From the NCBI RefSeq assembly GCF_006345805.1, contig NC_043002.1, positions 72,850,001 to 72,914,000 on the forward strand: a stretch of DNA of 64,000 nucleotides, in the 5' to 3' direction. This DNA comes from Octopus sinensis (Eukaryota). The number at the start of each line of letters is the position of its first letter. The stretch's first letter is position 1. Below the pieces are notes generated by a model. The model ran no database searches and was not told the origin of the DNA. It worked only from the letters and a program-made list of their open reading frames with translations. Both the position numbers and the translations under genes were made by a program. This document shows positions 1 to 64,000 of this stretch, piece by piece.

Positions 1-302
1 CAAGTTGCCACACAGTGGGATTGAACCTGGAATCATGTGGTTGCGAAGCAAATTTCTTGCCACACAGCCACACCTGCTCCTGTGAATACACAACCATACT
101 CTAGATAATTTATCAGGTCATTATTTAGCTTTGTTTTTGACTCCACTCCCATTTCTAACAAACCCATTCATTAGTTCTGAATGAGGTAGTTAGATGCAGC
201 TGTTTAGACCCTGATGGTTTGGTATGGCTGAGTGGACATTTGGCTTGTTTTGGCAAGAGAGGCAAGCACATATGCATGTGCACATGCAGAGATATACACA
301 TG

Positions 303-445
303 GTAGGAGTGGCTGTATGGTAAGTAGCTTGTTTACCAACCACATGGTTCCGGGTTCAGTCCCACTGCATGGCACCTTGGGCAAGTGTCTTCTACTATAG
401 CCTCGGGCTGACCAAAGCCTTGTGAGTGGATTTGGTAGACGGAGG
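303..445 (+). mobile_element. SINE family A, 5' part
   Basis: Matches 2378-2520. Confidence 0.85.
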
Positions 446-863
446 TTAAAACATCTGTCAGATAAGTTAGTATCAAATCAGTCCTACCAAATAGGTGGCA
501 CCAAAATAGCTGTGCTGAAACATTTCATATTCTCATTAGTTTGTTTAGTCCACATTACCCCACATGGAGCACAAAGCCGGTTTACCAATTTCTCTGGCAT
601 ATATATTCGCCTCTGGATGAGATGCTGGTCTGTTGCAAGATCACTCATTTGTATCAGTTGAGTGGACTGTTTTGTTTACGAACACAACGCATCATCTAGT
701 CCAGGAATTGAAACCACAATCTTACAATCATGAGTCCAACACCCTAACCACTAAGTCAAGCACCTCTACACCCTCATTGGTTTATTCATTATTATATCTT
801 TCCTATTGTCAAGATTATGGTTGGTTTATTTAAATTGATTTTTTTTCTTCTTTTTTCTTTTAG

Positions 864-1162
864 CATTTGCATGATGAGGCATCAAAAAGGGTTTCGGAAC
901 AATATCAACACATACTTAATGATATTATTGCAGTACTCAGTCAACAGAAGGAAGCTCACCTCAATAACCTCAATGAAATAAAATCAAAAGCTATAGCATC
1001 ACTTGAATTACATTTAAATAATAGCATAAAGAGGACTAAATCAATAGATGAAATGGTTGAGGGTTGTAAAAGAATAGCAAAGGAAGAAAGTCAAAGAGAA
1101 TTATTAGAACAAGCATCTGACATTTTCACAATTCGTGCTCAAGAAATGGAACTGACAAATGA
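864..1162 (+). CDS. TRIM-like gene exon (coiled coil: HLHDEASKRVSEQ...QEMELTNE)
   Basis: Polypyrimidine tract + TAG at 861-863; donor GA|GTAAGT at 1163; open frame. Confidence 0.8.
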
Positions 1163-4100
1163 GTAAGTCTGCTGTAAATTTATTGATTTTTTTTTTTTTT
1201 AGTAACTATTAGATTGGTGCATAATTATTGCAGCTTTTTTTCAACAAATTTTATTCATCAAAAACATCTTTAAATGATTATTCCAGAGCATATTCACCAT
1301 CTACTTCAATTACTGCTTCCCATTTGCTTGTCAGACGGTCAGACCATCATTTAAAGATTTTTTTGTTAAATATTGTTATTGTTTTTGTTGAAAAAAATAC
1401 CACAGTAATTATGCACCAATCCAATATTTTAGTTAATATATAGTTTAAAACCTGGTCACAAAAAACAGCCTACTAGGTGTATTCATTTTCTACATGTTTT
1501 TTTACACCTAGTAGACTGTTTTTTTTTTTCTTTTTTTTTTCTTTTTTTTTTTTTGTGTGTGTGTGACTGGGTGCTGAACTAGATCCTGAAAGTAAGGAGG
1601 GAAAAAAAGACGGATCGTGTGAACTTTCTGACAGTCCACTCCCCACCCTTTCAGAAAATATTTTCCCTACAAATTTCTTTATGATTGTAATTTATGCTTC
1701 TTGAAAGTTGTTTCTGCGAAATTTCATTAATATATATCCATTTATGAGGGAAAAATCGGATCTTATGAATTTTCCAACAGTCCTCTTCCCACCTCTTCGG
1801 AAAACATTCTCATTGGAATTTTCTTTATAATCATAATCTGTGCCATTTGAATGGTATTCCTATAACATTTCATCAATATATCCATTTTCCTGAAAGTTAC
1901 AAGGGAAAAATCAGATCTTGTAAATTTTCAGAAAATCCTCTCCTCTGTTCATTTGCGCAAATTTTTATTTTCATATTCATTTTGTACCTAGTAGGTTGTT
2001 TTTTTTTCCATTTTCATTAACGGGTTTCAAACTATATATTAACCACTATTTTAGAAGATGTATGTATGTTATGCATGTGTGTTTATGTGAAAGTTGTTAT
2101 TTTACTTCTTTTTATTTGAACAAAATGGTAGTGCTATTTACGTTTAGTGTCAATATTGTGACAGGTCATGCTTTGTTTCAAAGACTTGTGAAATATAATA
2201 ATTCCTTACCTGAAAAACAGGTGAGGTTTGGTGACAGAAAAGGCATTCAGCCATAAAATCCTGCTTCAGAATCAATTTCAATCTGAGTCAAGCTAGCATG
2301 GAAAAACAGCCACTAAATAAATGAATTAAAGATTAAAGTTTATCTTCTGTAACTTGAGTTTCCCATTAAATGCAAACAGAGGAGTGGCTGTGTGGTAAAT
2401 AGCTTGCTTACCAACCACATGGTTCCAGGTTTAGTCCCACTGCGTGTCACTTTGTGCAAGTGTCTTCAACTATAGCCTCGGGCCGACCAAAGCCTTGTGA
2501 GTGGATTTGGTAGATGGAAACTGAGAGAAGCCTTTCGTATATATATATATATATGTGTGTGTGTCTGTGTTTGTCCCCCCCACCATTGCTTGACAACCGA
2601 TGTTGGTGTGTTCATGTCCCCATAACTTAGCAGTTCAGCAAAAGAGACCAATAGAATAAGTATTAGGCTTACAAAGAATAAGTGCTGGGGTTGATTTGTT
2701 TGACTAAAGGCGGTGCTCCAGCATGGCCACAGTCAAATGACTGAAACAAATAATAATAATAAAAGAGGCTGAAAAGCCAAGTAAAAATTTGTTCTGTGTA
2801 GTGCCTTGGGTGTCTCCTACTTTAGTCCCAGATCAACCAAAGCCTTGTGCATACATTCGGTAGGTGAAAATGAAAGAAGCCCATTGTGTGTGTGTGTGTG
2901 TATTTATGTATGTGTATATGTGTATATATGTATGTTTGTATTTTGTCATGACATCTCATTGTAGTTGTAAATTGAGTGTCACTGACATACAAGCAGTGTC
3001 ATTAATTTTCAGTATTCTGCAAAAACATGTCTGGCCATGGGAAAATATCTAGCTTGGTGATGACATCTGTCCTAAAATGAGTCTTCTAAAGAAATTATTG
3101 TCTTTATTAGGTTGAAACAGATGGAATCTTTTTACCAGGAGCTAATCGTTGAAAAGTCTGCTCAGCAATGCCTCCGATCTGTTGTAACTCGCTTTCGAAA
3201 AACAACCTTTGATGATTTGATCATTTTTCTTGGTATGTATATTTCAAAATGGTCATTTTAAAATCTTTATTTTTGTTTAATTACACCCTGCCAGCTAGGT
3301 AATTCTGAAGAATTTTTGCCTTTAGAATAGGCTATTATTTGTTCTTGTAAAGGCAGTAAGCTGGCAAAGCCATTGACACATTGAATAAAATGCTTAATAG
3401 TTCTCTTCTGGCTTTATGTTATGAGCTCAAATTATGCTGAGGTCAACTTTGCCTTTCATCCTTCAGGCTTGACAAAATAAGTACCAGCCATATACTGGGT
3501 TCAATGTTATCAACTTCCCCCTCCCCTCAAAAACTGCTGGCCCTGTGCCAAAATTTGAAACTAATATTTGTTCTTGTCAATGTGCACCTCTAATCTCTTT
3601 ACAGAATCGTGTATCGAGTACTTTCTGTGGGATATCGCGTTTAAACAGCTGTGAAACCATTTAAAATTACAAGGAAAAATGCTAGCTAGAGAAATAATGT
3701 TCTGAAGATTATAAACCTGGAAAAGTACAGGACAAGTTATTACATCTGGTAAAGTACGGAACAAGAAAAGTTTTACTTAAAATATTGCAGCTAAGGATAA
3801 AATTTCAAATAAAATATTTAGATTCAGAAAATATTAACTTTTATTAAAACTAACACTTTTATTACAAGTTATTACCTCTATTTGTTATTACTTGTTACTT
3901 CTATTAAAAATAAAAAAAATAGCTCAATTAAAATGTTTTTTGCACTTAAAAAGATTTCATTTTTTAAATTATCAATTAATAATTAGAAATTTGAAAATAA
4001 TAGTAGTACATAATTAGTCAGTACAATAAATAAAATAATACAAAAATTAGTTATATATTATAGTAAAATCTACCTATAACAACAAGTTCACAATAAAATG

Positions 4101-6419
4101 TTATTGCCAAGTCTTCACATTTTTAGTCTTGACCCAAAGCCTATTTTTTTACGTAATACATTTGCCTACCACATATACTATTCTGCTTTGCATAAAACTT
4201 TATCTACATTGGTATTTCTGGCTCTCATTTTTTAAGTATTCTAGTATGTCAATATTTTAACAAAATGATACCTTTTTTAATTAGTGTTACTTTGTAAATT
4301 AAAATCAAGTAATTTTTGATATTCAAATTTTATCCTTAGCTGGAATATTTTAAGTAAAAATTTTCTTGTTTACTAGAGGTAATAACTTGTCCTGAACTTT
4401 GCCATGTGTAATAACTTGTCCTTTACTTTTCCAGGTTTATAATCTTAAGAATATTGTTTCTCTTGCTTGCATTTTTCCATGTAATCCATATTTTTTCTGG
4501 GCTATGCTATTATGATGATTAATAATGTGTCAATTAATAGTTTAAGATTTTATCTTATTTAAAATTATCTCAATGATACTAGTGACATATATTAAAAGTT
4601 CCCTTATAGAACTATATTCATAAAAATGTATAGAACTATATTATTAAACTCAAATTTGAGAAACAAACACTCATAACTTTTTCTTTAAAAAGTTCTATCT
4701 TGTCTCAGATATTATGGGACTTTATATGATATAATTGCATTAGTATAGATGACCTAATTAAATTAATTGCAAATTAGTGGTGTCGTTGATCATTTTTTTC
4801 CTTACCTCAATGATGCCGGTGACATATTAAAAGTCCCCTTATAGAACTGTATTCATAAAAAGGGTATAGAACTATATTATCACGTTCAAATTTGGGAAAC
4901 AAACACTCATAACTTTTTCCTTTTAAAAATTCTTTGCATGAGACTGATGCCATGAAATTCCTCGAATTGAGCTCTATCATTTAAGCTCAATTAAAGTATA
5001 GTTTGTTTTTAAAATAAAAGTTAATTATACTTAAATCTAATTTTTTGCCTTACTTATATTTTTTTTCATATTTTACCTCACAACTTTCTTGATACAAACT
5101 TTTGTTGCATGAGACTAAAACTAGAAAATACCTCATGCTTTCTTCTATCATTGAAGCTAAAATGCATATAGATCTAAACTTGATTGGAGGCATTACTTAA
5201 TTTCCTATAACATAGTTACAAATTTCGATGTAAACTTTTTTCTATTGGACCAAATCTCAATTTTTTATGCCAAAATGTAGCTAGGAACCAGTCCTCTTCA
5301 AAAGTGTTAACAGTTTACAATTTAGTTCTAAATTTAAGAGCTAAAGATATCTAAAAGAAGAGTTTGGCATTGCAGTAATAATGCTAATTGTAGCATTACT
5401 TTCCAAGACCTGTTGATATCAGTTTTGTTTTTGAAAGAAAATCTACTTCAGTTCAATTGAATTATTTAAGATATGGTGGCTAACAATTATATCGAATTTC
5501 TGTTAATAGCATTTGTAGGTGAATATTAGCTGAATGGTTACTGTATCTTAGCGATACTGATAGCCTTAAATATATAGTCTTCTATTAGTCTATTTTAGAA
5601 TGAAAAAGTAATATGTTATGTAATTGGATATAGCATTCTTTGAGTAATTCTCTTTACATTTTAAGAAGAACAGTAAAGCAGTCATGCACACGCTCACATT
5701 TTCTTTCTCACTCTCACTCTCATGCATGCATGCACATATACTCATACACATTATTCATATATATATATAGTCACACACACACATTCATTCATTCATTCAT
5801 ATATATACTCACACGTTCATACACATGTAGCTGATTCTAATTATTTTTGCATTTTTCAGATGATGATAAAAACAAATGTGACCATATTGTACCTATGATG
5901 CAGGCATCACCAACCCCAAGCAAACTAAGTGGTGTTCGAGTGCAGAATAAGTGCCTAATGACATGGGGATTTAATTCTACAACGTTCACTGCAGAAGCGC
6001 TAAATGGTAATGCATTTTGGTCGGTAAACTTGGAATGTAATTCTTCTCATATGGGTGATCTTGTGTCAAACTACATATTTGGAGTTGGAATAGCATCCGA
6101 ACGCTTATCTTACAAAGACCAAGTGGGACTTCATGAGAAGTCCATTGGCATAATTTGTAGCTCTGGCTCTCTCCAATTCTGCAAGAATGGAACCTCAGAG
6201 TTTCTCATGGCATTACAAAAACCTCCACTAACAATTACAATTTTTATACGTTTTGATTATGAAAACCTGATTGTCTTTGGATACAAATTAGCTAATAGCA
6301 GCTGGGGTAATATTTTGTCAGGGAAAAAGCTTATAAAAGATCTTTCAACTGCTGAAAATCTTTATCCTGTATTTACGGTTAGTCAAAAAGTGAAGATGAC
6401 TTTTTCTAGAGATGTTTGA
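864..6419 (+). CDS. TRIM-like coiled-coil + SPRY/B30.2-domain protein, 3' part (join 864-1162, 3111-3232, 5860-6419); 5' exons outside window
   Basis: Three exons with canonical AG/GT and matching phases (0/2, 2/1, 1/stop). Helical coiled-coil-like segment followed by a beta-rich domain (FWSVNL, YIFGVGIAS, LYPVFTV) resembling SPRY. Confidence 0.75.
1598..1945. repeat. ~150-bp diverged tandem repeat, ~2.3 copies
   Basis: gaaaaa..ggatc.t.tgaa.ttt..acagtcc.ct.ccc.c recurs at ~1598, ~1747, ~1903. Confidence 0.65.
2378..2752 (+). mobile_element. tRNA-derived SINE family A, full copy
   Basis: Head ggagtggctgtgtggtaa..ggttc..gtcccactg; tail ggcggtgctccagcatggccacagtcaaatgactgaaac; many paralogues in window. 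Confidence 0.9.
3111..3232 (+). CDS. TRIM-like gene exon (LKQMESFYQELIVEKSAQQCLRSVVTRFRKTTFDDLIIFL)
   Basis: TTATTAG acceptor, G|GTATGT donor; phase 2 in and phase 1 out fit both neighbours. Confidence 0.75.
3666..4485. repeat. Long inverted repeat (arms 3666-3810 and 4321-4485), fold-back-like element
   Basis: aagattataaacctggaaaagta..ggacaagttattac..ctaaggataaaattt present in both orientations. Confidence 0.8.
4567..4935. repeat. ~130-bp direct repeat pair (4567-4697, 4806-4935)
   Basis: gtgacatattaaaagt.cccttatagaact..gaaacaaacactcataactttt twice. Confidence 0.8.
5860..6419 (+). CDS. TRIM-like gene terminal exon, SPRY/B30.2-like domain
   Basis: TTTTTCAG acceptor at 5859; 186-codon open frame to TGA 6417-6419. 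Confidence 0.8.
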
Positions 6420-6492
6420 CCATTGATATTTTTAATATATATTTAATCTCTTATCTTCTTAATGATATCTGTTATAAACTGCTGGTTTTATA

Positions 6493-6496
<4 letters not shown>

Positions 6497-6572
<76 letters not shown>
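6497..6572. repeat. (CA)n microsatellite in the 3' UTR region of the SPRY gene
   Basis: Pure CA run of ~76 nt. Confidence 0.97.
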
Positions 6573-6575
<3 letters not shown>

Positions 6576-6649
6576 AAATTTTAAGTCATCAATGAATACC
6601 TGTTTCTTATGCGTCACATATTTTAATATGTAAAGAATATCTGGATTGT

Positions 6650-6870
6650 TTAAGGTGGTGAGCTGGCAGAAACACTAGCATGCCAGGCAAAATGCTTAGC
6701 GGTATTTTGTCTGCCTTTACATTCTAAGTTCAAATTCCACCGAGGTCAACTTTGCCTTTCATCCTTTAAGGGTCGATAAATCAAGTACCAGTTGCATACT
6801 GGTGTCAATCTAATTGACTGGCCCCCTCCCCAAAAATTTGGGCCTTGTGCCTAGAGTAGAAAAGAATATC
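6650..6870 (+). mobile_element. SINE family B (Meta-domain-like core ctttgcctttcatcct..ggggtcgataaa..agtaccag)
   Basis: Copies also near 3350-3560, 15720-15910, 28870-29390, 38890-39000, 51580-51795. Confidence 0.85.
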
Positions 6871-7169
6871 TGCATTGTTTGCATCATTAATTAGAACGGC
6901 CATTAATTATCATTTCTTAGTCTCAGTCAAGATAACTTCTTGCCTCGTAAAGGTCATGGCCACTGCTTTCTCACCTGGCTGTCAAAGAAAAGAAAAGAAA
7001 AAAAAAACAGACTTCTGAATATCACATGCATCCTCCTTGCTAATCTGAGTGGACTGACTCAGATCAAGGATGCTGCTTCACCAACATAGAGTAAATGTCC
7101 ACACTTCTCTCTAATTTGTTTGTGTGGATTTTGCAAGTCAGTATAAAATCCCAAACTAGTTTGGCCAAT

Positions 7170-7380
7170 GTGTATATATATGATGATTATGTATAAGATA
7201 TCTATATATATATATATCTATATATATATATATATATATATACACGTGATAATTATCTATAATATATATATATATATATATATAATATATATATATATAC
7301 ACGTGATAATTATCTATAATATATATATATATATAATATATATATATACATGATAATTATGTATAAGATATATATATCAT

Positions 7381-7422
<42 letters not shown>

Positions 7423-7625
7423 ATATATACATGATATTATGTATAAGATATATATATCATGAGATATATATACATGATAATTATGTATAAGATATATATA
7501 TCATGATATATATATACATGATAATTATGTATAAGATATATATATCATGATATATATATACATGATAATTATGTATAAGATATATATATCATGATATATA
7601 TATATACATGATGATATATATATAA
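7170..7625. repeat. (TA)n-derived compound minisatellite
   Basis: Units catgataattatgtataagatatatatat and acacgtgataattatctataatatata embedded in TA runs. Confidence 0.9.
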
Positions 7626-7699
7626 CTATGTGATTGACCAGACTATCAGATTTGTTATACCGTGCTGGTCACAATGCACTTTGCATCCTTTTAGTTTTC

Positions 7700-7855
7700 A
7701 AATGCTTCAATAATCAAATCTTTTGAATAAAATCGAGCCAAGAAAGGAAATCTACACAGTGCTATATTTGAAATATTAAGAACAATTCTAGTAAAAGGCA
7801 AATTACATCTTACTATCTTAATATCCCGAATATCCTGTAGCCAACAATAACAGTG
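7700..7855 (-). pseudogene. ND5: NUMT: fragment of mitochondrial ND5
   Basis: In invertebrate mitochondrial code reads QDIRDIKMVSCNLPFTSIVLNISNMALCSFPFLARFYSKDLIIEAF (ND5 QDIR...LCGxPFLxGFYSKDLI motif). Confidence 0.85.
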
Positions 7856-8042
7856 GTGAGCAGGCCAACTTTCCCCCTGATCAAAAGGTGTTTCTGTCAC
7901 ATGGTTACCCATTTACAGCTGAGTAGACTGGAGCAACATGAAATGAAGTGTTTTGCTCAGAACACAATGTGCAGCCAACTTGGGAATCAAAACCATGACC
8001 TCATGATCCTGAGTGTAACACACTCAACCACTGGGCCACATT

Positions 8043-8078
<36 letters not shown>

Positions 8079-8081
8079 TAT

Positions 8082-8100
8082 ATATCTATCATATAAAATC

Positions 8101-8138
<38 letters not shown>

Positions 8139-8290
8139 CTTCTAGGATCTTGGGCATCCTCCATCCGATTGCACTCAAATTTGATATGTAGATACCGACG
8201 GTATCAGGGCATGTATAAGTCTTGAAAAAATTACAAAAATCGATTCCGGATGAGAATGCAATCGATAAATCCGTGGGAATGTACATGTGT
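8082..8290. mobile_element. Helitron/HINE-like non-autonomous fragment
   Basis: atctatcatataaaa start, (TG)n, ccgattgcactcaaatttgatatgtagata core. Confidence 0.4.
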
Positions 8291-8485
8291 AAAATCGTTT
8301 TTCTTGGAATAGAAAAAAAGTCTATCTTTATTTCTTCTTTTGCTGGTGTCTCAAATTTAGGTTAAATCAGTGTTTCTCAAAGGGGAGGCCTATGGGACAG
8401 TCGGACAAGTTGTTTTGAGAAAATTTGGTTTAAATGTTTGACAACTCAGCACTGTCCATGGACGGGGGGTGGGTGTGTTTTGCTC

Positions 8486-8526
<41 letters not shown>

Positions 8527-8859
8527 GGTTCCATTCCTACTTCACATTGGAGTGGATGACAGTAGAAAGGTTATCTAGTTCCCTTTCCTTTTGAAGCCAA
8601 AGAAAAAATAAAATCATCTCTTGAGCTAAATGAAACCAGAATAAAGACAAGTTAATTGTATCAAAAACTACATGTTTTTATTTTTATATGCACAACAGTT
8701 TTAATGGTTGTAGTTTTCTAACGAGTCAGTCAATGGTTTGTTGCATTTATAATGGTGAAAGTGTCAAGAGAATCTGATAGACAGAATGTATACCATAAAT
8801 TATTTTTGGTTGACATATCTTATTGTTTTTTTGTTTTTTTTCTCCATTATGTATAAGTG

Positions 8860-9200
8860 TCACTGCTATACATACTGACACTCTGTCGGTTATGACAATG
8901 AGGGTTCCTGTTGATCTGATCAAAAAAATACAGCCTGCTCATGAAATTAATGTGAAAGTGGCTGAATACTCCAGACACATGTAACCTTAACATAGTTCTC
9001 GGAGAGATTCAGCGTGACACACAATGTGACAAAGCTGGCCTTTTGAAATTACAGGTACAACTCGTTTTTGTCAGCTGAGTGGACTGGAGCAATGAGAAAC
9101 AAAGTGTCTTGCTCAAGAACACAATGCACAACCAAGAATCAAACTCACGACCTAAGGATCGTACACTGAATGCCCTAACCACTAAGCCACATGCCTTCAT
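8860..9200 (-). mobile_element. SINE family D (CORE-like cttgagcaagacact..gctccagtccactcagctg); copies also 19090-19310, 28390-28705
   Basis: Shared body and tRNA-like head. Confidence 0.8.
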
Positions 9201-9223
9201 ACTATACATACATGTTTTATATA

Positions 9224-9485
9224 TCACCGTGACCAACCAGGCTATCAGATGTTGCTACACATCGCTGGTCACAATGTGCTTCACATTGTTTTAGCCTTCA
9301 AATGACACTACCCTACTGTCTAAGCAAGCAGGCCAACAGAAGAAAGAGTGAGAGGAAGTTGTGGCGAAAGAGTACAGCAGGGATTGCCACCAACCCCTGC
9401 CGGAGCCTTGATCTCGGAATTGAAAAACCACAATCCTACAACCACGAGTCTGCTGCCCTAACCACTGGGCCATTGCACCTCCACA
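9224..9485 (-). mobile_element. SINE family E (tRNA-like head gtggagg.gcaatggcccagtggttaggg)
   Basis: Paralogous to 33458-33747. Confidence 0.85.
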
Positions 9486-9505
9486 TATATATATATATAT
9501 ATATA

Positions 9506-10697
9506 TATGATCATCCTATTAATAATGCAGTTTTTTCAATTGCATGAACTAAAAGCTGGAGGGGGACAGGAAAAACTACCTGCACCAACTTGCTATAAAA
9601 GCTGGTAGTAATTTTACCTTATACTTATTCTTAGTGCAAGTTTTGAAGAGTGTGGTTCGATTTTAAGTTATTTGTCAAAGCTATAATGGAAGTGACAAAG
9701 GAGTATATTTTGCTTTATGAGTTCAATAAAGGCAACAATGCAAGGAATATTATTGCAGTATATGGGGATCGGACAATCAGTGTAAGCCAGTGTCAATGGT
9801 AATTCCAGGAATTCCAAGCCGGAAACTACAGCCTAGAAAACGAGCCTCATCCTGGAAGATCTGTAGAGCTTGACAAGGAGGTCCTGCAAACCCTGGTGGC
9901 ATAAAATCACATAACTGTTGAGGAACTAGCAGAGAAACTTTGATTTGGTCATTCAACCATTCATCAACACCTGCATGCCATCAGAAAAGTCAGCAAATTG
10001 GGTCAATGGGTTCCTCACAAACTTTCTGAGTCTAATTATGTACAGAAAGGGAATGTGTGCTCTTCTTTGCTGTCATACCTCACGAATAAACCATTTTTGA
10101 ACCAAATAGGGACTGGTGACAAGAAATGAGTTCTCTATGAAAATTGTCAAGTGCTGAAGACTGGAACACCCCAAGCTAAAGAAGGTCTTCACCCATGTAA
10201 GGTGTTATTATTTGTTTGGTAGGATATGAAAAGTTTAGCCCACTTTGAACTTTTAAACCCAAACCAAGTGATAACAAAGATCTACTGCAAGCAGCTTGAG
10301 TGGCTTAAGTCAGCGCTAGAAGAAAAACAACCATCTTTGGTTTCAAGACAAAAGGTGTTCTACCATCAGGATAATGCTTGGCCACATACAGTGCGGATGA
10401 CATTCCAAAGGATGGAGCAGTTTGAATGGGAAATGATGCCTCACCCACCATATTTGCCAAACATTGCCCCATCTGATTATAATTTATTCTGTAGATGAGG
10501 TCAGGACAGTACTGGAAGAGTATTTTTCATTACAGACAAGTGAATTTTGGAAGAGGGGCCATGCAAGTCTACCAGATAAATGGAAGAGCATTGTGGAAAA
10601 TGAAGGAGAGTATATTTTAGATTTAAAAGAAACTTTGTTTATCTTAATTTAGAAAAATAAAAGTATAAAAAAAACGCATTTTTATGGGATGACCCTA
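9506..10697 (+). mobile_element. Degenerate full-length mariner (DD34D, Mos1/SETMAR-like) transposon
   Basis: Broken transposase motifs WVPHKL (10007), TGDxKW, HQDNAWPH, PHPPYLPNIAPSDY; degenerate TIRs (..tcatcctattaataatgc / gcatttttatgggatgaccc) next to TA; stops and frameshifts. Confidence 0.9.
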
Positions 10698-13600
10698 TAT
10701 ATATATATATATAGTGCATGTTTGCAACATACTCAATGATAAACTATGCTTTTGCATAGTTTTTAATTTCAAGACATTGATCAACTAGATACTTTGGTAG
10801 AAGTCATTTTCCCAAAGTGTTGCCCCCAGTGGGATCAAACCCAGACAAATGTAGTTGTAAAGCAAACTTTTGAACCACACATTTGTACCTGCATTCCATG
10901 TATAAGGCTTATTGAAACACCTGTGAGAGATAGCTAAACTATATCTTACAAAGAAGCATGATAGATGTAGGGATATCTGTTAGAAAATTTTTTCTAAATG
11001 ATAGGAAATAAGATATTAATTAAAATATATTTCGATATTTGTGGTCAAACAAGTGCAAAGGATTGGTTGAATATCAGACAAAACAATGCAGAGTATCTAG
11101 TTTTGAGCTCAAACCCTGCTGCCAACGATATTATTGTCTGGTCTTTTTGTGTTTGTAAAATAAATACCAATGAGATATTGTCAATATAATCAACTGTATC
11201 CATCCCAGAAAATTTGTGGCTGTGCGATTGTTTGAAATCAAATTTTACTAGTCAGTTGATGTAAATATGCCAATGGATGGAAAATATAGAAATGAAACTC
11301 TGTGGTAATTTGAAATGTAGAACCTTCAACTTTGATTATAATTTAAACTAACTATTATAATCATAGCATATTTGGTTCCATTACTAAATGTTTATGCAGT
11401 ATACTTGAGAGGTGGTTTTTCGAAGAGCAGCAATGGTAAACTTGGAATTCAACTGCATTGTTGATTAGCACCATATTGGTTATAATTGACATCAAAAGCA
11501 TTCCAACCATGAATATCCAGCTTATTTATTGTATAACAAGGACTGCATTGGTGAATGTGTCCTTGCATTTTTTTTTTTGATGGTGGTAGGATGCGAGTTG
11601 AATATTTGATCAAGTGACTGCATAAAGGTACGCATGAATGATATAAATTTTATTTGTAAAGTTTGGTATGTGACGGAAGCTGTTTTATTGAGTAGCTGTT
11701 GCTTCATGTGCAGACGATTGTGACAGTGTATACTAAATACTTGTCCAGATTTTTGTAATGTTTAATTCTAATAAAGCAAAACCTAAAAATTATTTTACAA
11801 CTATTTACAAAAATTTTAATAAAATTATACGTATATTTAAATAACTCCTATTTTGTTGCTTTTTTTTTTTTGTATTTTTAGAAAAAAGTACAAGTATAAA
11901 TTCATTTGACACCTCACCCACAATATTATCTTCACAGTCTGCTCATTTAAAAAATAAATGTTCCTCTGAGCAGCCCATCTGCAAGTAGATAATCATTAAA
12001 TGAAATGCAAACAAGAATATGAAAAAAAAAAAAGAAAATTAATATGAACAATTAGGTAACCCTTTAGTATTCAGACTATTCTATCAAATGTATTGCTTAT
12101 TTACTCACATTGTTTTAAATTAATCATGCATTATCAAATAACTTTGAAATTTCAATGGTTTGATTCCCTTACTTTTTAGAATGATGTTGTAGGGTGGGTG
12201 TGAGAGGCTAGATCTAGCCAGTATTAACATAAAACAGGTAGAATATTTGGGTCTAATTAAATGTTAAAAAGTTAATCAAACTCTTTTAAAATTCCGAAAT
12301 TTCAATGGTCAGATTCCCTTATTTTTTATTAATAAGAATTATTAAACTTTACAGACTTATACGGTGTTTAGTTTAGAAATATTTTACTGAGTTAACAAGG
12401 GACACAACACTAAATAAGAAATTATAAAATTCAGTTACTTCCCTTGAATTCGTTCATTTTTTTTTTTTATGAACCTACGTTTGACGATATAAATAGGCAA
12501 ATTTCTTGCCACCGTTACATATATACATCTGTCTATCTTTTTTCCCTTCTTTTCACGATCCCTTTTGATCGGAATTCGCCCCCTTTTTTTTTCTTCCCAA
12601 AAAGAAAAGCTCTACTTTGTATTTTGTCGCAATGTGTTATTAGACAATATCGACCCTGATATACAAAAAGGCGAGATGGTCACGGTTAGAACATTTTAGT
12701 TATACACCTGCTCGATCAGAGCTGAACTGGATCTAATGGATGTTTTCATTTCATTCGCTCCTTTTACGTCCTTTATTTTGTGCTAGCACGGGTTACCAGA
12801 AGACATCAAAATATTGTTTTTTTTTTAAAAATTTTTTTTACAGCCTGCTGTCGCTAGTGCCCCTAATAACTGCTTTCCACTCATTCTTGAAAGCATAGAA
12901 TCATCAGCCAGTTTTCTGACAGGGAAGTCGGCTACCAAAGATGTTTGTTGATGTCACCGTGACTTTCTTTTTTTCATCTGTGCAGATTATACCGATCTCT
13001 CTCTCATATAAATGTGAGAGAGAAAGTAGGGCCGGTCCCAGGAATTCTTCGAAGGGAGGGCACAAGTTCAGAAGGGCATACAATTCCAGGAGAAAAGGGC
13101 ACAATAACATTATTTAGAAGGATGGACTTTTCTTGAGGGGTGACCATACCCCATCAGGCCCCCACCTTCGGTCCACCCCTGGAGAAAGAGAAACACATAC
13201 AAATGGCTTTGTGCAGTTTCCATCTATCAAACTCAATCATAAAAGCATTGATTGCGTGAGGACATTGTGGACGCTTACCGAAGAAGACACATGCAGTGGG
13301 ACAATCTCAAAGTACTAAGTTGTGAAGTAAACTTCTTAATTACACAACCACACCTCATTCTAAGTTAAAATTGTGAGCTTTTATTATTTTAAATAGTATT
13401 GCAATGCTTCTTTGCAACCTATTCCAAAACTTGCGAATGACACACCATTATTACCATCACTTTGTTCTGATGATGAGCAGAGCAAGATTTAAAATGTTAA
13501 TGGACCAAAGGATTCAGGAAAGCTATCTCTTGAAATTAAATATAAAGCAACTAATAAGGAAATATGAAAAATCCTTGATAAAAAAGTTCAAATTTGAACA

Positions 13601-14090
13601 CAGTTGTGTGCTGAATACAATGTGTTTGAATTAAAAATGTTCATTATTTGCACAAATACATATATATTTTACTTTTTGCTTTTTCATGCTAGTCTGGTTT
13701 TAGTTGAGGATTTGAGGCAGATGAAATACCGCTAAGCATTTCGCCTGGCATGCTAACATTTCTGCCAGTTCACCACCTTTTTGTGACAAATATATCATTG
13801 TCATCATTTAGTGTCCGTTGTCCATGCTGATATGGCTTGATTGGGGCTGGTAAGCTGCACCAGACTCCAGTCTGATTTGGCATGGTTTTCTATGGATGGA
13901 TGCCCTTCCTAATGGCAACCACTCCAAGAGTGTAACGAGTGCTTTTATGTGCCACCAGTATCTGCCATGACTGTGATTTGGCTCAGCTTGATGGATCTCG
14001 GTCATTGCCTCATATACACACACACATACATGAGTGGGTACTGAAACGTTCCTGGCTTTGGGTACAAGAAAATACAGGAAGTTTAGTTAA

Positions 14091-14984
14091 CCCCTTGCAG
14101 ACGGATTTAGTACTGACACTGTGCTATATACTGGTATTAGGGTATTCAGTAACTACATAACTTTTCATACAAGTAATTTTACAGTGTATTTACAGATTTT
14201 TCTTAGTGTGGTTTATTTGAAAACACAAGATAGTTGTGTGAAAAAGTGCCACACCCTAGCTGTTGAGGGAACCTGCGGAAGAGGCAGACCCAGGAAAACC
14301 TGGGACGAGGTGGTGAAGCACGACCTTCGAACTTTAGGTCTCACTGAGGAAATGACTAGAGACCGAGACCTCTGGAAGTGTGCTGTGCGCGAGAAGACCC
14401 GGCAGGTCAAGTGAGTCCATAACCCGTGGCCTTCTACATGGGATGGAGCCAGCCTACGTATGCATACCTTCCCTTCTTGGGACACAAAACTCTACTTGTG
14501 AAGACCTGTTGAGGCAAGTGAGGATCAGAATCGAAATCGATCAATGGAAATTGCAGATGTGTTACCAGTGCCGGTGGCATGTAAGAGAACCTTCCGTTTC
14601 GCGACTGTTGCCAGCACCATCTGTTCGTGTCCGTTGCCAGCCTCGCCTCGCCCTTGTGCCGGTGGCACATAAAAAGCACCATCCATTCGTGGCTGTTTGC
14701 CAGCTCTGTCTGGCACCTGTGCAGGTGGCACGTAAAAAGCACCCACTACACTCACGGAGTAGTTGGCGTTAGGAAGGGCATCCAGCCGTAGAAACACTGC
14801 CAGATTTGACTGGGCCTGATGAAGCCTTCTGGCTTCACAGACCCCAGTAGAACCGTCCAACCCATGCTAGCATGGAAAACGGACGCTAAACGATGATGAT
14901 GATGAGTGCCACACAGAACGAGACATTGCATTGCTCACACACAGTGTTTTGATGTGGTCAGTACCGTTTCCCGTCTGCAAGGGG
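14091..14984. mobile_element. Non-autonomous piggyBac-like element, itself carrying an RTE LINE 3' end
   Basis: Perfect 14-bp TIR CCCCTTGCAGACGG/CCGTCTGCAAGGGG; TTAA duplicated at 14087-14090 and 14985-14988. Confidence 0.85.
14229..14904 (+). mobile_element. RTE-clade LINE 3' end (ORF C-terminus + 3' UTR + (GAT)n tail)
   Basis: DSCVKKCHTLAVEGTCGRGRPRKTWDEVVKHDLRTLGLTEEMTRDRDLWKCAV; ends aaacgatgatgatgat. Confidence 0.9.
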
Positions 14985-15144
14985 TTAATTATGATTTTTT
15001 TCTACATATTTCTCTCACAGATTTACACACTTATTGCAGCAGTCCTTAAATTTTCCTAAACCCTATAAAAGAAATTGGAAGATTGAGCCTCCAACTAGGC
15101 TTTTGTGATACCTTTAAGCCAGGAACTTTTTAACACTCCATTAT

Positions 15145-15176
<32 letters not shown>

Positions 15177-17162
15177 GTGTGTGTGTAGTAGCAGAAGGCA
15201 CTTGCTTGGGTTATTGTACAGTGGGACTGAACCCAAAACCCTGTGGCTGGGAACCAAAGTTCTCACCACACAGCTACACCTGCTCCAGTATAATGACAAC
15301 AAACAAATCTTGAAACTGAATGAAATTCAAGTTTTGTTTAAAATAAACCTGAAAAGAATACATTAAAAAAACTTTAAAAATCACTTTTGAAGAATAAACA
15401 AATGATTATTGGAAAGATTTTGTTTTTATTAATTAAGCAAAATATTTAATTCAAATTGGTAATAGAGACTTCATTTGCTTTTTTCTTTTTTTTTTGTGTA
15501 AACTGAAACTAATAGTAAATCAGTTTTTGAATTGATAGACAGTATCAAAGTGGTTAATCTCTCCCAAAGTTTGAACTTTGGTTAAAGAAAAATGTTGATG
15601 ATGCTTTTAATTAATATGATTGATAATGGTAATTCTTAAAGTGAAAATATTAATTTGTAAGTGATAAAATTTTAAAGTTTCAGACTTCTGACATTTAAGA
15701 AAGAATTCTAATTTTTGGCACAAGGCCAGCAATTTTCAGGGGAAGGGGGGAATTAGTCAATAACATTAACCCCAGTACTTGACTGGTACCTTATTTTATT
15801 GACCTTAGAGGAATGAAAGGCAAAGATTTGAACTCAGAATGTTAAGAACAGGAATGAATGCCACAAAGCATTTTTTCTGATATTAACAATTCTGCCAGCT
15901 CACAGCCTTTCTGACCTTTAAGAAGAAAGGTTTACAACCCCAGGTATCTAAAAGTTTCAGTGGATTTTCAGTGGAAAGCTGAAGGTTTTCATAGTTGAGT
16001 CTCAGGTATCAATGACCCTCCTATTCATAAATAGACTCCAAGAGGTGGTACATTTCATTATAAGCAGCAGCAATAAGTTGATAGAGGTTTCAATTGCTTG
16101 CAAATGTAGACTTGAAATCCTCCTGTCCCAGATGGCAAGAAGCCATCCTTCCTTATCTCCCCTGAAATCAACAGGGATTAAGAAATATATCTGATCAGGA
16201 AAAGTTAAGCAATTGGTCCTATTTATCACACTTGTGCAAGATAATTTTTTTGTTTTTGTTAAACAATCAAAGAATAGAAAGTTAAAAAGAAATCAGTGTA
16301 TTCTTTTTTTACACTTATTTTCATTTTTGTTTTTGTTTTGTTTTAGCTAGTCACATGGCCATTAACAGAAGCAGATAGAGTATAATTGAATCAATGGATC
16401 AAAAGCTATCCATGTTTTAAAAACTATGAGCCACTGAACAAGATACAAGAAGGAATCTGATTAGGCCTGCTGCCCTCTGTACTGTACTGGCTTGCTACCC
16501 TCTGCATTTGGCCTGCTACCATCTGCATTATTTCTATTGCTACTACAATTCTTCAGAAGTAAAATGTAAAAAAAAAAAATAATGATAATAATTTCAGTTT
16601 ACTTCTATTCTGTACATAAGTTTGATATAATTTTTCTTTCGTTAAAAAAATAAATGAAAAATGCAGCAATGAATACTAAATGAAACAACCACCAATAAAT
16701 AGATGTACAATATTAACAACAGATGAAAGGTGAAGTGTTTTCTGTAAGGGTTCATCAACGATGTAGTTCTTAAGAAAGAATAAAATTTTAAAAAGATTAG
16801 AAGACAGAGAAGATTCTTCTTTCAAAATTGTTTGAATGAAGGAGGAAAAAAAAAAATTAAGAACTTGCTGATGAGTGATGAGAAAAGTAGAATATATATA
16901 TATATATATCCAAGTTGATAAGGTCCAAATGAAGATTCGAGCACTAATTGCGACATTAATGAAGTGTCGGCTGTTTGAATAATGCTAATTTTGGTGATGC
17001 ATAACAAATAGGTGTTGGAGATGGAGTGAGACGATTGGGTGCAGCTGCTTGGGCGCTGATGGTTTGACACAGCTGACTGGACATTCAGTCTGCTTTGCTG
17101 ATGGTACTTTATGGTGCTGGAGGTAAACATACATGCACACACACACATGTACAGAATTATAA

Positions 17163-17194
<32 letters not shown>

Positions 17195-17799
17195 AGAATT
17201 CATTAATTGAATGCAAGTGACTTAAGCACTTCCCCCTCTCTTCAATACATTTACAGAGAGAGAGGGGAGGTGAGAGTAAAATCAAAAGGAGAGAAACATT
17301 AAAACAGCCGATGTCAAGTAAGTCAGCATTGAACCAGAGATGCCAAAACAGCTGTGCCAAAACGTCTCATACCCTGTTGGTGAGTGAGTGTGACAAATGA
17401 TGAACAGATTTTGAACTTTAGCTGGTCTTAATGGCTCGGGATTAAATAGGATGAGGAAATAAACAATATGTGTAAATTGGGTAACTTGACTAATAACTTC
17501 TGAAAGAAGGAAGAGGAAGAGAAAGTACATGTGGAATATGAAAATACATGTGTAAATGTTGGAAAGATAATCATTGAGAGAAATATATCAATATCTGTAT
17601 ATAAAAACAAATGAGTTCCAAATATATTGATACAACAATGGGAATGGTTTAAAAAACAAAAACAAAAAAAAATTTATGATAAACTGTGGTGGAATACTAA
17701 AATAATAGGCAATCAAATATGAATGTTTTTTGTGTTTGTTTGTATATTCGTTTATGGTTTGTCACTCTTCTTAAAATCAAAATAATTAATTCAGTCAAC

Positions 17800-18072
17800 T
17801 TAAAGAGCAGTGTTCTGATCCAAACCAACTTTGGTATCTTTGGGTGACTGGCTAGGCTTCAACAAGGAACCCTGTTCAAGAAATTCGTTAAGCTCTTGTT
17901 CTATGTCCATTGGTAAAGCAGACTCTTCCCCTTGTCCAACAGCAGACAACAAAGCTTGACCGTTATCATCATCATCCAGATTGTAAGGATCTAGGAGATC
18001 ATCAATGGGGTTATTTGAAATCCCCATGGCATTACGTAGAGCTTTGACACTGACAACAGCACCTGGATTAGC
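17800..18072 (-). CDS. BRD7: BRD7/9 terminal exon 16 (ANPGAVVSVKALRNAMGI...DQNTAL*)
   Basis: TTTTTCAG acceptor; resembles BRD7 PGDIVSTYGVRKAMGI; TAA at 17802-17800. Confidence 0.92.
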   Translation of the reverse strand, partial: ANPGAVVSVKALRNAMGISNNPIDDLLDPYNLDDDDNGQALLSAVGQGEESALPMDIEQELNEFLEQGSLLKPSQSPKDTKVGLDQNTAL

Positions 18073-21000
18073 CTGAAAAATTCATAAAAAATATATGTCA
18101 TCAAAATAATATTGCTTTCAAATTTTGGCACAAGGCCAGCAATTTTGGGCTAGCGGGTAAGTCAATTTACATTGGTCCTACTACCCAACTGATACTTATT
18201 TTATTGACCCAAGAAAGGATGAAAAGCAAAGTTAACCTTGATGGAATTTAAACTCAGAATAATGATGAATACCACAAAGCATTTTGCCTAGCATGCTAAC
18301 AATTTTTATTTCTTTATTGCCCACAAGGGGCTAAACATAGAGGGGACAAACAAGGACAGACAAAGATATTAAGTCGATTACATCGATCCCAGTGCGTAAC
18401 TGGTACTTAATTTATCGAAAAGCAAAGCTGACCTCAGCGGAATTTGAACACAGAACGTAAGGATAGACGAAATATCGCTAAGCATTTCACCAGGCGTACT
18501 AATGATTCTGCCAGCTCAACATCCTAAATATAATATTAATAATAATAATAATACTTTTTACCACAGGTACAAAGCCTGAAATTTAGGGGACTAGTTGATA
18601 ACATCAACCCCAGTGTTTCACTGGTACTTAATTTATCGACTCTGTAAAGATGAAAGGCAAAGTTGACCTCAGTGGCATTTGAACTCTGAACATGAAGACA
18701 GATGAAATACCGCTAAGCATTTCGCCTGGCATGCTAATGATTCTGCCAGCTCGCTGTCTTAATAATAATAACAATACTAATAATAATTCTTTCTACTAAA
18801 ATCACAAGGCTTGAAATTTTGAGGGAGGGGACTAGTTGATTACATTGATCCCCAGTGTTCAACTGGTCCTTATTTTATTGACCCCAAAAGGATGAAAGGC
18901 AAAGTCAACCATTTTGCTAGGCATACTAATGGTCCTGCCAGCTCACCACCATAAGTTGTAAGAATAATATCAAATTAACACACAAGCTTCTATTTTTAAA
19001 AAAAGCACTAAATTCATTATATTTTCTTACAAGAAAATTTCATTGGTAAAAATAAGTTTATGTTTGGTAGCAGACAATGATAATAGAATGGCCTGGCTCT
19101 CTGTCGGTTATGATGAGAAGCATTCCAGTTTTTCTGATTAACAGAGCAGCCTGCTTGGGGAATTAATGTGCAAGTGGTTAAGCACTCCACAGATATGTGT
19201 ACCCTTAATGTAGTTCTCAGGGAGATTCAGTGTGACACCGAATGTAACAAGGCTGGCTCATTCAATTACAGGTACAACATATTTTTGCCAGCTGAGTGAA
19301 CTACAACAAGGAGAAATAAAGAGTCTTACTGAAGGACACTAGAGATGAAGGTGAATATAATAAAATAGTTTACCTGTTTGGCTAATTCTCGTAGTTCTTG
19401 AGTTACTTTATTGGCTGCAAAATGGAAAAAAAAAATAATTAAAGATTATTTAACAGCTTTTGATGTTGCTAATATACATCAACAGGATTCTTAATTGATC
19501 ATCATCATCATTTAACATTCGTTTTCCATGCTGACATGGGTTGGACAGTTTGACTGAGGTCTGGAAAGCCAGCGGCTGCACCAAGCTCCAATCTGATCTG
19601 GCAACGTTTCTACAGCTGGATGCCCTTCCTAACACCAACCACTCCAAGAGTGTAGAGGGTGCTTTTTACGTGCCACCGGCACAGGAGCCAGTCAGGCCGG
19701 CCAGGCATCAATCATGTTCGGATAGTGCTTTTTACATGGAACCATGTTTGGATGGTGCTTGAACAAAATGTGTACAAAGAAATACTACATTTCTGTCCAG
19801 TGATATCTTATTTAACAAAATAACATTTCAGATATTGTTGTTAGAAGATATATTTAATGCTTGATAAAGTATAGACATTCCTTCATCATCATCTAATGTC
19901 CATTTTGTATGCTGGCATGAGTTAGGTGGTTTGACAGGAGCTGGTAGGCTGGAGGGCTGTACCAGGCCCTAGTTGTCTGTTTTGGCATGGTTTCTATCGC
20001 TGGATGCCCTTCCTAATGCCAACCATTTTACAAGGTGTGCTGGATGCTTTCTATGTGGTGCCAGCATGCTGTTCTACCTTTTATATATTAAAAAAAAATA
20101 TGTAATTAACGAGAGAGAGAAAGACGCAATGCTCAGTCCATGTTTGATCATGTTTCAATTCTTGGGTTGAAGCACTACACATTCACATTGTATAAACATT
20201 CAGACTTAATGCCTCATGAAGACAAATTGTACCTGAAAGTTTTTTTTAAAGATAAATCATTATTAGTGCTTTTGGAAGGACTGTTAAGTTAATTTTTTAA
20301 AAATAGTTTTTCAGACACCGTATTTCAGTTTACTTTTTATTCTTCATTATACAGGGTGTCCACAAAGTCTAGGTACATGGAGATTAACACATACTTTAAG
20401 AAATTATTATTTCTTATATTTAATTGTTTATGTTATGATTTTATTTACTCCATGTACCCAGATTTTGTGGACACCCTGTACATCATGTGGAACCTGATGA
20501 TGAATAGCGAACAAACCATGGTATGTTACAAAATTAAGCCACAAAGAATTAAGACCCCAATATTCTTTAAATAGAGACCAAACAAAAAAATTCTACTATG
20601 AAATGAAAGACTGAGTAGTTAAGATGCCTAACTAGTCAGCCCATATCATAGGTTCAAGCCATGTTAGGTGCTGAATACATACTTTAGCAAAGTTTGCATG
20701 CATGTCATGTTTGGAGCAGTGTCTGGATTTTGTAGAATCTATCTTTATTTGGTTGGGGAGAATCAATTTACAATATACAAACTTACCCAAATTTGTAAAC
20801 CTTATTAAATAACTATTGCCAATGAAGTGGCACTCCTAGTTTCTATGGATTCTGGTTTTTATTTACAGAATTAGTTTACTCACCAAGTTGTGCTTCCTTT
20901 TGTGAAGGCCCAGGAACAAAGGCTAGATGAACTGGTGGTTTAGCACTGAGACGATCATGTTGTGTGGAATGAAGATCTTGAATAAGACCTGCAGTGTAGT

Positions 21001-24000
21001 CCAACTTTTGCTGTAATTCCTTCTCTTTGCTGATTTCCTTTTCTGTAAAAGATTACAAAATTACTTCAAAGTATACCATTTATTTTTTTAAGTATATATA
21101 TGTAACGATTGATATTTGTAAACATTAGCATGAGAGGACGATAGTGTGGTAAATGATAGTTGATACACAGTAGGATGGAATGTAATCTGTTTGTAAAGGA
21201 TTGATTCTTCGTTGATTGCCATTATGTAAAGATGAAAGAACAGTGATTGAAGTTATGAAGAAAATATTTATTTACCATTACATCGAATATACCTTGCCTC
21301 AACAGGCAGGCGATAAAATCCTAGAGCGTGCAAAGTAGTAAAAAAGTTAATTTTGGCCTGTGTGTTCTTATTGTAGTAGTAAACCATAGAGAGAGATATG
21401 GTAATGTGCAGAGTAGACAAAGTGAGTTAGTGAAAGTGAGAGAGGGTGGGAAGTTGGGTCTCATAGCTGCTGACAGTAAATTTAATTTCTCCATTTGACC
21501 ATTATCTTTAGTAGCTGCCTTGCTTGTGATCATGATTCTAGCGTTCCGCTCCCTAACTGATGGTAGCAGTCTCTGACTCGAGTTGTCATTCATTAACTGA
21601 CTGAGTTGTCATGAGCCAACTAACTGATTTTTGCTTGGGGTTCTTGCTTTTATAACTATCCAGAAGGATAGACATATCACTTAGAACAATGAATTTAGTT
21701 GGTGGTATTTGTTATGTTAATTTTGAGCTTTTGTAGTCTAGGAGAGGCTAGAAAGGTCAAGTGGTGAACATTATTTTGGTCTAGCTAAGGCAATCTGGCA
21801 AATGTAAAACTACTGTCAAAGAAAAACCATTGTTCCACCGTGAAAAAAGTTCTATTGAACTGTTACTTGGAATTTGGCTATGGTGGATTGAATCCACTTC
21901 ATGCCTGCAAGATCCATTACATACATATATACATATATATATACACACACAAACATATATAAACTCAACAAGAATTTAATAATGTGATATAAAAATGTCT
22001 TTAAATCCCAATGTTTTTGAGGAACTTAATGAGAGAGGTGAAATAATAGAGATTTGGCTGCTACTTCTAGTAGTTTGAGTCTCACGGTTGAAGTTCCCTC
22101 ATTGAGCTTGTAGGAGCTTAAAAATTAGTGTTAATACATAAATTTTAAATCAGGACAGTGGATTAGCAAAATCAGTAAATAGAAAAATTGTCTTGCAATA
22201 TTATTTATTTATCCTCCTTACAACAATAAAGGAGTTCAAATCTCATCAGGTTCAACTCTGCCTTATGTTTTTATAGGGTAGATAAAAATTAAGCAAGCAA
22301 GTACTGGACTGATGTAAAAGGTAAAACTATTGCCTTCAGATTTGTTGTCATGTACCTATGTCAGAGAAAAGCACACTCATGTTGATTCCTTAATCTGTTC
22401 ACCTTCAGATTACTCTGTCTAATGTAATGCTTGTTTATTCACATTGTTTTGTATTTACCCAGCATTATCTTGTAACCCTGAGATATCGATGATGGGATTG
22501 TTCATGTATGAAATGACATTCTAGGATAGGTGTGAGATGTCAGATCTGGCCAGTTTGGATATAATGCAGGTAGAATATTTTGGTCGGATATGGCCAGATT
22601 AAATGCTAAAGGGTTAAAAGTTTGAAAGATAACAACTCATTTGGGAACTTACCAAAATGATCCAGGAATGACAGATCCATTCCAAGGTCACTTGACAAAG
22701 TTTTCAGAGATTCGAAGTCAACATCGTATGGGTCCTAATGAAAATAATCAAACAAAGCATTAGATATAATAATAATAATAATAATAATAAGAGCACTCAG
22801 AGAGCGCAAATCTTTGCCAAGGCAACACCAACGTCCTCTCAATGATTAGCCAGAGATGATTTTTAAAATGAGAATATCTGAAATAAAACTCGACTGCTCT
22901 CACAAACGAGAATACTAAAAATGAATCCAACTGCTCTCAAAACTTGAGTAAAAAAAAAACCAGGAAAAATAATCCTGAATCCTTGTCAGGTACCCAATCA
23001 ATCCCAAAATCTAATCAGTTCATGTCAGTCAGAATGCCAAACATCCCTGAAACTTTCATCTGAATCCATCCAGCGGTTCTTGCGATATCTTGTCCACGGA
23101 CAAACAAACGTGACTGAAAACAATAGCCTTGCCTTTGCTAAAGTGGAGGTCACCATCATCATCATCATCGTTTAACATCCGTTTTCCACGCTAGCACGGG
23201 TTGGACGGTTTCGACCGGGGTCTGGGGAGCCAGGGGCTGCCCCAGGCTCCAGTCTGGTCTGGCAGTGTTTCTACAGCTGGATGCCCTTCCTAACGCCAAC
23301 CACTCCGCGAGTGTAGTGGGTGCTTTTTACGTGCCACCTGCACAGGTGCCAGAGGGGTCTGGCATCGGCCACGGTCAGTTGGTGCTTTTTATGTGCCACC
23401 TGCACAGAAGCCAGTCGGGGCGGTGCTGGCATCGGCCACGTTCGGATGGTGCTTTTTATGTGTGTGTGTGTGTGGGGGTGCAGAAATATAGGGGAGCACC
23501 AGTGGGGAAGGGTGTTCGGAGAAACGATGACAGGTTCTAGACAAGTAGAACGTAGGATATCACGAGGGGTAATGCATGGTGAAATAGCGTATTGAAGAGG
23601 GGGGTTCGAAGAGTAGACACCTATAATGGTGGTGGGAGAAGCGACATCCGGTATAGATGGAGCAAAAATATAGAGATATCCGGTACTGGTGGTGGGCAAG
23701 GGCGGGTGCACCGCGAATACGCGAAGGTTGAAAGACGAGAGAGCGAGGACTTGGACGGGCAAAATTAATAAAGGGATGGTGGAGAAATGGAGAAATTATC
23801 GGCACATAATGATGAGAGGAATTAGGGAATACAATGACAACTGCTTAAGCGTATTAGTAATTAGTAAGTAGATAAAATAGATAGATAGATAAAAACAATC
23901 AAGAAATGAGGCACGTTACTTGACGGGTTGGCTTAAAAATGCTCTTAGCAATGGAAGGGGGAAGGAAGAGGGGGAGGGCAGACAACGTAAAAGAGGGAGA

Positions 24001-27000
24001 GAGAGAAAGGGAATAGTGGAACCCCGCGAAAATCGGCCGCCATTGAAAACCCCTGTATGGAGAAACTTAAATATCTATTCTGTATTTAGCGAGACATGAG
24101 GCTGGAACCGATGGTCAACGATAACTAATAAATTATACATAATATGCAATACGAGGCGAAGCTGAAAATAATAATAATAAACAAATTGACGACTGGGGAT
24201 CAAAGGGATAATACTAATACTAATACTACTACTAATAATAATAATAATAATAAACAGCTTAACCACTAGAGATCAGACAAATTTGCATGAGAATATTACT
24301 GGTACAGATTACGGGATGAATTAGATTAGAAAGATTTTCTTATCTTGGAAACAATAATAATAATTGATAAAGGTAATTAATTTGAAAGCTTTAATTACCT
24401 GTGAGCTTGTATCTGCACTAGCAGCAGCCATTGCTTGGTCAAGTTCAGCTGCAGCTTGAGCTTGTTTCTTACTTTCTTCTTTCTTCCGCTACAATAAAAT
24501 TAGATACATAAGTAGACACACACAACGCATACATATAACATAATGTAATAAAGTGTTCCTCAGAAGAACTGTTGTGAACCAGCATTCAACTGCACTATGA
24601 ACAGCTAGTGCAGAGGATGAAATAGCTACAATGGCAAAACGTATATGGGGAATAAATGGTATAAACTGCACCTTGTGTTTATAATACTTTTCCCTATACG
24701 CTTTTGCTCTTTTACTTGTTTCAGTCATTTGACTGTGGCAATGCTGGAGCACTGCCTTTAAATGTGTGACACTTACAGCACCTAGGTTTTCAAAGCGGTC
24801 ACCCATCTAAGTACTAACTAGGCTCGACGTTGCTTAACTTTGGTGATCGGATGAGAACCGGTGCTTTCAAAGTGCATATATACAATTCAGATATGTTTCT
24901 TGTTCTAAAAAATTGTTTCTGGTGCTACAGATTCACTGACTGCAAGGAATCATCTTTGCATGAATACCATTCTTTATTAAATTCAAGTGTATACCTTTCA
25001 TCATATGAAAGACTTTAATGAGAAAAATGAAATGAATTGAATAGGTTAAAGAAAAGTACAACTACACTCCCTTACTTGGTCAATTTGTCCTTGCACACGG
25101 CTGTGTTCTCCGTTTGTTAGAACATCTAATAGATTGTCAACCATTTTAATAGTGTAATCCCCTGTAGAATCTGCAAAGGCCATTATACTAAAACAAAAAA
25201 GAGAAAGAGATTTGAATACTATATGAATCAATTATTTTAATGATGAAAAATATAAGTTTAACCCTTTAGCATTTAAATCATCATCATCATTTAATTTCTG
25301 CTTTCCATGCTGGCATGGGTTGGACGGTTTGACATAGAGCTGTCCAGACTTCATTTGTCTGTTGCGGCATGGTTTCTACGGCTGGATGTCCTTCCTCAAA
25401 TGTAATACTCATTTATTCACATTGTCTTCATTAATCATGCTTTATCATAATCTGGTCAGTTTAAACATAAAATGGCCAAAATATTTGGGCTGGATATGAC
25501 TGGTTTAAATGCTAAAGAGTAAAAACAAAAAAAAAAACCTCTACAATCTTTAATTATCATAAAACTAAATATAAAAGATACTTTTACGATTTCAAGAAGA
25601 TAAGCAACTATTACACAGGAACATTTAATTAGGAAATTAATCTTGTAGTCTTAATCAAGTAATTTCTTTCCATAAATTAGGCTTGGCCATCTTGCTACAA
25701 AAATTCTTAAGCTTAACTTTACAAGTCTATTAATCTAAGACTTCATATCATCTATTTAACAGATATTTTCAATCAACCTTCATCTATGCTAAAGATTTTT
25801 ATTACATGTTTTCCAGCCATTTTATAAGTCATGTACTGTATTTTTTCATATTTTTTTTTGTTAATGAGACAATAAAATAATAACTTTGCAAATTTTTAAT
25901 TTAATTTTACAGTAATACTAAATATATTTAATTCTATCTGAAAAATATACCTGTTGCTGATGAAGTACATAACATGCTGAAATCACATGATACAACAGTT
26001 CTGCCACTGGTGTTTAACAATTCTTGACTGCTATTAATATCTGTTTTTATATACTAGATACTTATATGAGAGGCTTTCTCAGAGTAAGTACTGAAATATT
26101 TTCATTTTCTCATTAAAACTCCACATAAAAATTATTCTATGTTATCTATGTTCAATCAAAACTATCAAGCAAAATATTGATATATTTTTTATGTTGATTT
26201 CATCTCATTAACAAGTTAACATTAATCTATTTTTTTAAACAGCTTCAATAATGACTGCCCTCAGTAAAAACACTTTTGTGATTACCAAAATAATTAGAGT
26301 CTGATAAAGTCATGTAACTACTTGATGGCTTGATGGCATTATGTCATAAATATTCTTCTATTAAAGTCATTTGTATAAATTCAGCTACTGTTTTATCAAA
26401 CTGCAGAAAATGAAATCATGAAGTACGTTGCTTCGTATATCTCTTCTTTCATTTCCCTCAGAAAAATTGAGGGACGCACATACACACATAATTACATTTT
26501 GCTTCATGACCACTAGATCCTGGGTTTTTTTTTATCTAGCTGCATGGCACCACAGGCAAGTGTCTTTTACGAAAACCTTGGATTGAGCCAAACCTTGTGA
26601 GTGTGTGAAATTAGGTTAATGGAAATTATGTGAAGCCTGTCAGATGTGTTATACATGTAATTAAAAACATACAGCTTTGTCACAGTGTTACACTTAAAAT
26701 GTGGTATACTCAGACATTTATACAACTTACACATAATAATAATTACATAACTTCTTTTGTTAATTTTTTTCTATTTCATTTTGTATGTTAGAAGCTGAAA
26801 AATTTACAGCTTTAAAAAAAAAAACCAAAATGAATAATCTAAGGAAGATGTACCTTTTGGCATACTGTACCCCTGTTTCATCACCATATGTTGTCATAAG
26901 CATATCAGATTCTTCTTTAGTGATGTTGGCAAAAGATGAATCAAACGACGGAGCGTAACTGCTGAATGGACCATAATTAAGATACGACACTGAAAGAGAA

Positions 27001-30000
27001 AACATAGATCAACATTAGCTATATAAACTCTAAATGCTTAAATAAATAGAAAAAAAAAGAATTAATCAGTGAGAACTTCTATGTAAATATTTTGATCTAA
27101 TGATTGAGAAGAAATGTCAAGGCATTGTTTATAACAAACCTTTGATAATAATAATAATTATTAATGATGTTGTTAGTGGTATCTATCAGTTCAGTAACCA
27201 GTAGATGTATTGGAAATTTAAGAAATACTAAACAGTGATACAGCAAGCTGTTTTTAAGCATGGAGAATTATTCCTCTCTTAATGCTTTCCTTTTTGCAGC
27301 TGGGTGAACTTGCCACTTGAGGAAAGATATATGCACGTACAGTTTTGTGCTGGTGTGAGGATACAAATAATTGTTACTTTGGCAAGTAGATTTGCAACAT
27401 AGACTTGGCTGTATATAATGTTTTGACTTGTTAATGCAGAAACCCCTCAAGGAAGTTGTAGGACAAGTTCTGTACAATGATTCAAAGTTTTTATTTTTAA
27501 TACAAGTGCAATGAAAGGCCCTTAGTGAAAAAGATAAGAGAATGATAAACATTCACCAAACTCAACATATCTTATTCACAGAATAAAATAAGATATATCA
27601 ATGCTTCTTCAGAACTAGCCTATTGCCTTTTTGAAGACATGGGTCTGTTTGTCAAGAAAGTAGAATTTATTGGGAAGAAATTTTGATGGTTTATAGTCCA
27701 GGGTTCAATTTAAATAATGAACAATTTTGCCTTTTATTCCAGCAAGTCTAAATAAAATGCAGTCAGTACCTTACTAAGAATAAATGGATACAAGTACTGA
27801 CTGATGTAGGTAGTTCATCTCCATTCAAATGTTGAATAAGTTGTTTCAGTGCTACACAAGCTGCTTTGATGAAAGCTCAACACCACCATCACCAATAATA
27901 ACAACTACGAAGAGTGCAAAAGAACATTCAAGGCAGTTGTGTCACAAATAAACGGACAATATCCCTGGGTGTTAAAAGAGAAACAGATACTAAATTCCTG
28001 AGAACTAAAGACAACTAAATTATCTAGTAAAATCTGTTTGGTTCAGTAAAGCATATATGCTAAAGTTTTAAAAACCAGAAAGAATTTCATGAAAAATGGA
28101 AAATACCAGGAGAGATCTTGTTGCGCTTATCTTCTTTAAAACCTGTTAGAACTCCAGTTCCATTAGTTAGTTTTGATGCCAAGCCTCCAAGGTTCACAAC
28201 TTTTTCAGTATCACTGACTGAAATTAAAATAGATTTAAAAAATGATGCTTAATACAAAGTGAATTAATTTTAATTGGAAACAATGAAAAATAATAAAAAT
28301 GTACAACGCAATATGGTATTATTTTATATAAAATTTTGTTGTTCCTGCTAGGACAAGACTCATATACCTGCAAATACACAAATGTAGTTATGCCGGCACT
28401 CTGTTGGTTACGATGAGGGTTCCAAATGATCAGATCAGCAGAACAGCCTGCTCGTGAAATTAATGTGCAAGTGGCTGAGTGCTCCACAGACATGCGCATA
28501 CTCTGAATGTAGTCCTTAGGGAGATTGTGACACAGAATGTGACAAAGCTGGTCCTTTGAGATACAAGAACTTTACATTTTTGCCAGCTGAGTGGACTGGA
28601 GCAACATGAAATAAAATGTCTTGCTCAAGAACACAACACACCACCAGATATTGAGCTCATGACCTTATGATCATGAGCTGAATACCTTTACCACTAAGCC
28701 AAAATGTAATCATAATTATAAGCATTTTAACATCCACTTTTCCATGCTTGCTATACATAAATTTTTAGAGAATTTGGTTCATAACCTAAAAGCCATTTAC
28801 AATATCAATACATAGGAACTGATCAAAGACTGGTGATTTAACGAGCAGAGATTGACTTCTCACACATGAAAATTATTTTCTACTCTAGGCACAAGGCCCC
28901 AAATTTTTGTGGAGGGAGCCAGTTGATTAGATTGACCCCAGTACACACAACTGGTACTCAATTTATCGACCCTGAAAGGATGAAAAGCAAAGTCGACCTC
29001 AGCAGAATTTGAACTCAGAATGTAAAAGACAGACGAAATTCTAAGCATTTCGCCCTGCATGCTAACGTTTCTGCCAGCTGTTTGGTTCAGTAAAGCATAT
29101 ATGCAAAATTTTGCCTTACACGTGAAAATTATTGTATTTGAAAAAAATGTCTTGAAATAAAGAAATAATAATGGTTTCAAATTTTGCCAAAAGGGGAGCA
29201 ATTTGGGGTGGGGGTGGGGGTGGGGAGTGAGTCAATTACATTGACCCCAGTGTTCAACTGGTACTTTATCGACCTTGAAAAGATGAAAGGTAAAGTCAAC
29301 CTCGGCAGAATTTGAACTCAGAATGTAGCAACAGGTGAAATACTGCTAAGCATTTCGTCCAGTGAGCTAACAATTCCCCCAGCTCGTTGCCTTATAATTA
29401 AGAAATAATAATGACAATAAAATTATCCATACCTTTTCCATCATTTTCTGGGTTTAAGATGGTCAAAGATGTACTACCATCTTTCCTTCGTCTTAAGAAA
29501 CCATACTGAAAGTATAAGAAAACCAACAATACATTATTGTACAGTACAACGTGTTAACTTTAAATGTGAGATGTCTTCTTATTTTTGTTTTAACTTAATG
29601 AATGTTAATATTTCATTTAGATTTTCTGAAGTGCAAAAGTGCAGCCACCATCCAGCTGTTTGAAAGACTGGAATCATGTAGTTGTATGTATGTTTGGAAA
29701 GCTTGAAAAGTGTGGCTGTAGTGTGATTCATAAAGATTTGGAGATTAAGCATATTTTAAAAAATAGGCAAGAAGGGACAACAAATAATATACACAACAGG
29801 GGTTCTCAAACTTTTTTTTTTACCTGTGGACTCCTTTGATTCCTATTTTACTTCTGTGGACACCCATACCCATCTGATATTTTAAAAAATCCTATTGTAT
29901 TTTTGTTGCAAAGTTGTCTTTTGATGATAGGTGTCGCTCTGATAGATAATGTTGTATTCTGAAGTTGAGGATAGAATGTTTCCATCTGGCACTGTACGAC

Positions 30001-33000
30001 CGCAGTCGTAACAGTATTATTATCCTCAAAAGGTTGGAGCATTATAATGTCCACTCAGTAACACAGTATGATTACTATATCAACACAGTCTACACATACT
30101 CTTGACCATCTGACCTTTTCCTTCTGTTAACCGGCTGCTGGTCTATTTATAATGACAGTTTACTACCACTTTTTACCAGGAGGCATGTACAGTTTCACTA
30201 CGCAACAATTTTATAGTTAAATATTATTAGCACTTGTATAAAAATTGTTAAAATATTTTGTGTACTGTGAGCTGAAATGCCAAAACACTTCTTCACTTAG
30301 AAAGAAAAAGCCAGATCACTTCGATCTCATTTTGATATATTTGATAAAAAAAATCTAAGATAACTGCTAACCATCTTACACTGTCTGTCATTAGGAGAAG
30401 GCAAAGTTAACACACAAATCCCATTCTATGTAACTGATTGTGGTCAGGGTGACTTATACTTAGTTTGTCATTATAATACATCAGTATTAGATAGCTATAG
30501 TAAACGAAAAGTCATTTATTTAACTCAGTGGTTTGCAATCAAATTTTTAACTTATGGACCTCTTTGATTACTATTTTATTCTGGTGGACTCTCATAGCCA
30601 CTCAATGTTTACAAACTAGTTTTATAGATGCTTCTTTCAAAATTCCTATTGTTTTTCACACATTCACTGGTGTAGTTTGAACTATGTAAAACATTAGAAA
30701 AAGAAAATGCGCTGTTTTTTGCAATAAATATATCTAAAGCAAAATTTTTTCAAGGACCCTGCAAAATGCTATATGGATCCCCAAGGGGTCTTATAGACCC
30801 CAGTTGAGAACCACTGATTTAACTCATTTGTTAGCATATTTATGTTGAAATACACTACAGCCTTTATTTTAGTTCATTTAGAAAATAACGAAAAAGTTCA
30901 TAAAATAATTTTATAATTCTATATTCAAGAGATGAGGAATTATATACATTATTTACATTTGACAGATATTTGTCCTCATCTTGTTTGTTGTTAACACAAT
31001 GTTTTGGCTGATATACCCTCCAGCCTTCTTCAGGTGTCTTTAAATCCAGGTTTGAAATTTCCTCAAGACACCTGAAGAAGGCTGGAGGGTATATCAGCTG
31101 AAACGTTAGCAACAAACAAGATGAGGACAAATATCCATCTAATGTAAATAACTTTATCATTATTAAACTAATATTTGGAACATATTAGGTTGGATATAAA
31201 CAAGTCTTTCCATGCAGGATGCAAAAACAAAAAAGGGAAAAATACAAGATGATAATCAACCAAATAGCTTATAATGCAAATGTGGCTTGTATACCACACC
31301 TGTCTTCAGAATTTAGCAGTGTAAATAAGCCACACCTGTCCTCTGTGGAAGAAAGCATATTGTGTCAACAGACCACACCGAGCCTTAAAGGGTTAACATG
31401 AGATTTAGATGGGAAATTTTAATTTCAATCAATTTAAAACTGGAGCTTTGTATCAAAGACCCAATTATGGTTTCAGGTGAGTTGCTATCAAGAGAATGGT
31501 TAAGTAATGTAAATCAAGCTTTTACCTGTGCTTTCGGTTGTCTCAAAGTTAGCAGATCAGCGGCTTCTTTAGCTGCAGCACGAGCTTGTGCCAAAATTTC
31601 TTCAGGTGTCATATTATCAGGAATCGCTTCAAATCGACTCAAGCTGACCACAGAAATATGTTAAAAAAAAAAAGAAAAAAGACACAGGTATAAAATAGAT
31701 TTATACACATCTATCTTTTACTTGTTTCAGTCATTAGACTGTAGCCAATTAGTGTTGGGTCATTTATGTTCCTGTTAGTTAGCAGCCTGGTGAAACAGAC
31801 GAATAAAATAAGTACCAGATTTAAAAAAAAGAAAAGTAAAATAAGTACCAAAGTGGACTTGACCAACTAAACCTTTCAAGACAATGTTCCAGCATGGCCG
31901 TAGTCTTTTGATTGAATTAAAAGATAAAAAACATATAAAACATAATCCTACATTCCTTAAATATGTGTGTATTTTAAAAATTACTATAAAGTGTTATAGT
32001 GACTTCTTACTGTTAAAGTGTGAGAGAGATTAATATGACTCAAGGACTGTTACAAAAGGTTTAACACTTTAGCATTTACACTGCTAATATCTGGCCCAAA
32101 TATTCTACATGTTCTATGTACAAAGTGGCCAGATCCGGCATCTCACACCAACTCTATAATGTCATTCTAAAAATTAACAGCTACCTCATTAAAATCTCGA
32201 AGCCAATAGCACAACTAGAGTGTGTGCTGCCCAAGGTGGCCCTTCTGTTTGCCCACCCCCACTGCCGGACTCCACAAAATACATATATTGCTTACAGCAG
32301 ACCCAAAAGTGTTGCTCTGGGTGGATCGCCTCTACCCCACCTACTGCCCCCAGCTATGCTAGTGCATGATTAATTCAAAACAATGTAAATAAATAAGTGT
32401 TATCTTTGACAGAATAGTGTGAATTCTAAAGAGTTAAACTGCCAATATCCAACCCAAATATTCTACCTGTTTTATGTTAAAATGGACTAGATCCAACCTT
32501 TCACACCTACCCTACAATGTCATTCTAAAAATATACAAAAAACAACACCACAGAAATCTTGAAGCTACAAGATAATGTGTGATTAATTCAAAGCAATGTG
32601 AATAAATAAGCCATACATTTGACAAAGAGATCTGATTGCTAAAGGGTTGAACAGTTACATTCTTACCTTGTTTTCTGTTTTTTGTGCTTCTTTTCTTTGG
32701 AATGCTGGTCATCTGTGACGGAATCAAAATTATCATCATTGACACCGATAATGTTATCTTCACTTTCATCTTCCAGACCAAGTTCCTCCATGGTCAATTC
32801 ATTCATAAAATCGAGGTTACGCTTCATACCAAGGAGGTTCTCCTGAACAATGGAAAAAATTCACAGATGATGATGATGATGAAAGAATAAAGTCAATTTT
32901 TTAACAACTATAGGAAAAGTATTTTTCTGTTTAGAACAACAAGCACATGTATCATCATAATCATTTAACGTCCACTTTTACAAGCCTACTTGGGTCACAT

Positions 33001-36000
33001 AAAATTTGTTGCGGCAGATTTTTTTTATGGCTTCACTATTGCCAATCCTCACTGGTTTTCAAGTGAGGAAATACATTCTCATAGATAGACATGTTTTCAC
33101 GAAAGATTGGAAATTGACAACCTCATTTGTATGACAATGATGGTCACTTATAAATATGATATTAAGACAAGGGTACACTCAAAGACACACATTATCTTTC
33201 CCATGATGATGATCATGAAATGTGTATGTGTATCTATAATCTATCTATGTTGACCTGTTAATCCCTACACATATTTTCTCTATCTGTTTTTTTTCATTCT
33301 CTCTCCATTTTTTCCCTCTCAACCCTTTTTGTCGAAGAGCATAGGTTTGAAACGTCAAAGACTTTTCAATTCTTTCTGAGCATTAAACTAATATACCTGC
33401 TTGCTGTTCCCTCACTTATCTTTGTCTTTTGTTTTCTGTAAATTTGAACTATATATATCACCGTGACCGACCAGGCTATCAGATGTTGCTACACATTGCT
33501 GGTCACAATGTGCTTCGCATTGTTTTAGCCTTCAAATGACGCCACCCTGCTGGCTAAGCAAGCAGGCCAACAGAAGAAAGAGTGAGAGAAAGTTGTGGCG
33601 AAAGAGTATAGCAGGGATTGCCACCACCTTGTGGAGCTTTAAGTGTTTTTGCTCAATAAACACATACAATGCCCAGTCTGAGAATCGAAAATGCGATTCT
33701 ACAACTGTGAGTCCGCTGCCCTAACCACTAGGCCATTGCGCCTCCATATATATATATATATACATACATGTACATACGATGGGCTTCTTTCAGTTTCCAT
33801 CTAACAAATCTACACACAAGGCTTTGGTCAAACCAAGACTATAATAGAAGGCACTTACCCAAGGTGCTGTGCAGTGGGATAAACCCAAATCCACATATTC
33901 AGGAAGCAAACTTCTAAACCACACAGCCATGCCTGTACCTAGGCTTTGGTCAACCTTGGACTAAATCAGAAGCAGAAGATACCTGCCCAAGACCATATGG
34001 CTGGGAAGCAAAGTTTGTAAGCACACAGCTATATCTTACTTAAATAGGCTTCTGAACAGTTCCTGCCTACTAAATTCCACTTACAAAGAGTGGTTGGCCT
34101 AAGGTTACAGCAGAACATAGCTCAAGGTGGCATCCAGAGGAATGAAAAGTGGAGCCACATGGTTGTGAAGCGAGGTTTTCCACTTCACAGTTTAACTGCT
34201 GTAAGAGAGCTAAATAATTTCACCTAACTCAACTTTCCATCCAATGAAGGGACTGAGTTAAGGACTATAATACAGCAAAGTCATTGGTGAACTTGTATAT
34301 GTAACTTGACAAACTCACAAGTGATGCTTCAAAACTTCTCACAGCTCACTGTAAACAGGTCAGCCATCAGCAACAAAAATTCCTTGAATACATATATGCT
34401 TGTTGCATTCTTTTTTTTTCACTCTTTTTATTTGTTTCACTCATTTGACTGCGACCATGCTGGAGCACTGCCTTTAGTCGAACAAATTGACCCCAGGACT
34501 TAATCTTTGTAAGACTAGTACTTATTCTATTGGTCTCTTTTGTCGAACTGCTAAGCTATGGGGATGTAAATGTGCCAGCATTAGTTGTCAAGCGATGTTG
34601 GGGGACAAACACAGACATATATATATACAATGGACTTCTTTCAGTTTCCGTCTACCAAATACACTCACAAGGCTTTGGTCAGTAGAAGACACTTGCTCAA
34701 GGTACCATGCAGTGGGACTGAACCCGGAACCATGTGGTTGGTAAGCAAGCTACTTACCACTACTTTTATTAATTCTTGACAAATTGGTTTTACCAAGAAA
34801 TATCTACCAAAAAGATAGAGCAAAATTTTAATTTAGCTCTTTCCAGTTACTGAATGGAATGTAATAAAACTCATACCTTGCTCAATTGTTTTACTCCCAT
34901 GTGGAGTAAACGTCTCGCTTCTTTATAATAAATAGTCTCAGGTCTGTTGTAGATCATAGCGTTCTGACACATAAGAATAAAATCTTTCTGCAAAAATATA
35001 AAGAAATAAAAATTCATAAATTTAAAGAAAGTAAATATTAATATCAAATGGATACACAACGATTAAAAGTAGAAATGGCAAGACTGATTATAGCACTTCT
35101 ATTCATCATCATCATCATCGTTTAACGTCCGCTTTCCATGCTAGCATAGGTTGGACGATTTGACTGAGGGCTGGTGAACCAGATGGATGTGCCAGGCTCC
35201 AATCTTAATCGGGCAGAGTTTCTACAACTGGATGCCCTTCCTAACACCAACCACTCCAAGAGTGTAGTGGGTGCTTTTACGTACCACTGGCACGGAGGCT
35301 AGTCAGGCAGTACTGGCAACGACCTTGCTCGAATCTTTTTACACATGCCGCCGGCACAGGTGCCAGTAAGGCAATGCTGGTAATGATCATGCTCAAATGG
35401 TGCCTTTTACATGCCACCGGCATGGAAGCCAGTTAGCTGCTCTGGCAACGATCACGCTCGGATGGTGCTGGCCTAAATGCTTGCAAAAAAGTCAACTCTA
35501 CTAAAGGTTTTCAAGAATCAGGTGATGGTCTTGAATTAGGTGATGGATTAAGTTTGTCACCCAAAGTTGTATTATACAGAATTACAACGAAAATATTATT
35601 GATCACTGATTAGCATTGTAGGTAACTCTGAAAACGTGCAATTATTGTCTTTTTCCAAGAGTTTGCCTGGTATGTAGCGAAAGGATGCCTGCCACAGAGG
35701 AAGCACAGTATGTTGAAATCATGTGACCTGACAGTTCTGGCACCCATGCCAGACATCCCCTGTATGTTGTGATATGCGTGTGTGTGTGCTCTAAGCACTG
35801 TATGTCTTTATGAAAGGACCTCAAGGCAAATACTGCTGGAATTTGGCATTCTCATAATAAATTCACATTAAGAAGGATATAAAGATCATTGTTATCATTT
35901 CAGCATCCACTTCTCCATGCTTGAATAGGTCAGATGGAATTTGTTGAAGTAGATTTACTACAACTAGATGATTTCCTTGCCACGAACCCTCACTTGTTTC

Positions 36001-39000
36001 TAAGTAAGATAATATTTCCCATGACTAGATATGCCTTGAAAGATTGAAAACAAAGGACACCACTTGTATGACAGTGACACTCATTTACAACTATCACATG
36101 ATGTCAAAGCAAGGAGACAGTAATACATCCACACACGTGTGACTGGCTTCTTTCAGTTTCTGTCTGACAAATCCTCTCACAAGGCTATGGTCAGCCTAGG
36201 GCAGCAGTAGAGGATGCTTGCCCAAGGTGCCAAGCAATGGGACTGAACCTAAAACCATGTGGCTGGGAAATAAACTTCTTATCCCACAGTCACACCTGAC
36301 CGGAAAGTCATTCACAGAAATATACTTAAACAGTTCAAGCTATAATATTTTAGATACATTTAGCAAAAAGATATTCATGGTGACTACAGGGATTTGATTG
36401 TACATGAAGAAGAATTAAAAGTACTACCTGATGTTTTTACAATATAAATTTATGGAGCAAAATATTGAGAATAACATAAGAAAAAAACCAAAATTTTATT
36501 AATCTTTAGAGAGAACTAGTTCCAACAAATATTTTTATTTAACCCTTCTGATACCCATCCACCCGAAACACCCCTGGCTCTATGATACAAATTTGATTTT
36601 AAAATGGTCTGAATGAAAAGTTTCCCTCAAAATTTCACGTTCATTTATGTTCTAAACATCAGCTTTTTAATAACAAAGTTAATAAATTTTTTATTATTTT
36701 CAAAATTAATCGGAACAAAATATATTTCAATAGAAATATGATAATAAAAGAATCAAAGCATGAGCAAATTATGATTATAAGATTTTTTGAGTCTAAAATG
36801 CTATCCTGGTGATCAAACCTGGTTGTCATAAAACGAAATCTAGCCATTAATTTTTTTTAATCCTGTTTAAAGAAAGAGCTAAATTAATTTCTGTTAGTTG
36901 ATGGGAACCAAAATTTACCATAAAAATTATAATAATTATAATCTATCTAAATTCAAAGTCATAAAGAAACAAAATAGTGAATGAATCCAAACTTACTTTG
37001 AATTCTTTTGTGCTAGCATACTCTTCGTCATCTACTTTAGAAAGAATTGTGCTGAAATCCATGGGCTTTTGAATGATACTTGAATAACCGGGAGCAATGA
37101 CATCATTAACTGGGAAGGCAAAGAAACCATGGGTATCTTTCCTATGAAAGAAATGAATAAAAGCAAAGGAATGAAAATGAAAGCAATTTGTTTTAAGTTA
37201 TTGTTTAGCCCCAGGTCAACACTGATCAGGAAGATCTATGATCACTGGCATAATGGTGGTATTTCTTTTTTCTTCAGACATCATATATCTATGTCTTCTT
37301 TACTCAATCTATCCTTCCTTTTTTTTTATAGCAGTACAGTGCAGTTTGAGATAGACTTAGCTGCTATTTGTAACTGGCCCCACAATGGCATAGAATGTTC
37401 TCCTTTGTCTTGATTTAGTTTATCAGCCAATTAAGAAAAGGCATTAATGAATCAACGTCTCTCACTTGATTTGGAGATCATACACACATGTATATACCCT
37501 CACTGTCACTTGCAAGCAAGTATAGCCTGATAGTATGTATCATGTTTTTGCAAATTGTTTTAAGTGCCTATGTATCCACGAGTAACCATAGATACAATTT
37601 TGGCCCTTCCACTCTTGATCTAGGGGAGCATTGAGGCTTGAGGGAAAGAGAGCTGCAATGAAAATGAATACCAGTATTTGGCTGGTACTTTCCATCAAAG
37701 TTTTATGCAAATTTATTTTCCAAATACAAGCTTAATAATTCTCTTTTACTCGTTTCAGTCAGTTGACTGCGGCCATGCTGGAGCACTGCCTTTAGTCGAG
37801 CAAATCGACCCCAGGACTTATTCGTTGTAAGCCTAGTACTTATTCTATCAGTCTCTTTTGTTGAACCGCTAAGTTACGGGGACGTAAACACATCACCATT
37901 GATTGTCAAGTGATGTTAGGGGGACAAACACAGACACACAAACATATATATACATACATACGACGGGCTTCTTTCAGTTTCCATCTACAAAATCCACTCA
38001 CAAGGCTTTGCTTGACCTGAGGCTATAGTAGAAGACACTTGCCCAAGGTGCCACGCAGTGGGAATGAACCCAGAACCATGTGGTTGGTAAGCAAGCTACA
38101 TGCCACACAGCCACTTCTGCGCCTAAAGTTATTTTACAAAATTAATTTAAATACTGCATTTCAAGAAATATGGTAAGAAAAGGGTTAAAGAAATGGAAGC
38201 AGATGTTCAGAGAATTACCTTTGGAATTGCTTTGTCATATACTTAAGGAACGTCTTCATGTTATTTGGTTCCTCTTCTTGGTTAGACAGTTTCATCCGTT
38301 TTTCAATAGGCTCATCATCTTCAGCTGCTTTATCTGGAGGATGCGGAGTGGATGTAGGAGGTGACAAAAATAACTGTTTTGCTGCAGGTGAGGAGTATGG
38401 TGGAGAATGTGAATGTAATTCAGATTCATATTCGTCACGCTCTCTTTTATGTGGACGTCCCTGCAAATGTAATTTTTGACCCTGATAATTAAGAGTCATC
38501 AAATATAGTAATGTTTATAGAAATGTCTTTTCAAAATAATAAAAAAAAAAAGGCTAGTTTCTCTTTCAGAAAGAAATGCAAACAAATACACATACATATT
38601 TATATCCAGAATGATCATAGAAAATCTCCAGAAATCCTATTAATTCTGAAATATAATAATAATAATGCCTTCAAATTCTTACACAAAGCCAGCAAAAGGA
38701 GAGCGGCTTTCTCCGTCCGTGTTGCGGATCCGTGGAATAAGCTGCCAGATGAGATAGTGAAGATGCCAACGACCGCTCGGTTCAAAGTCTCTCTTGATCG
38801 GAAATGGCCTGCACTCTTTGTATGACCATCCTCCCTGTCCCCCTACATGGCCTTGCTTTTGCTTTTTGAGCCAATTAAATTAAATTAACCCCAGTGCTCA
38901 ACTGGTACTTATTTTATCGACTCTAGTGGAAGCTGAACAAAGAGCGTAAAGATGGATGAAATGCCACTAAGCATTTTTCCAGGCATGTTAATAATTCTGC

Positions 39001-41902
39001 CTCAAAACTGTAAATAAAAAATGTAGACATTTTGTCTACCGCTCTACTAATCAAGCTCTATTGATTGTTATGTAGAAAAACCAACAGAAAGAACACAGTG
39101 AAATCGCTGAGGGAGGAGTTGAATGATCTAATGTTTCAGATAGAGCTCTTCTTCAAGGAATTAAAAGTTACAGAGCCAGTATCTGATGTGTATACTGAGA
39201 TCGTTGAAGAAACAAACAGAGAGGTTTTCCAGTGGGTTTGTTTCTCTGTAAAATAGAAACTCTGTCCTCTTTCTTTTTCTTTGTTGTCAATTTCACCTTG
39301 ATGATGATCTCTGAAATGTTCAATAATCCACTCCCTCACAACAATTTCATTGCATCCTTTCTTTCACTTTCACTTTTATCAAATAAAACAAGTCTTACTG
39401 ACACAGACCAGTCTCTTCAGATTCCGTTTTATCTACTGTCATTTGGCTAAGTCATATGTATGTACTTCATGGAAATATATTTGGCTTTATTAACCCTTAC
39501 TGTGTAAGAACCGAGTATAATTGCTTTTGATAGTGAGTTACTTTTCGGAATTCTACACAATTTTAATGGTTAATAATAGAAAGAAATTGTAAGAACTTTT
39601 TTGTACTCAATAATTGCACATTAGTACACAAAAATTTAATCAGTGTAGGGAGGGTTAAATATAATTGTGCGATTAGGTTTTAGCTGCTTAATGAAACTAA
39701 CACTTTAATTAGCATCTACAATGATATAAATTATAAAGTACAATTTTAGTCTTTGGTACAGCATTCATTGTGCACCCTAATATTTTATTTGCATTGTGGA
39801 CCCAGTGAACTAATAAGTCCTCTATTTAAAAAAAAAGAAAGAAAAAACAAGAAAAAGACAGAAAAACTTCTACTATGATTAGATATCCTGACAGAATTGT
39901 AAATGGAACTGTAGAAACTAAAATAAACATTTTGATCAGAGATTCTTTCACATTCCTTAACAAAACAAAAAATAAAAACCTCCAACAAGTGAGACAGATA
40001 AAAAAAAAGAGTATATTTATACATACATCTTCATGGTGTCTGTGTTTTTCTTTTTCACTGGATTTTTTCTTTTTCTTCTTTTTATGTTTATGCCTACGTT
40101 CTTCAGTATCCCCAGTATATACTTCAGGTACTGGTTCAGTAACTTTTAATACCAATTTCAGTGGTTTTTCAGATGGCTTCTCTGTGGAACATAAACAGAT
40201 TTTGATCATTTTTTCGCAGGAAAAGCAAATCATTTAAAACAAAAAAACAGTCAAACTGTGTGCATATATGTTCATGTGTGTATGCATGTATATATATGAG
40301 TGCGTGTGAGTGTGTGTGTGAATGTATGCAAATGTGTGTATGTGTAGTTTTAATTTATGGGTTTTATTATTGAGTAAATTTAACCAGTTCCCATTGGTTA
40401 GCAAAGTGCATCTGAGTAACCGACTGAACATTGTGATGACCTATAAACTAAATGCTTGTCTATCAGGTATCTATGGATATATATATATATATATCACACT
40501 TAAAAAAATTACCACTTTCCCCACCCCATAATCTACTGAATATTCTCCCTTTTACAAGATAAACATGTTCTGTGCAGATGTAACCCTTCAACAGCGAGAA
40601 ACCTGTTCTGATCTGGTCCCTTTTCTCACACTTAAATTCCTCATCTCCTATCATAAAGCTGCTTCTCTCAATGTTCATAATCTTGCAAGCTGCATGGATA
40701 GAACATGAATATCAACCTTTTACTATTTAATCTGGCTGTCTCCTTTCCAAGATTTCTGTATTGCTGGTTACTTGGTGACCCTGTCAGTGCTGGTACCACC
40801 TAAAAAGCATTCAGTCCACACTGTAAAGTGGTTGGCATTTGGAAGGGCATCCAATTGTAAAAACCATGCCAAAACTGACCTCATCTGTGCTGGTGCCATA
40901 TAAAATGCACTCATTCCACTCTGTAGGGTGGTTGGTGTTAGGAAGGGTATCCAGCTATAAAAGCCATGCCAAAACAGACATAGAAGTCTGGTGCAGTCTT
41001 CTGCCTGACCAGCTTCTCTCAAACCATCCAACCCAGCATGGAAGACAGATATTAAACGATGATGAAATCAGGCTAAAATATTCTACCTGTTTTATGTTCA
41101 AACTGGCCTGATCTGACCTCTCACACCTACCCTATGAAGTCATTCAAAAAAATATATAATCACATCATAGACATCTCAAAGCTACAAGAGAATGCATGAT
41201 TAATTCAAAATAATGTGAACAAATAATTATTACAATTGACAGAATAATCTGAATGCTGAAGGGTTAAATGACCATGATGATGATTTAATTAATTTTAACT
41301 GGAAAATAGTAATTTCCAACTTTAGCAAGGAGGAGATGTGTAATTAATTTAATCACCAACTCCAGTACTTGACTGCTACTTATCTGACCAACACTGGAAG
41401 GGTGAAAAGTAAAGATGACCTTGATGGTTTTGAACTTAGAATGTAAAGGGATGGAATGAAATATTGATTTCTACAGTAGAAATAATGCCACAAATTTCAG
41501 TGGTGGATCATCTTCAACATTTAATGTCCAGTTTTTCCATGTCTGCATGGGTCAGATGGAATTTGTTTGAAGCAAATTTTCTATGGCTGGATGTTCTTCC
41601 TGGTGCCAACCCTCAACTGCTTTCAAGCAATCTAATACTCTCTAGTGGCTTTACATGCTTTTCAGAGAAGACTGGAAACAAACAATCTCACTTGATGATG
41701 ATGATGATGACTCATTTACAACTGTCATGTGCGTCTAGATACAGGTAAACACAAACAAAGTTTGCTTTCTTAGAAGCGTTGAGATGTATTGAAATATACA
41801 GATATGGAAATATTTGATTCTCAAACGCATAATACTAATAATGCTGAATAGCATAAACAAGATAGAACATCCTTATTTTGCAGAAAAATTTGTTCGTGGC
41901 CA

Positions 41903-41946
<44 letters not shown>

Positions 41947-43724
41947 ACATATATATACATACATATATACATATACACACATATATATATACATATATAC
42001 ACACACACATACATACATATATATATATATATGTATGCATGCAAGTGTGGGTGCATGCGCTTATATATAAAAGTACAATGGGTTTTTCTCAGTTTGTATC
42101 TACCAAGTCCATTCATTAAGCTTTGGTTGGTCTAAGGTTATAGTAGAAGATACTTACACAAAGTGCCACCATACGGTTGGGAGGCAAGCTTCTTAACCAC
42201 ACAGCTACACCTAGGTGTAGTTGATAAAACAATTTGGGACCTGGCAAGTAACTTTGTCTTCAGTTACTTTCTCTACAACAAATCTGTTCCTAACTTTTCT
42301 CAATATTTTGCATAAAGTCATCACGCTCTCTCTCCTATTCATTCAATTACCAGAGCTGGTGCTATGTAAAAGAACCCACTACACTCTGTAAAGTAGTTGA
42401 TGGTTCAAGCAGAGACAATACACATTTGAGAGAACTACTTAGACTAGCTGAGAAGAAGACAACCTCTATAGTGCTGGTACTGTGTAAAGAAAGAAACCCA
42501 GAGCATGCTGTTAAGTGGCTGGTGTTAGGAAATGTATCTAGCTGTAGAAACCATGCCAAAATGAGACACTGGAGTAATGTGGTCCTCTGCTTCATCAAGG
42601 TCAATAACATAGAGAGGTGGCTCCAAAGAGATGAAAAACTGGAGGATGAAATCTGTGCATCTTTGCTCTCACGTAAGAAGTAAATAGGACACAAAGGTGT
42701 AATTGTTAGAAGAGTGATGGATGGATGTGTGTTAGGTAGATGGATTGTGGGGATGGCTCAAATGTAACAGCATAGACAAAGTGATATGGTCCTAGAATCT
42801 CACCTGCTAAGGTGGATGTGTCTTCTCGAGTACAGCAAATTGCCAGTCCTTTCTTCCAGGAGGCTCAGCATGCTGAGGTCAGTCTTTACTACTTCATCCC
42901 ACAAGTTAATTCAATGACCAAGTGGTTCAAATGATTAAACAACTGAATACTCATTCATTAAAAATGTTGACGAAGCTATGAAGTGGTGAAGATCATTTTA
43001 CTGTAGCCACAAATGATGCCTCATCTTTCTAACTACTGCCTCTATTATGTCTCACACCCATCCCTTTGCCCAAGCTTTTCTTTCTAGAACTGTAACTCTC
43101 ATAAAATTCCCTCTCAACTCATGCATCCCTTACAGGCATCAATCTGTAGAACTTCAAGCACATTGACCATATCAAGCTGAGAAAAACAACAAAGACAGCG
43201 GGCTCTCCCCAGTTTTTCTTGGACTAAATATGTTTTTAATTTAAATATCTTTATTTGGATGAATAAGAATATAAAAAGTGAATTCGATAAAACTGTTGAT
43301 AATCATGACATGGTTGAATTGGCAAGGTACTATGAGCTAAGAGCCAGATCTACCTCAAATAATTCCCCACTGTCTTATAAAAAAAAAAGGACACATTCAA
43401 TAATGTAGCTTGGAAAAAACAAAAGCAAATGGAATTGTCATGACTGGAGCGCCTTTGAGCGTATTTTTGCTCATCAGAGCAGACTCGAAGATAAGCAACA
43501 ATCGTACTATTTCATCCCCAATTGAAAATAAACACTCAACTTATTTTAATAATTCTAAAAGAAAAATAATATCCCAATGGATTTGATTTAAGCGAACTCA
43601 AATCTTTATCTGAGCTGCTGATAAATTTTACTCATTCGTATATATTATCAGAGCATTGATTTTTAACGGTGAGAAAATCATAATTTGATATTAAAGCAGT
43701 TATTGACTGTCCATCGTGTGTGTG

Positions 43725-43769
<45 letters not shown>

Positions 43770-44570
43770 TACAGATACAATAACAGAAGTAAAATTAGTA
43801 AGATATTTTAAGGCTACACATATCAATGTTTTAAACACGATTTGAAACAACAACATACAACCTCTGAGTATTTAACACATTAACTATTTGGAAACAAATT
43901 CTCTTTGATTTGATAATCACCGTCAAGGTCTAAAGCTGTCGTAGGTTTATTCTGTTCTAATAATGTTATTGAATTGTAATGTATAGGATTAAATGATCAC
44001 TAATTAATAATCAATCGTTCTATAGATGAAAGGTAGACATCAAAGAATTTAGAACTATATTTTGAATTCTAGAAAAATAATAAAACAAAATTTAAGATAA
44101 ATATTTTCGTTCATAGCAAACTATCGATAATCTGATCGGCTCAAACGTTCCAAGATTTAGTATTATTTTCATTTATAATTTTTTTTTTTTTTTTTACAAA
44201 ATATAGGTCGGAAACGGTAGTGTTAAAACAAAGCAACATATTTTTTTAGAAATGTTTCTTTTTTTCCTCTAAACAAACTCATTTTTTAAATAAAAGTAAT
44301 ATTAATAATTTGTTTTAAATTTAAATTAAAGATAAACTTGACTAATAAAAAAACACAATAATAAATTCGATTATTAAAAAAAAGACGAGACAAATGTATC
44401 CATTGTTTTGCGAAATAGTTAAAGATCTGTACAAGCTTTAAAGAATCGGAACATTTTGATAAGATCTGGTAGACTTTTGAATTAAAGCATACAAAGTTTT
44501 AGATACACTTACCCTCAAGCTCGAGTATTTTCTTATCAGATTTATGATGCTTCTTGTGTTTTTTGCCCAT
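17800..44570 (-). CDS. BRD7: Bromodomain-containing protein 7/9 (single BRD7/BRD9 orthologue, SWI/SNF subunit), 16 coding exons, 2082 nt, 693 aa
   Basis: Recognisable motifs: MGKKHKKH, EKPLKLVLKV, bromodomain GFFAFPV..IAPGYS.II.KPMDF and NAMIYNRPETIYY, DUF3512-like GFKEDKRNK / YLNYGPFSSYAP / YGDETGVQ. All 15 introns are GT-AG and all phases close. Confidence 0.95.
18105..18955 (-). mobile_element. Cluster of four SINE family B copies
   Basis: Repeated gatgaaaggcaaagttgacc..gaatttgaactc..ctgccagctc blocks separated by (AAT)n. Confidence 0.85.
19374..19414 (-). CDS. BRD7: BRD7/9 exon 15, 41 nt (ANKVTQELRELAKQ)
   Basis: Needed to bridge phase 1 to 0; TTTTGCAG acceptor, CAG|GTAAAC donor; resembles BRD7 AEQVTNNLKELAQQ. 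Confidence 0.88.
20352..20478. mobile_element. Tc1/mariner-type MITE, 127 bp
   Basis: 31-bp TIRs cagggtgtccacaaagtctaggtacatggag / ctccatgtacccagattttgtggacaccctg, TA TSD. Confidence 0.9.
20884..21042 (-). CDS. BRD7: BRD7/9 exon 14 (KEISKEKELQQKLDYTAGLIQDLHSTQHDRLSAKPPVHL...EAQL)
   Basis: Matches BRD7 C-terminal QKKLDETT..L..L...Q..RLS..PP motif; GTGAGT donor. Confidence 0.93.
22395..22618. mobile_element. piggyBac-like MITE family (other copies ~12056-12270, 25258-25522, 32060-32620, 41070-41270)
   Basis: ttaaccctttagcatt / aatgctaaagggttaa termini; shared core ...gtaggtgtgagaggccagatctggcc... Confidence 0.65.
22653..22734 (-). CDS. BRD7: BRD7/9 exon 13 (DPYDVDFESLKTLSSDLGMDLSFLDHF)
   Basis: TTAG acceptor, GTAAGT donor; phase 0/1. 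Confidence 0.88.
22790..23152. mobile_element. Helentron-associated non-autonomous element (HINE/DINE-1-like)
   Basis: Subterminal ..tgccaaggc and 3' ..ggaggt hairpin motifs; tttcatctgaatccatccagcggttct core. Confidence 0.55.
24399..24488 (-). CDS. BRD7: BRD7/9 exon 12 (RKKEESKKQAQAAAELDQAMAAASADTSSQ)
   Basis: TGTAG acceptor, CAG|GTAATT donor; phase 0/0. Confidence 0.82.
24771..24878 (-). pseudogene. 5S rRNA-derived sequence (5S pseudogene or SINE3 head)
   Basis: Minus strand TTGAAAGCACCGGTTCTCATCCGATCACCAAAGTTAAGCAACGTCGAGCCTAGTTAGTACTTAGATGGGTGACCGC...GGTGCTGTA matches metazoan 5S; 5' end lost, scattered substitutions, single copy. Confidence 0.9.
25076..25187 (-). CDS. BRD7: BRD7/9 exon 11 (IMAFADSTGDYTIKMVDNLLDVLTNGEHSRVQGQIDQ)
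   Basis: LLDVLTxGxHSR motif; TAG acceptor, GTAAGG donor. Confidence 0.94.
26854..26989 (-). CDS. BRD7: BRD7/9 exon 10 (SYLNYGPFSSYAPSFDSSFANITKEESDMLMTTYGDETGVQYAK)
   Basis: Strong match to remembered BRD7/BRD9 motif; phase 1/2. Confidence 0.95.
28107..28217 (-). CDS. BRD7: BRD7/9 exon 9 (SDTEKVVNLGGLASKLTNGTGVLTGFKEDKRNKISP)
   Basis: GFKEDKRNK motif; phase 1/1. Confidence 0.94.
29433..29505 (-). CDS. BRD7: BRD7/9 exon 8 (YGFLRRRKDGSTSLTILNPENDGK)
   Basis: TTTCAG acceptor, GTATGG donor; DUF3512-like DGxTxL motif. Confidence 0.92.
30526..30816. mobile_element. hAT (Charlie-like) MITE
   Basis: TIR cagtggtt.../...aaccactg; perfect 8-bp TSD ATTTAACT (30518-30525, 30817-30824); related fragment begins at 29797. 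Confidence 0.9.
30951..31149. repeat. ~90-bp inverted repeat of Penelope-like pLTR sequence carrying hammerhead motifs
   Basis: Arms 30951-31040 and 31065-31149; CTGAAGA..GAAACGTT core. Confidence 0.75.
31526..31643 (-). CDS. BRD7: BRD7/9 exon 7 (LSRFEAIPDNMTPEEILAQARAAAKEAADLLTLRQPKAQ)
   Basis: CAG acceptor, GTAAAA donor; phase 2/0. Confidence 0.9.
32667..32842 (-). CDS. BRD7: BRD7/9 exon 6 (ENLLGMKRNLDFM...KKHKKQKT)
   Basis: CAG acceptor, GTAAGA donor; open frame, phase 0/2. Confidence 0.9.
33458..33747 (-). mobile_element. SINE family E
   Basis: Paralogous to 9224-9485. Confidence 0.85.
34425..34760 (-). mobile_element. SINE family A, full copy
   Basis: Reverse complement of family A. 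Confidence 0.88.
34877..34987 (-). CDS. BRD7: BRD7/9 exon 5, bromodomain C half (KDFILMCQNAMIYNRPETIYYKEARRLLHMGVKQLSK)
   Basis: Conserved acetyl-lysine-binding Asn; CAG acceptor, GTATGA donor. Confidence 0.96.
35103..35470 (-). mobile_element. RTE 3'UTR-type repeat (family C); >15 copies, e.g. 19498, 23153, 40770, 48860, 54205, 55341, 55520, 60930, 61795
   Basis: ggttggcgttaggaagggcatccagctgtagaaa core, ~65-nt internal tandem units, (GAT)n tail; same as the 3' UTR at 14420-14904. Confidence 0.88.
36997..37141 (-). CDS. BRD7: BRD7/9 exon 4, bromodomain N half (KDTHGFFAFPVNDVIAPGYSSIIQKPMDF...EFK)
   Basis: Bromodomain ZA-loop motif; TAG acceptor, GTAAGT donor. Confidence 0.96.
37745..38125 (-). 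mobile_element. SINE family A, full copy
   Basis: Reverse complement of family A. Confidence 0.9.
38219..38460 (-). CDS. BRD7: BRD7/9 exon 3 (GRPHKRERDEY...KYMTKQFQR)
   Basis: TTTGCAG acceptor, AG|GTAATT donor; phase 0/2. Confidence 0.92.
38694..38888 (+). mobile_element. CR1/L2-type LINE 3' fragment inserted in a SINE
   Basis: RRAAFSVRVADPWNKLPDEIVKMPTTARFKVSLD (CR1 FSxRVxxxWNxLP motif), (AATTA)n tail, CpGs intact. Confidence 0.8.
40027..40181 (-). CDS. BRD7: BRD7/9 exon 2 (EKPSEKPLKLVLKVTEPVPEVYTGDTEE...HHED)
   Basis: CCACAG acceptor, GTATGT donor; EKPLKLVLKV motif and Lys-rich tract. Confidence 0.95.
41900..42035. repeat. (TA)n/(TACA)n compound microsatellite
   Basis: Direct inspection. 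Confidence 0.9.
44513..44570 (-). CDS. BRD7: BRD7/9 coding exon 1 (MGKKHKKHHKSDKKILELE)
   Basis: ATG at 44570-44568; donor G|GTAAGT; phase 1. Confidence 0.93.
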
Positions 44571-46334
44571 TCTTTCCCAACTTGAAAATATTTCAGGAAA
44601 ACAAGCCGGGATCCCTATTAATAACAGACATGCGTACAATGAAACTGGTTATTTGCCCTCACTAAAAATAGTTCCGGGTAACCTTGAAAACTGATGAATG
44701 CACTTCTTTTTCCTTCATAAAGTAATTAAAAGGCAACAAAATACCAAATATACTTATACACAACGTTACAAAACGTTTATTTTGTAAAATAAAATACTAA
44801 TTTGATATTAAATATTGATTTTCTCTTTTAAAATCATTTATAAAATTATATTTAGAAAGAAAAGTTGACACCGGTTATAGTTTTGCAACAGTATTATTTT
44901 GGTTGTTTTCAAAAGCAGAAGATATATTTATTTTGTATTTATATGATTGTTTTTATCATAGCATTAATTTGAAACAAATTTCAAAAGATATTTTTGTAAT
45001 TTAAATTTTTAAACAGTTTTTAATTCATTTAATCGTTTTGCGATAAACCATAAAATGGGGAGTAAATTGAACTTCTGAAATGACTTAATTTTCGCTCTGA
45101 AAATGTGGAATTTAACTAAAATGTAAGTTGTACAATTTTAATAACGATAATAAATGAGAATATTTTACTTTTAATTATCATTTTTCTTCTCAAACCAACA
45201 ATATTGTTGCCGATACCGTAAATACATTTGAAGGTCGTTTACAAACGTGTTATATCACGTTGGCTGAATGTAAACATGAACTTATCGTTATTTTATGCAG
45301 TTAATTTATACTTAATTCTTTAGTTGTTATATAAATTGTATTTTTTGATCCAATAAGCCGGTATATACATATTGTCATTCATGACTTTATCAGATAAAAG
45401 TTTCTTTATTTAATGTAACTCAAAACGTGTCACTCATCTCGTCCTGATTCACTAAAGTACTTGTTCTTTAAAAAAGTTGTTTTTGTTTAGAATACACTTG
45501 AAATTCCATTCATTCTCTGAATTTTCTCCTTTTTTTTTTTATTTAAAAGACTGACACCAATAATACGATCTTAGGATTAATAAATGTAATGTGTAAAGCA
45601 GATGAATTTATTAAAAATCGTGGTGTCGACGTTCAAAACAGCAATGTTTTGAATGAAAAATCAAATTCTACTCTAAGGATTCATTTTGGTACTTTCAAAA
45701 GTTATTCATTAAAACTATATTGGATTTTCAACGAACACGTGTTTGTTACGATGCTTTAATTATAATGTGCTGTCCTCTGGTGTATTACACCACTTTTTAA
45801 ATGCTTATCTTATGTAATGTTTTCAAAATTCGTGTATGATTTATTAGTAATCATAAATCTGTTGCATCGTACACCAAAATGTTCTTACTTTATTAATTCT
45901 AAATAGTAGAAATGCGTTACCGGCGAGCAGTGTCTACAACCTGGTTTCGGTTCCCAGTTGCAACAATTTATTTACCTTACGTCACTAATACTCTTGAGAA
46001 TGTCCCACCATCTCCTTTTTCCCGCCACTAATAATATAAGAAAAGTACAAATATGCATAATAATTTGTGTTTATGCTGTTGAACTGTTTTAACCGTTCAT
46101 CCACGTAGATCATAACTAGTTTCCTCAGATTTTGCTGTTTAAATATGAGACCTCGAGTGTTTATTACAAATCGAAACATTAAAATTTCTAAATTTATGGT
46201 AAAGTGCGAGGCTAATTCTTGTAGAAAATGTGTTATCGATTCAGTCGATCGTAGTATGTTATTGGTATTTTATTTATTGATCCCAGAGGAATAAACAATA
46301 ACATCGATCCCGTATGGGGTTTGGAGTTAGAACC

Positions 46335-46900
46335 TAGAAAGATCATCATCACCATCATGGTTTGGATCCGTTTTTCCAAGCTGACTGAAAAGTTTCGCTG
46401 TACAGCAAATTGCTGCCAATCTTGGTCTTTGGTCATCACATTTCTGAAGCACGATTCCATGATAATTAATCTTAACACTTGTTTTTGAACTTTTCTTAGT
46501 CTTCTTCTTCTTCCATGGCCACCCTGCCTCACATATTTTTCACTTAGCTCGTCCATCCACATCACAAGTTCTTATCACTGTAGTTATCTATTCTTTACAC
46601 TTCGACTGTTGCTTGTAATGTTGTCGTTGTACTCAATTTCGTCTCTCTTTTTTTTTTATGGCAGTCACTATTACACACCCAATTAACCATACATTTCATT
46701 TCTTTCCAGCCATGACCATCCCATCCTTTATGTATATCTAAGACTGCATTGTCCAACGTGTCTTCCATTTCGTGATTTGAGGGAGATTTAGCATGTCGAG
46801 CAATCGTATAGAAGTTCATTGGTTCTGGTTTTTCTCGCCCTTCCAGTGAATAAATCTTTCACCTGTTCGAAGAATAACTTTTCTTTTTTTTTTCTGGAAG
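46335..46900 (-). mobile_element. Decayed RTE-like LINE 3' end
   Basis: WDGHG (cf. WxGH), DWQQFAV (also at 42830), tail ggaaaaacggatccaaaccatgatggtgatgatgat like other RTE tails. Confidence 0.5.
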
Positions 46901-47412
46901 AGAATGATTTTGGAAATGTTTAAAATACTATCTGAAGAGTAAGTCTAGTAAAATTGATGGAAGGAGAAATAGAAAAAGAAGACATCGCTTGATGATGGGT
47001 CAAGGGAAAATTGTTCAATTGGATAGATGTCACCTACTCAGTCCTTTTATTTAATGAATTGTTCAGAAGATAGATGCATATAAGTGATGAGTGCACATTT
47101 CTAAATATGTGAGCAGTACACACGTTTCTGTTGTTTCCCTATATCAGCTTCGATTGAATAAATCTATAAGAAACGTTCAGTTTCGATCATTTTGTCTTTG
47201 TTTAACATATTATTGGACTTAATTAACGGTTACAGATTAATGTAGTTCTTCCTCTATTTAGGCAGTAATTTGTGATATGAGATTTGACTGATATCTTTTG
47301 CTTTTTAAACGATCATATAGTAATTCTCTTCGATCCGTGAAAAAAAGTGTTAGACAAAACTTTATTAATATCAAGGGAAACAACTTTGCTCGGACAAGCT
47401 GAACTGTATGAA

Positions 47413-47596
47413 CCGTATTTGATGGCATAAAAGACGCACACCAATTCCAGCAGCGCATATTCAGGGAGAACTGAACGTCAGAGACAAAATTCGATTATAG
47501 GAGGCCAAAATCTGCATGTAGAGCTCCAAGTGATTTTTTTTTTTGAGGCATTTTTTTGTGTGAAAATATATACGTCTTATATGCCATCAAATACGG
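47413..47596. mobile_element. Tc2/MER104(Kanga)-like MITE
   Basis: 25-bp inverted repeat with 1 mismatch (47412-47436 vs 47573-47597), ccgtattt...aagacg terminal motif, TA on right flank. Confidence 0.75.
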
Positions 47597-47809
47597 TAAT
47601 GTGGGTAAGAAAATTAATCTGGTTTCTAAGATGATGAATGCATTTAGCAATAAAGAAGATATATTTTTCATAATTGTCCCTACTATCCTTGTAATGTTGA
47701 ACATGATGACCGTTTTCAGCTTGACCGCTGAAACGGTTAGAGATTTTAATTTTCTTCGTGGGAGACACCTTTACAGATTTCTATATTTTTGGAGTAAATA
47801 TTCATAGAT

Positions 47810-48110
47810 GGATAGGCGTGGATGTGTGCTAAGAACCTTGCTTCCCAGCTACATGTTCCAGGTTCAGTCCCACTGCGTGGCATCTTGGGCAAGTGTCTTC
47901 TATTATAGCCCTGAGTCGATCAAAGACTTATGAGTGGATTTGGTTGACGGAAACATATAGAAAGTAGATAGGGCTTCCATTTGTCTGTCTGTCTGTGTTT
48001 GTGCTTGTCCCCTACCACTACTTGACAACCGGTGTTGGTGTGTTTACGTCCCTATAATCTAGCAGTTCGGCAACAAGAACCGATAGAAGAAGTACCAGGC
48101 TTTAAAAAAA
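47810..48110 (+). mobile_element. SINE family A
   Basis: Same head and body motifs. Confidence 0.82.
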
Positions 48111-49457
48111 AGTTCCTCTAACTGCTGGGCTGTGTTGTTTTTTTAACCCTAGCTCATCAAAGAAATTCAAGCTCCATTTTCTCTGGCATTGCCTATCTGG
48201 GACTACATTGCCCACTATGTACTTTCTTTTTCAAGATGTTTGAACAGGGATTTGAGAATGGTTCATTGTGGCATTTAGAATTGGTGTGTAGTTACAAGTA
48301 GCTTTATGTGCTGCGAAAATAATATACTTAAAAATATCTTTATGGTTTCGATATTTTAAATGCAGCCATGCTGGAGCACCACCTTGAAGGGTTTCAGTCG
48401 AACAAATCAATCGCAGTACTTATTTTTTAAGTCTGGTACTTGTTCCACGAGTCTTTTATGCCAAACCTTTAAGTTACAGGGACATAAACAAACCAACACC
48501 GGTTATCAAGCGTGTTTTACACACACACACACATACACGCGTGCGATGGACTTCCACATAATTTCCATTTACCAAAGTCACTCACAAGGTTTGTAAGGTG
48601 ATGATGATGATGACTTCATGTACATATTCACTAAAATATTTTCATTTACTCTAAAACGTATGGCAAAAAAAAAGAAAGAAAGGCTTGGAAACTTAGGCAC
48701 AGGCGTAGCTCTGTGGTAAAAAACATTTTCTTCCCAACTGCTTGGTTCCAGGTTCAGTCCCACTGCGTGGCACCTTGGCCAAGTGTCTTCTACTATGGCC
48801 TTGGCCAAATCAAGGCCTTGCAAGTGAATTTGGTAGACGGAAACAGAAAGAAGCCCGTCGTGGAGAAGACAAGTTACCGGGACTTCTGGCAACATGTCAA
48901 GCTAAGTGAAATCGTGGTCGTGGCCAGTGCTGGTGACGCATGAATGACACCCGTGCTGGTAGCATATGAATGGCACTCATGCCAGTGACACATCAAATGC
49001 AACCAGTACACTCTGTGGAGTGGCTGGCGTTAGGAAGGGCATCCAGCCATACAAAACCAAACCAAAACAGACTGGAACCAGTGCAACTCTACAGCTTATC
49101 ATCTCCAGTCTAACCCATGCCTGTATGGAAAACGGACGTGAAATGTTGATAATATATGCGTGTGTGTCCTTGTATTTATGTTTGCCCCCCCTCCCACTTG
49201 ACAATCGGTACGGGGGTGTTTACATTTGGCTGCTGTTTGTAGCAGGTTGAGTAACCTATAGAGACTCTTATTGGCTTGTGTTTATGTCGTATTTAAGACT
49301 CCTTGTTTTATTACTTGTTATGCTAATAGCACAAATGTTTTTAATATACTATGAATAAACAAATTTTAAAGAAATATTTGCTATTCCCATTTCTCACTGC
49401 TGCCTTATTCAAAATATTAATGATATTCTTTCTTCCAAATTTTTTTTTTTTTTTTAG

Positions 49458-49854
49458 ATCCCCTTGTATTCCAGTTATAAGCAGAACAACCAATAATCTC
49501 TGTTGGAGAGCCGGCTTGTATAAGAGTTACTCTACTTGCCATCACGACCGTATGAAAACGCAAATACTGCAATCATCTAATGTCTACAACACTGCTATAA
49601 AAAAATATTTCTCATCATTTCTCAATGGCCAGAATAAACATGTATCTCAAGGTTTTGATGTGCATCCTTTGATGCTTCAAAGAAAATTTTTGAAAAGAAG
49701 CTATAAACCTGTTCTATTTCGCTCAACATCAACCAGGCGAGGCTCAAAAGATGCACATCGTAAACGGACTATTCTAATTTATGTTTGTTCTGTTGGTATT
49801 TTCATGGTTGGAATGAGTTATGCAGGGGTTCCACTCTATCGGCTATTCTGTCAG
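49458..49854 (+). CDS. COX11: COX11 exon with presequence-like region and TM helix; start codon either ATG ~49551 or in an unlocated upstream exon
   Basis: Poly-T + TAG acceptor at 49457; CAG|GTAATA donor. Confidence 0.88.
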
Positions 49855-52800
49855 GTAATAGTATTTTACATCTTTCTTGTATCCCTTCTTTTTTTAAAAC
49901 TAGTTTCAGTCATTAGACTGTGCCCATGTTGCAGCACTATGCTTCAGCGTTTAGTCAATTATTTATACCACTCCTAGTAATTTGATACACATATCCTCAT
50001 TTATCAAATAAGTCGGCAAGCTGGTGGAAACGTTAGCACGCTGGGCGAAATGCTTAGCGGTATTTCGTCTGTCTTTACGTTCTGTGTTCAAATTCTGCCG
50101 AGGTCAACTTTGCCTTTCATCCTCTCGGGGTCGATTAAATAAGTACCAGTTACGCACTGGGGTCGATCTAATCGACTTAATCCTTCTGTCTGTCCTTGTT
50201 TGTCTCTTCTGTGTTTAGCCCCTTGTGGGTATTAAAGAAATAGATATTTTGTCTGCCGTTACGTTCTGAGTTCAAATTCCGTCGAGGTCAACTTTGCCTT
50301 TCATTTTCGGGGTCGATAAATTAAGTACCAGTTACGCACTGGGGTCGATGTAATCGACTTAATCCCATCGTCTGTCCTTGCTTTTTTCCTCTATGTTTAG
50401 CCCCTTGTGGGCAATAAAGAAAGAAGAAATGTTAGCATGCCAGACAAAATGCTTAGGGTATTTCGTCTGTGTTTACGTTCTGAGTTCAAATTCCGCTGAG
50501 GTCGACTTTGCCTTTCATCCTTTCGGGGTCGATAAATTAAGTACCAGTTGCATACTGAGGTAGATCTAATTGACTGTCCCCCTCCCCCAAAATTTCAGGC
50601 CTTATGCTAGAGTATAATAGAATTGATTGAATTAACTTGTTTTTGAGTTACCTCCCTTCAGTGATGTAACTAACTTTGCTGTATTTATACGTTATCTACC
50701 AGGCATGGCAGAGTCGTTAGAAACTTCACTTCGCAACTACGGGTTTCAGGTTCGTTCGCATTGTTTGGCATCAGGCACAAGAGTGAAATTGGTACACCGA
50801 AACTGTACAAAGCCGTTGTGTGGATGTGTATATATAAATACATGTGTGTCTGTGTGAATGTTTACATTTTGTGCCTTCACATGAAAATATGTTAGCAAAA
50901 ATTGGTGACATTATATTGATATTCCCCTCAATAAATCATACTTTAGCTCTATGCTTTTGCAGACATTTAGATGAAAAAGAAAAATCTTACTTGTAAAAGG
51001 TTAAGAACAGAAAGGCAACCAGATATTAATGCCTTGATAATATTGTTAGTATTCATCAACCCATGCTAACCTGGAATAATGGACATAAAGCATAAATATT
51101 TGTGTGTATGTGTGTGTGTGGTGGGGAGGGTTAAGAACTTGCTTCCCAATTGTGATTTTAGGTATTTATTATAATCCCAGGTTGATCAAAGCCTTGTGAG
51201 TAAATTTGGTACATGGATAATTATAATAGCCTGGGGGGTGTGTGTGTGTAATGCCCTTGCTAACACCATCCACTTAATGATACTTGTGGGGTGCATTTTA
51301 TCATACTACCAGCACTACTGAGATTGACTTCTTCCACTCAGTCCAACAATTCCTCCACTCAGTATATTATAGTTGAAAAATTTATAAGCAATATGATTTA
51401 TATTGATGGAATTCATTATCATCATTCATTGTCCACCTTTTCATACTTGTATGGGTCACATGGAATTTGTCTGGGTGGATTTTCTATAGCCAGATGCTCT
51501 TCCCATTGCTAACCCTCATCTGTTTCTAGAAGACTGGAAACATTAGACACTTCTAGCATGACAGCAATACACACACAAAGGCAGTGAGCTGGCAGAAACG
51601 TTAGCATGCCGGGCAAAATGCTTAGCGGTATTTCATCTGTCTTTACATTCTGAGTTCAAATTCCGCTGAGATCGACTTTGCCTTTCATCCTTTTGGGGTC
51701 GATAAATTAAGTAGCAGTTGCGTACAGGGGTCGATCTAATCAACTGGCCCCCTCGCCCAAAATTTCGGGCCTTGTGCCTAGAGTAGAAAAGAATACACAC
51801 ACACACACACACATGTATGTTGGGCTTCTTTAAGTTTCCATCCACTAAATCCACTCACAAAGCTTTACTTGGCTTCAGCCTATAGTAGAGACACTTGCTC
51901 TTGACTAACAATTGACACATAGTTGGGAAGCCAATTTCTCACCACATGAGTGTGGTGCCAAATTTAACTTCTGGTTAACCTGTGGAACATTCATGTCCAT
52001 AAAGCTTTCCTCGTACATTACAGGAGTTAATTTTTTTTCTTTATTGCTTATTGGTGTAATTAGACTAATTATTTATTTACAGCTAGGCGGACTGGAGCAT
52101 TTTCAAAATCATGTACAGGGTGGAGTAAAGAGGATGGACGTTTTTGAAATGGCTATTACTCAGCCACAGCGGGAGGGACATATGTCTAATAAGTACCATT
52201 CGGTTTGTGGTGTCTTAGCATTTCTTTTTCTTTTCAGGTGAAGCCATGGTGCTGTGAACGATAGATCATTGCATGTTTGCCTACGACAGTTATGTGAAGA
52301 ATAACAAGTCTGTCTCTGCAGTTTAGCATGAGTTTCAGCGCCACTTCAACGTTCACTGAAATCAGGCTGTTCCCTCCTGTAACACAATGTTACGTTGGGT
52401 GAATGCACTTCGTACATGAGGTACACTAATGAATAGGAGACTGGTGGGGGTGCCACAAACGGTACAGTCTCCAGAAAATGTGGAATGTCTCAGACAAGCT
52501 TTGATACAGAATCCGAATTGCTCTGCTTCGAGGCATTCCACTGAACTTGGCATTTGGTAATCGATCAATAAGGTGTATTTTGCATGAATACCTGCATTTC
52601 CGTCAGTACAAATTGGTCATTAGGCAACAGTTGAAACCATGGGACTGTGCACAGCAGCGTAACTTCACATATCAGATGGAGGCAATTTTTGAGGCAAATG
52701 ACAACCTCATTTTGTTAATGAGCAATGAATCTCATTTTCATTTCAATGGTATGGTGAATCAACAGATGTTGTTGTTGGGTTCTTGAAAATCCAAGAGAAC

Positions 52801-55257
52801 TGCACAAAAGACCACTGCACAGTCCAAAAGTGACAGTTTGGTGTGCTGTTGGAAAAGCTGCCTTCATTGGTCCTTACTTTTTTGAAGAAAATAATGGAAA
52901 TGTTGTTACTGTGAACTCCGAGATGATAAACAACTTTGTGCTTGAGTTATGATGAAAACATATACCTATTCGACATGTGTTGTTTAATCAGGATGGGGCA
53001 ACGGCCTACACAACCAGAACATCAATGGACAGTCTTCGCCCTCTCTTCAGTGACCACCTCATTTCTAGGTTTGCTGACGTTCCTTGGCCCCCTTGGTTCT
53101 CTAATTTGTCCATGCGTGATTATTTCTTGTAGGGAAACCTCAAGGCACATGTGTATGCGCATAAGCCCCATACATTGTACTATTTGAAGGAAGCTATTCA
53201 CATAGAAGTTGCCCAAATTGATAGAGCAATGCTGGAGAGAGTGGAGGCCAACTTCTAAGAACGCTTTCAGAAATGTATCAATGAAAACGGATGCTAATTC
53301 AATATGAATTGTTTGCAGCTAAAATTAATGATTTTGTGAATTTTTCGAAAACGCCCATCCTCTCTGTCCCACCATGTATCATGTTCACTGACTCAATGCA
53401 GTGCTGCAGACTAGAACTGTCATTTAAAGCTTAGAGTTTTTCCCCTTTATATGTACGTTTGTTTGTGTGTGTGTGTGTGAGTGTGTGTCTGTCTGCCTGT
53501 CTCTCCCTCTATATATATGTATTTATGTATATGTGTGTGTGTGTATAAATATATAGCTTGATTACCAACCACATGGTTCCGGGTTCAGTCCCACTGCCTG
53601 GCATCTTGGACATGTGTCTTCTACAAAAGCCTTGTGAGCGGATTTGGTAGATGGAAACTGAAAGAAGCCCGTCGTATATATGTGTGTGTATGTTTGTGTG
53701 TCTGTCTTTGTCCCCCTACCATTGCTTGACAACCAATGCTGGTGTGTTTATGTCCCCGTTACTTAGTAGTTCGGCAAAAGAGACCGATAGAATAGGTACT
53801 AGGCTTACAAAGAATAAGTCCCAGGGTCGATTTGCTCGACTAAAGGCGGTGCTCCAGCATGGCCACAGTCAAATGACTGAAACAAGTCAAAAAGTAAAAG
53901 AGTATATAATATATAATCTTGTTTCAGGCCACTGGACTAGGCGGTCAAGCAGTTGCGGGACATGATAATAGTCGAGTGGAAAGTATGAATAAAGTCACCA
54001 ACAGAAGTATTTTAGTACGATTTAATGCTGATGTCTCTTCAAGTATGCAGTGGAATTTTCGTCCCCACCAGCCATCTGTGAGAGTAAGTTACTCTTAATT
54101 GTTAAATTTCCTAACTGTAATTCCTCAGAGTATCATGTACTTATTCTAGTGTCGCACACACACAATTTTGCATGAAGTAGCATTGAATAAAATATGTTTG
54201 TCATCATCTTCATCATCATCGTTTAACGTCCGTTTTCCCTTGCTAGTCTGGGTTTGACGGTTCGATCGGGGTCTGGGAAGCCAGGAGGCTGTACCAGGCT
54301 CCAGTCTGATCTGGCAGTGTTTCTACAGCTGGATGCCCTTCCTAATGCCAGCTACTGTATGAGTGTAGTGGGTGCTTTTTACGTGCCCACCAGCACAGGT
54401 GCCAGGGGATGCTGGCAGCAGCCATGTTCAGATGGTGCTTTTTACGTGCCACCAGCACAGGTATCACAACTACAATTTCCATTTGACTTTATTTTAATGT
54501 TGATGATGTACTTGACTCAATAGGTCTCCTCAAGCACAGCAGGTCGCCCTATGATCCAAGGTAGGCATAGCAGGCCGTTCTGCAATCCAAGGTACTTTGG
54601 AATGGCTGGGGCTGCTATATGAAACTGGTGCAGGAAACAGCCATGAACTCACGTTATTTGTCAGGTCTTCACATTCACAGCATATCTCCAGAGATCTCAG
54701 GCTTTCGTCATTGCCTAATATTTAACATGTTCGAATGTATTCCATTGTGAGAATGGCTCCTGCTGCAGAAAGACTCCCAAGAGAAAATTCTTGTCCTTGA
54801 TGTGTGCGAAAATGCATCTGGAACTGTAAATAACGCCATAGGATTATGGGACACATGCATTTCTGCTTCTTTTTGCTTTGTCAGCTATGAAAATCATCAT
54901 CATCGTCATTTAACATCTGTTGTCCATGCTGGCATGGGTGGACGGTTTGACCAGAATTGGCAAGTTGGGGAGCTGCACCACACTCCTGTCTAATTTTGCA
55001 TGGTTTTTCTCTCTCTCTCTCTTATACAGACACACATGCGCGCGCACACACACACACACTCAGGCACACATACATGTATCCATAAATTTTTAATTGTAAT
55101 TATGTTTATAATGATCTTTGTTTTTTCTTAGGTTTTACCTGGAGAAACAGCTTTGGCTTTCTATTCAGCAAAGAATCCAACTGATAAACCTATTATCGGT
55201 ATATCTACTTATAATATTATTCCATATGAAGCTGCAATGTATTTTAATAAGATTCAG
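49458..55257 (+). CDS. COX11: Cytochrome c oxidase assembly protein COX11, partial (join 49458-49854, 53928-54083, 55132-55257); last exon (CFCF copper motif) not found in window
   Basis: YAGVPLYRLFCQ / ATGLGG / FNADV..SMQWNFRP / PGETALAFY.AKNPTDKPIIGISTYNI.P.EA..YFNKIQ; phase-0 junctions. Confidence 0.95.
50025..50615 (+). mobile_element. Tandem array of three SINE family B cores
   Basis: gttcaaattc..gaggtc.actttgcctttcat..ggggtcgat..agtaccagtt repeated 3x at ~190-nt spacing. Confidence 0.88.
52116..53376 (+). mobile_element. Fossil Tc1/mariner-superfamily element (DD37D/maT-like), 1261 bp, in a COX11 intron
   Basis: TIRs cagggtggagtaaagaggatggacgttttt / aaaacgcccatcctctctgtcccaccatg with TA flanks; remnants SNESHFHFNG, KVTVWCAV, IGPYFFE, QDGATA, WPP..DYFL; multiply disrupted. 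Confidence 0.85.
53555..53903 (+). mobile_element. SINE family A ending ~25 nt before the COX11 acceptor at 53927
   Basis: Family A body and tail ..gactgaaacaagtcaaaaagtaaaagagta. Confidence 0.9.
53928..54083 (+). CDS. COX11: COX11 exon (ATGLGGQAVAGHD...QWNFRPHQPSVR)
   Basis: TTTCAG acceptor, GTAAGT donor; 52 codons. Confidence 0.95.
55132..55257 (+). CDS. COX11: COX11 exon (VLPGETALAFYSAKNPTDKPIIGISTYNIIPYEAAMYFNKIQ)
   Basis: TTCTTAG acceptor, CAG|GTAAGC donor; 42 codons. Confidence 0.96.
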
Positions 55258-56399
55258 GTAAGCCCTTTTGAAATTACACATTTTATCTTTGAAAGATAGA
55301 ACAGACTGGGGTCACGCAATTAGTACCTGTACTTGTGGCATGCAAAAGCCCCTATTACACTCTTGTAGTGGTTGACATTACAAAAGACATCCAGCTCTGG
55401 AAACCATGCCAAAGCAGACTGGAGTCTTCTGTGGCCCCTCAGCTTACCAGCCCTGGTCAAGCTGTCCAACCCATGCCAGCATGGACAATGGCTGTTAAAT
55501 GATGATAAGGATGGACATTTTATACTGTTCCACTTTCCATGCTAGCATGAGTTGGATGATTTGACTGAGGACTGGCAAACCAGATGGCTGAACCAGGCTC
55601 CAATCTGAGTTTCTACAGCCGGATGCCCTTCCTGATGCCAACCACTCCAAGGGTGTGGTGATGCTTTTACATGCCACCGGCATGAGGGCCAGTCAGGCGG
55701 TACTGACAACGGCCATGCTCAAATGGCGATTTTTACATGCCACCTGCAGAGGAGCCAGTCCAATGGCACTGGCAACAACTTTGCTCGAATGCTTTTTCAC
55801 GTGCCACTGGCACAAGTGCCAGTAAGGCGATGCTGGTAACGATCATGCTCAAATGGTGCTTTTAACTTGCCACCAGCACGGAAGCCAGTCAGCTGCTCTG
55901 GCAATGATCATGCTTGGATGGTGCTCTTAGTGCTCCACTAGCACTGATGCCAGTCATCAAATTTGATTTTGATTTCATTTGCCTTAACAGGTCTTCGCAA
56001 GCAGAATTTAGTGTCCAATGAAAGAAAGGTACATATAAGTGGGCTGGTTACACCCCTGGTATAGGCCACAGGGTTATGGTCTCACTTGGCTTGCCAGGTC
56101 TTCTCAAGCACAGCATATTGTCTACAGGAAATATCATCATGTTGTTGGTCATGCTGAATATGCAGACAAGGGGTTGGTAGAAATTCTATACTGTGTACTC
56201 AGAGTAATGCACCTGAATTGTAATGGATCACAAGCAGGCTGTTGGAGAAAGTAGACTTCATATGTAGCTGTTGTACTGAGGAATTATGCACTATGTGCAC
56301 ACAGAATATATATTGTTTTGAATGCTTGGAATGCTCCTTAGCAGTGGCTGATTGCTTTTGTTAGATAGGTGACTTTATTAGAAGAGGAAGTGTGTTTTT

Positions 56400-56900
56400 G
56401 AAAGCATTGTAGTCAGTGTAAGAATGAAGTGGAGAAAGTTGAGAGAGAGTTGCTACCGCTACTGGCAACAAGGGGCTTCTTACTCTCACTGAGGGCCAGA
56501 TTGTGAGATGCTTGTCTACAAAGTGCAATGTTATATACTGGCAAGAGCTGGGTCTTGAATGCAATGGGTTTGTGAAGATTAGAAAGAAGTGAAGTAAGTA
56601 TGCTTCACCGTCAGTGTAATGTCAGTGTGCATAAATGATGGTGTTCAAATGAGCTGGGAGAAAAACGGGATATAAGAAGAATCTGATGTAGTGTGCAAAG
56701 GAAAAGACAGCTGGTATGAGCATATAATATGCAGGGAGGCTAGTATTTGTATAACAAAAGTGTTGGGTGCTCAAAGTAGATACGAGGGAGATATTAAGAT
56801 GTTGCACCTCATGAAAATTACATAGGACTGTAACAATGACAGCTCGCTCTGCTGTTAAAGACCTAACAGCCTGTGTAAGCATGGCAAAGTATATGTTAAA
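56400..56900 (+). mobile_element. Heavily decayed RTE LINE ORF fragment
   Basis: Remnants resembling LREKLGIR.IRC.VQ.RRL.WYGH and GRPRKTW.EVVK.DL. Confidence 0.55.
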
Positions 56901-57883
56901 ATAGGTGTTGTGGTGAAGGCTGATATATAATATAATAGGTACCTGTATTCTAGGTGTTTGCTCATTTTGTACCTATTAAGTCTCTACCTGTCAGTTCTCT
57001 TACTTATTTGGTAATCTTTCATCTTTCCATTACCACTTCTCCTATTCACTGCTACAAGCTTCCCTTGTAATAATGGCAAACTCTAGATCTCTCCATAGTC
57101 ACCCCTTCTTCTCCCATCGCAATACTGAGATGAGAGCGAGAGGGTATCCAATGCACACCTCCATTTACATTCCTAAACTGCTAACCATCAATCTTCCTTT
57201 CAAGTCACTTTTTTTTATTAACTTCATTCACAATCTTGATTATTCCTCGCGAACACTCTCTCCCACCAACTGATATTACTCTTCTACACTTCCAGCTACC
57301 ATTCCTTTTCCCTCTGCTCATTCCTTATTGACATCTATCACACTCTTGTTACTGCTGGCCATTTCTACAACAATCATTAACTTTCTCTCTCACCAACATG
57401 AATTGTTATAGAAATCTCTCCTATTACTCTCTGCCATTATTGTTTTTCTTTTCTATTGCTATCTCTTCTATTACTCTTTCTACAATTGTCTCACCCTATT
57501 CTCCACCTCACCCCCACACTGCTCCCTCACCTTATTCTCTTTGGTTCCTCCCATCATGCACCCATTTCTTACTCCCTCTCACTTCTGCAATCTCTCTCCT
57601 TTCAACTCTCTCTGCTGGTCACACTGACCCGAACAATACAGGGTGGTGGAAACTGAGGACTCTTTTGACCTGTGGAATACAAAACAACTTTACTGGTTCC
57701 ACAATATAAATCCCTCAGTACACACTGCAGAGTGGTTGACAAATGAAAGGATACAGTGTGATTGAGAGGATCCCTTTGCTTTGCTGAGGACATGACAAGC
57801 TTTCTGGTGTTGGTGTTGGTGTCAATGCATACAATGTTAGTTAAAGTGTCCAATCATAGAGACCATGCCAAAAATATAATGTA

Positions 57884-58449
57884 TTGGGTTGTCCAGAAAG
57901 TTTGTGCCGATTTATAGTAGCTTATCTTTCGACTTATTTTAGAACATGATTGAGTCCATAAAATAGGATTTTACTACACCTCCATTTAGAGCACAGTTTA
58001 AGCTATTTTTACGTGGAAGAATGTTTATGTTCATATAACTTGTGTTAGTTCTGTATCCCTTTAAAATGGAAGACAAGAAAGTTCATTTTCGAAATTTGAT
58101 GCTTTGGGAACCAGACAAAAATTGCTGCAGCTCAGCTGGGATGTTTTACCCGACCCTCCATATTCACCAGATATTGCTCCTTCGGATTTCCACTTATTCA
58201 GGTCTCTGCAGAATAGTCTTAATGGTAAAAATTTCAATTCCTTGGATGACGTAAAATGATACCTTGATGAATTCTTTGCCATGAAACCACCACAATTATG
58301 AGAAGAGGGTATTTTCAAGTTAAAGGAAAGATGGAGACGCATTGTGCAACAAAATGGGTCATATTTGGTTGATTAAAAATGTAATGGCAAGTATTTATTG
58401 ACATTTTTCTTTCCTTTAAAAATCGGCATGAACTTTCTGGACAACCCAA
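57884..58449 (+). mobile_element. Internally deleted mariner element
   Basis: ~30-bp TIRs ttgggttgtccagaaagtttgtgccgattt / aaatcggcatgaactttctggacaacccaa, TA TSD; remnants MEDKKVHFR and HPPYSPDIAPSDFHLFRSLQ. Confidence 0.92.
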
Positions 58450-58894
58450 TATAAAGATGTGGGCTTCTCCAGCCCATTTCAAAGGGCAGTAACCCTGGGT
58501 AAGAACCCATTTGGACCATGATAAGCTGTTTAAGCTATCCAGCATGGAAAATCTGCTACTACAGGAGAAAGAACTGTTGATCAGTAAATTCATTATAGCA
58601 CCAGATAAATGCTTTGTGATATTCATAACTCTTTCCGTTGTAAGTTCAATTCCCACTGTGTCCAAGAAAGATCACTAAAGAATGGGTTAAGAGGGGCTCA
58701 AATGGCACCAACTTTAGAGATGACAATTTGGATTGTAATGAGATCAAGATAGAAAATTGCAGAACTTTCTAGAAGAGTTCTTAAGATGCTGACGGTGTAA
58801 GGATGTTGTTTTTTTTTTGTCACATTAATCAGTTAATGTCTCAATAGTTATGAATCTATGACATTTATTTGGAAAGGGGTTAGGCATGGCTGTA

Positions 58895-60150
58895 TAGGCA
58901 CAGGAATGGCTGTGTGGTTAAAGAGCTCGCTTTGCAACCATGTCGTTTTGGGTTTAGTTCCACTGTGTAGCACCTTGGGCAGATGTATTTTGCTTTAGTC
59001 CTTGTGAAGGAATTTGGTAGACAGAAAATTTGGAAGTCCTTTGTGTCTGAGTTTGTTACCCCCCTCCCCCCACCGCTTGATAACCATGTTGTTTGGTTAC
59101 TACGTATGTCAGTTGATACGTATGTCAGTGCTACGTATGTCAGTTGATACCATCTCTGGCAAGGGCTTTGAAAAAAAACCAAGAAGAAGTTCCAGACACC
59201 CAGCTGAGTACTTGACAGACACTGACTTTGCTGACGACATCGCTCTTATCAGTGATTCTCTCTCCAATGACCAGTCTCTTTTACAATCTCTTGAACAAGC
59301 CTCAAATTGTGTAGGTCTTTACCTCAATGAGACCAAAACTGAATACATAAACAAGTGCCTGTCCAACAGTAATTGCATCATCCACACTCTCAACAGTGCA
59401 CCTTTAAATATGGTTTCTGATTATAAATATCTTGGGTCATACATATCATCATCTGGAAAAGACTTTCTAACTAGAAAGGGTATGGCCTGGTCAGCCTGTA
59501 ATGACATGCATAAGATCTGGTCATCAAATCTAAGTAGAGACTTCAAACTTGAAATATTCAAAGCCACAGTCGAACCAATTCTACTATATGGCTCAGAAAC
59601 CTGGACGTTATCAAAGAAGCTTGAGAGGCGGTTGGATGGAACCTACACTCGCCTCCTTATGAGAGCTCAAAATCTCTCGTGGAGGCGCCATCCAACTAAA
59701 ATGCAAATATATGGGAAATTACCACCTGTGTCATCTCTTGTGAAAGGTAGGAGAGTCCAGTTTGCTGGACATTGTTGTAGAGCTGAAAAAGAAGTAATTT
59801 CTACTCTTCTCCTCTGGAAGCCATCTACTCGCAACACCAGAGGGCGCACACTCTCCTACCCTGATGTAATCTCCAGGGATACAGGCATCCAGCAACAGGA
59901 CCTCCGTAATGCTATGATGGACCGTGAAGTCTGGCGCAACATGGTAAATTCCATTGTCTCGACCATGGTCGAACAATGATGATGATGATTGGTTACTTCC
60001 CCATAGCCTAGCAGTTCAGTAAAAGAGACTGATAGAATAAGTGCCAGATTTAGGAAGAAACATAAGTGCTAGGGTCGATTTTTTCCGCCAAAATTCTTCA
60101 AGGTAGTGCTGTAGCATGGCCACAGTCCAATAACTAAAACAAATAAAATA
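58895..60150 (+). mobile_element. SINE family A split by the RTE LINE at 59102-59988
   Basis: 5' half 58895-59101; 3' half resumes at 59989. Confidence 0.8.
59102..59988 (+). mobile_element. Young 5'-truncated RTE-like LINE (RT C-terminal half) inserted into a SINE
   Basis: Uninterrupted ORF with DFADDIAL, YKYLGS, LLYGSETWTL, FAGHC; (GAT)n tail; 9-bp TSD TTGGTTACT at 59093-59101 and 59989-59997. Confidence 0.93.
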
Positions 60151-60395
60151 TAAAAAATAAAACGCAAGAAAAATATATAAAATACATTGGAAAAAAAATT
60201 TGGGTTTCATACTAGTTGAAGTATAAGTTATCTCCCTTGTACCATATTAACGTATACTAGTATATATTTAGACTAGAGTTTCATAAAGTAATTTTTGAGG
60301 AATCACAGGGATTCTATGAAAAATTTTGAGGTTCGTAGATAAGGCACCTTTTGATAAAATTCATTTTATTCACTATTTTCAAAATAATAAAATTA

Positions 60396-60636
60396 TATTC
60401 TGTTGTGTCTGGGGAGAGTAATTTTTTTTTGAGCCTTATAATTTAACACACTCACTGGTAAAATTTCCACTTATTTTTTATTTTTATTTTCCTAAAATTT
60501 TAGTTGCGTATTGCAACCTTTTCAATAGTCTTGACTCTGTCCGTTAAATAACGGAAATAAGTGGAAATTTTACTGGTGAGTGTGTTAAATTATAAGGCAC
60601 AAAAAGAAAATGACTCTCCCCAGACACAACAGAATA
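60396..60636. mobile_element. Long-TIR MITE (fold-back hairpin)
   Basis: ~85-bp near-perfect inverted arms tattctgttgtgtctggggagag... / ...ctctccccagacacaacagaata. Confidence 0.88.
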
Positions 60637-61379
60637 TGCTTCAACACATGAACACAAATAAAGTATCTTGCAAACCAAATCCAAAAGCAAAAAAATAAAT
60701 TATATGTTCTCTAAGTAATGTGGTTGGTGTTAGGAAGGGCATCCAGCCATAAAAACTTTGCCAATGCAGACAGGGAAGCTGTACCCATGCCAGCATGGAA
60801 AACATGTTAAATAATGATGATGATGATGTTTGCTTATTTATTTAATATTTGAAGCAATACTCTCTCTAAAACAGTTTTTGTTTGTCTTTAAAATAATGGT
60901 ATGGGGTTCTATAAATTTTAGAAAAAACACCATTCGAGCATGATCGTTACCTGCATCGCCTTACTGGCACTTGTGCTGGTGGCACATGAAAAAACATTCG
61001 AGCGAGGTCATTGCCATTGCTGCTGGACTGGCTCTTGTGCAGGTGGCACATAAAAAGCACCATTTGAGCGTGGCCATTACCAGTACCGCCTGACTAGCCT
61101 TCGTGTCAGTGGCATGTAAAACACCCACAGAGTGGTTGGCATTAGGAAGGGCATCCAGCTGTAGAAACTCTGCCAGATCAGATTGGAGCCTGGTGCAGCC
61201 ATCTGTTTCGCCAGACCTCAGTCAAATCGTCCAACCCATGCTAGCATGGAAAGTGGACGTTAAATGATGATGATGATGATATACAAGGGAATCACTATGC
61301 TAGATTAAAAAGGCTAATCATGGAACATTTGAAGATGATGACAACTGTTTTGATAATTATGCTAATGAGGCTGATGGTA

Positions 61380-61700
61380 ATCATAATGTCTACCTCAATC
61401 CCCTTATTGACCTGTTTCTCTGCTAGAATTATGCCCATACCTCCTACCTTGTCACTGTTCCCCCTCCCCCACCAAAGAGTTTGTACCTGTACCTCTTGCC
61501 TATGAGGAACTTGGCTGAAGATCCTCTCCACCTTACTTCTTAATGCAACACACATCAACATGTCTCCGTTCAGCATCTCAACAACCACACCAAGCCTACC
61601 TTTCAATGTGCCTACATTGATAGTGCCAACTCTGAGGAAATGTACAAAGAAGCAGGAGGTAACATGTGACAGGAGAACTGCATCTTTCAGCATCCAAAAA
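61380..61700 (-). mobile_element. Degenerate RTE LINE endonuclease (APE) N-terminal fragment
   Basis: LRVGTINVGTLKGR..VVEML and GNSDKVGGMGIILAEK..NK.IEV motifs; frameshifted. Confidence 0.8.
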
Positions 61701-62155
61701 GAAGGTTCTTATAAGTGTTTTCTAACAGACATGTCATATCAGTTCTCCCCACATTTAATAATGAACTTCAATCATATTTTACCAATGCAATATCACATTC
61801 TTGGTACTTGTGCTGGTGGCATGTGAAAAAACATTCGAGCAGGGTCATTGCCAGTGCCACTGGATTGGCTCCTGTGCAGGTGGTACGTAAAAAACACCAT
61901 TTGAGTGTGGCCATGGCAGTGCTGCCTGACTGGCCCTCATGCCAGTGATACATAAAAGCACTCACTACACTCTCAGAGTGGTTGGCGTTAGGAAGGGCAT
62001 CCAGCTGTAGAAACTCTGCCAGATCAAGATTGGAGCCTGGTGCAGCCATCTGGTTTATCAGTCCTCAGTCAAGTCGTCCAACCCATGCTAGCATGGAAAG
62101 CAGACATTAAATGATGATGATGATGATGATGATGAACACTGTTGTTAGAGGATGT

Positions 62156-62360
62156 ACAGGGGTGCTGAAAACTTCCTGGCTTTAGGTAAAAGAAAGTACA
62201 GGAGGATCAGTTGATTCTGATTTTATTCAACATATTTCCTTCTCAGATTCACACGCTTATTGCAGCGGTCCTTCAGTTTTTCTAAGCCTTGTAAAACGTT
62301 GGGCCTCCAACCAAGCTTTTGTGATATCCTTAAAACTAGGAACTTTTCAGCTCTCCCTTG
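62156..62360. mobile_element. Mariner-type MITE, intact copy of the family split at 14030-15150
   Basis: TIRs tacaggggtgctgaaaacttcctgg / ctaggaacttttcagctctcccttgta; internal sequence matches 14030-14090 + 14985-15145. Confidence 0.8.
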
Positions 62361-62514
62361 TATATATGCCTGGGTGTGACAAAGAGGGAGAGGGCATGTG
62401 GTTTAGTTATATGAGATAGTGGGGTTATTGATTATGTGCTCTCACTAACTTGAGAAGTTTTAGCACAAAACATTCTTCATGGCAAACCTAAATAGGTTTA
62501 TATATACTCTTTCC

Positions 62515-62905
62515 TACTCTAGACACAAGGTCTGAAATTTTGGAGGAGCGGGGCAGTCGATTAGATCAATCCCAGTATGCAACTGGTACTTAATCTACTG
62601 ACCCCAAAAGGATGAAAGGCAAAGTTGACCTTCGCAGAATTTGAACTCAGAATGTAAAGACAGACAAAATACTTATTTCTTTACTACCCACAAGGGGCTA
62701 AACACAGAGAGGACAAACAAGGACAGACAAACGGATTAAGTTGATTATATCAACCCCAGTGTGTAACTGGTACTTATTTAATTGACCCCGAAAGGATGAA
62801 AGGCAAAGTTGACCTTGGCGAAATTTGAACTCAGAACCTAACGGCAGACGAAATACTGTTAAGCATTTCACCTGGCCCCTAACGTTTCTGCCAGCTCACC
62901 GCCTT
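62515..62905 (-). mobile_element. SINE family B, dimeric copy
   Basis: Two cores in reverse orientation. Confidence 0.85.
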
Positions 62906-64000
62906 AGGTTTATATATACTAAATGATCGGAAGAGATCATTATTATTGTTATTATGTCTGCTTTTTCCATGCAGGCATGCATTTGATTTAACTTATTCAG
63001 GTAGAGTTTTATGGCTACATGCCTTTCCTCTTGTCATCCCTTATCTGTTTTTCGAGGAAGGGTTGATAAAGGGTATTTTTATTCAAGTGGTTTTCACATG
63101 TCTAAACTGTTGTTGTTTATGGGAGACGTAAGCATAATGTCACCACCACCCAGATGCTGTTAACATGAAAGCAGACAAAAATAAACCTTTCTGCATACAT
63201 GCATGTGCACGCAGACACATGCACACACACACACACACACATGATGGGCTATGTATTGTAAGTTACTTGGTGACTTCACTAGTGCCTGTATCATGTAAAA
63301 AGCACTTGGTACATTGTGTGAAGTGGTTGGCATTAGGAAGGGACATCCAGCCATAGAAATCATGCCAAAGCAGAAATTGAAACTTGGCACAATTCTCTGG
63401 TTCATTGGTTTCTGTCAAACTCACCAACCCATGCCAGCATGGAAAACGGCTGTTAAATGATGATAGTTTGTAATCACCACCACCATCATCATCATCATAA
63501 CATCCACTTTTCCATATTGGCATGCATCAGATAAAGCTTGTCGAGGTAGTTTTATAACATCTCTATAGCTGCACATGTTTGCACTAGAGATTGTAAACAA
63601 AGAGACCATTGTATAGACAGTTGCTTTCTTTTTTTTTTATATATATTTTCATTCCTTTTTTTTTTTCACATAGTGCACACATAACACCAAGACAACGAGA
63701 TGACAAACAAATAGTCATATAGATACTTTTCCTTTGCCAGTTTCATTCACAAGGCATTGGGTCAGTGCAAGGCAATAGAAGATGCCTGCCCAAGATGTCA
63801 TGCTGTGAGATTGAACCTGAAAGCACATTGTTATGAAATGAACTTTATTACCACACAACCATACCTGTACTTCATTACTGGGGAAGATTACTTGTAGCTT
63901 GCACCTGTAGTAACTAGGATACCCTGACGTTCTGCATAGAAAACAAATGTGATAAATTAGAAAATGGACTAATTTTAAATCTCACAATGCGAGATATTCA

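What the first reader, a model, noticed from the sequence alone, without database searches (positions are those of the whole stretch)
39160..40150. Inverted copy of BRD7/9 exon 2 in the next intron: candidate editing-complementary sequence (ECS) for A-to-I recoding
SEEN: + strand 39160-39211 (attaaaagttacagagccagtatctgatgtgtatactgagatcgttgaagaa) matches the sense strand of exon 2 at 40150-40099 (attaaaagttactgaaccagtacctgaagtatatactggggatactgaagaa) at 41/52 nt. Weaker similarity extends over the exon 2 acceptor (atgtttcagatag vs atgttccacagag). The copy is unique sequence, not a SINE, and lies 887 nt downstream in intron 2 in inverted orientation, so the pre-mRNA can fold into an exon-intron duplex. 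Three exonic As face C (40135, 40120, 40107) and two G-U wobbles occur. Editing at 40107 would give T45A; paired As in K32, T34, Y41 and T42 could also recode. In the first 38 nt, 4 of 5 mismatches fall at third codon positions. KNOWN: coleoids recode extensively via ADAR; ADAR favours A opposite C; intronic ECSs drive recoding in vertebrate GRIA2. INFERENCE: an inverted exon duplication was kept as a cis editing guide (or splicing modulator) next to the conserved EKPLKLVLKV motif of a chromatin reader.
Basis: partly seen in the sequence, partly recalled or inferred. Interest (0 to 1): 0.8.

Follow-up and report, generated by a model that had tools for sequence, protein, structure and literature searches.

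The report
Inverted exon-2 copy in octopus BRD7/9 intron
A short piece of exon 2 of an octopus chromatin-reader gene was copied backwards into the next intron, so the unspliced RNA could fold into a double strand that editing enzymes might target, but the copy looks like a slowly decaying leftover rather than a maintained editing guide.

Summary
Window 39157-39211 (+) is an inverted copy of exon-2 bases 40153-40099 of a BRD7/9-family gene on the minus strand. Identity is 43/55, far above chance. There are only two copies in the 64 kb, 887 nt apart, and the copy lies inside the 1566-nt intron 2. The window is Octopus sinensis.

The copy is also present in O. vulgaris and O. bimaculoides. It is absent from Argonauta hians, Sepia pharaonis and one further cephalopod contig, so it is a lineage-specific inverted micro-duplication. 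The exon-intron duplex is energetically plausible (-75 kcal/mol; helix probability about 0.22, competing with a local intronic hairpin).

Evidence that it was "kept" as an editing guide is weak:
- The copy's divergence (10/55) is close to the exon's synonymous rate.
- Wobble pairs are not enriched among the mismatches.
- A 16-nt deletion trims the arm in O. vulgaris.
- Conservation against O. bimaculoides (1/55) is matched by 16% of intron windows.
- Two of the three A:C mismatches are silent sites created by G-to-A changes in the exon.
- The third (T45A) is an A:U pair in O. bimaculoides.

No RNA data could be reached. The best reading is a neutral relic that may be edited incidentally. A functional editing guide is not excluded.

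The parts
40027..40181 (-). Exon 2 of the BRD7/9-family gene (155 nt). It encodes E20-D71: EKPSEKPLKLVLKVTEPVPEVYTGDTEERRHKHKKKKKKKSSEKEKHRHHED.
   Evidence: Exact match and translation, acceptor ...ttccacag| and donor |gtatgt. Identical to XP_029637603.1.
40099..40153 (-). Exonic arm of the inverted repeat (L29-E47 region).
39157..39211 (+). Core of the inverted exon-2 copy. It reads like the exon sense strand on the + strand, so in the minus-strand pre-mRNA it is the complement of the exon. In the RNA duplex there are 43 Watson-Crick columns, 3 G:U and 9 mismatches.
39049..39104 (+). Probable degraded upstream part of the copy. It is collinear with exon-side 40206-40155 (last 25 nt of intron 1, the acceptor, and the first 27 nt of exon 2); 38 of 55 alignment columns match, with 3 gaps.
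   Evidence: Local alignment score 24 against a null of 14.2 +/- 2.3, P=0.004.
39105..39156 (+). 52-nt spacer between the two parts of the copy.
   Evidence: (I16)
38461..40026 (-). Intron 2 (1566 nt), which hosts the copy.
39095..39350 (-). Local imperfect hairpin of the intronic RNA. It competes with the exon-copy duplex.
   Evidence: -67.5 kcal/mol, z = -2.85. Local partners have P about 0.77, against 0.22 for the long-range helix.
39206..39221 (+). 16 nt deleted in O. vulgaris (GAAGAAACAAACAGAG on +). The deletion removes the last 6 bases of the arm.
38219..38460 (-). Exon 3. An alternative acceptor 21 nt upstream (38481) gives RefSeq isoform X1.
44513..44570 (-). Coding part of exon 1 (MGKKHKKHHKSDKKILELE-).

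Best explanation
The element is a lineage-specific inverted micro-duplication. It covers about 110 nt spanning the intron 1/exon 2 junction and the first about 83 nt of exon 2. It was inserted into intron 2 of the Octopus BRD7/9-family gene after the split from Argonauta and before the O. sinensis/O. bimaculoides split. Since then it has decayed at roughly the neutral rate.

Shown: because it is transcribed within the same pre-mRNA, it can pair with exon 2 across an ~890-nt loop into a 55-bp imperfect helix.

Inferred: in a coleoid nucleus rich in ADAR, this helix is a plausible incidental substrate before intron 2 is spliced out. Any editing is most likely a by-product. The most favoured sites (A opposite C at 40135 and 40120) are silent and would merely restore the ancestral G.

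I do not think the copy has been maintained by selection as an editing guide.
For: - Real duplication, not chance and not a dispersed repeat.
- Window is O. sinensis, 100% identical to GCA_006345805.1 CM016864.1.
- Copy present in O. vulgaris and O. bimaculoides. Absent from intron 2 or the whole locus in Argonauta hians, Sepia pharaonis and ENA contig L005.
- Timing: the copy shares the Octopus-specific cct and ggg states but keeps the ancestral G where the Octopus exon now has A. This places the duplication on the Octopus stem lineage.
- Neutral-like decay: 10 copy-side changes in 55 nt (0.18), against 2 synonymous exon changes in about 13 synonymous sites (0.15) over the same period (site count is my own estimate).
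- Of 8 transition-derived mismatches, only 3 are G:U and 5 are A:C or C:A, so wobble is not enriched.
- The flanks of the duplicate are degraded or lost.
- A 16-nt deletion removes the arm's end in O. vulgaris.
- Against O. bimaculoides the core has 1/55 substitutions versus an intron mean of 8.5%. However, 40 of 250 55-nt intron windows are equally conserved, and 39396-39535 is more conserved.
- Duplex potential: -75.1 kcal/mol against shuffles at -36.4 +/- 4.9. The helix appears in the MFE of the 1841-nt pre-mRNA piece but with P about 0.22.
- 'Opposite C, ancestral G' is a documented route by which edited sites arise (PMC6360793).
Against: - The recent substitution deficit in the copy is nominally significant: 1/55, binomial P=0.046; 4/124 for 39125-39250, P=0.017.
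- Both O. sinensis/O. bimaculoides differences inside the duplex leave O. bimaculoides with better pairing (U:G to C:G at 40108; A:C versus A:U at 40107). This could reflect selection for pairing or gene conversion.
- The O. vulgaris deletion spares the main 41-bp helix.
- Coleoids edit very widely, so a 55-bp helix is unlikely to be completely ignored by ADAR.
- No RNA data were available, so functional editing cannot be excluded.
Confidence: 0.55

Rival explanations
1. Functional editing complementary sequence. The intronic copy is maintained because the exon-intron duplex directs ADAR to recode exon 2 (K32, T34, Y41, T42, T45 ...) next to the conserved EKPLKLVLKV motif. Species-specific tuning would occur through the A:C mismatch at T45 in O. 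sinensis and O. vulgaris.
For: - An imperfect 55-bp helix interrupted every 12 bp or less, as in site-selective ADAR substrates.
- -75 kcal/mol, far below shuffles, and present in the MFE and centroid of two fold contexts.
- Retained in three Octopus species with fewer substitutions than the intron mean.
- Exon 2 is the only one of 9 mapped exons with an inverted copy.
- The 5' neighbours of A 40107, 40120 and 40135 are U, U and A, not the disfavoured G.
- Decapodiform genomes or transcripts encode Ala at the T42 position, so A/G variation there is tolerated.
Against: - No editing evidence.
- Absent in Argonauta, Sepia and L005 although the peptide is conserved there.
- Long-term divergence is about equal to the synonymous rate, with no wobble enrichment.
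- Two of three A:C sites are silent and caused by exon mutations. The T45 site is A:U in O. bimaculoides.
- A deletion trims the arm in O. vulgaris.
- A local intronic hairpin is predicted to out-compete the long-range helix, 0.77 versus 0.22.
- The conservation level is shared by 16% of intron windows.
Confidence: 0.2
2. Splicing or processing modulator. Pairing of the copy with the exon-2 acceptor region and exon body slows or alters use of exon 2 (skipping would shift the frame, since the exon is 155 nt) or removal of intron 2. This would tune BRD7/9 output independently of editing.
For: The predicted duplex can extend over the 3' splice site of exon 2. The collinear extension covers the acceptor. 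The copy lies in a short 1.57-kb intron, close to both splice sites.
Against: - The acceptor-side similarity is weak (69% with gaps) and ambiguous between two alignments.
- RefSeq isoforms differ only at the exon-3 acceptor, not in exon-2 usage.
- Same neutral-like evolution as above.
- Nothing was tested at the RNA level.
Confidence: 0.08
3. Part of a mobile element or genome-wide dispersed repeat that happens to resemble exon 2, or that captured it.
For: A SINE-like dispersed repeat (at least 11 copies in the window) ends 27 nt from the copy's left edge. The surrounding 39095-39350 folds as a long hairpin, which is MITE-like.
Against: No other copy of 39023-39400 exists in the 64-kb window or in the 23-37 kb orthologous loci. 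The similarity is specifically to the adjacent exon and includes its intron/exon junction.
Confidence: 0.05
4. A real exon or small ORF on the + strand (an antisense transcript using tttcag|ATAGAG...), meaning a partial paralogue rather than an RNA-structure element.
For: The + strand keeps an open frame of 39 codons in the exon's register, preceded by an AG.
Against: The ORF ends after 39 codons. It has no Pfam match, and no protein in the 5.8-billion-sequence collection resembles it (searches returned only true BRD7/9 exons). The amino-acid changes are radical (PLKLV to LFFKE). The O. vulgaris 16-nt deletion shifts the frame.
Confidence: 0.02

Closest known systems
Intronic editing complementary sequences of vertebrate GRIA2 (Q/R and R/G sites) and of Drosophila genes such as Syt1
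   Same: An intronic segment downstream of an exon is complementary to that exon. It can form an imperfect helix with A:C mismatches in the pre-mRNA, so editing would have to precede splicing (general knowledge; ECS concept summarised in PMC5705066).
   Different: Those sequences are defined by demonstrated editing and by deep conservation or covariation. Here editing is unobserved. The element is confined to one genus-level lineage, evolves at a neutral-like rate, and is still recognisable as a duplicate of the exon (43/55).
Inverted-repeat dsRNA (paired Alu/SINE or other nearby inverted copies) that is promiscuously edited by ADAR
   Same: Two inverted copies of one sequence within a single transcript, less than 1 kb apart, form intramolecular dsRNA. 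This is the main source of metazoan editing clusters (PMC9989829). This is what the element most likely works like.
   Different: The repeat is not a transposon. One arm is a coding exon, so any editing would hit coding sequence. The helix is short (55 bp) and 78% paired.
Editing sites born by G-to-A mutation opposite a retained C ('opposite C, ancestral G'; PMC6360793)
   Same: At 40135 and 40120 the exon mutated G to A while the copy kept the base that gives C in the RNA. This creates A:C mismatches.
   Different: Both sites are synonymous (GAA/GAG, GTA/GTG), so editing would restore the ancestral RNA base without recoding. Editing has not been observed.
Small inverted duplications from replication template switching or fold-back repair
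   Same: A short local inverted copy within about 1 kb of its source. It includes non-coding flank, so it was copied from DNA or unspliced RNA.
   Different: The mechanism cannot be reconstructed, because the junctions are too degraded.

Membership tests
Editing complementary sequence (ECS) | Complementary to the exon around the candidate sites, forming a helix of at least about 15-20 bp | tested here: met
   55 columns: 43 Watson-Crick, 3 G:U; longest perfect run 12 bp. Duplex -75.1 kcal/mol against shuffles at -36.4 +/- 4.9.
Editing complementary sequence (ECS) | In cis in the same primary transcript (intron of the same gene) | tested here: met
   The copy lies inside intron 2 (38461-40026) of the minus-strand gene.
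Editing complementary sequence (ECS) | A-to-I editing actually observed at the paired exon sites | not testable with these tools
   No Octopus transcript contigs in the collections. Published site tables that are held contain no BRD7/9 entry, and one of them is truncated.
Editing complementary sequence (ECS) | Helix predicted to form in the context of the whole exon and intron | tested here: inconclusive
   The helix is in the MFE (36 pairs) but P is about 0.22. A local hairpin has P about 0.77. In a shorter context it is absent from the MFE and present in the centroid.
Editing complementary sequence (ECS) | Evolutionary conservation or compensatory change of the intronic arm beyond the neutral level | tested here: inconclusive
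   For: 1/55 against 8.5% (P=0.046), and two one-sided changes that improve pairing in O. bimaculoides. Against: 16% of intron windows are equally conserved; there are no double-sided compensatory changes; long-term divergence is about the synonymous rate; the copy is absent outside Octopus; a deletion occurs in O. vulgaris.
Editing complementary sequence (ECS) | Editing depends on the element (deletion or mutation test) | not testable with these tools
   Needs a minigene or genome edit.
Dispersed repeat / SINE / MITE | Multiple copies elsewhere in the genome | tested here: not met
   Only the exon and the copy match, in 64 kb and in six loci. Genome-wide search was not possible.
BRD7/BRD9 family (host gene) | Bromodomain (PF00439) plus DUF3512 (PF12024), N-terminal MGKKHKKH and EKPLKLVLKV | tested here: met
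   Precomputed Pfam on P0001/P0122. Window exons are identical to XP_029637603.1.

The most novel reading that the evidence does not exclude
This is a snapshot of the birth of an editing guide in a coleoid. An exon fragment duplicated in inverted orientation into the adjacent intron created a new exon-intron helix in the Octopus lineage. Later point changes then created and tuned ADAR target sites in a chromatin-reader mRNA: G-to-A in the exon opposite a retained C, and U-to-C in the copy opposite T45 in O. sinensis and O. vulgaris only. The O. bimaculoides A:U versus O. sinensis A:C difference at T45 would serve as a natural experiment.
Probability: 0.15. Interest if true: 0.65.

Novelty: new member of a known kind. 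Interest (0 to 1): 0.3.

Why it matters
For most of the tens of thousands of coleoid recoding sites, the pairing partners that make the dsRNA are not mapped, and how new guide sequences arise is rarely visible. A still-recognisable inverted exon copy with a datable origin would give a clean, testable case. Three species carry it, relatives lack it, and the best-placed recoding adenosine (T45) faces C in two species and U in the third. It could show whether a fresh exon-intron helix is enough to start editing, and whether that editing is adaptive or a by-product. If it is only a decaying duplicate, it is an ordinary structural polymorphism of an intron. It would also be a caution that inverted exon copies alone do not indicate a maintained editing guide.

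Tried and rejected
1. Direct RNA evidence. Two protein-collection searches designed to pull Octopus transcript or WGS contigs covering exon 2 returned no Octopus contigs. The queries were the N-terminal 175 aa and the 135-aa stop-to-stop ORF across exon 2. They returned only a cuttlefish-like transcript fragment (P0010, Logan), the ENA cephalopod contig ORF P0133 and distant BRD7/9 fragments from other animals.
2. Published editing-site tables. Supplements of PMC9989829, PMC8382921 and PMC4384741 hold no BRD7/BRD9 entry, but the octopus table is truncated, so this says nothing. The Cell 2017 cephalopod paper was not found under the PMC id I recalled, nor in a title search. The 2023 octopus temperature paper did not turn up in a title search.
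3. The look-up of isoform X2 failed. Isoform X1 and the O. bimaculoides, O. vulgaris, Argonauta and Sepia proteins worked.
4. Direct-orientation copies of exon 2 in intron 2: none above the null. The best score was 26 against a 95th percentile of 25.
5. An apparent direct partial copy next to the inverted one in O. bimaculoides (E=0.007) was not supported in O. sinensis.
6. Coding constraint on the copy as the explanation for the third-position pattern: rejected. Outgroups show two of the four third-position differences are exon changes, and one copy change is nonsynonymous.
7. Known RNA family: Rfam gives only sub-threshold hits on a TG microsatellite.
8. + strand ORF as a protein: no Pfam hit.
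9. MITE or TE origin of the local hairpin: no other copies in the window.
Full report
**1. What is there**

The window's minus strand carries a BRD7/BRD9-family gene. A bromodomain probe and then a full-length probe located exons from 44570 down to about 17800.

The window is 100% identical over 2.1 kb to Octopus sinensis GCA_006345805.1 CM016864.1. All mapped exons are identical to RefSeq XP_029637603.1, 'bromodomain-containing protein 7 isoform X2', which carries PF00439 + PF12024.

The relevant gene model is:
- Exon 1 coding sequence: 44513-44570.
- Exon 2: 40027-40181 (155 nt; acceptor ttccacag|, donor |gtatgt).
- Intron 2: 38461-40026 (1566 nt).
- Exon 3: 38219-38460.

**2.

The repeat finder gives arms 39157-39211 and 40099-40153: 55 nt, 78% complementary, 887 nt apart.

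- The ungapped score is 26, against 10.3 +/- 1.2 (max 15) for shuffled intron.
- The gapped score is 54, against a null maximum of 29.
- A degenerate 35-mer finds only these two sites in 64 kb, with 0 expected.
- In the RNA duplex there are 43 Watson-Crick columns, 3 G:U and 9 mismatches. These include exon A opposite C at 40135, 40120 and 40107.
- The copy is unique in the window. The only dispersed repeat in the intron is 38868-39022.
- Of nine mapped exons, only exon 2 has an inverted copy within the gene.

Extent of the duplicate. Upstream of the core, the best and collinear match pairs exon side 40206-40155 with + strand 39049-39104 (P=0.004). That exon-side stretch covers the last 25 nt of intron 1, the acceptor and the first 27 nt of exon 2. 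The lysine-run half of the exon has no significant counterpart. Because the copy includes intron 1 sequence, it was copied from DNA or unspliced RNA, not from mRNA.

**3. Phylogenetic distribution**

I fetched orthologous loci through exact-protein look-ups:

| Locus | Species or source |
|---|---|
| L001 | Argonauta hians |
| L002 | O. bimaculoides |
| L003 | O. sinensis |
| L004 | O. vulgaris |
| L006 | Sepia pharaonis |
| L005 | Cephalopod contig in an ENA assembly |

The inverted copy is present at the orthologous place in all three Octopus species. It is absent from Argonauta intron 2 and from the whole Argonauta locus. It is also absent from the Sepia locus and from 6 kb either side of exon 2 in L005, where only lysine-run low-complexity matches appear. 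The exon-2 peptide is nevertheless almost invariant across all of these.

**4. Polarising the differences**

Argonauta, Sepia and L005 served as outgroups.

- Two of the twelve non-identical columns are changes in the Octopus exon made after the duplication: GAG to GAA at 40135 and GTG to GTA at 40120. The copy retains the ancestral G at both.
- This 'opposite C, ancestral G' configuration is a documented way for edited sites to arise in primates (PMC6360793). Here, editing would only restore the ancestral base silently.
- The copy shares the Octopus-specific cct and ggg states that Argonauta lacks. The duplication therefore occurred on the Octopus stem after the Argonauta split.
- The remaining ten differences are on the copy side: 10/55 = 0.18.
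- Over the same interval the exon accumulated 2 changes in roughly 13 synonymous sites, about 0.15 (the site count is my own).
- On these small numbers, the copy has therefore diverged at about the neutral rate.
- Of eight transition-derived mismatches, three are G:U and five are A:C or C:A. Helix-preserving outcomes are not enriched.
One of those (GAA to GAT) alters the amino acid, so it does not indicate coding constraint on the copy.

**5. Recent evolution**

O. sinensis versus O. bimaculoides:
- Intron 2 differs at 8.5% of aligned sites.
- The core copy differs at 1/55, and 39125-39250 at 4/124. The nominal binomial P values are 0.046 and 0.017.
- However, 40 of 250 55-nt intron windows are equally conserved, and 39396-39535 is more conserved.

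The two differences inside the duplex lie in adjacent columns:
- Exon 40108 is T in O. sinensis and C in O. bimaculoides (a synonymous GAT/GAC difference). This turns U:G into C:G.
- Copy 39203 gives RNA C in O. sinensis and O. vulgaris but U in O. bimaculoides. T45's adenosine therefore faces C in the former two and U in the latter.
- Both leave O. bimaculoides with better pairing: -78.9 against -75.1 kcal/mol.
- This is compatible with selection for pairing, with gene conversion between the copies, or with simple neutral change. O. bimaculoides keeping the ancestral state at 39203 is the most parsimonious reading.
- The CG/CA context makes the polarity uncertain.

O. vulgaris carries a 16-nt deletion (39206-39221) that removes the last six bases of the arm. 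The main 41-bp helix remains; the duplex energy falls to -65.3 kcal/mol.

**6. Can the helix form?**

- RNAduplex of the exon-2 region against the copy region gives -75.1 kcal/mol. Shuffled copies give -36.4 +/- 4.9 (min -54.3). It is the best partner among all tiles of intron 2.
- In a 1151-nt context the helix is absent from the MFE but present in the centroid.
- In an 1841-nt pre-mRNA context, 36 of its pairs are in the MFE, but pair probabilities are only about 0.22.
- The competitor, at about 0.77, is a local imperfect hairpin of the intron, 39095-39350 (-67.5 kcal/mol, z = -2.85).
- The structure is therefore thermodynamically competitive but not dominant. Kinetics cannot be judged here.

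**7. Interpretation**

Shown:
- A lineage-specific inverted micro-duplication of the intron 1/exon 2 junction lies in intron 2.
- It has duplex-forming potential.
- Its long-term divergence is neutral-like.
- Its recent conservation is only marginally above the intron average.

Inferred:
- In ADAR-rich coleoid neurons, the helix may be edited before splicing.
- The most favoured sites are silent, so any editing is probably a by-product.

I put 0.55 on a neutral relic (with or without incidental editing) and 0.2 on a maintained ECS. A splicing modulator, a genome-wide repeat and a + strand exon each get less. The + strand ORF has no Pfam hit. Rfam finds nothing in 38000-41200 beyond sub-threshold hits on a TG microsatellite.

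**8. What could not be done**

No Octopus transcript contigs are reachable through the protein collections. The editing-site supplements that are held do not list BRD7/9, but the octopus table is truncated. Whether exon 2 is edited therefore remains open.

Cuttlefish-type transcript-derived proteins of this gene (P0124 is from S. pharaonis; the other cluster members come from unnamed sequencing runs) differ from one another by S-to-G at two positions in the C-terminal domain. None differ in exon 2. This is consistent with editing elsewhere in this mRNA in a species lacking the copy, but it was not followed up.

**9. Comparison with known systems**

The element works most like nearby inverted repeats that form intramolecular dsRNA (PMC9989829). 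It has the geometry of a classical intronic ECS (PMC5705066).

It meets the structural criteria of an ECS: complementarity and cis location. It has not met the defining functional criteria of observed editing and dependence on the element. It is inconclusive on conservation and covariation. I therefore file it as a candidate, not as a member.

It is a new instance of a known kind of feature. Interest is modest unless RNA data show recoding.

Noticed in passing
window 38868-39022: SINE-like dispersed repeat with at least 11 other copies in the 64-kb window. It ends 27 nt from the left edge of the degraded exon copy.
   Followed up: partly
window 38461-38481: Alternative 3' splice site of exon 3, 21 nt upstream. 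It adds GQKLHLQ and distinguishes RefSeq isoform X1 (700 aa) from X2 (693 aa).
   Followed up: partly
window 39095-39350 (- strand RNA): The intron around the copy folds into a long imperfect hairpin (-67.5 kcal/mol, z -2.85). Arms at about 39108-39160 and 39295-39340 are themselves an inverted repeat of unknown origin. No other copies exist in the window.
   Followed up: partly
window 39396-39535: Intronic block with at most 1 substitution in about 140 nt between O. sinensis and O. bimaculoides. It is more conserved than the exon copy and has no obvious function.
   Followed up: no
window 38694-38882: About 189 nt present in O. sinensis and O. vulgaris but absent from O. bimaculoides intron 2, next to the SINE-like repeat.
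   Followed up: no
P0003, P0127, P0128 versus P0124 (cuttlefish-type BRD7 transcripts; L007, L008): Transcript-derived proteins differ by S-to-G at two sites (GPFSSYAPS/GPFGSYAPS and KLTSGTG/KLTGGTG), the typical signature of A-to-I recoding, in the DUF3512 region. None differ in exon 2. Alternative first exons (MFAEKP..., MEEKP...) are also seen.
   Followed up: no
window about 45100-46570 (+ strand); L003 1-1468, L004 1-1468, L001 1-1471, L006 1-464: A COX11 (PF04442) gene lies head-to-head upstream of the BRD7/9 gene in Octopus, Argonauta and Sepia. This is conserved divergent synteny across coleoids.
   Followed up: no
window 40257-40350: TG/TA-rich microsatellite just upstream of exon 2. 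It gives sub-threshold Rfam hits to mir-297 and mir-4012 (26 and 24 bits, against gathering scores of 90 and 80). These are artefacts of low complexity.
   Followed up: yes
window 59008-59976 (+) and 10223-10495 (+): Transposon remnants: a weak reverse-transcriptase match (RVT_1, E=1.7e-4, below cut-off) and a mariner-type transposase fragment (PF01359, E=5e-5).
   Followed up: partly
window 40188-40208 versus 39920-39938 (- strand): Direct near-repeat TGATCAAAA(TC)TGTTTAT(G/T)TT shared by the end of intron 1 and intron 2. Score 26 against a null 95th percentile of 25, so marginal.
   Followed up: no
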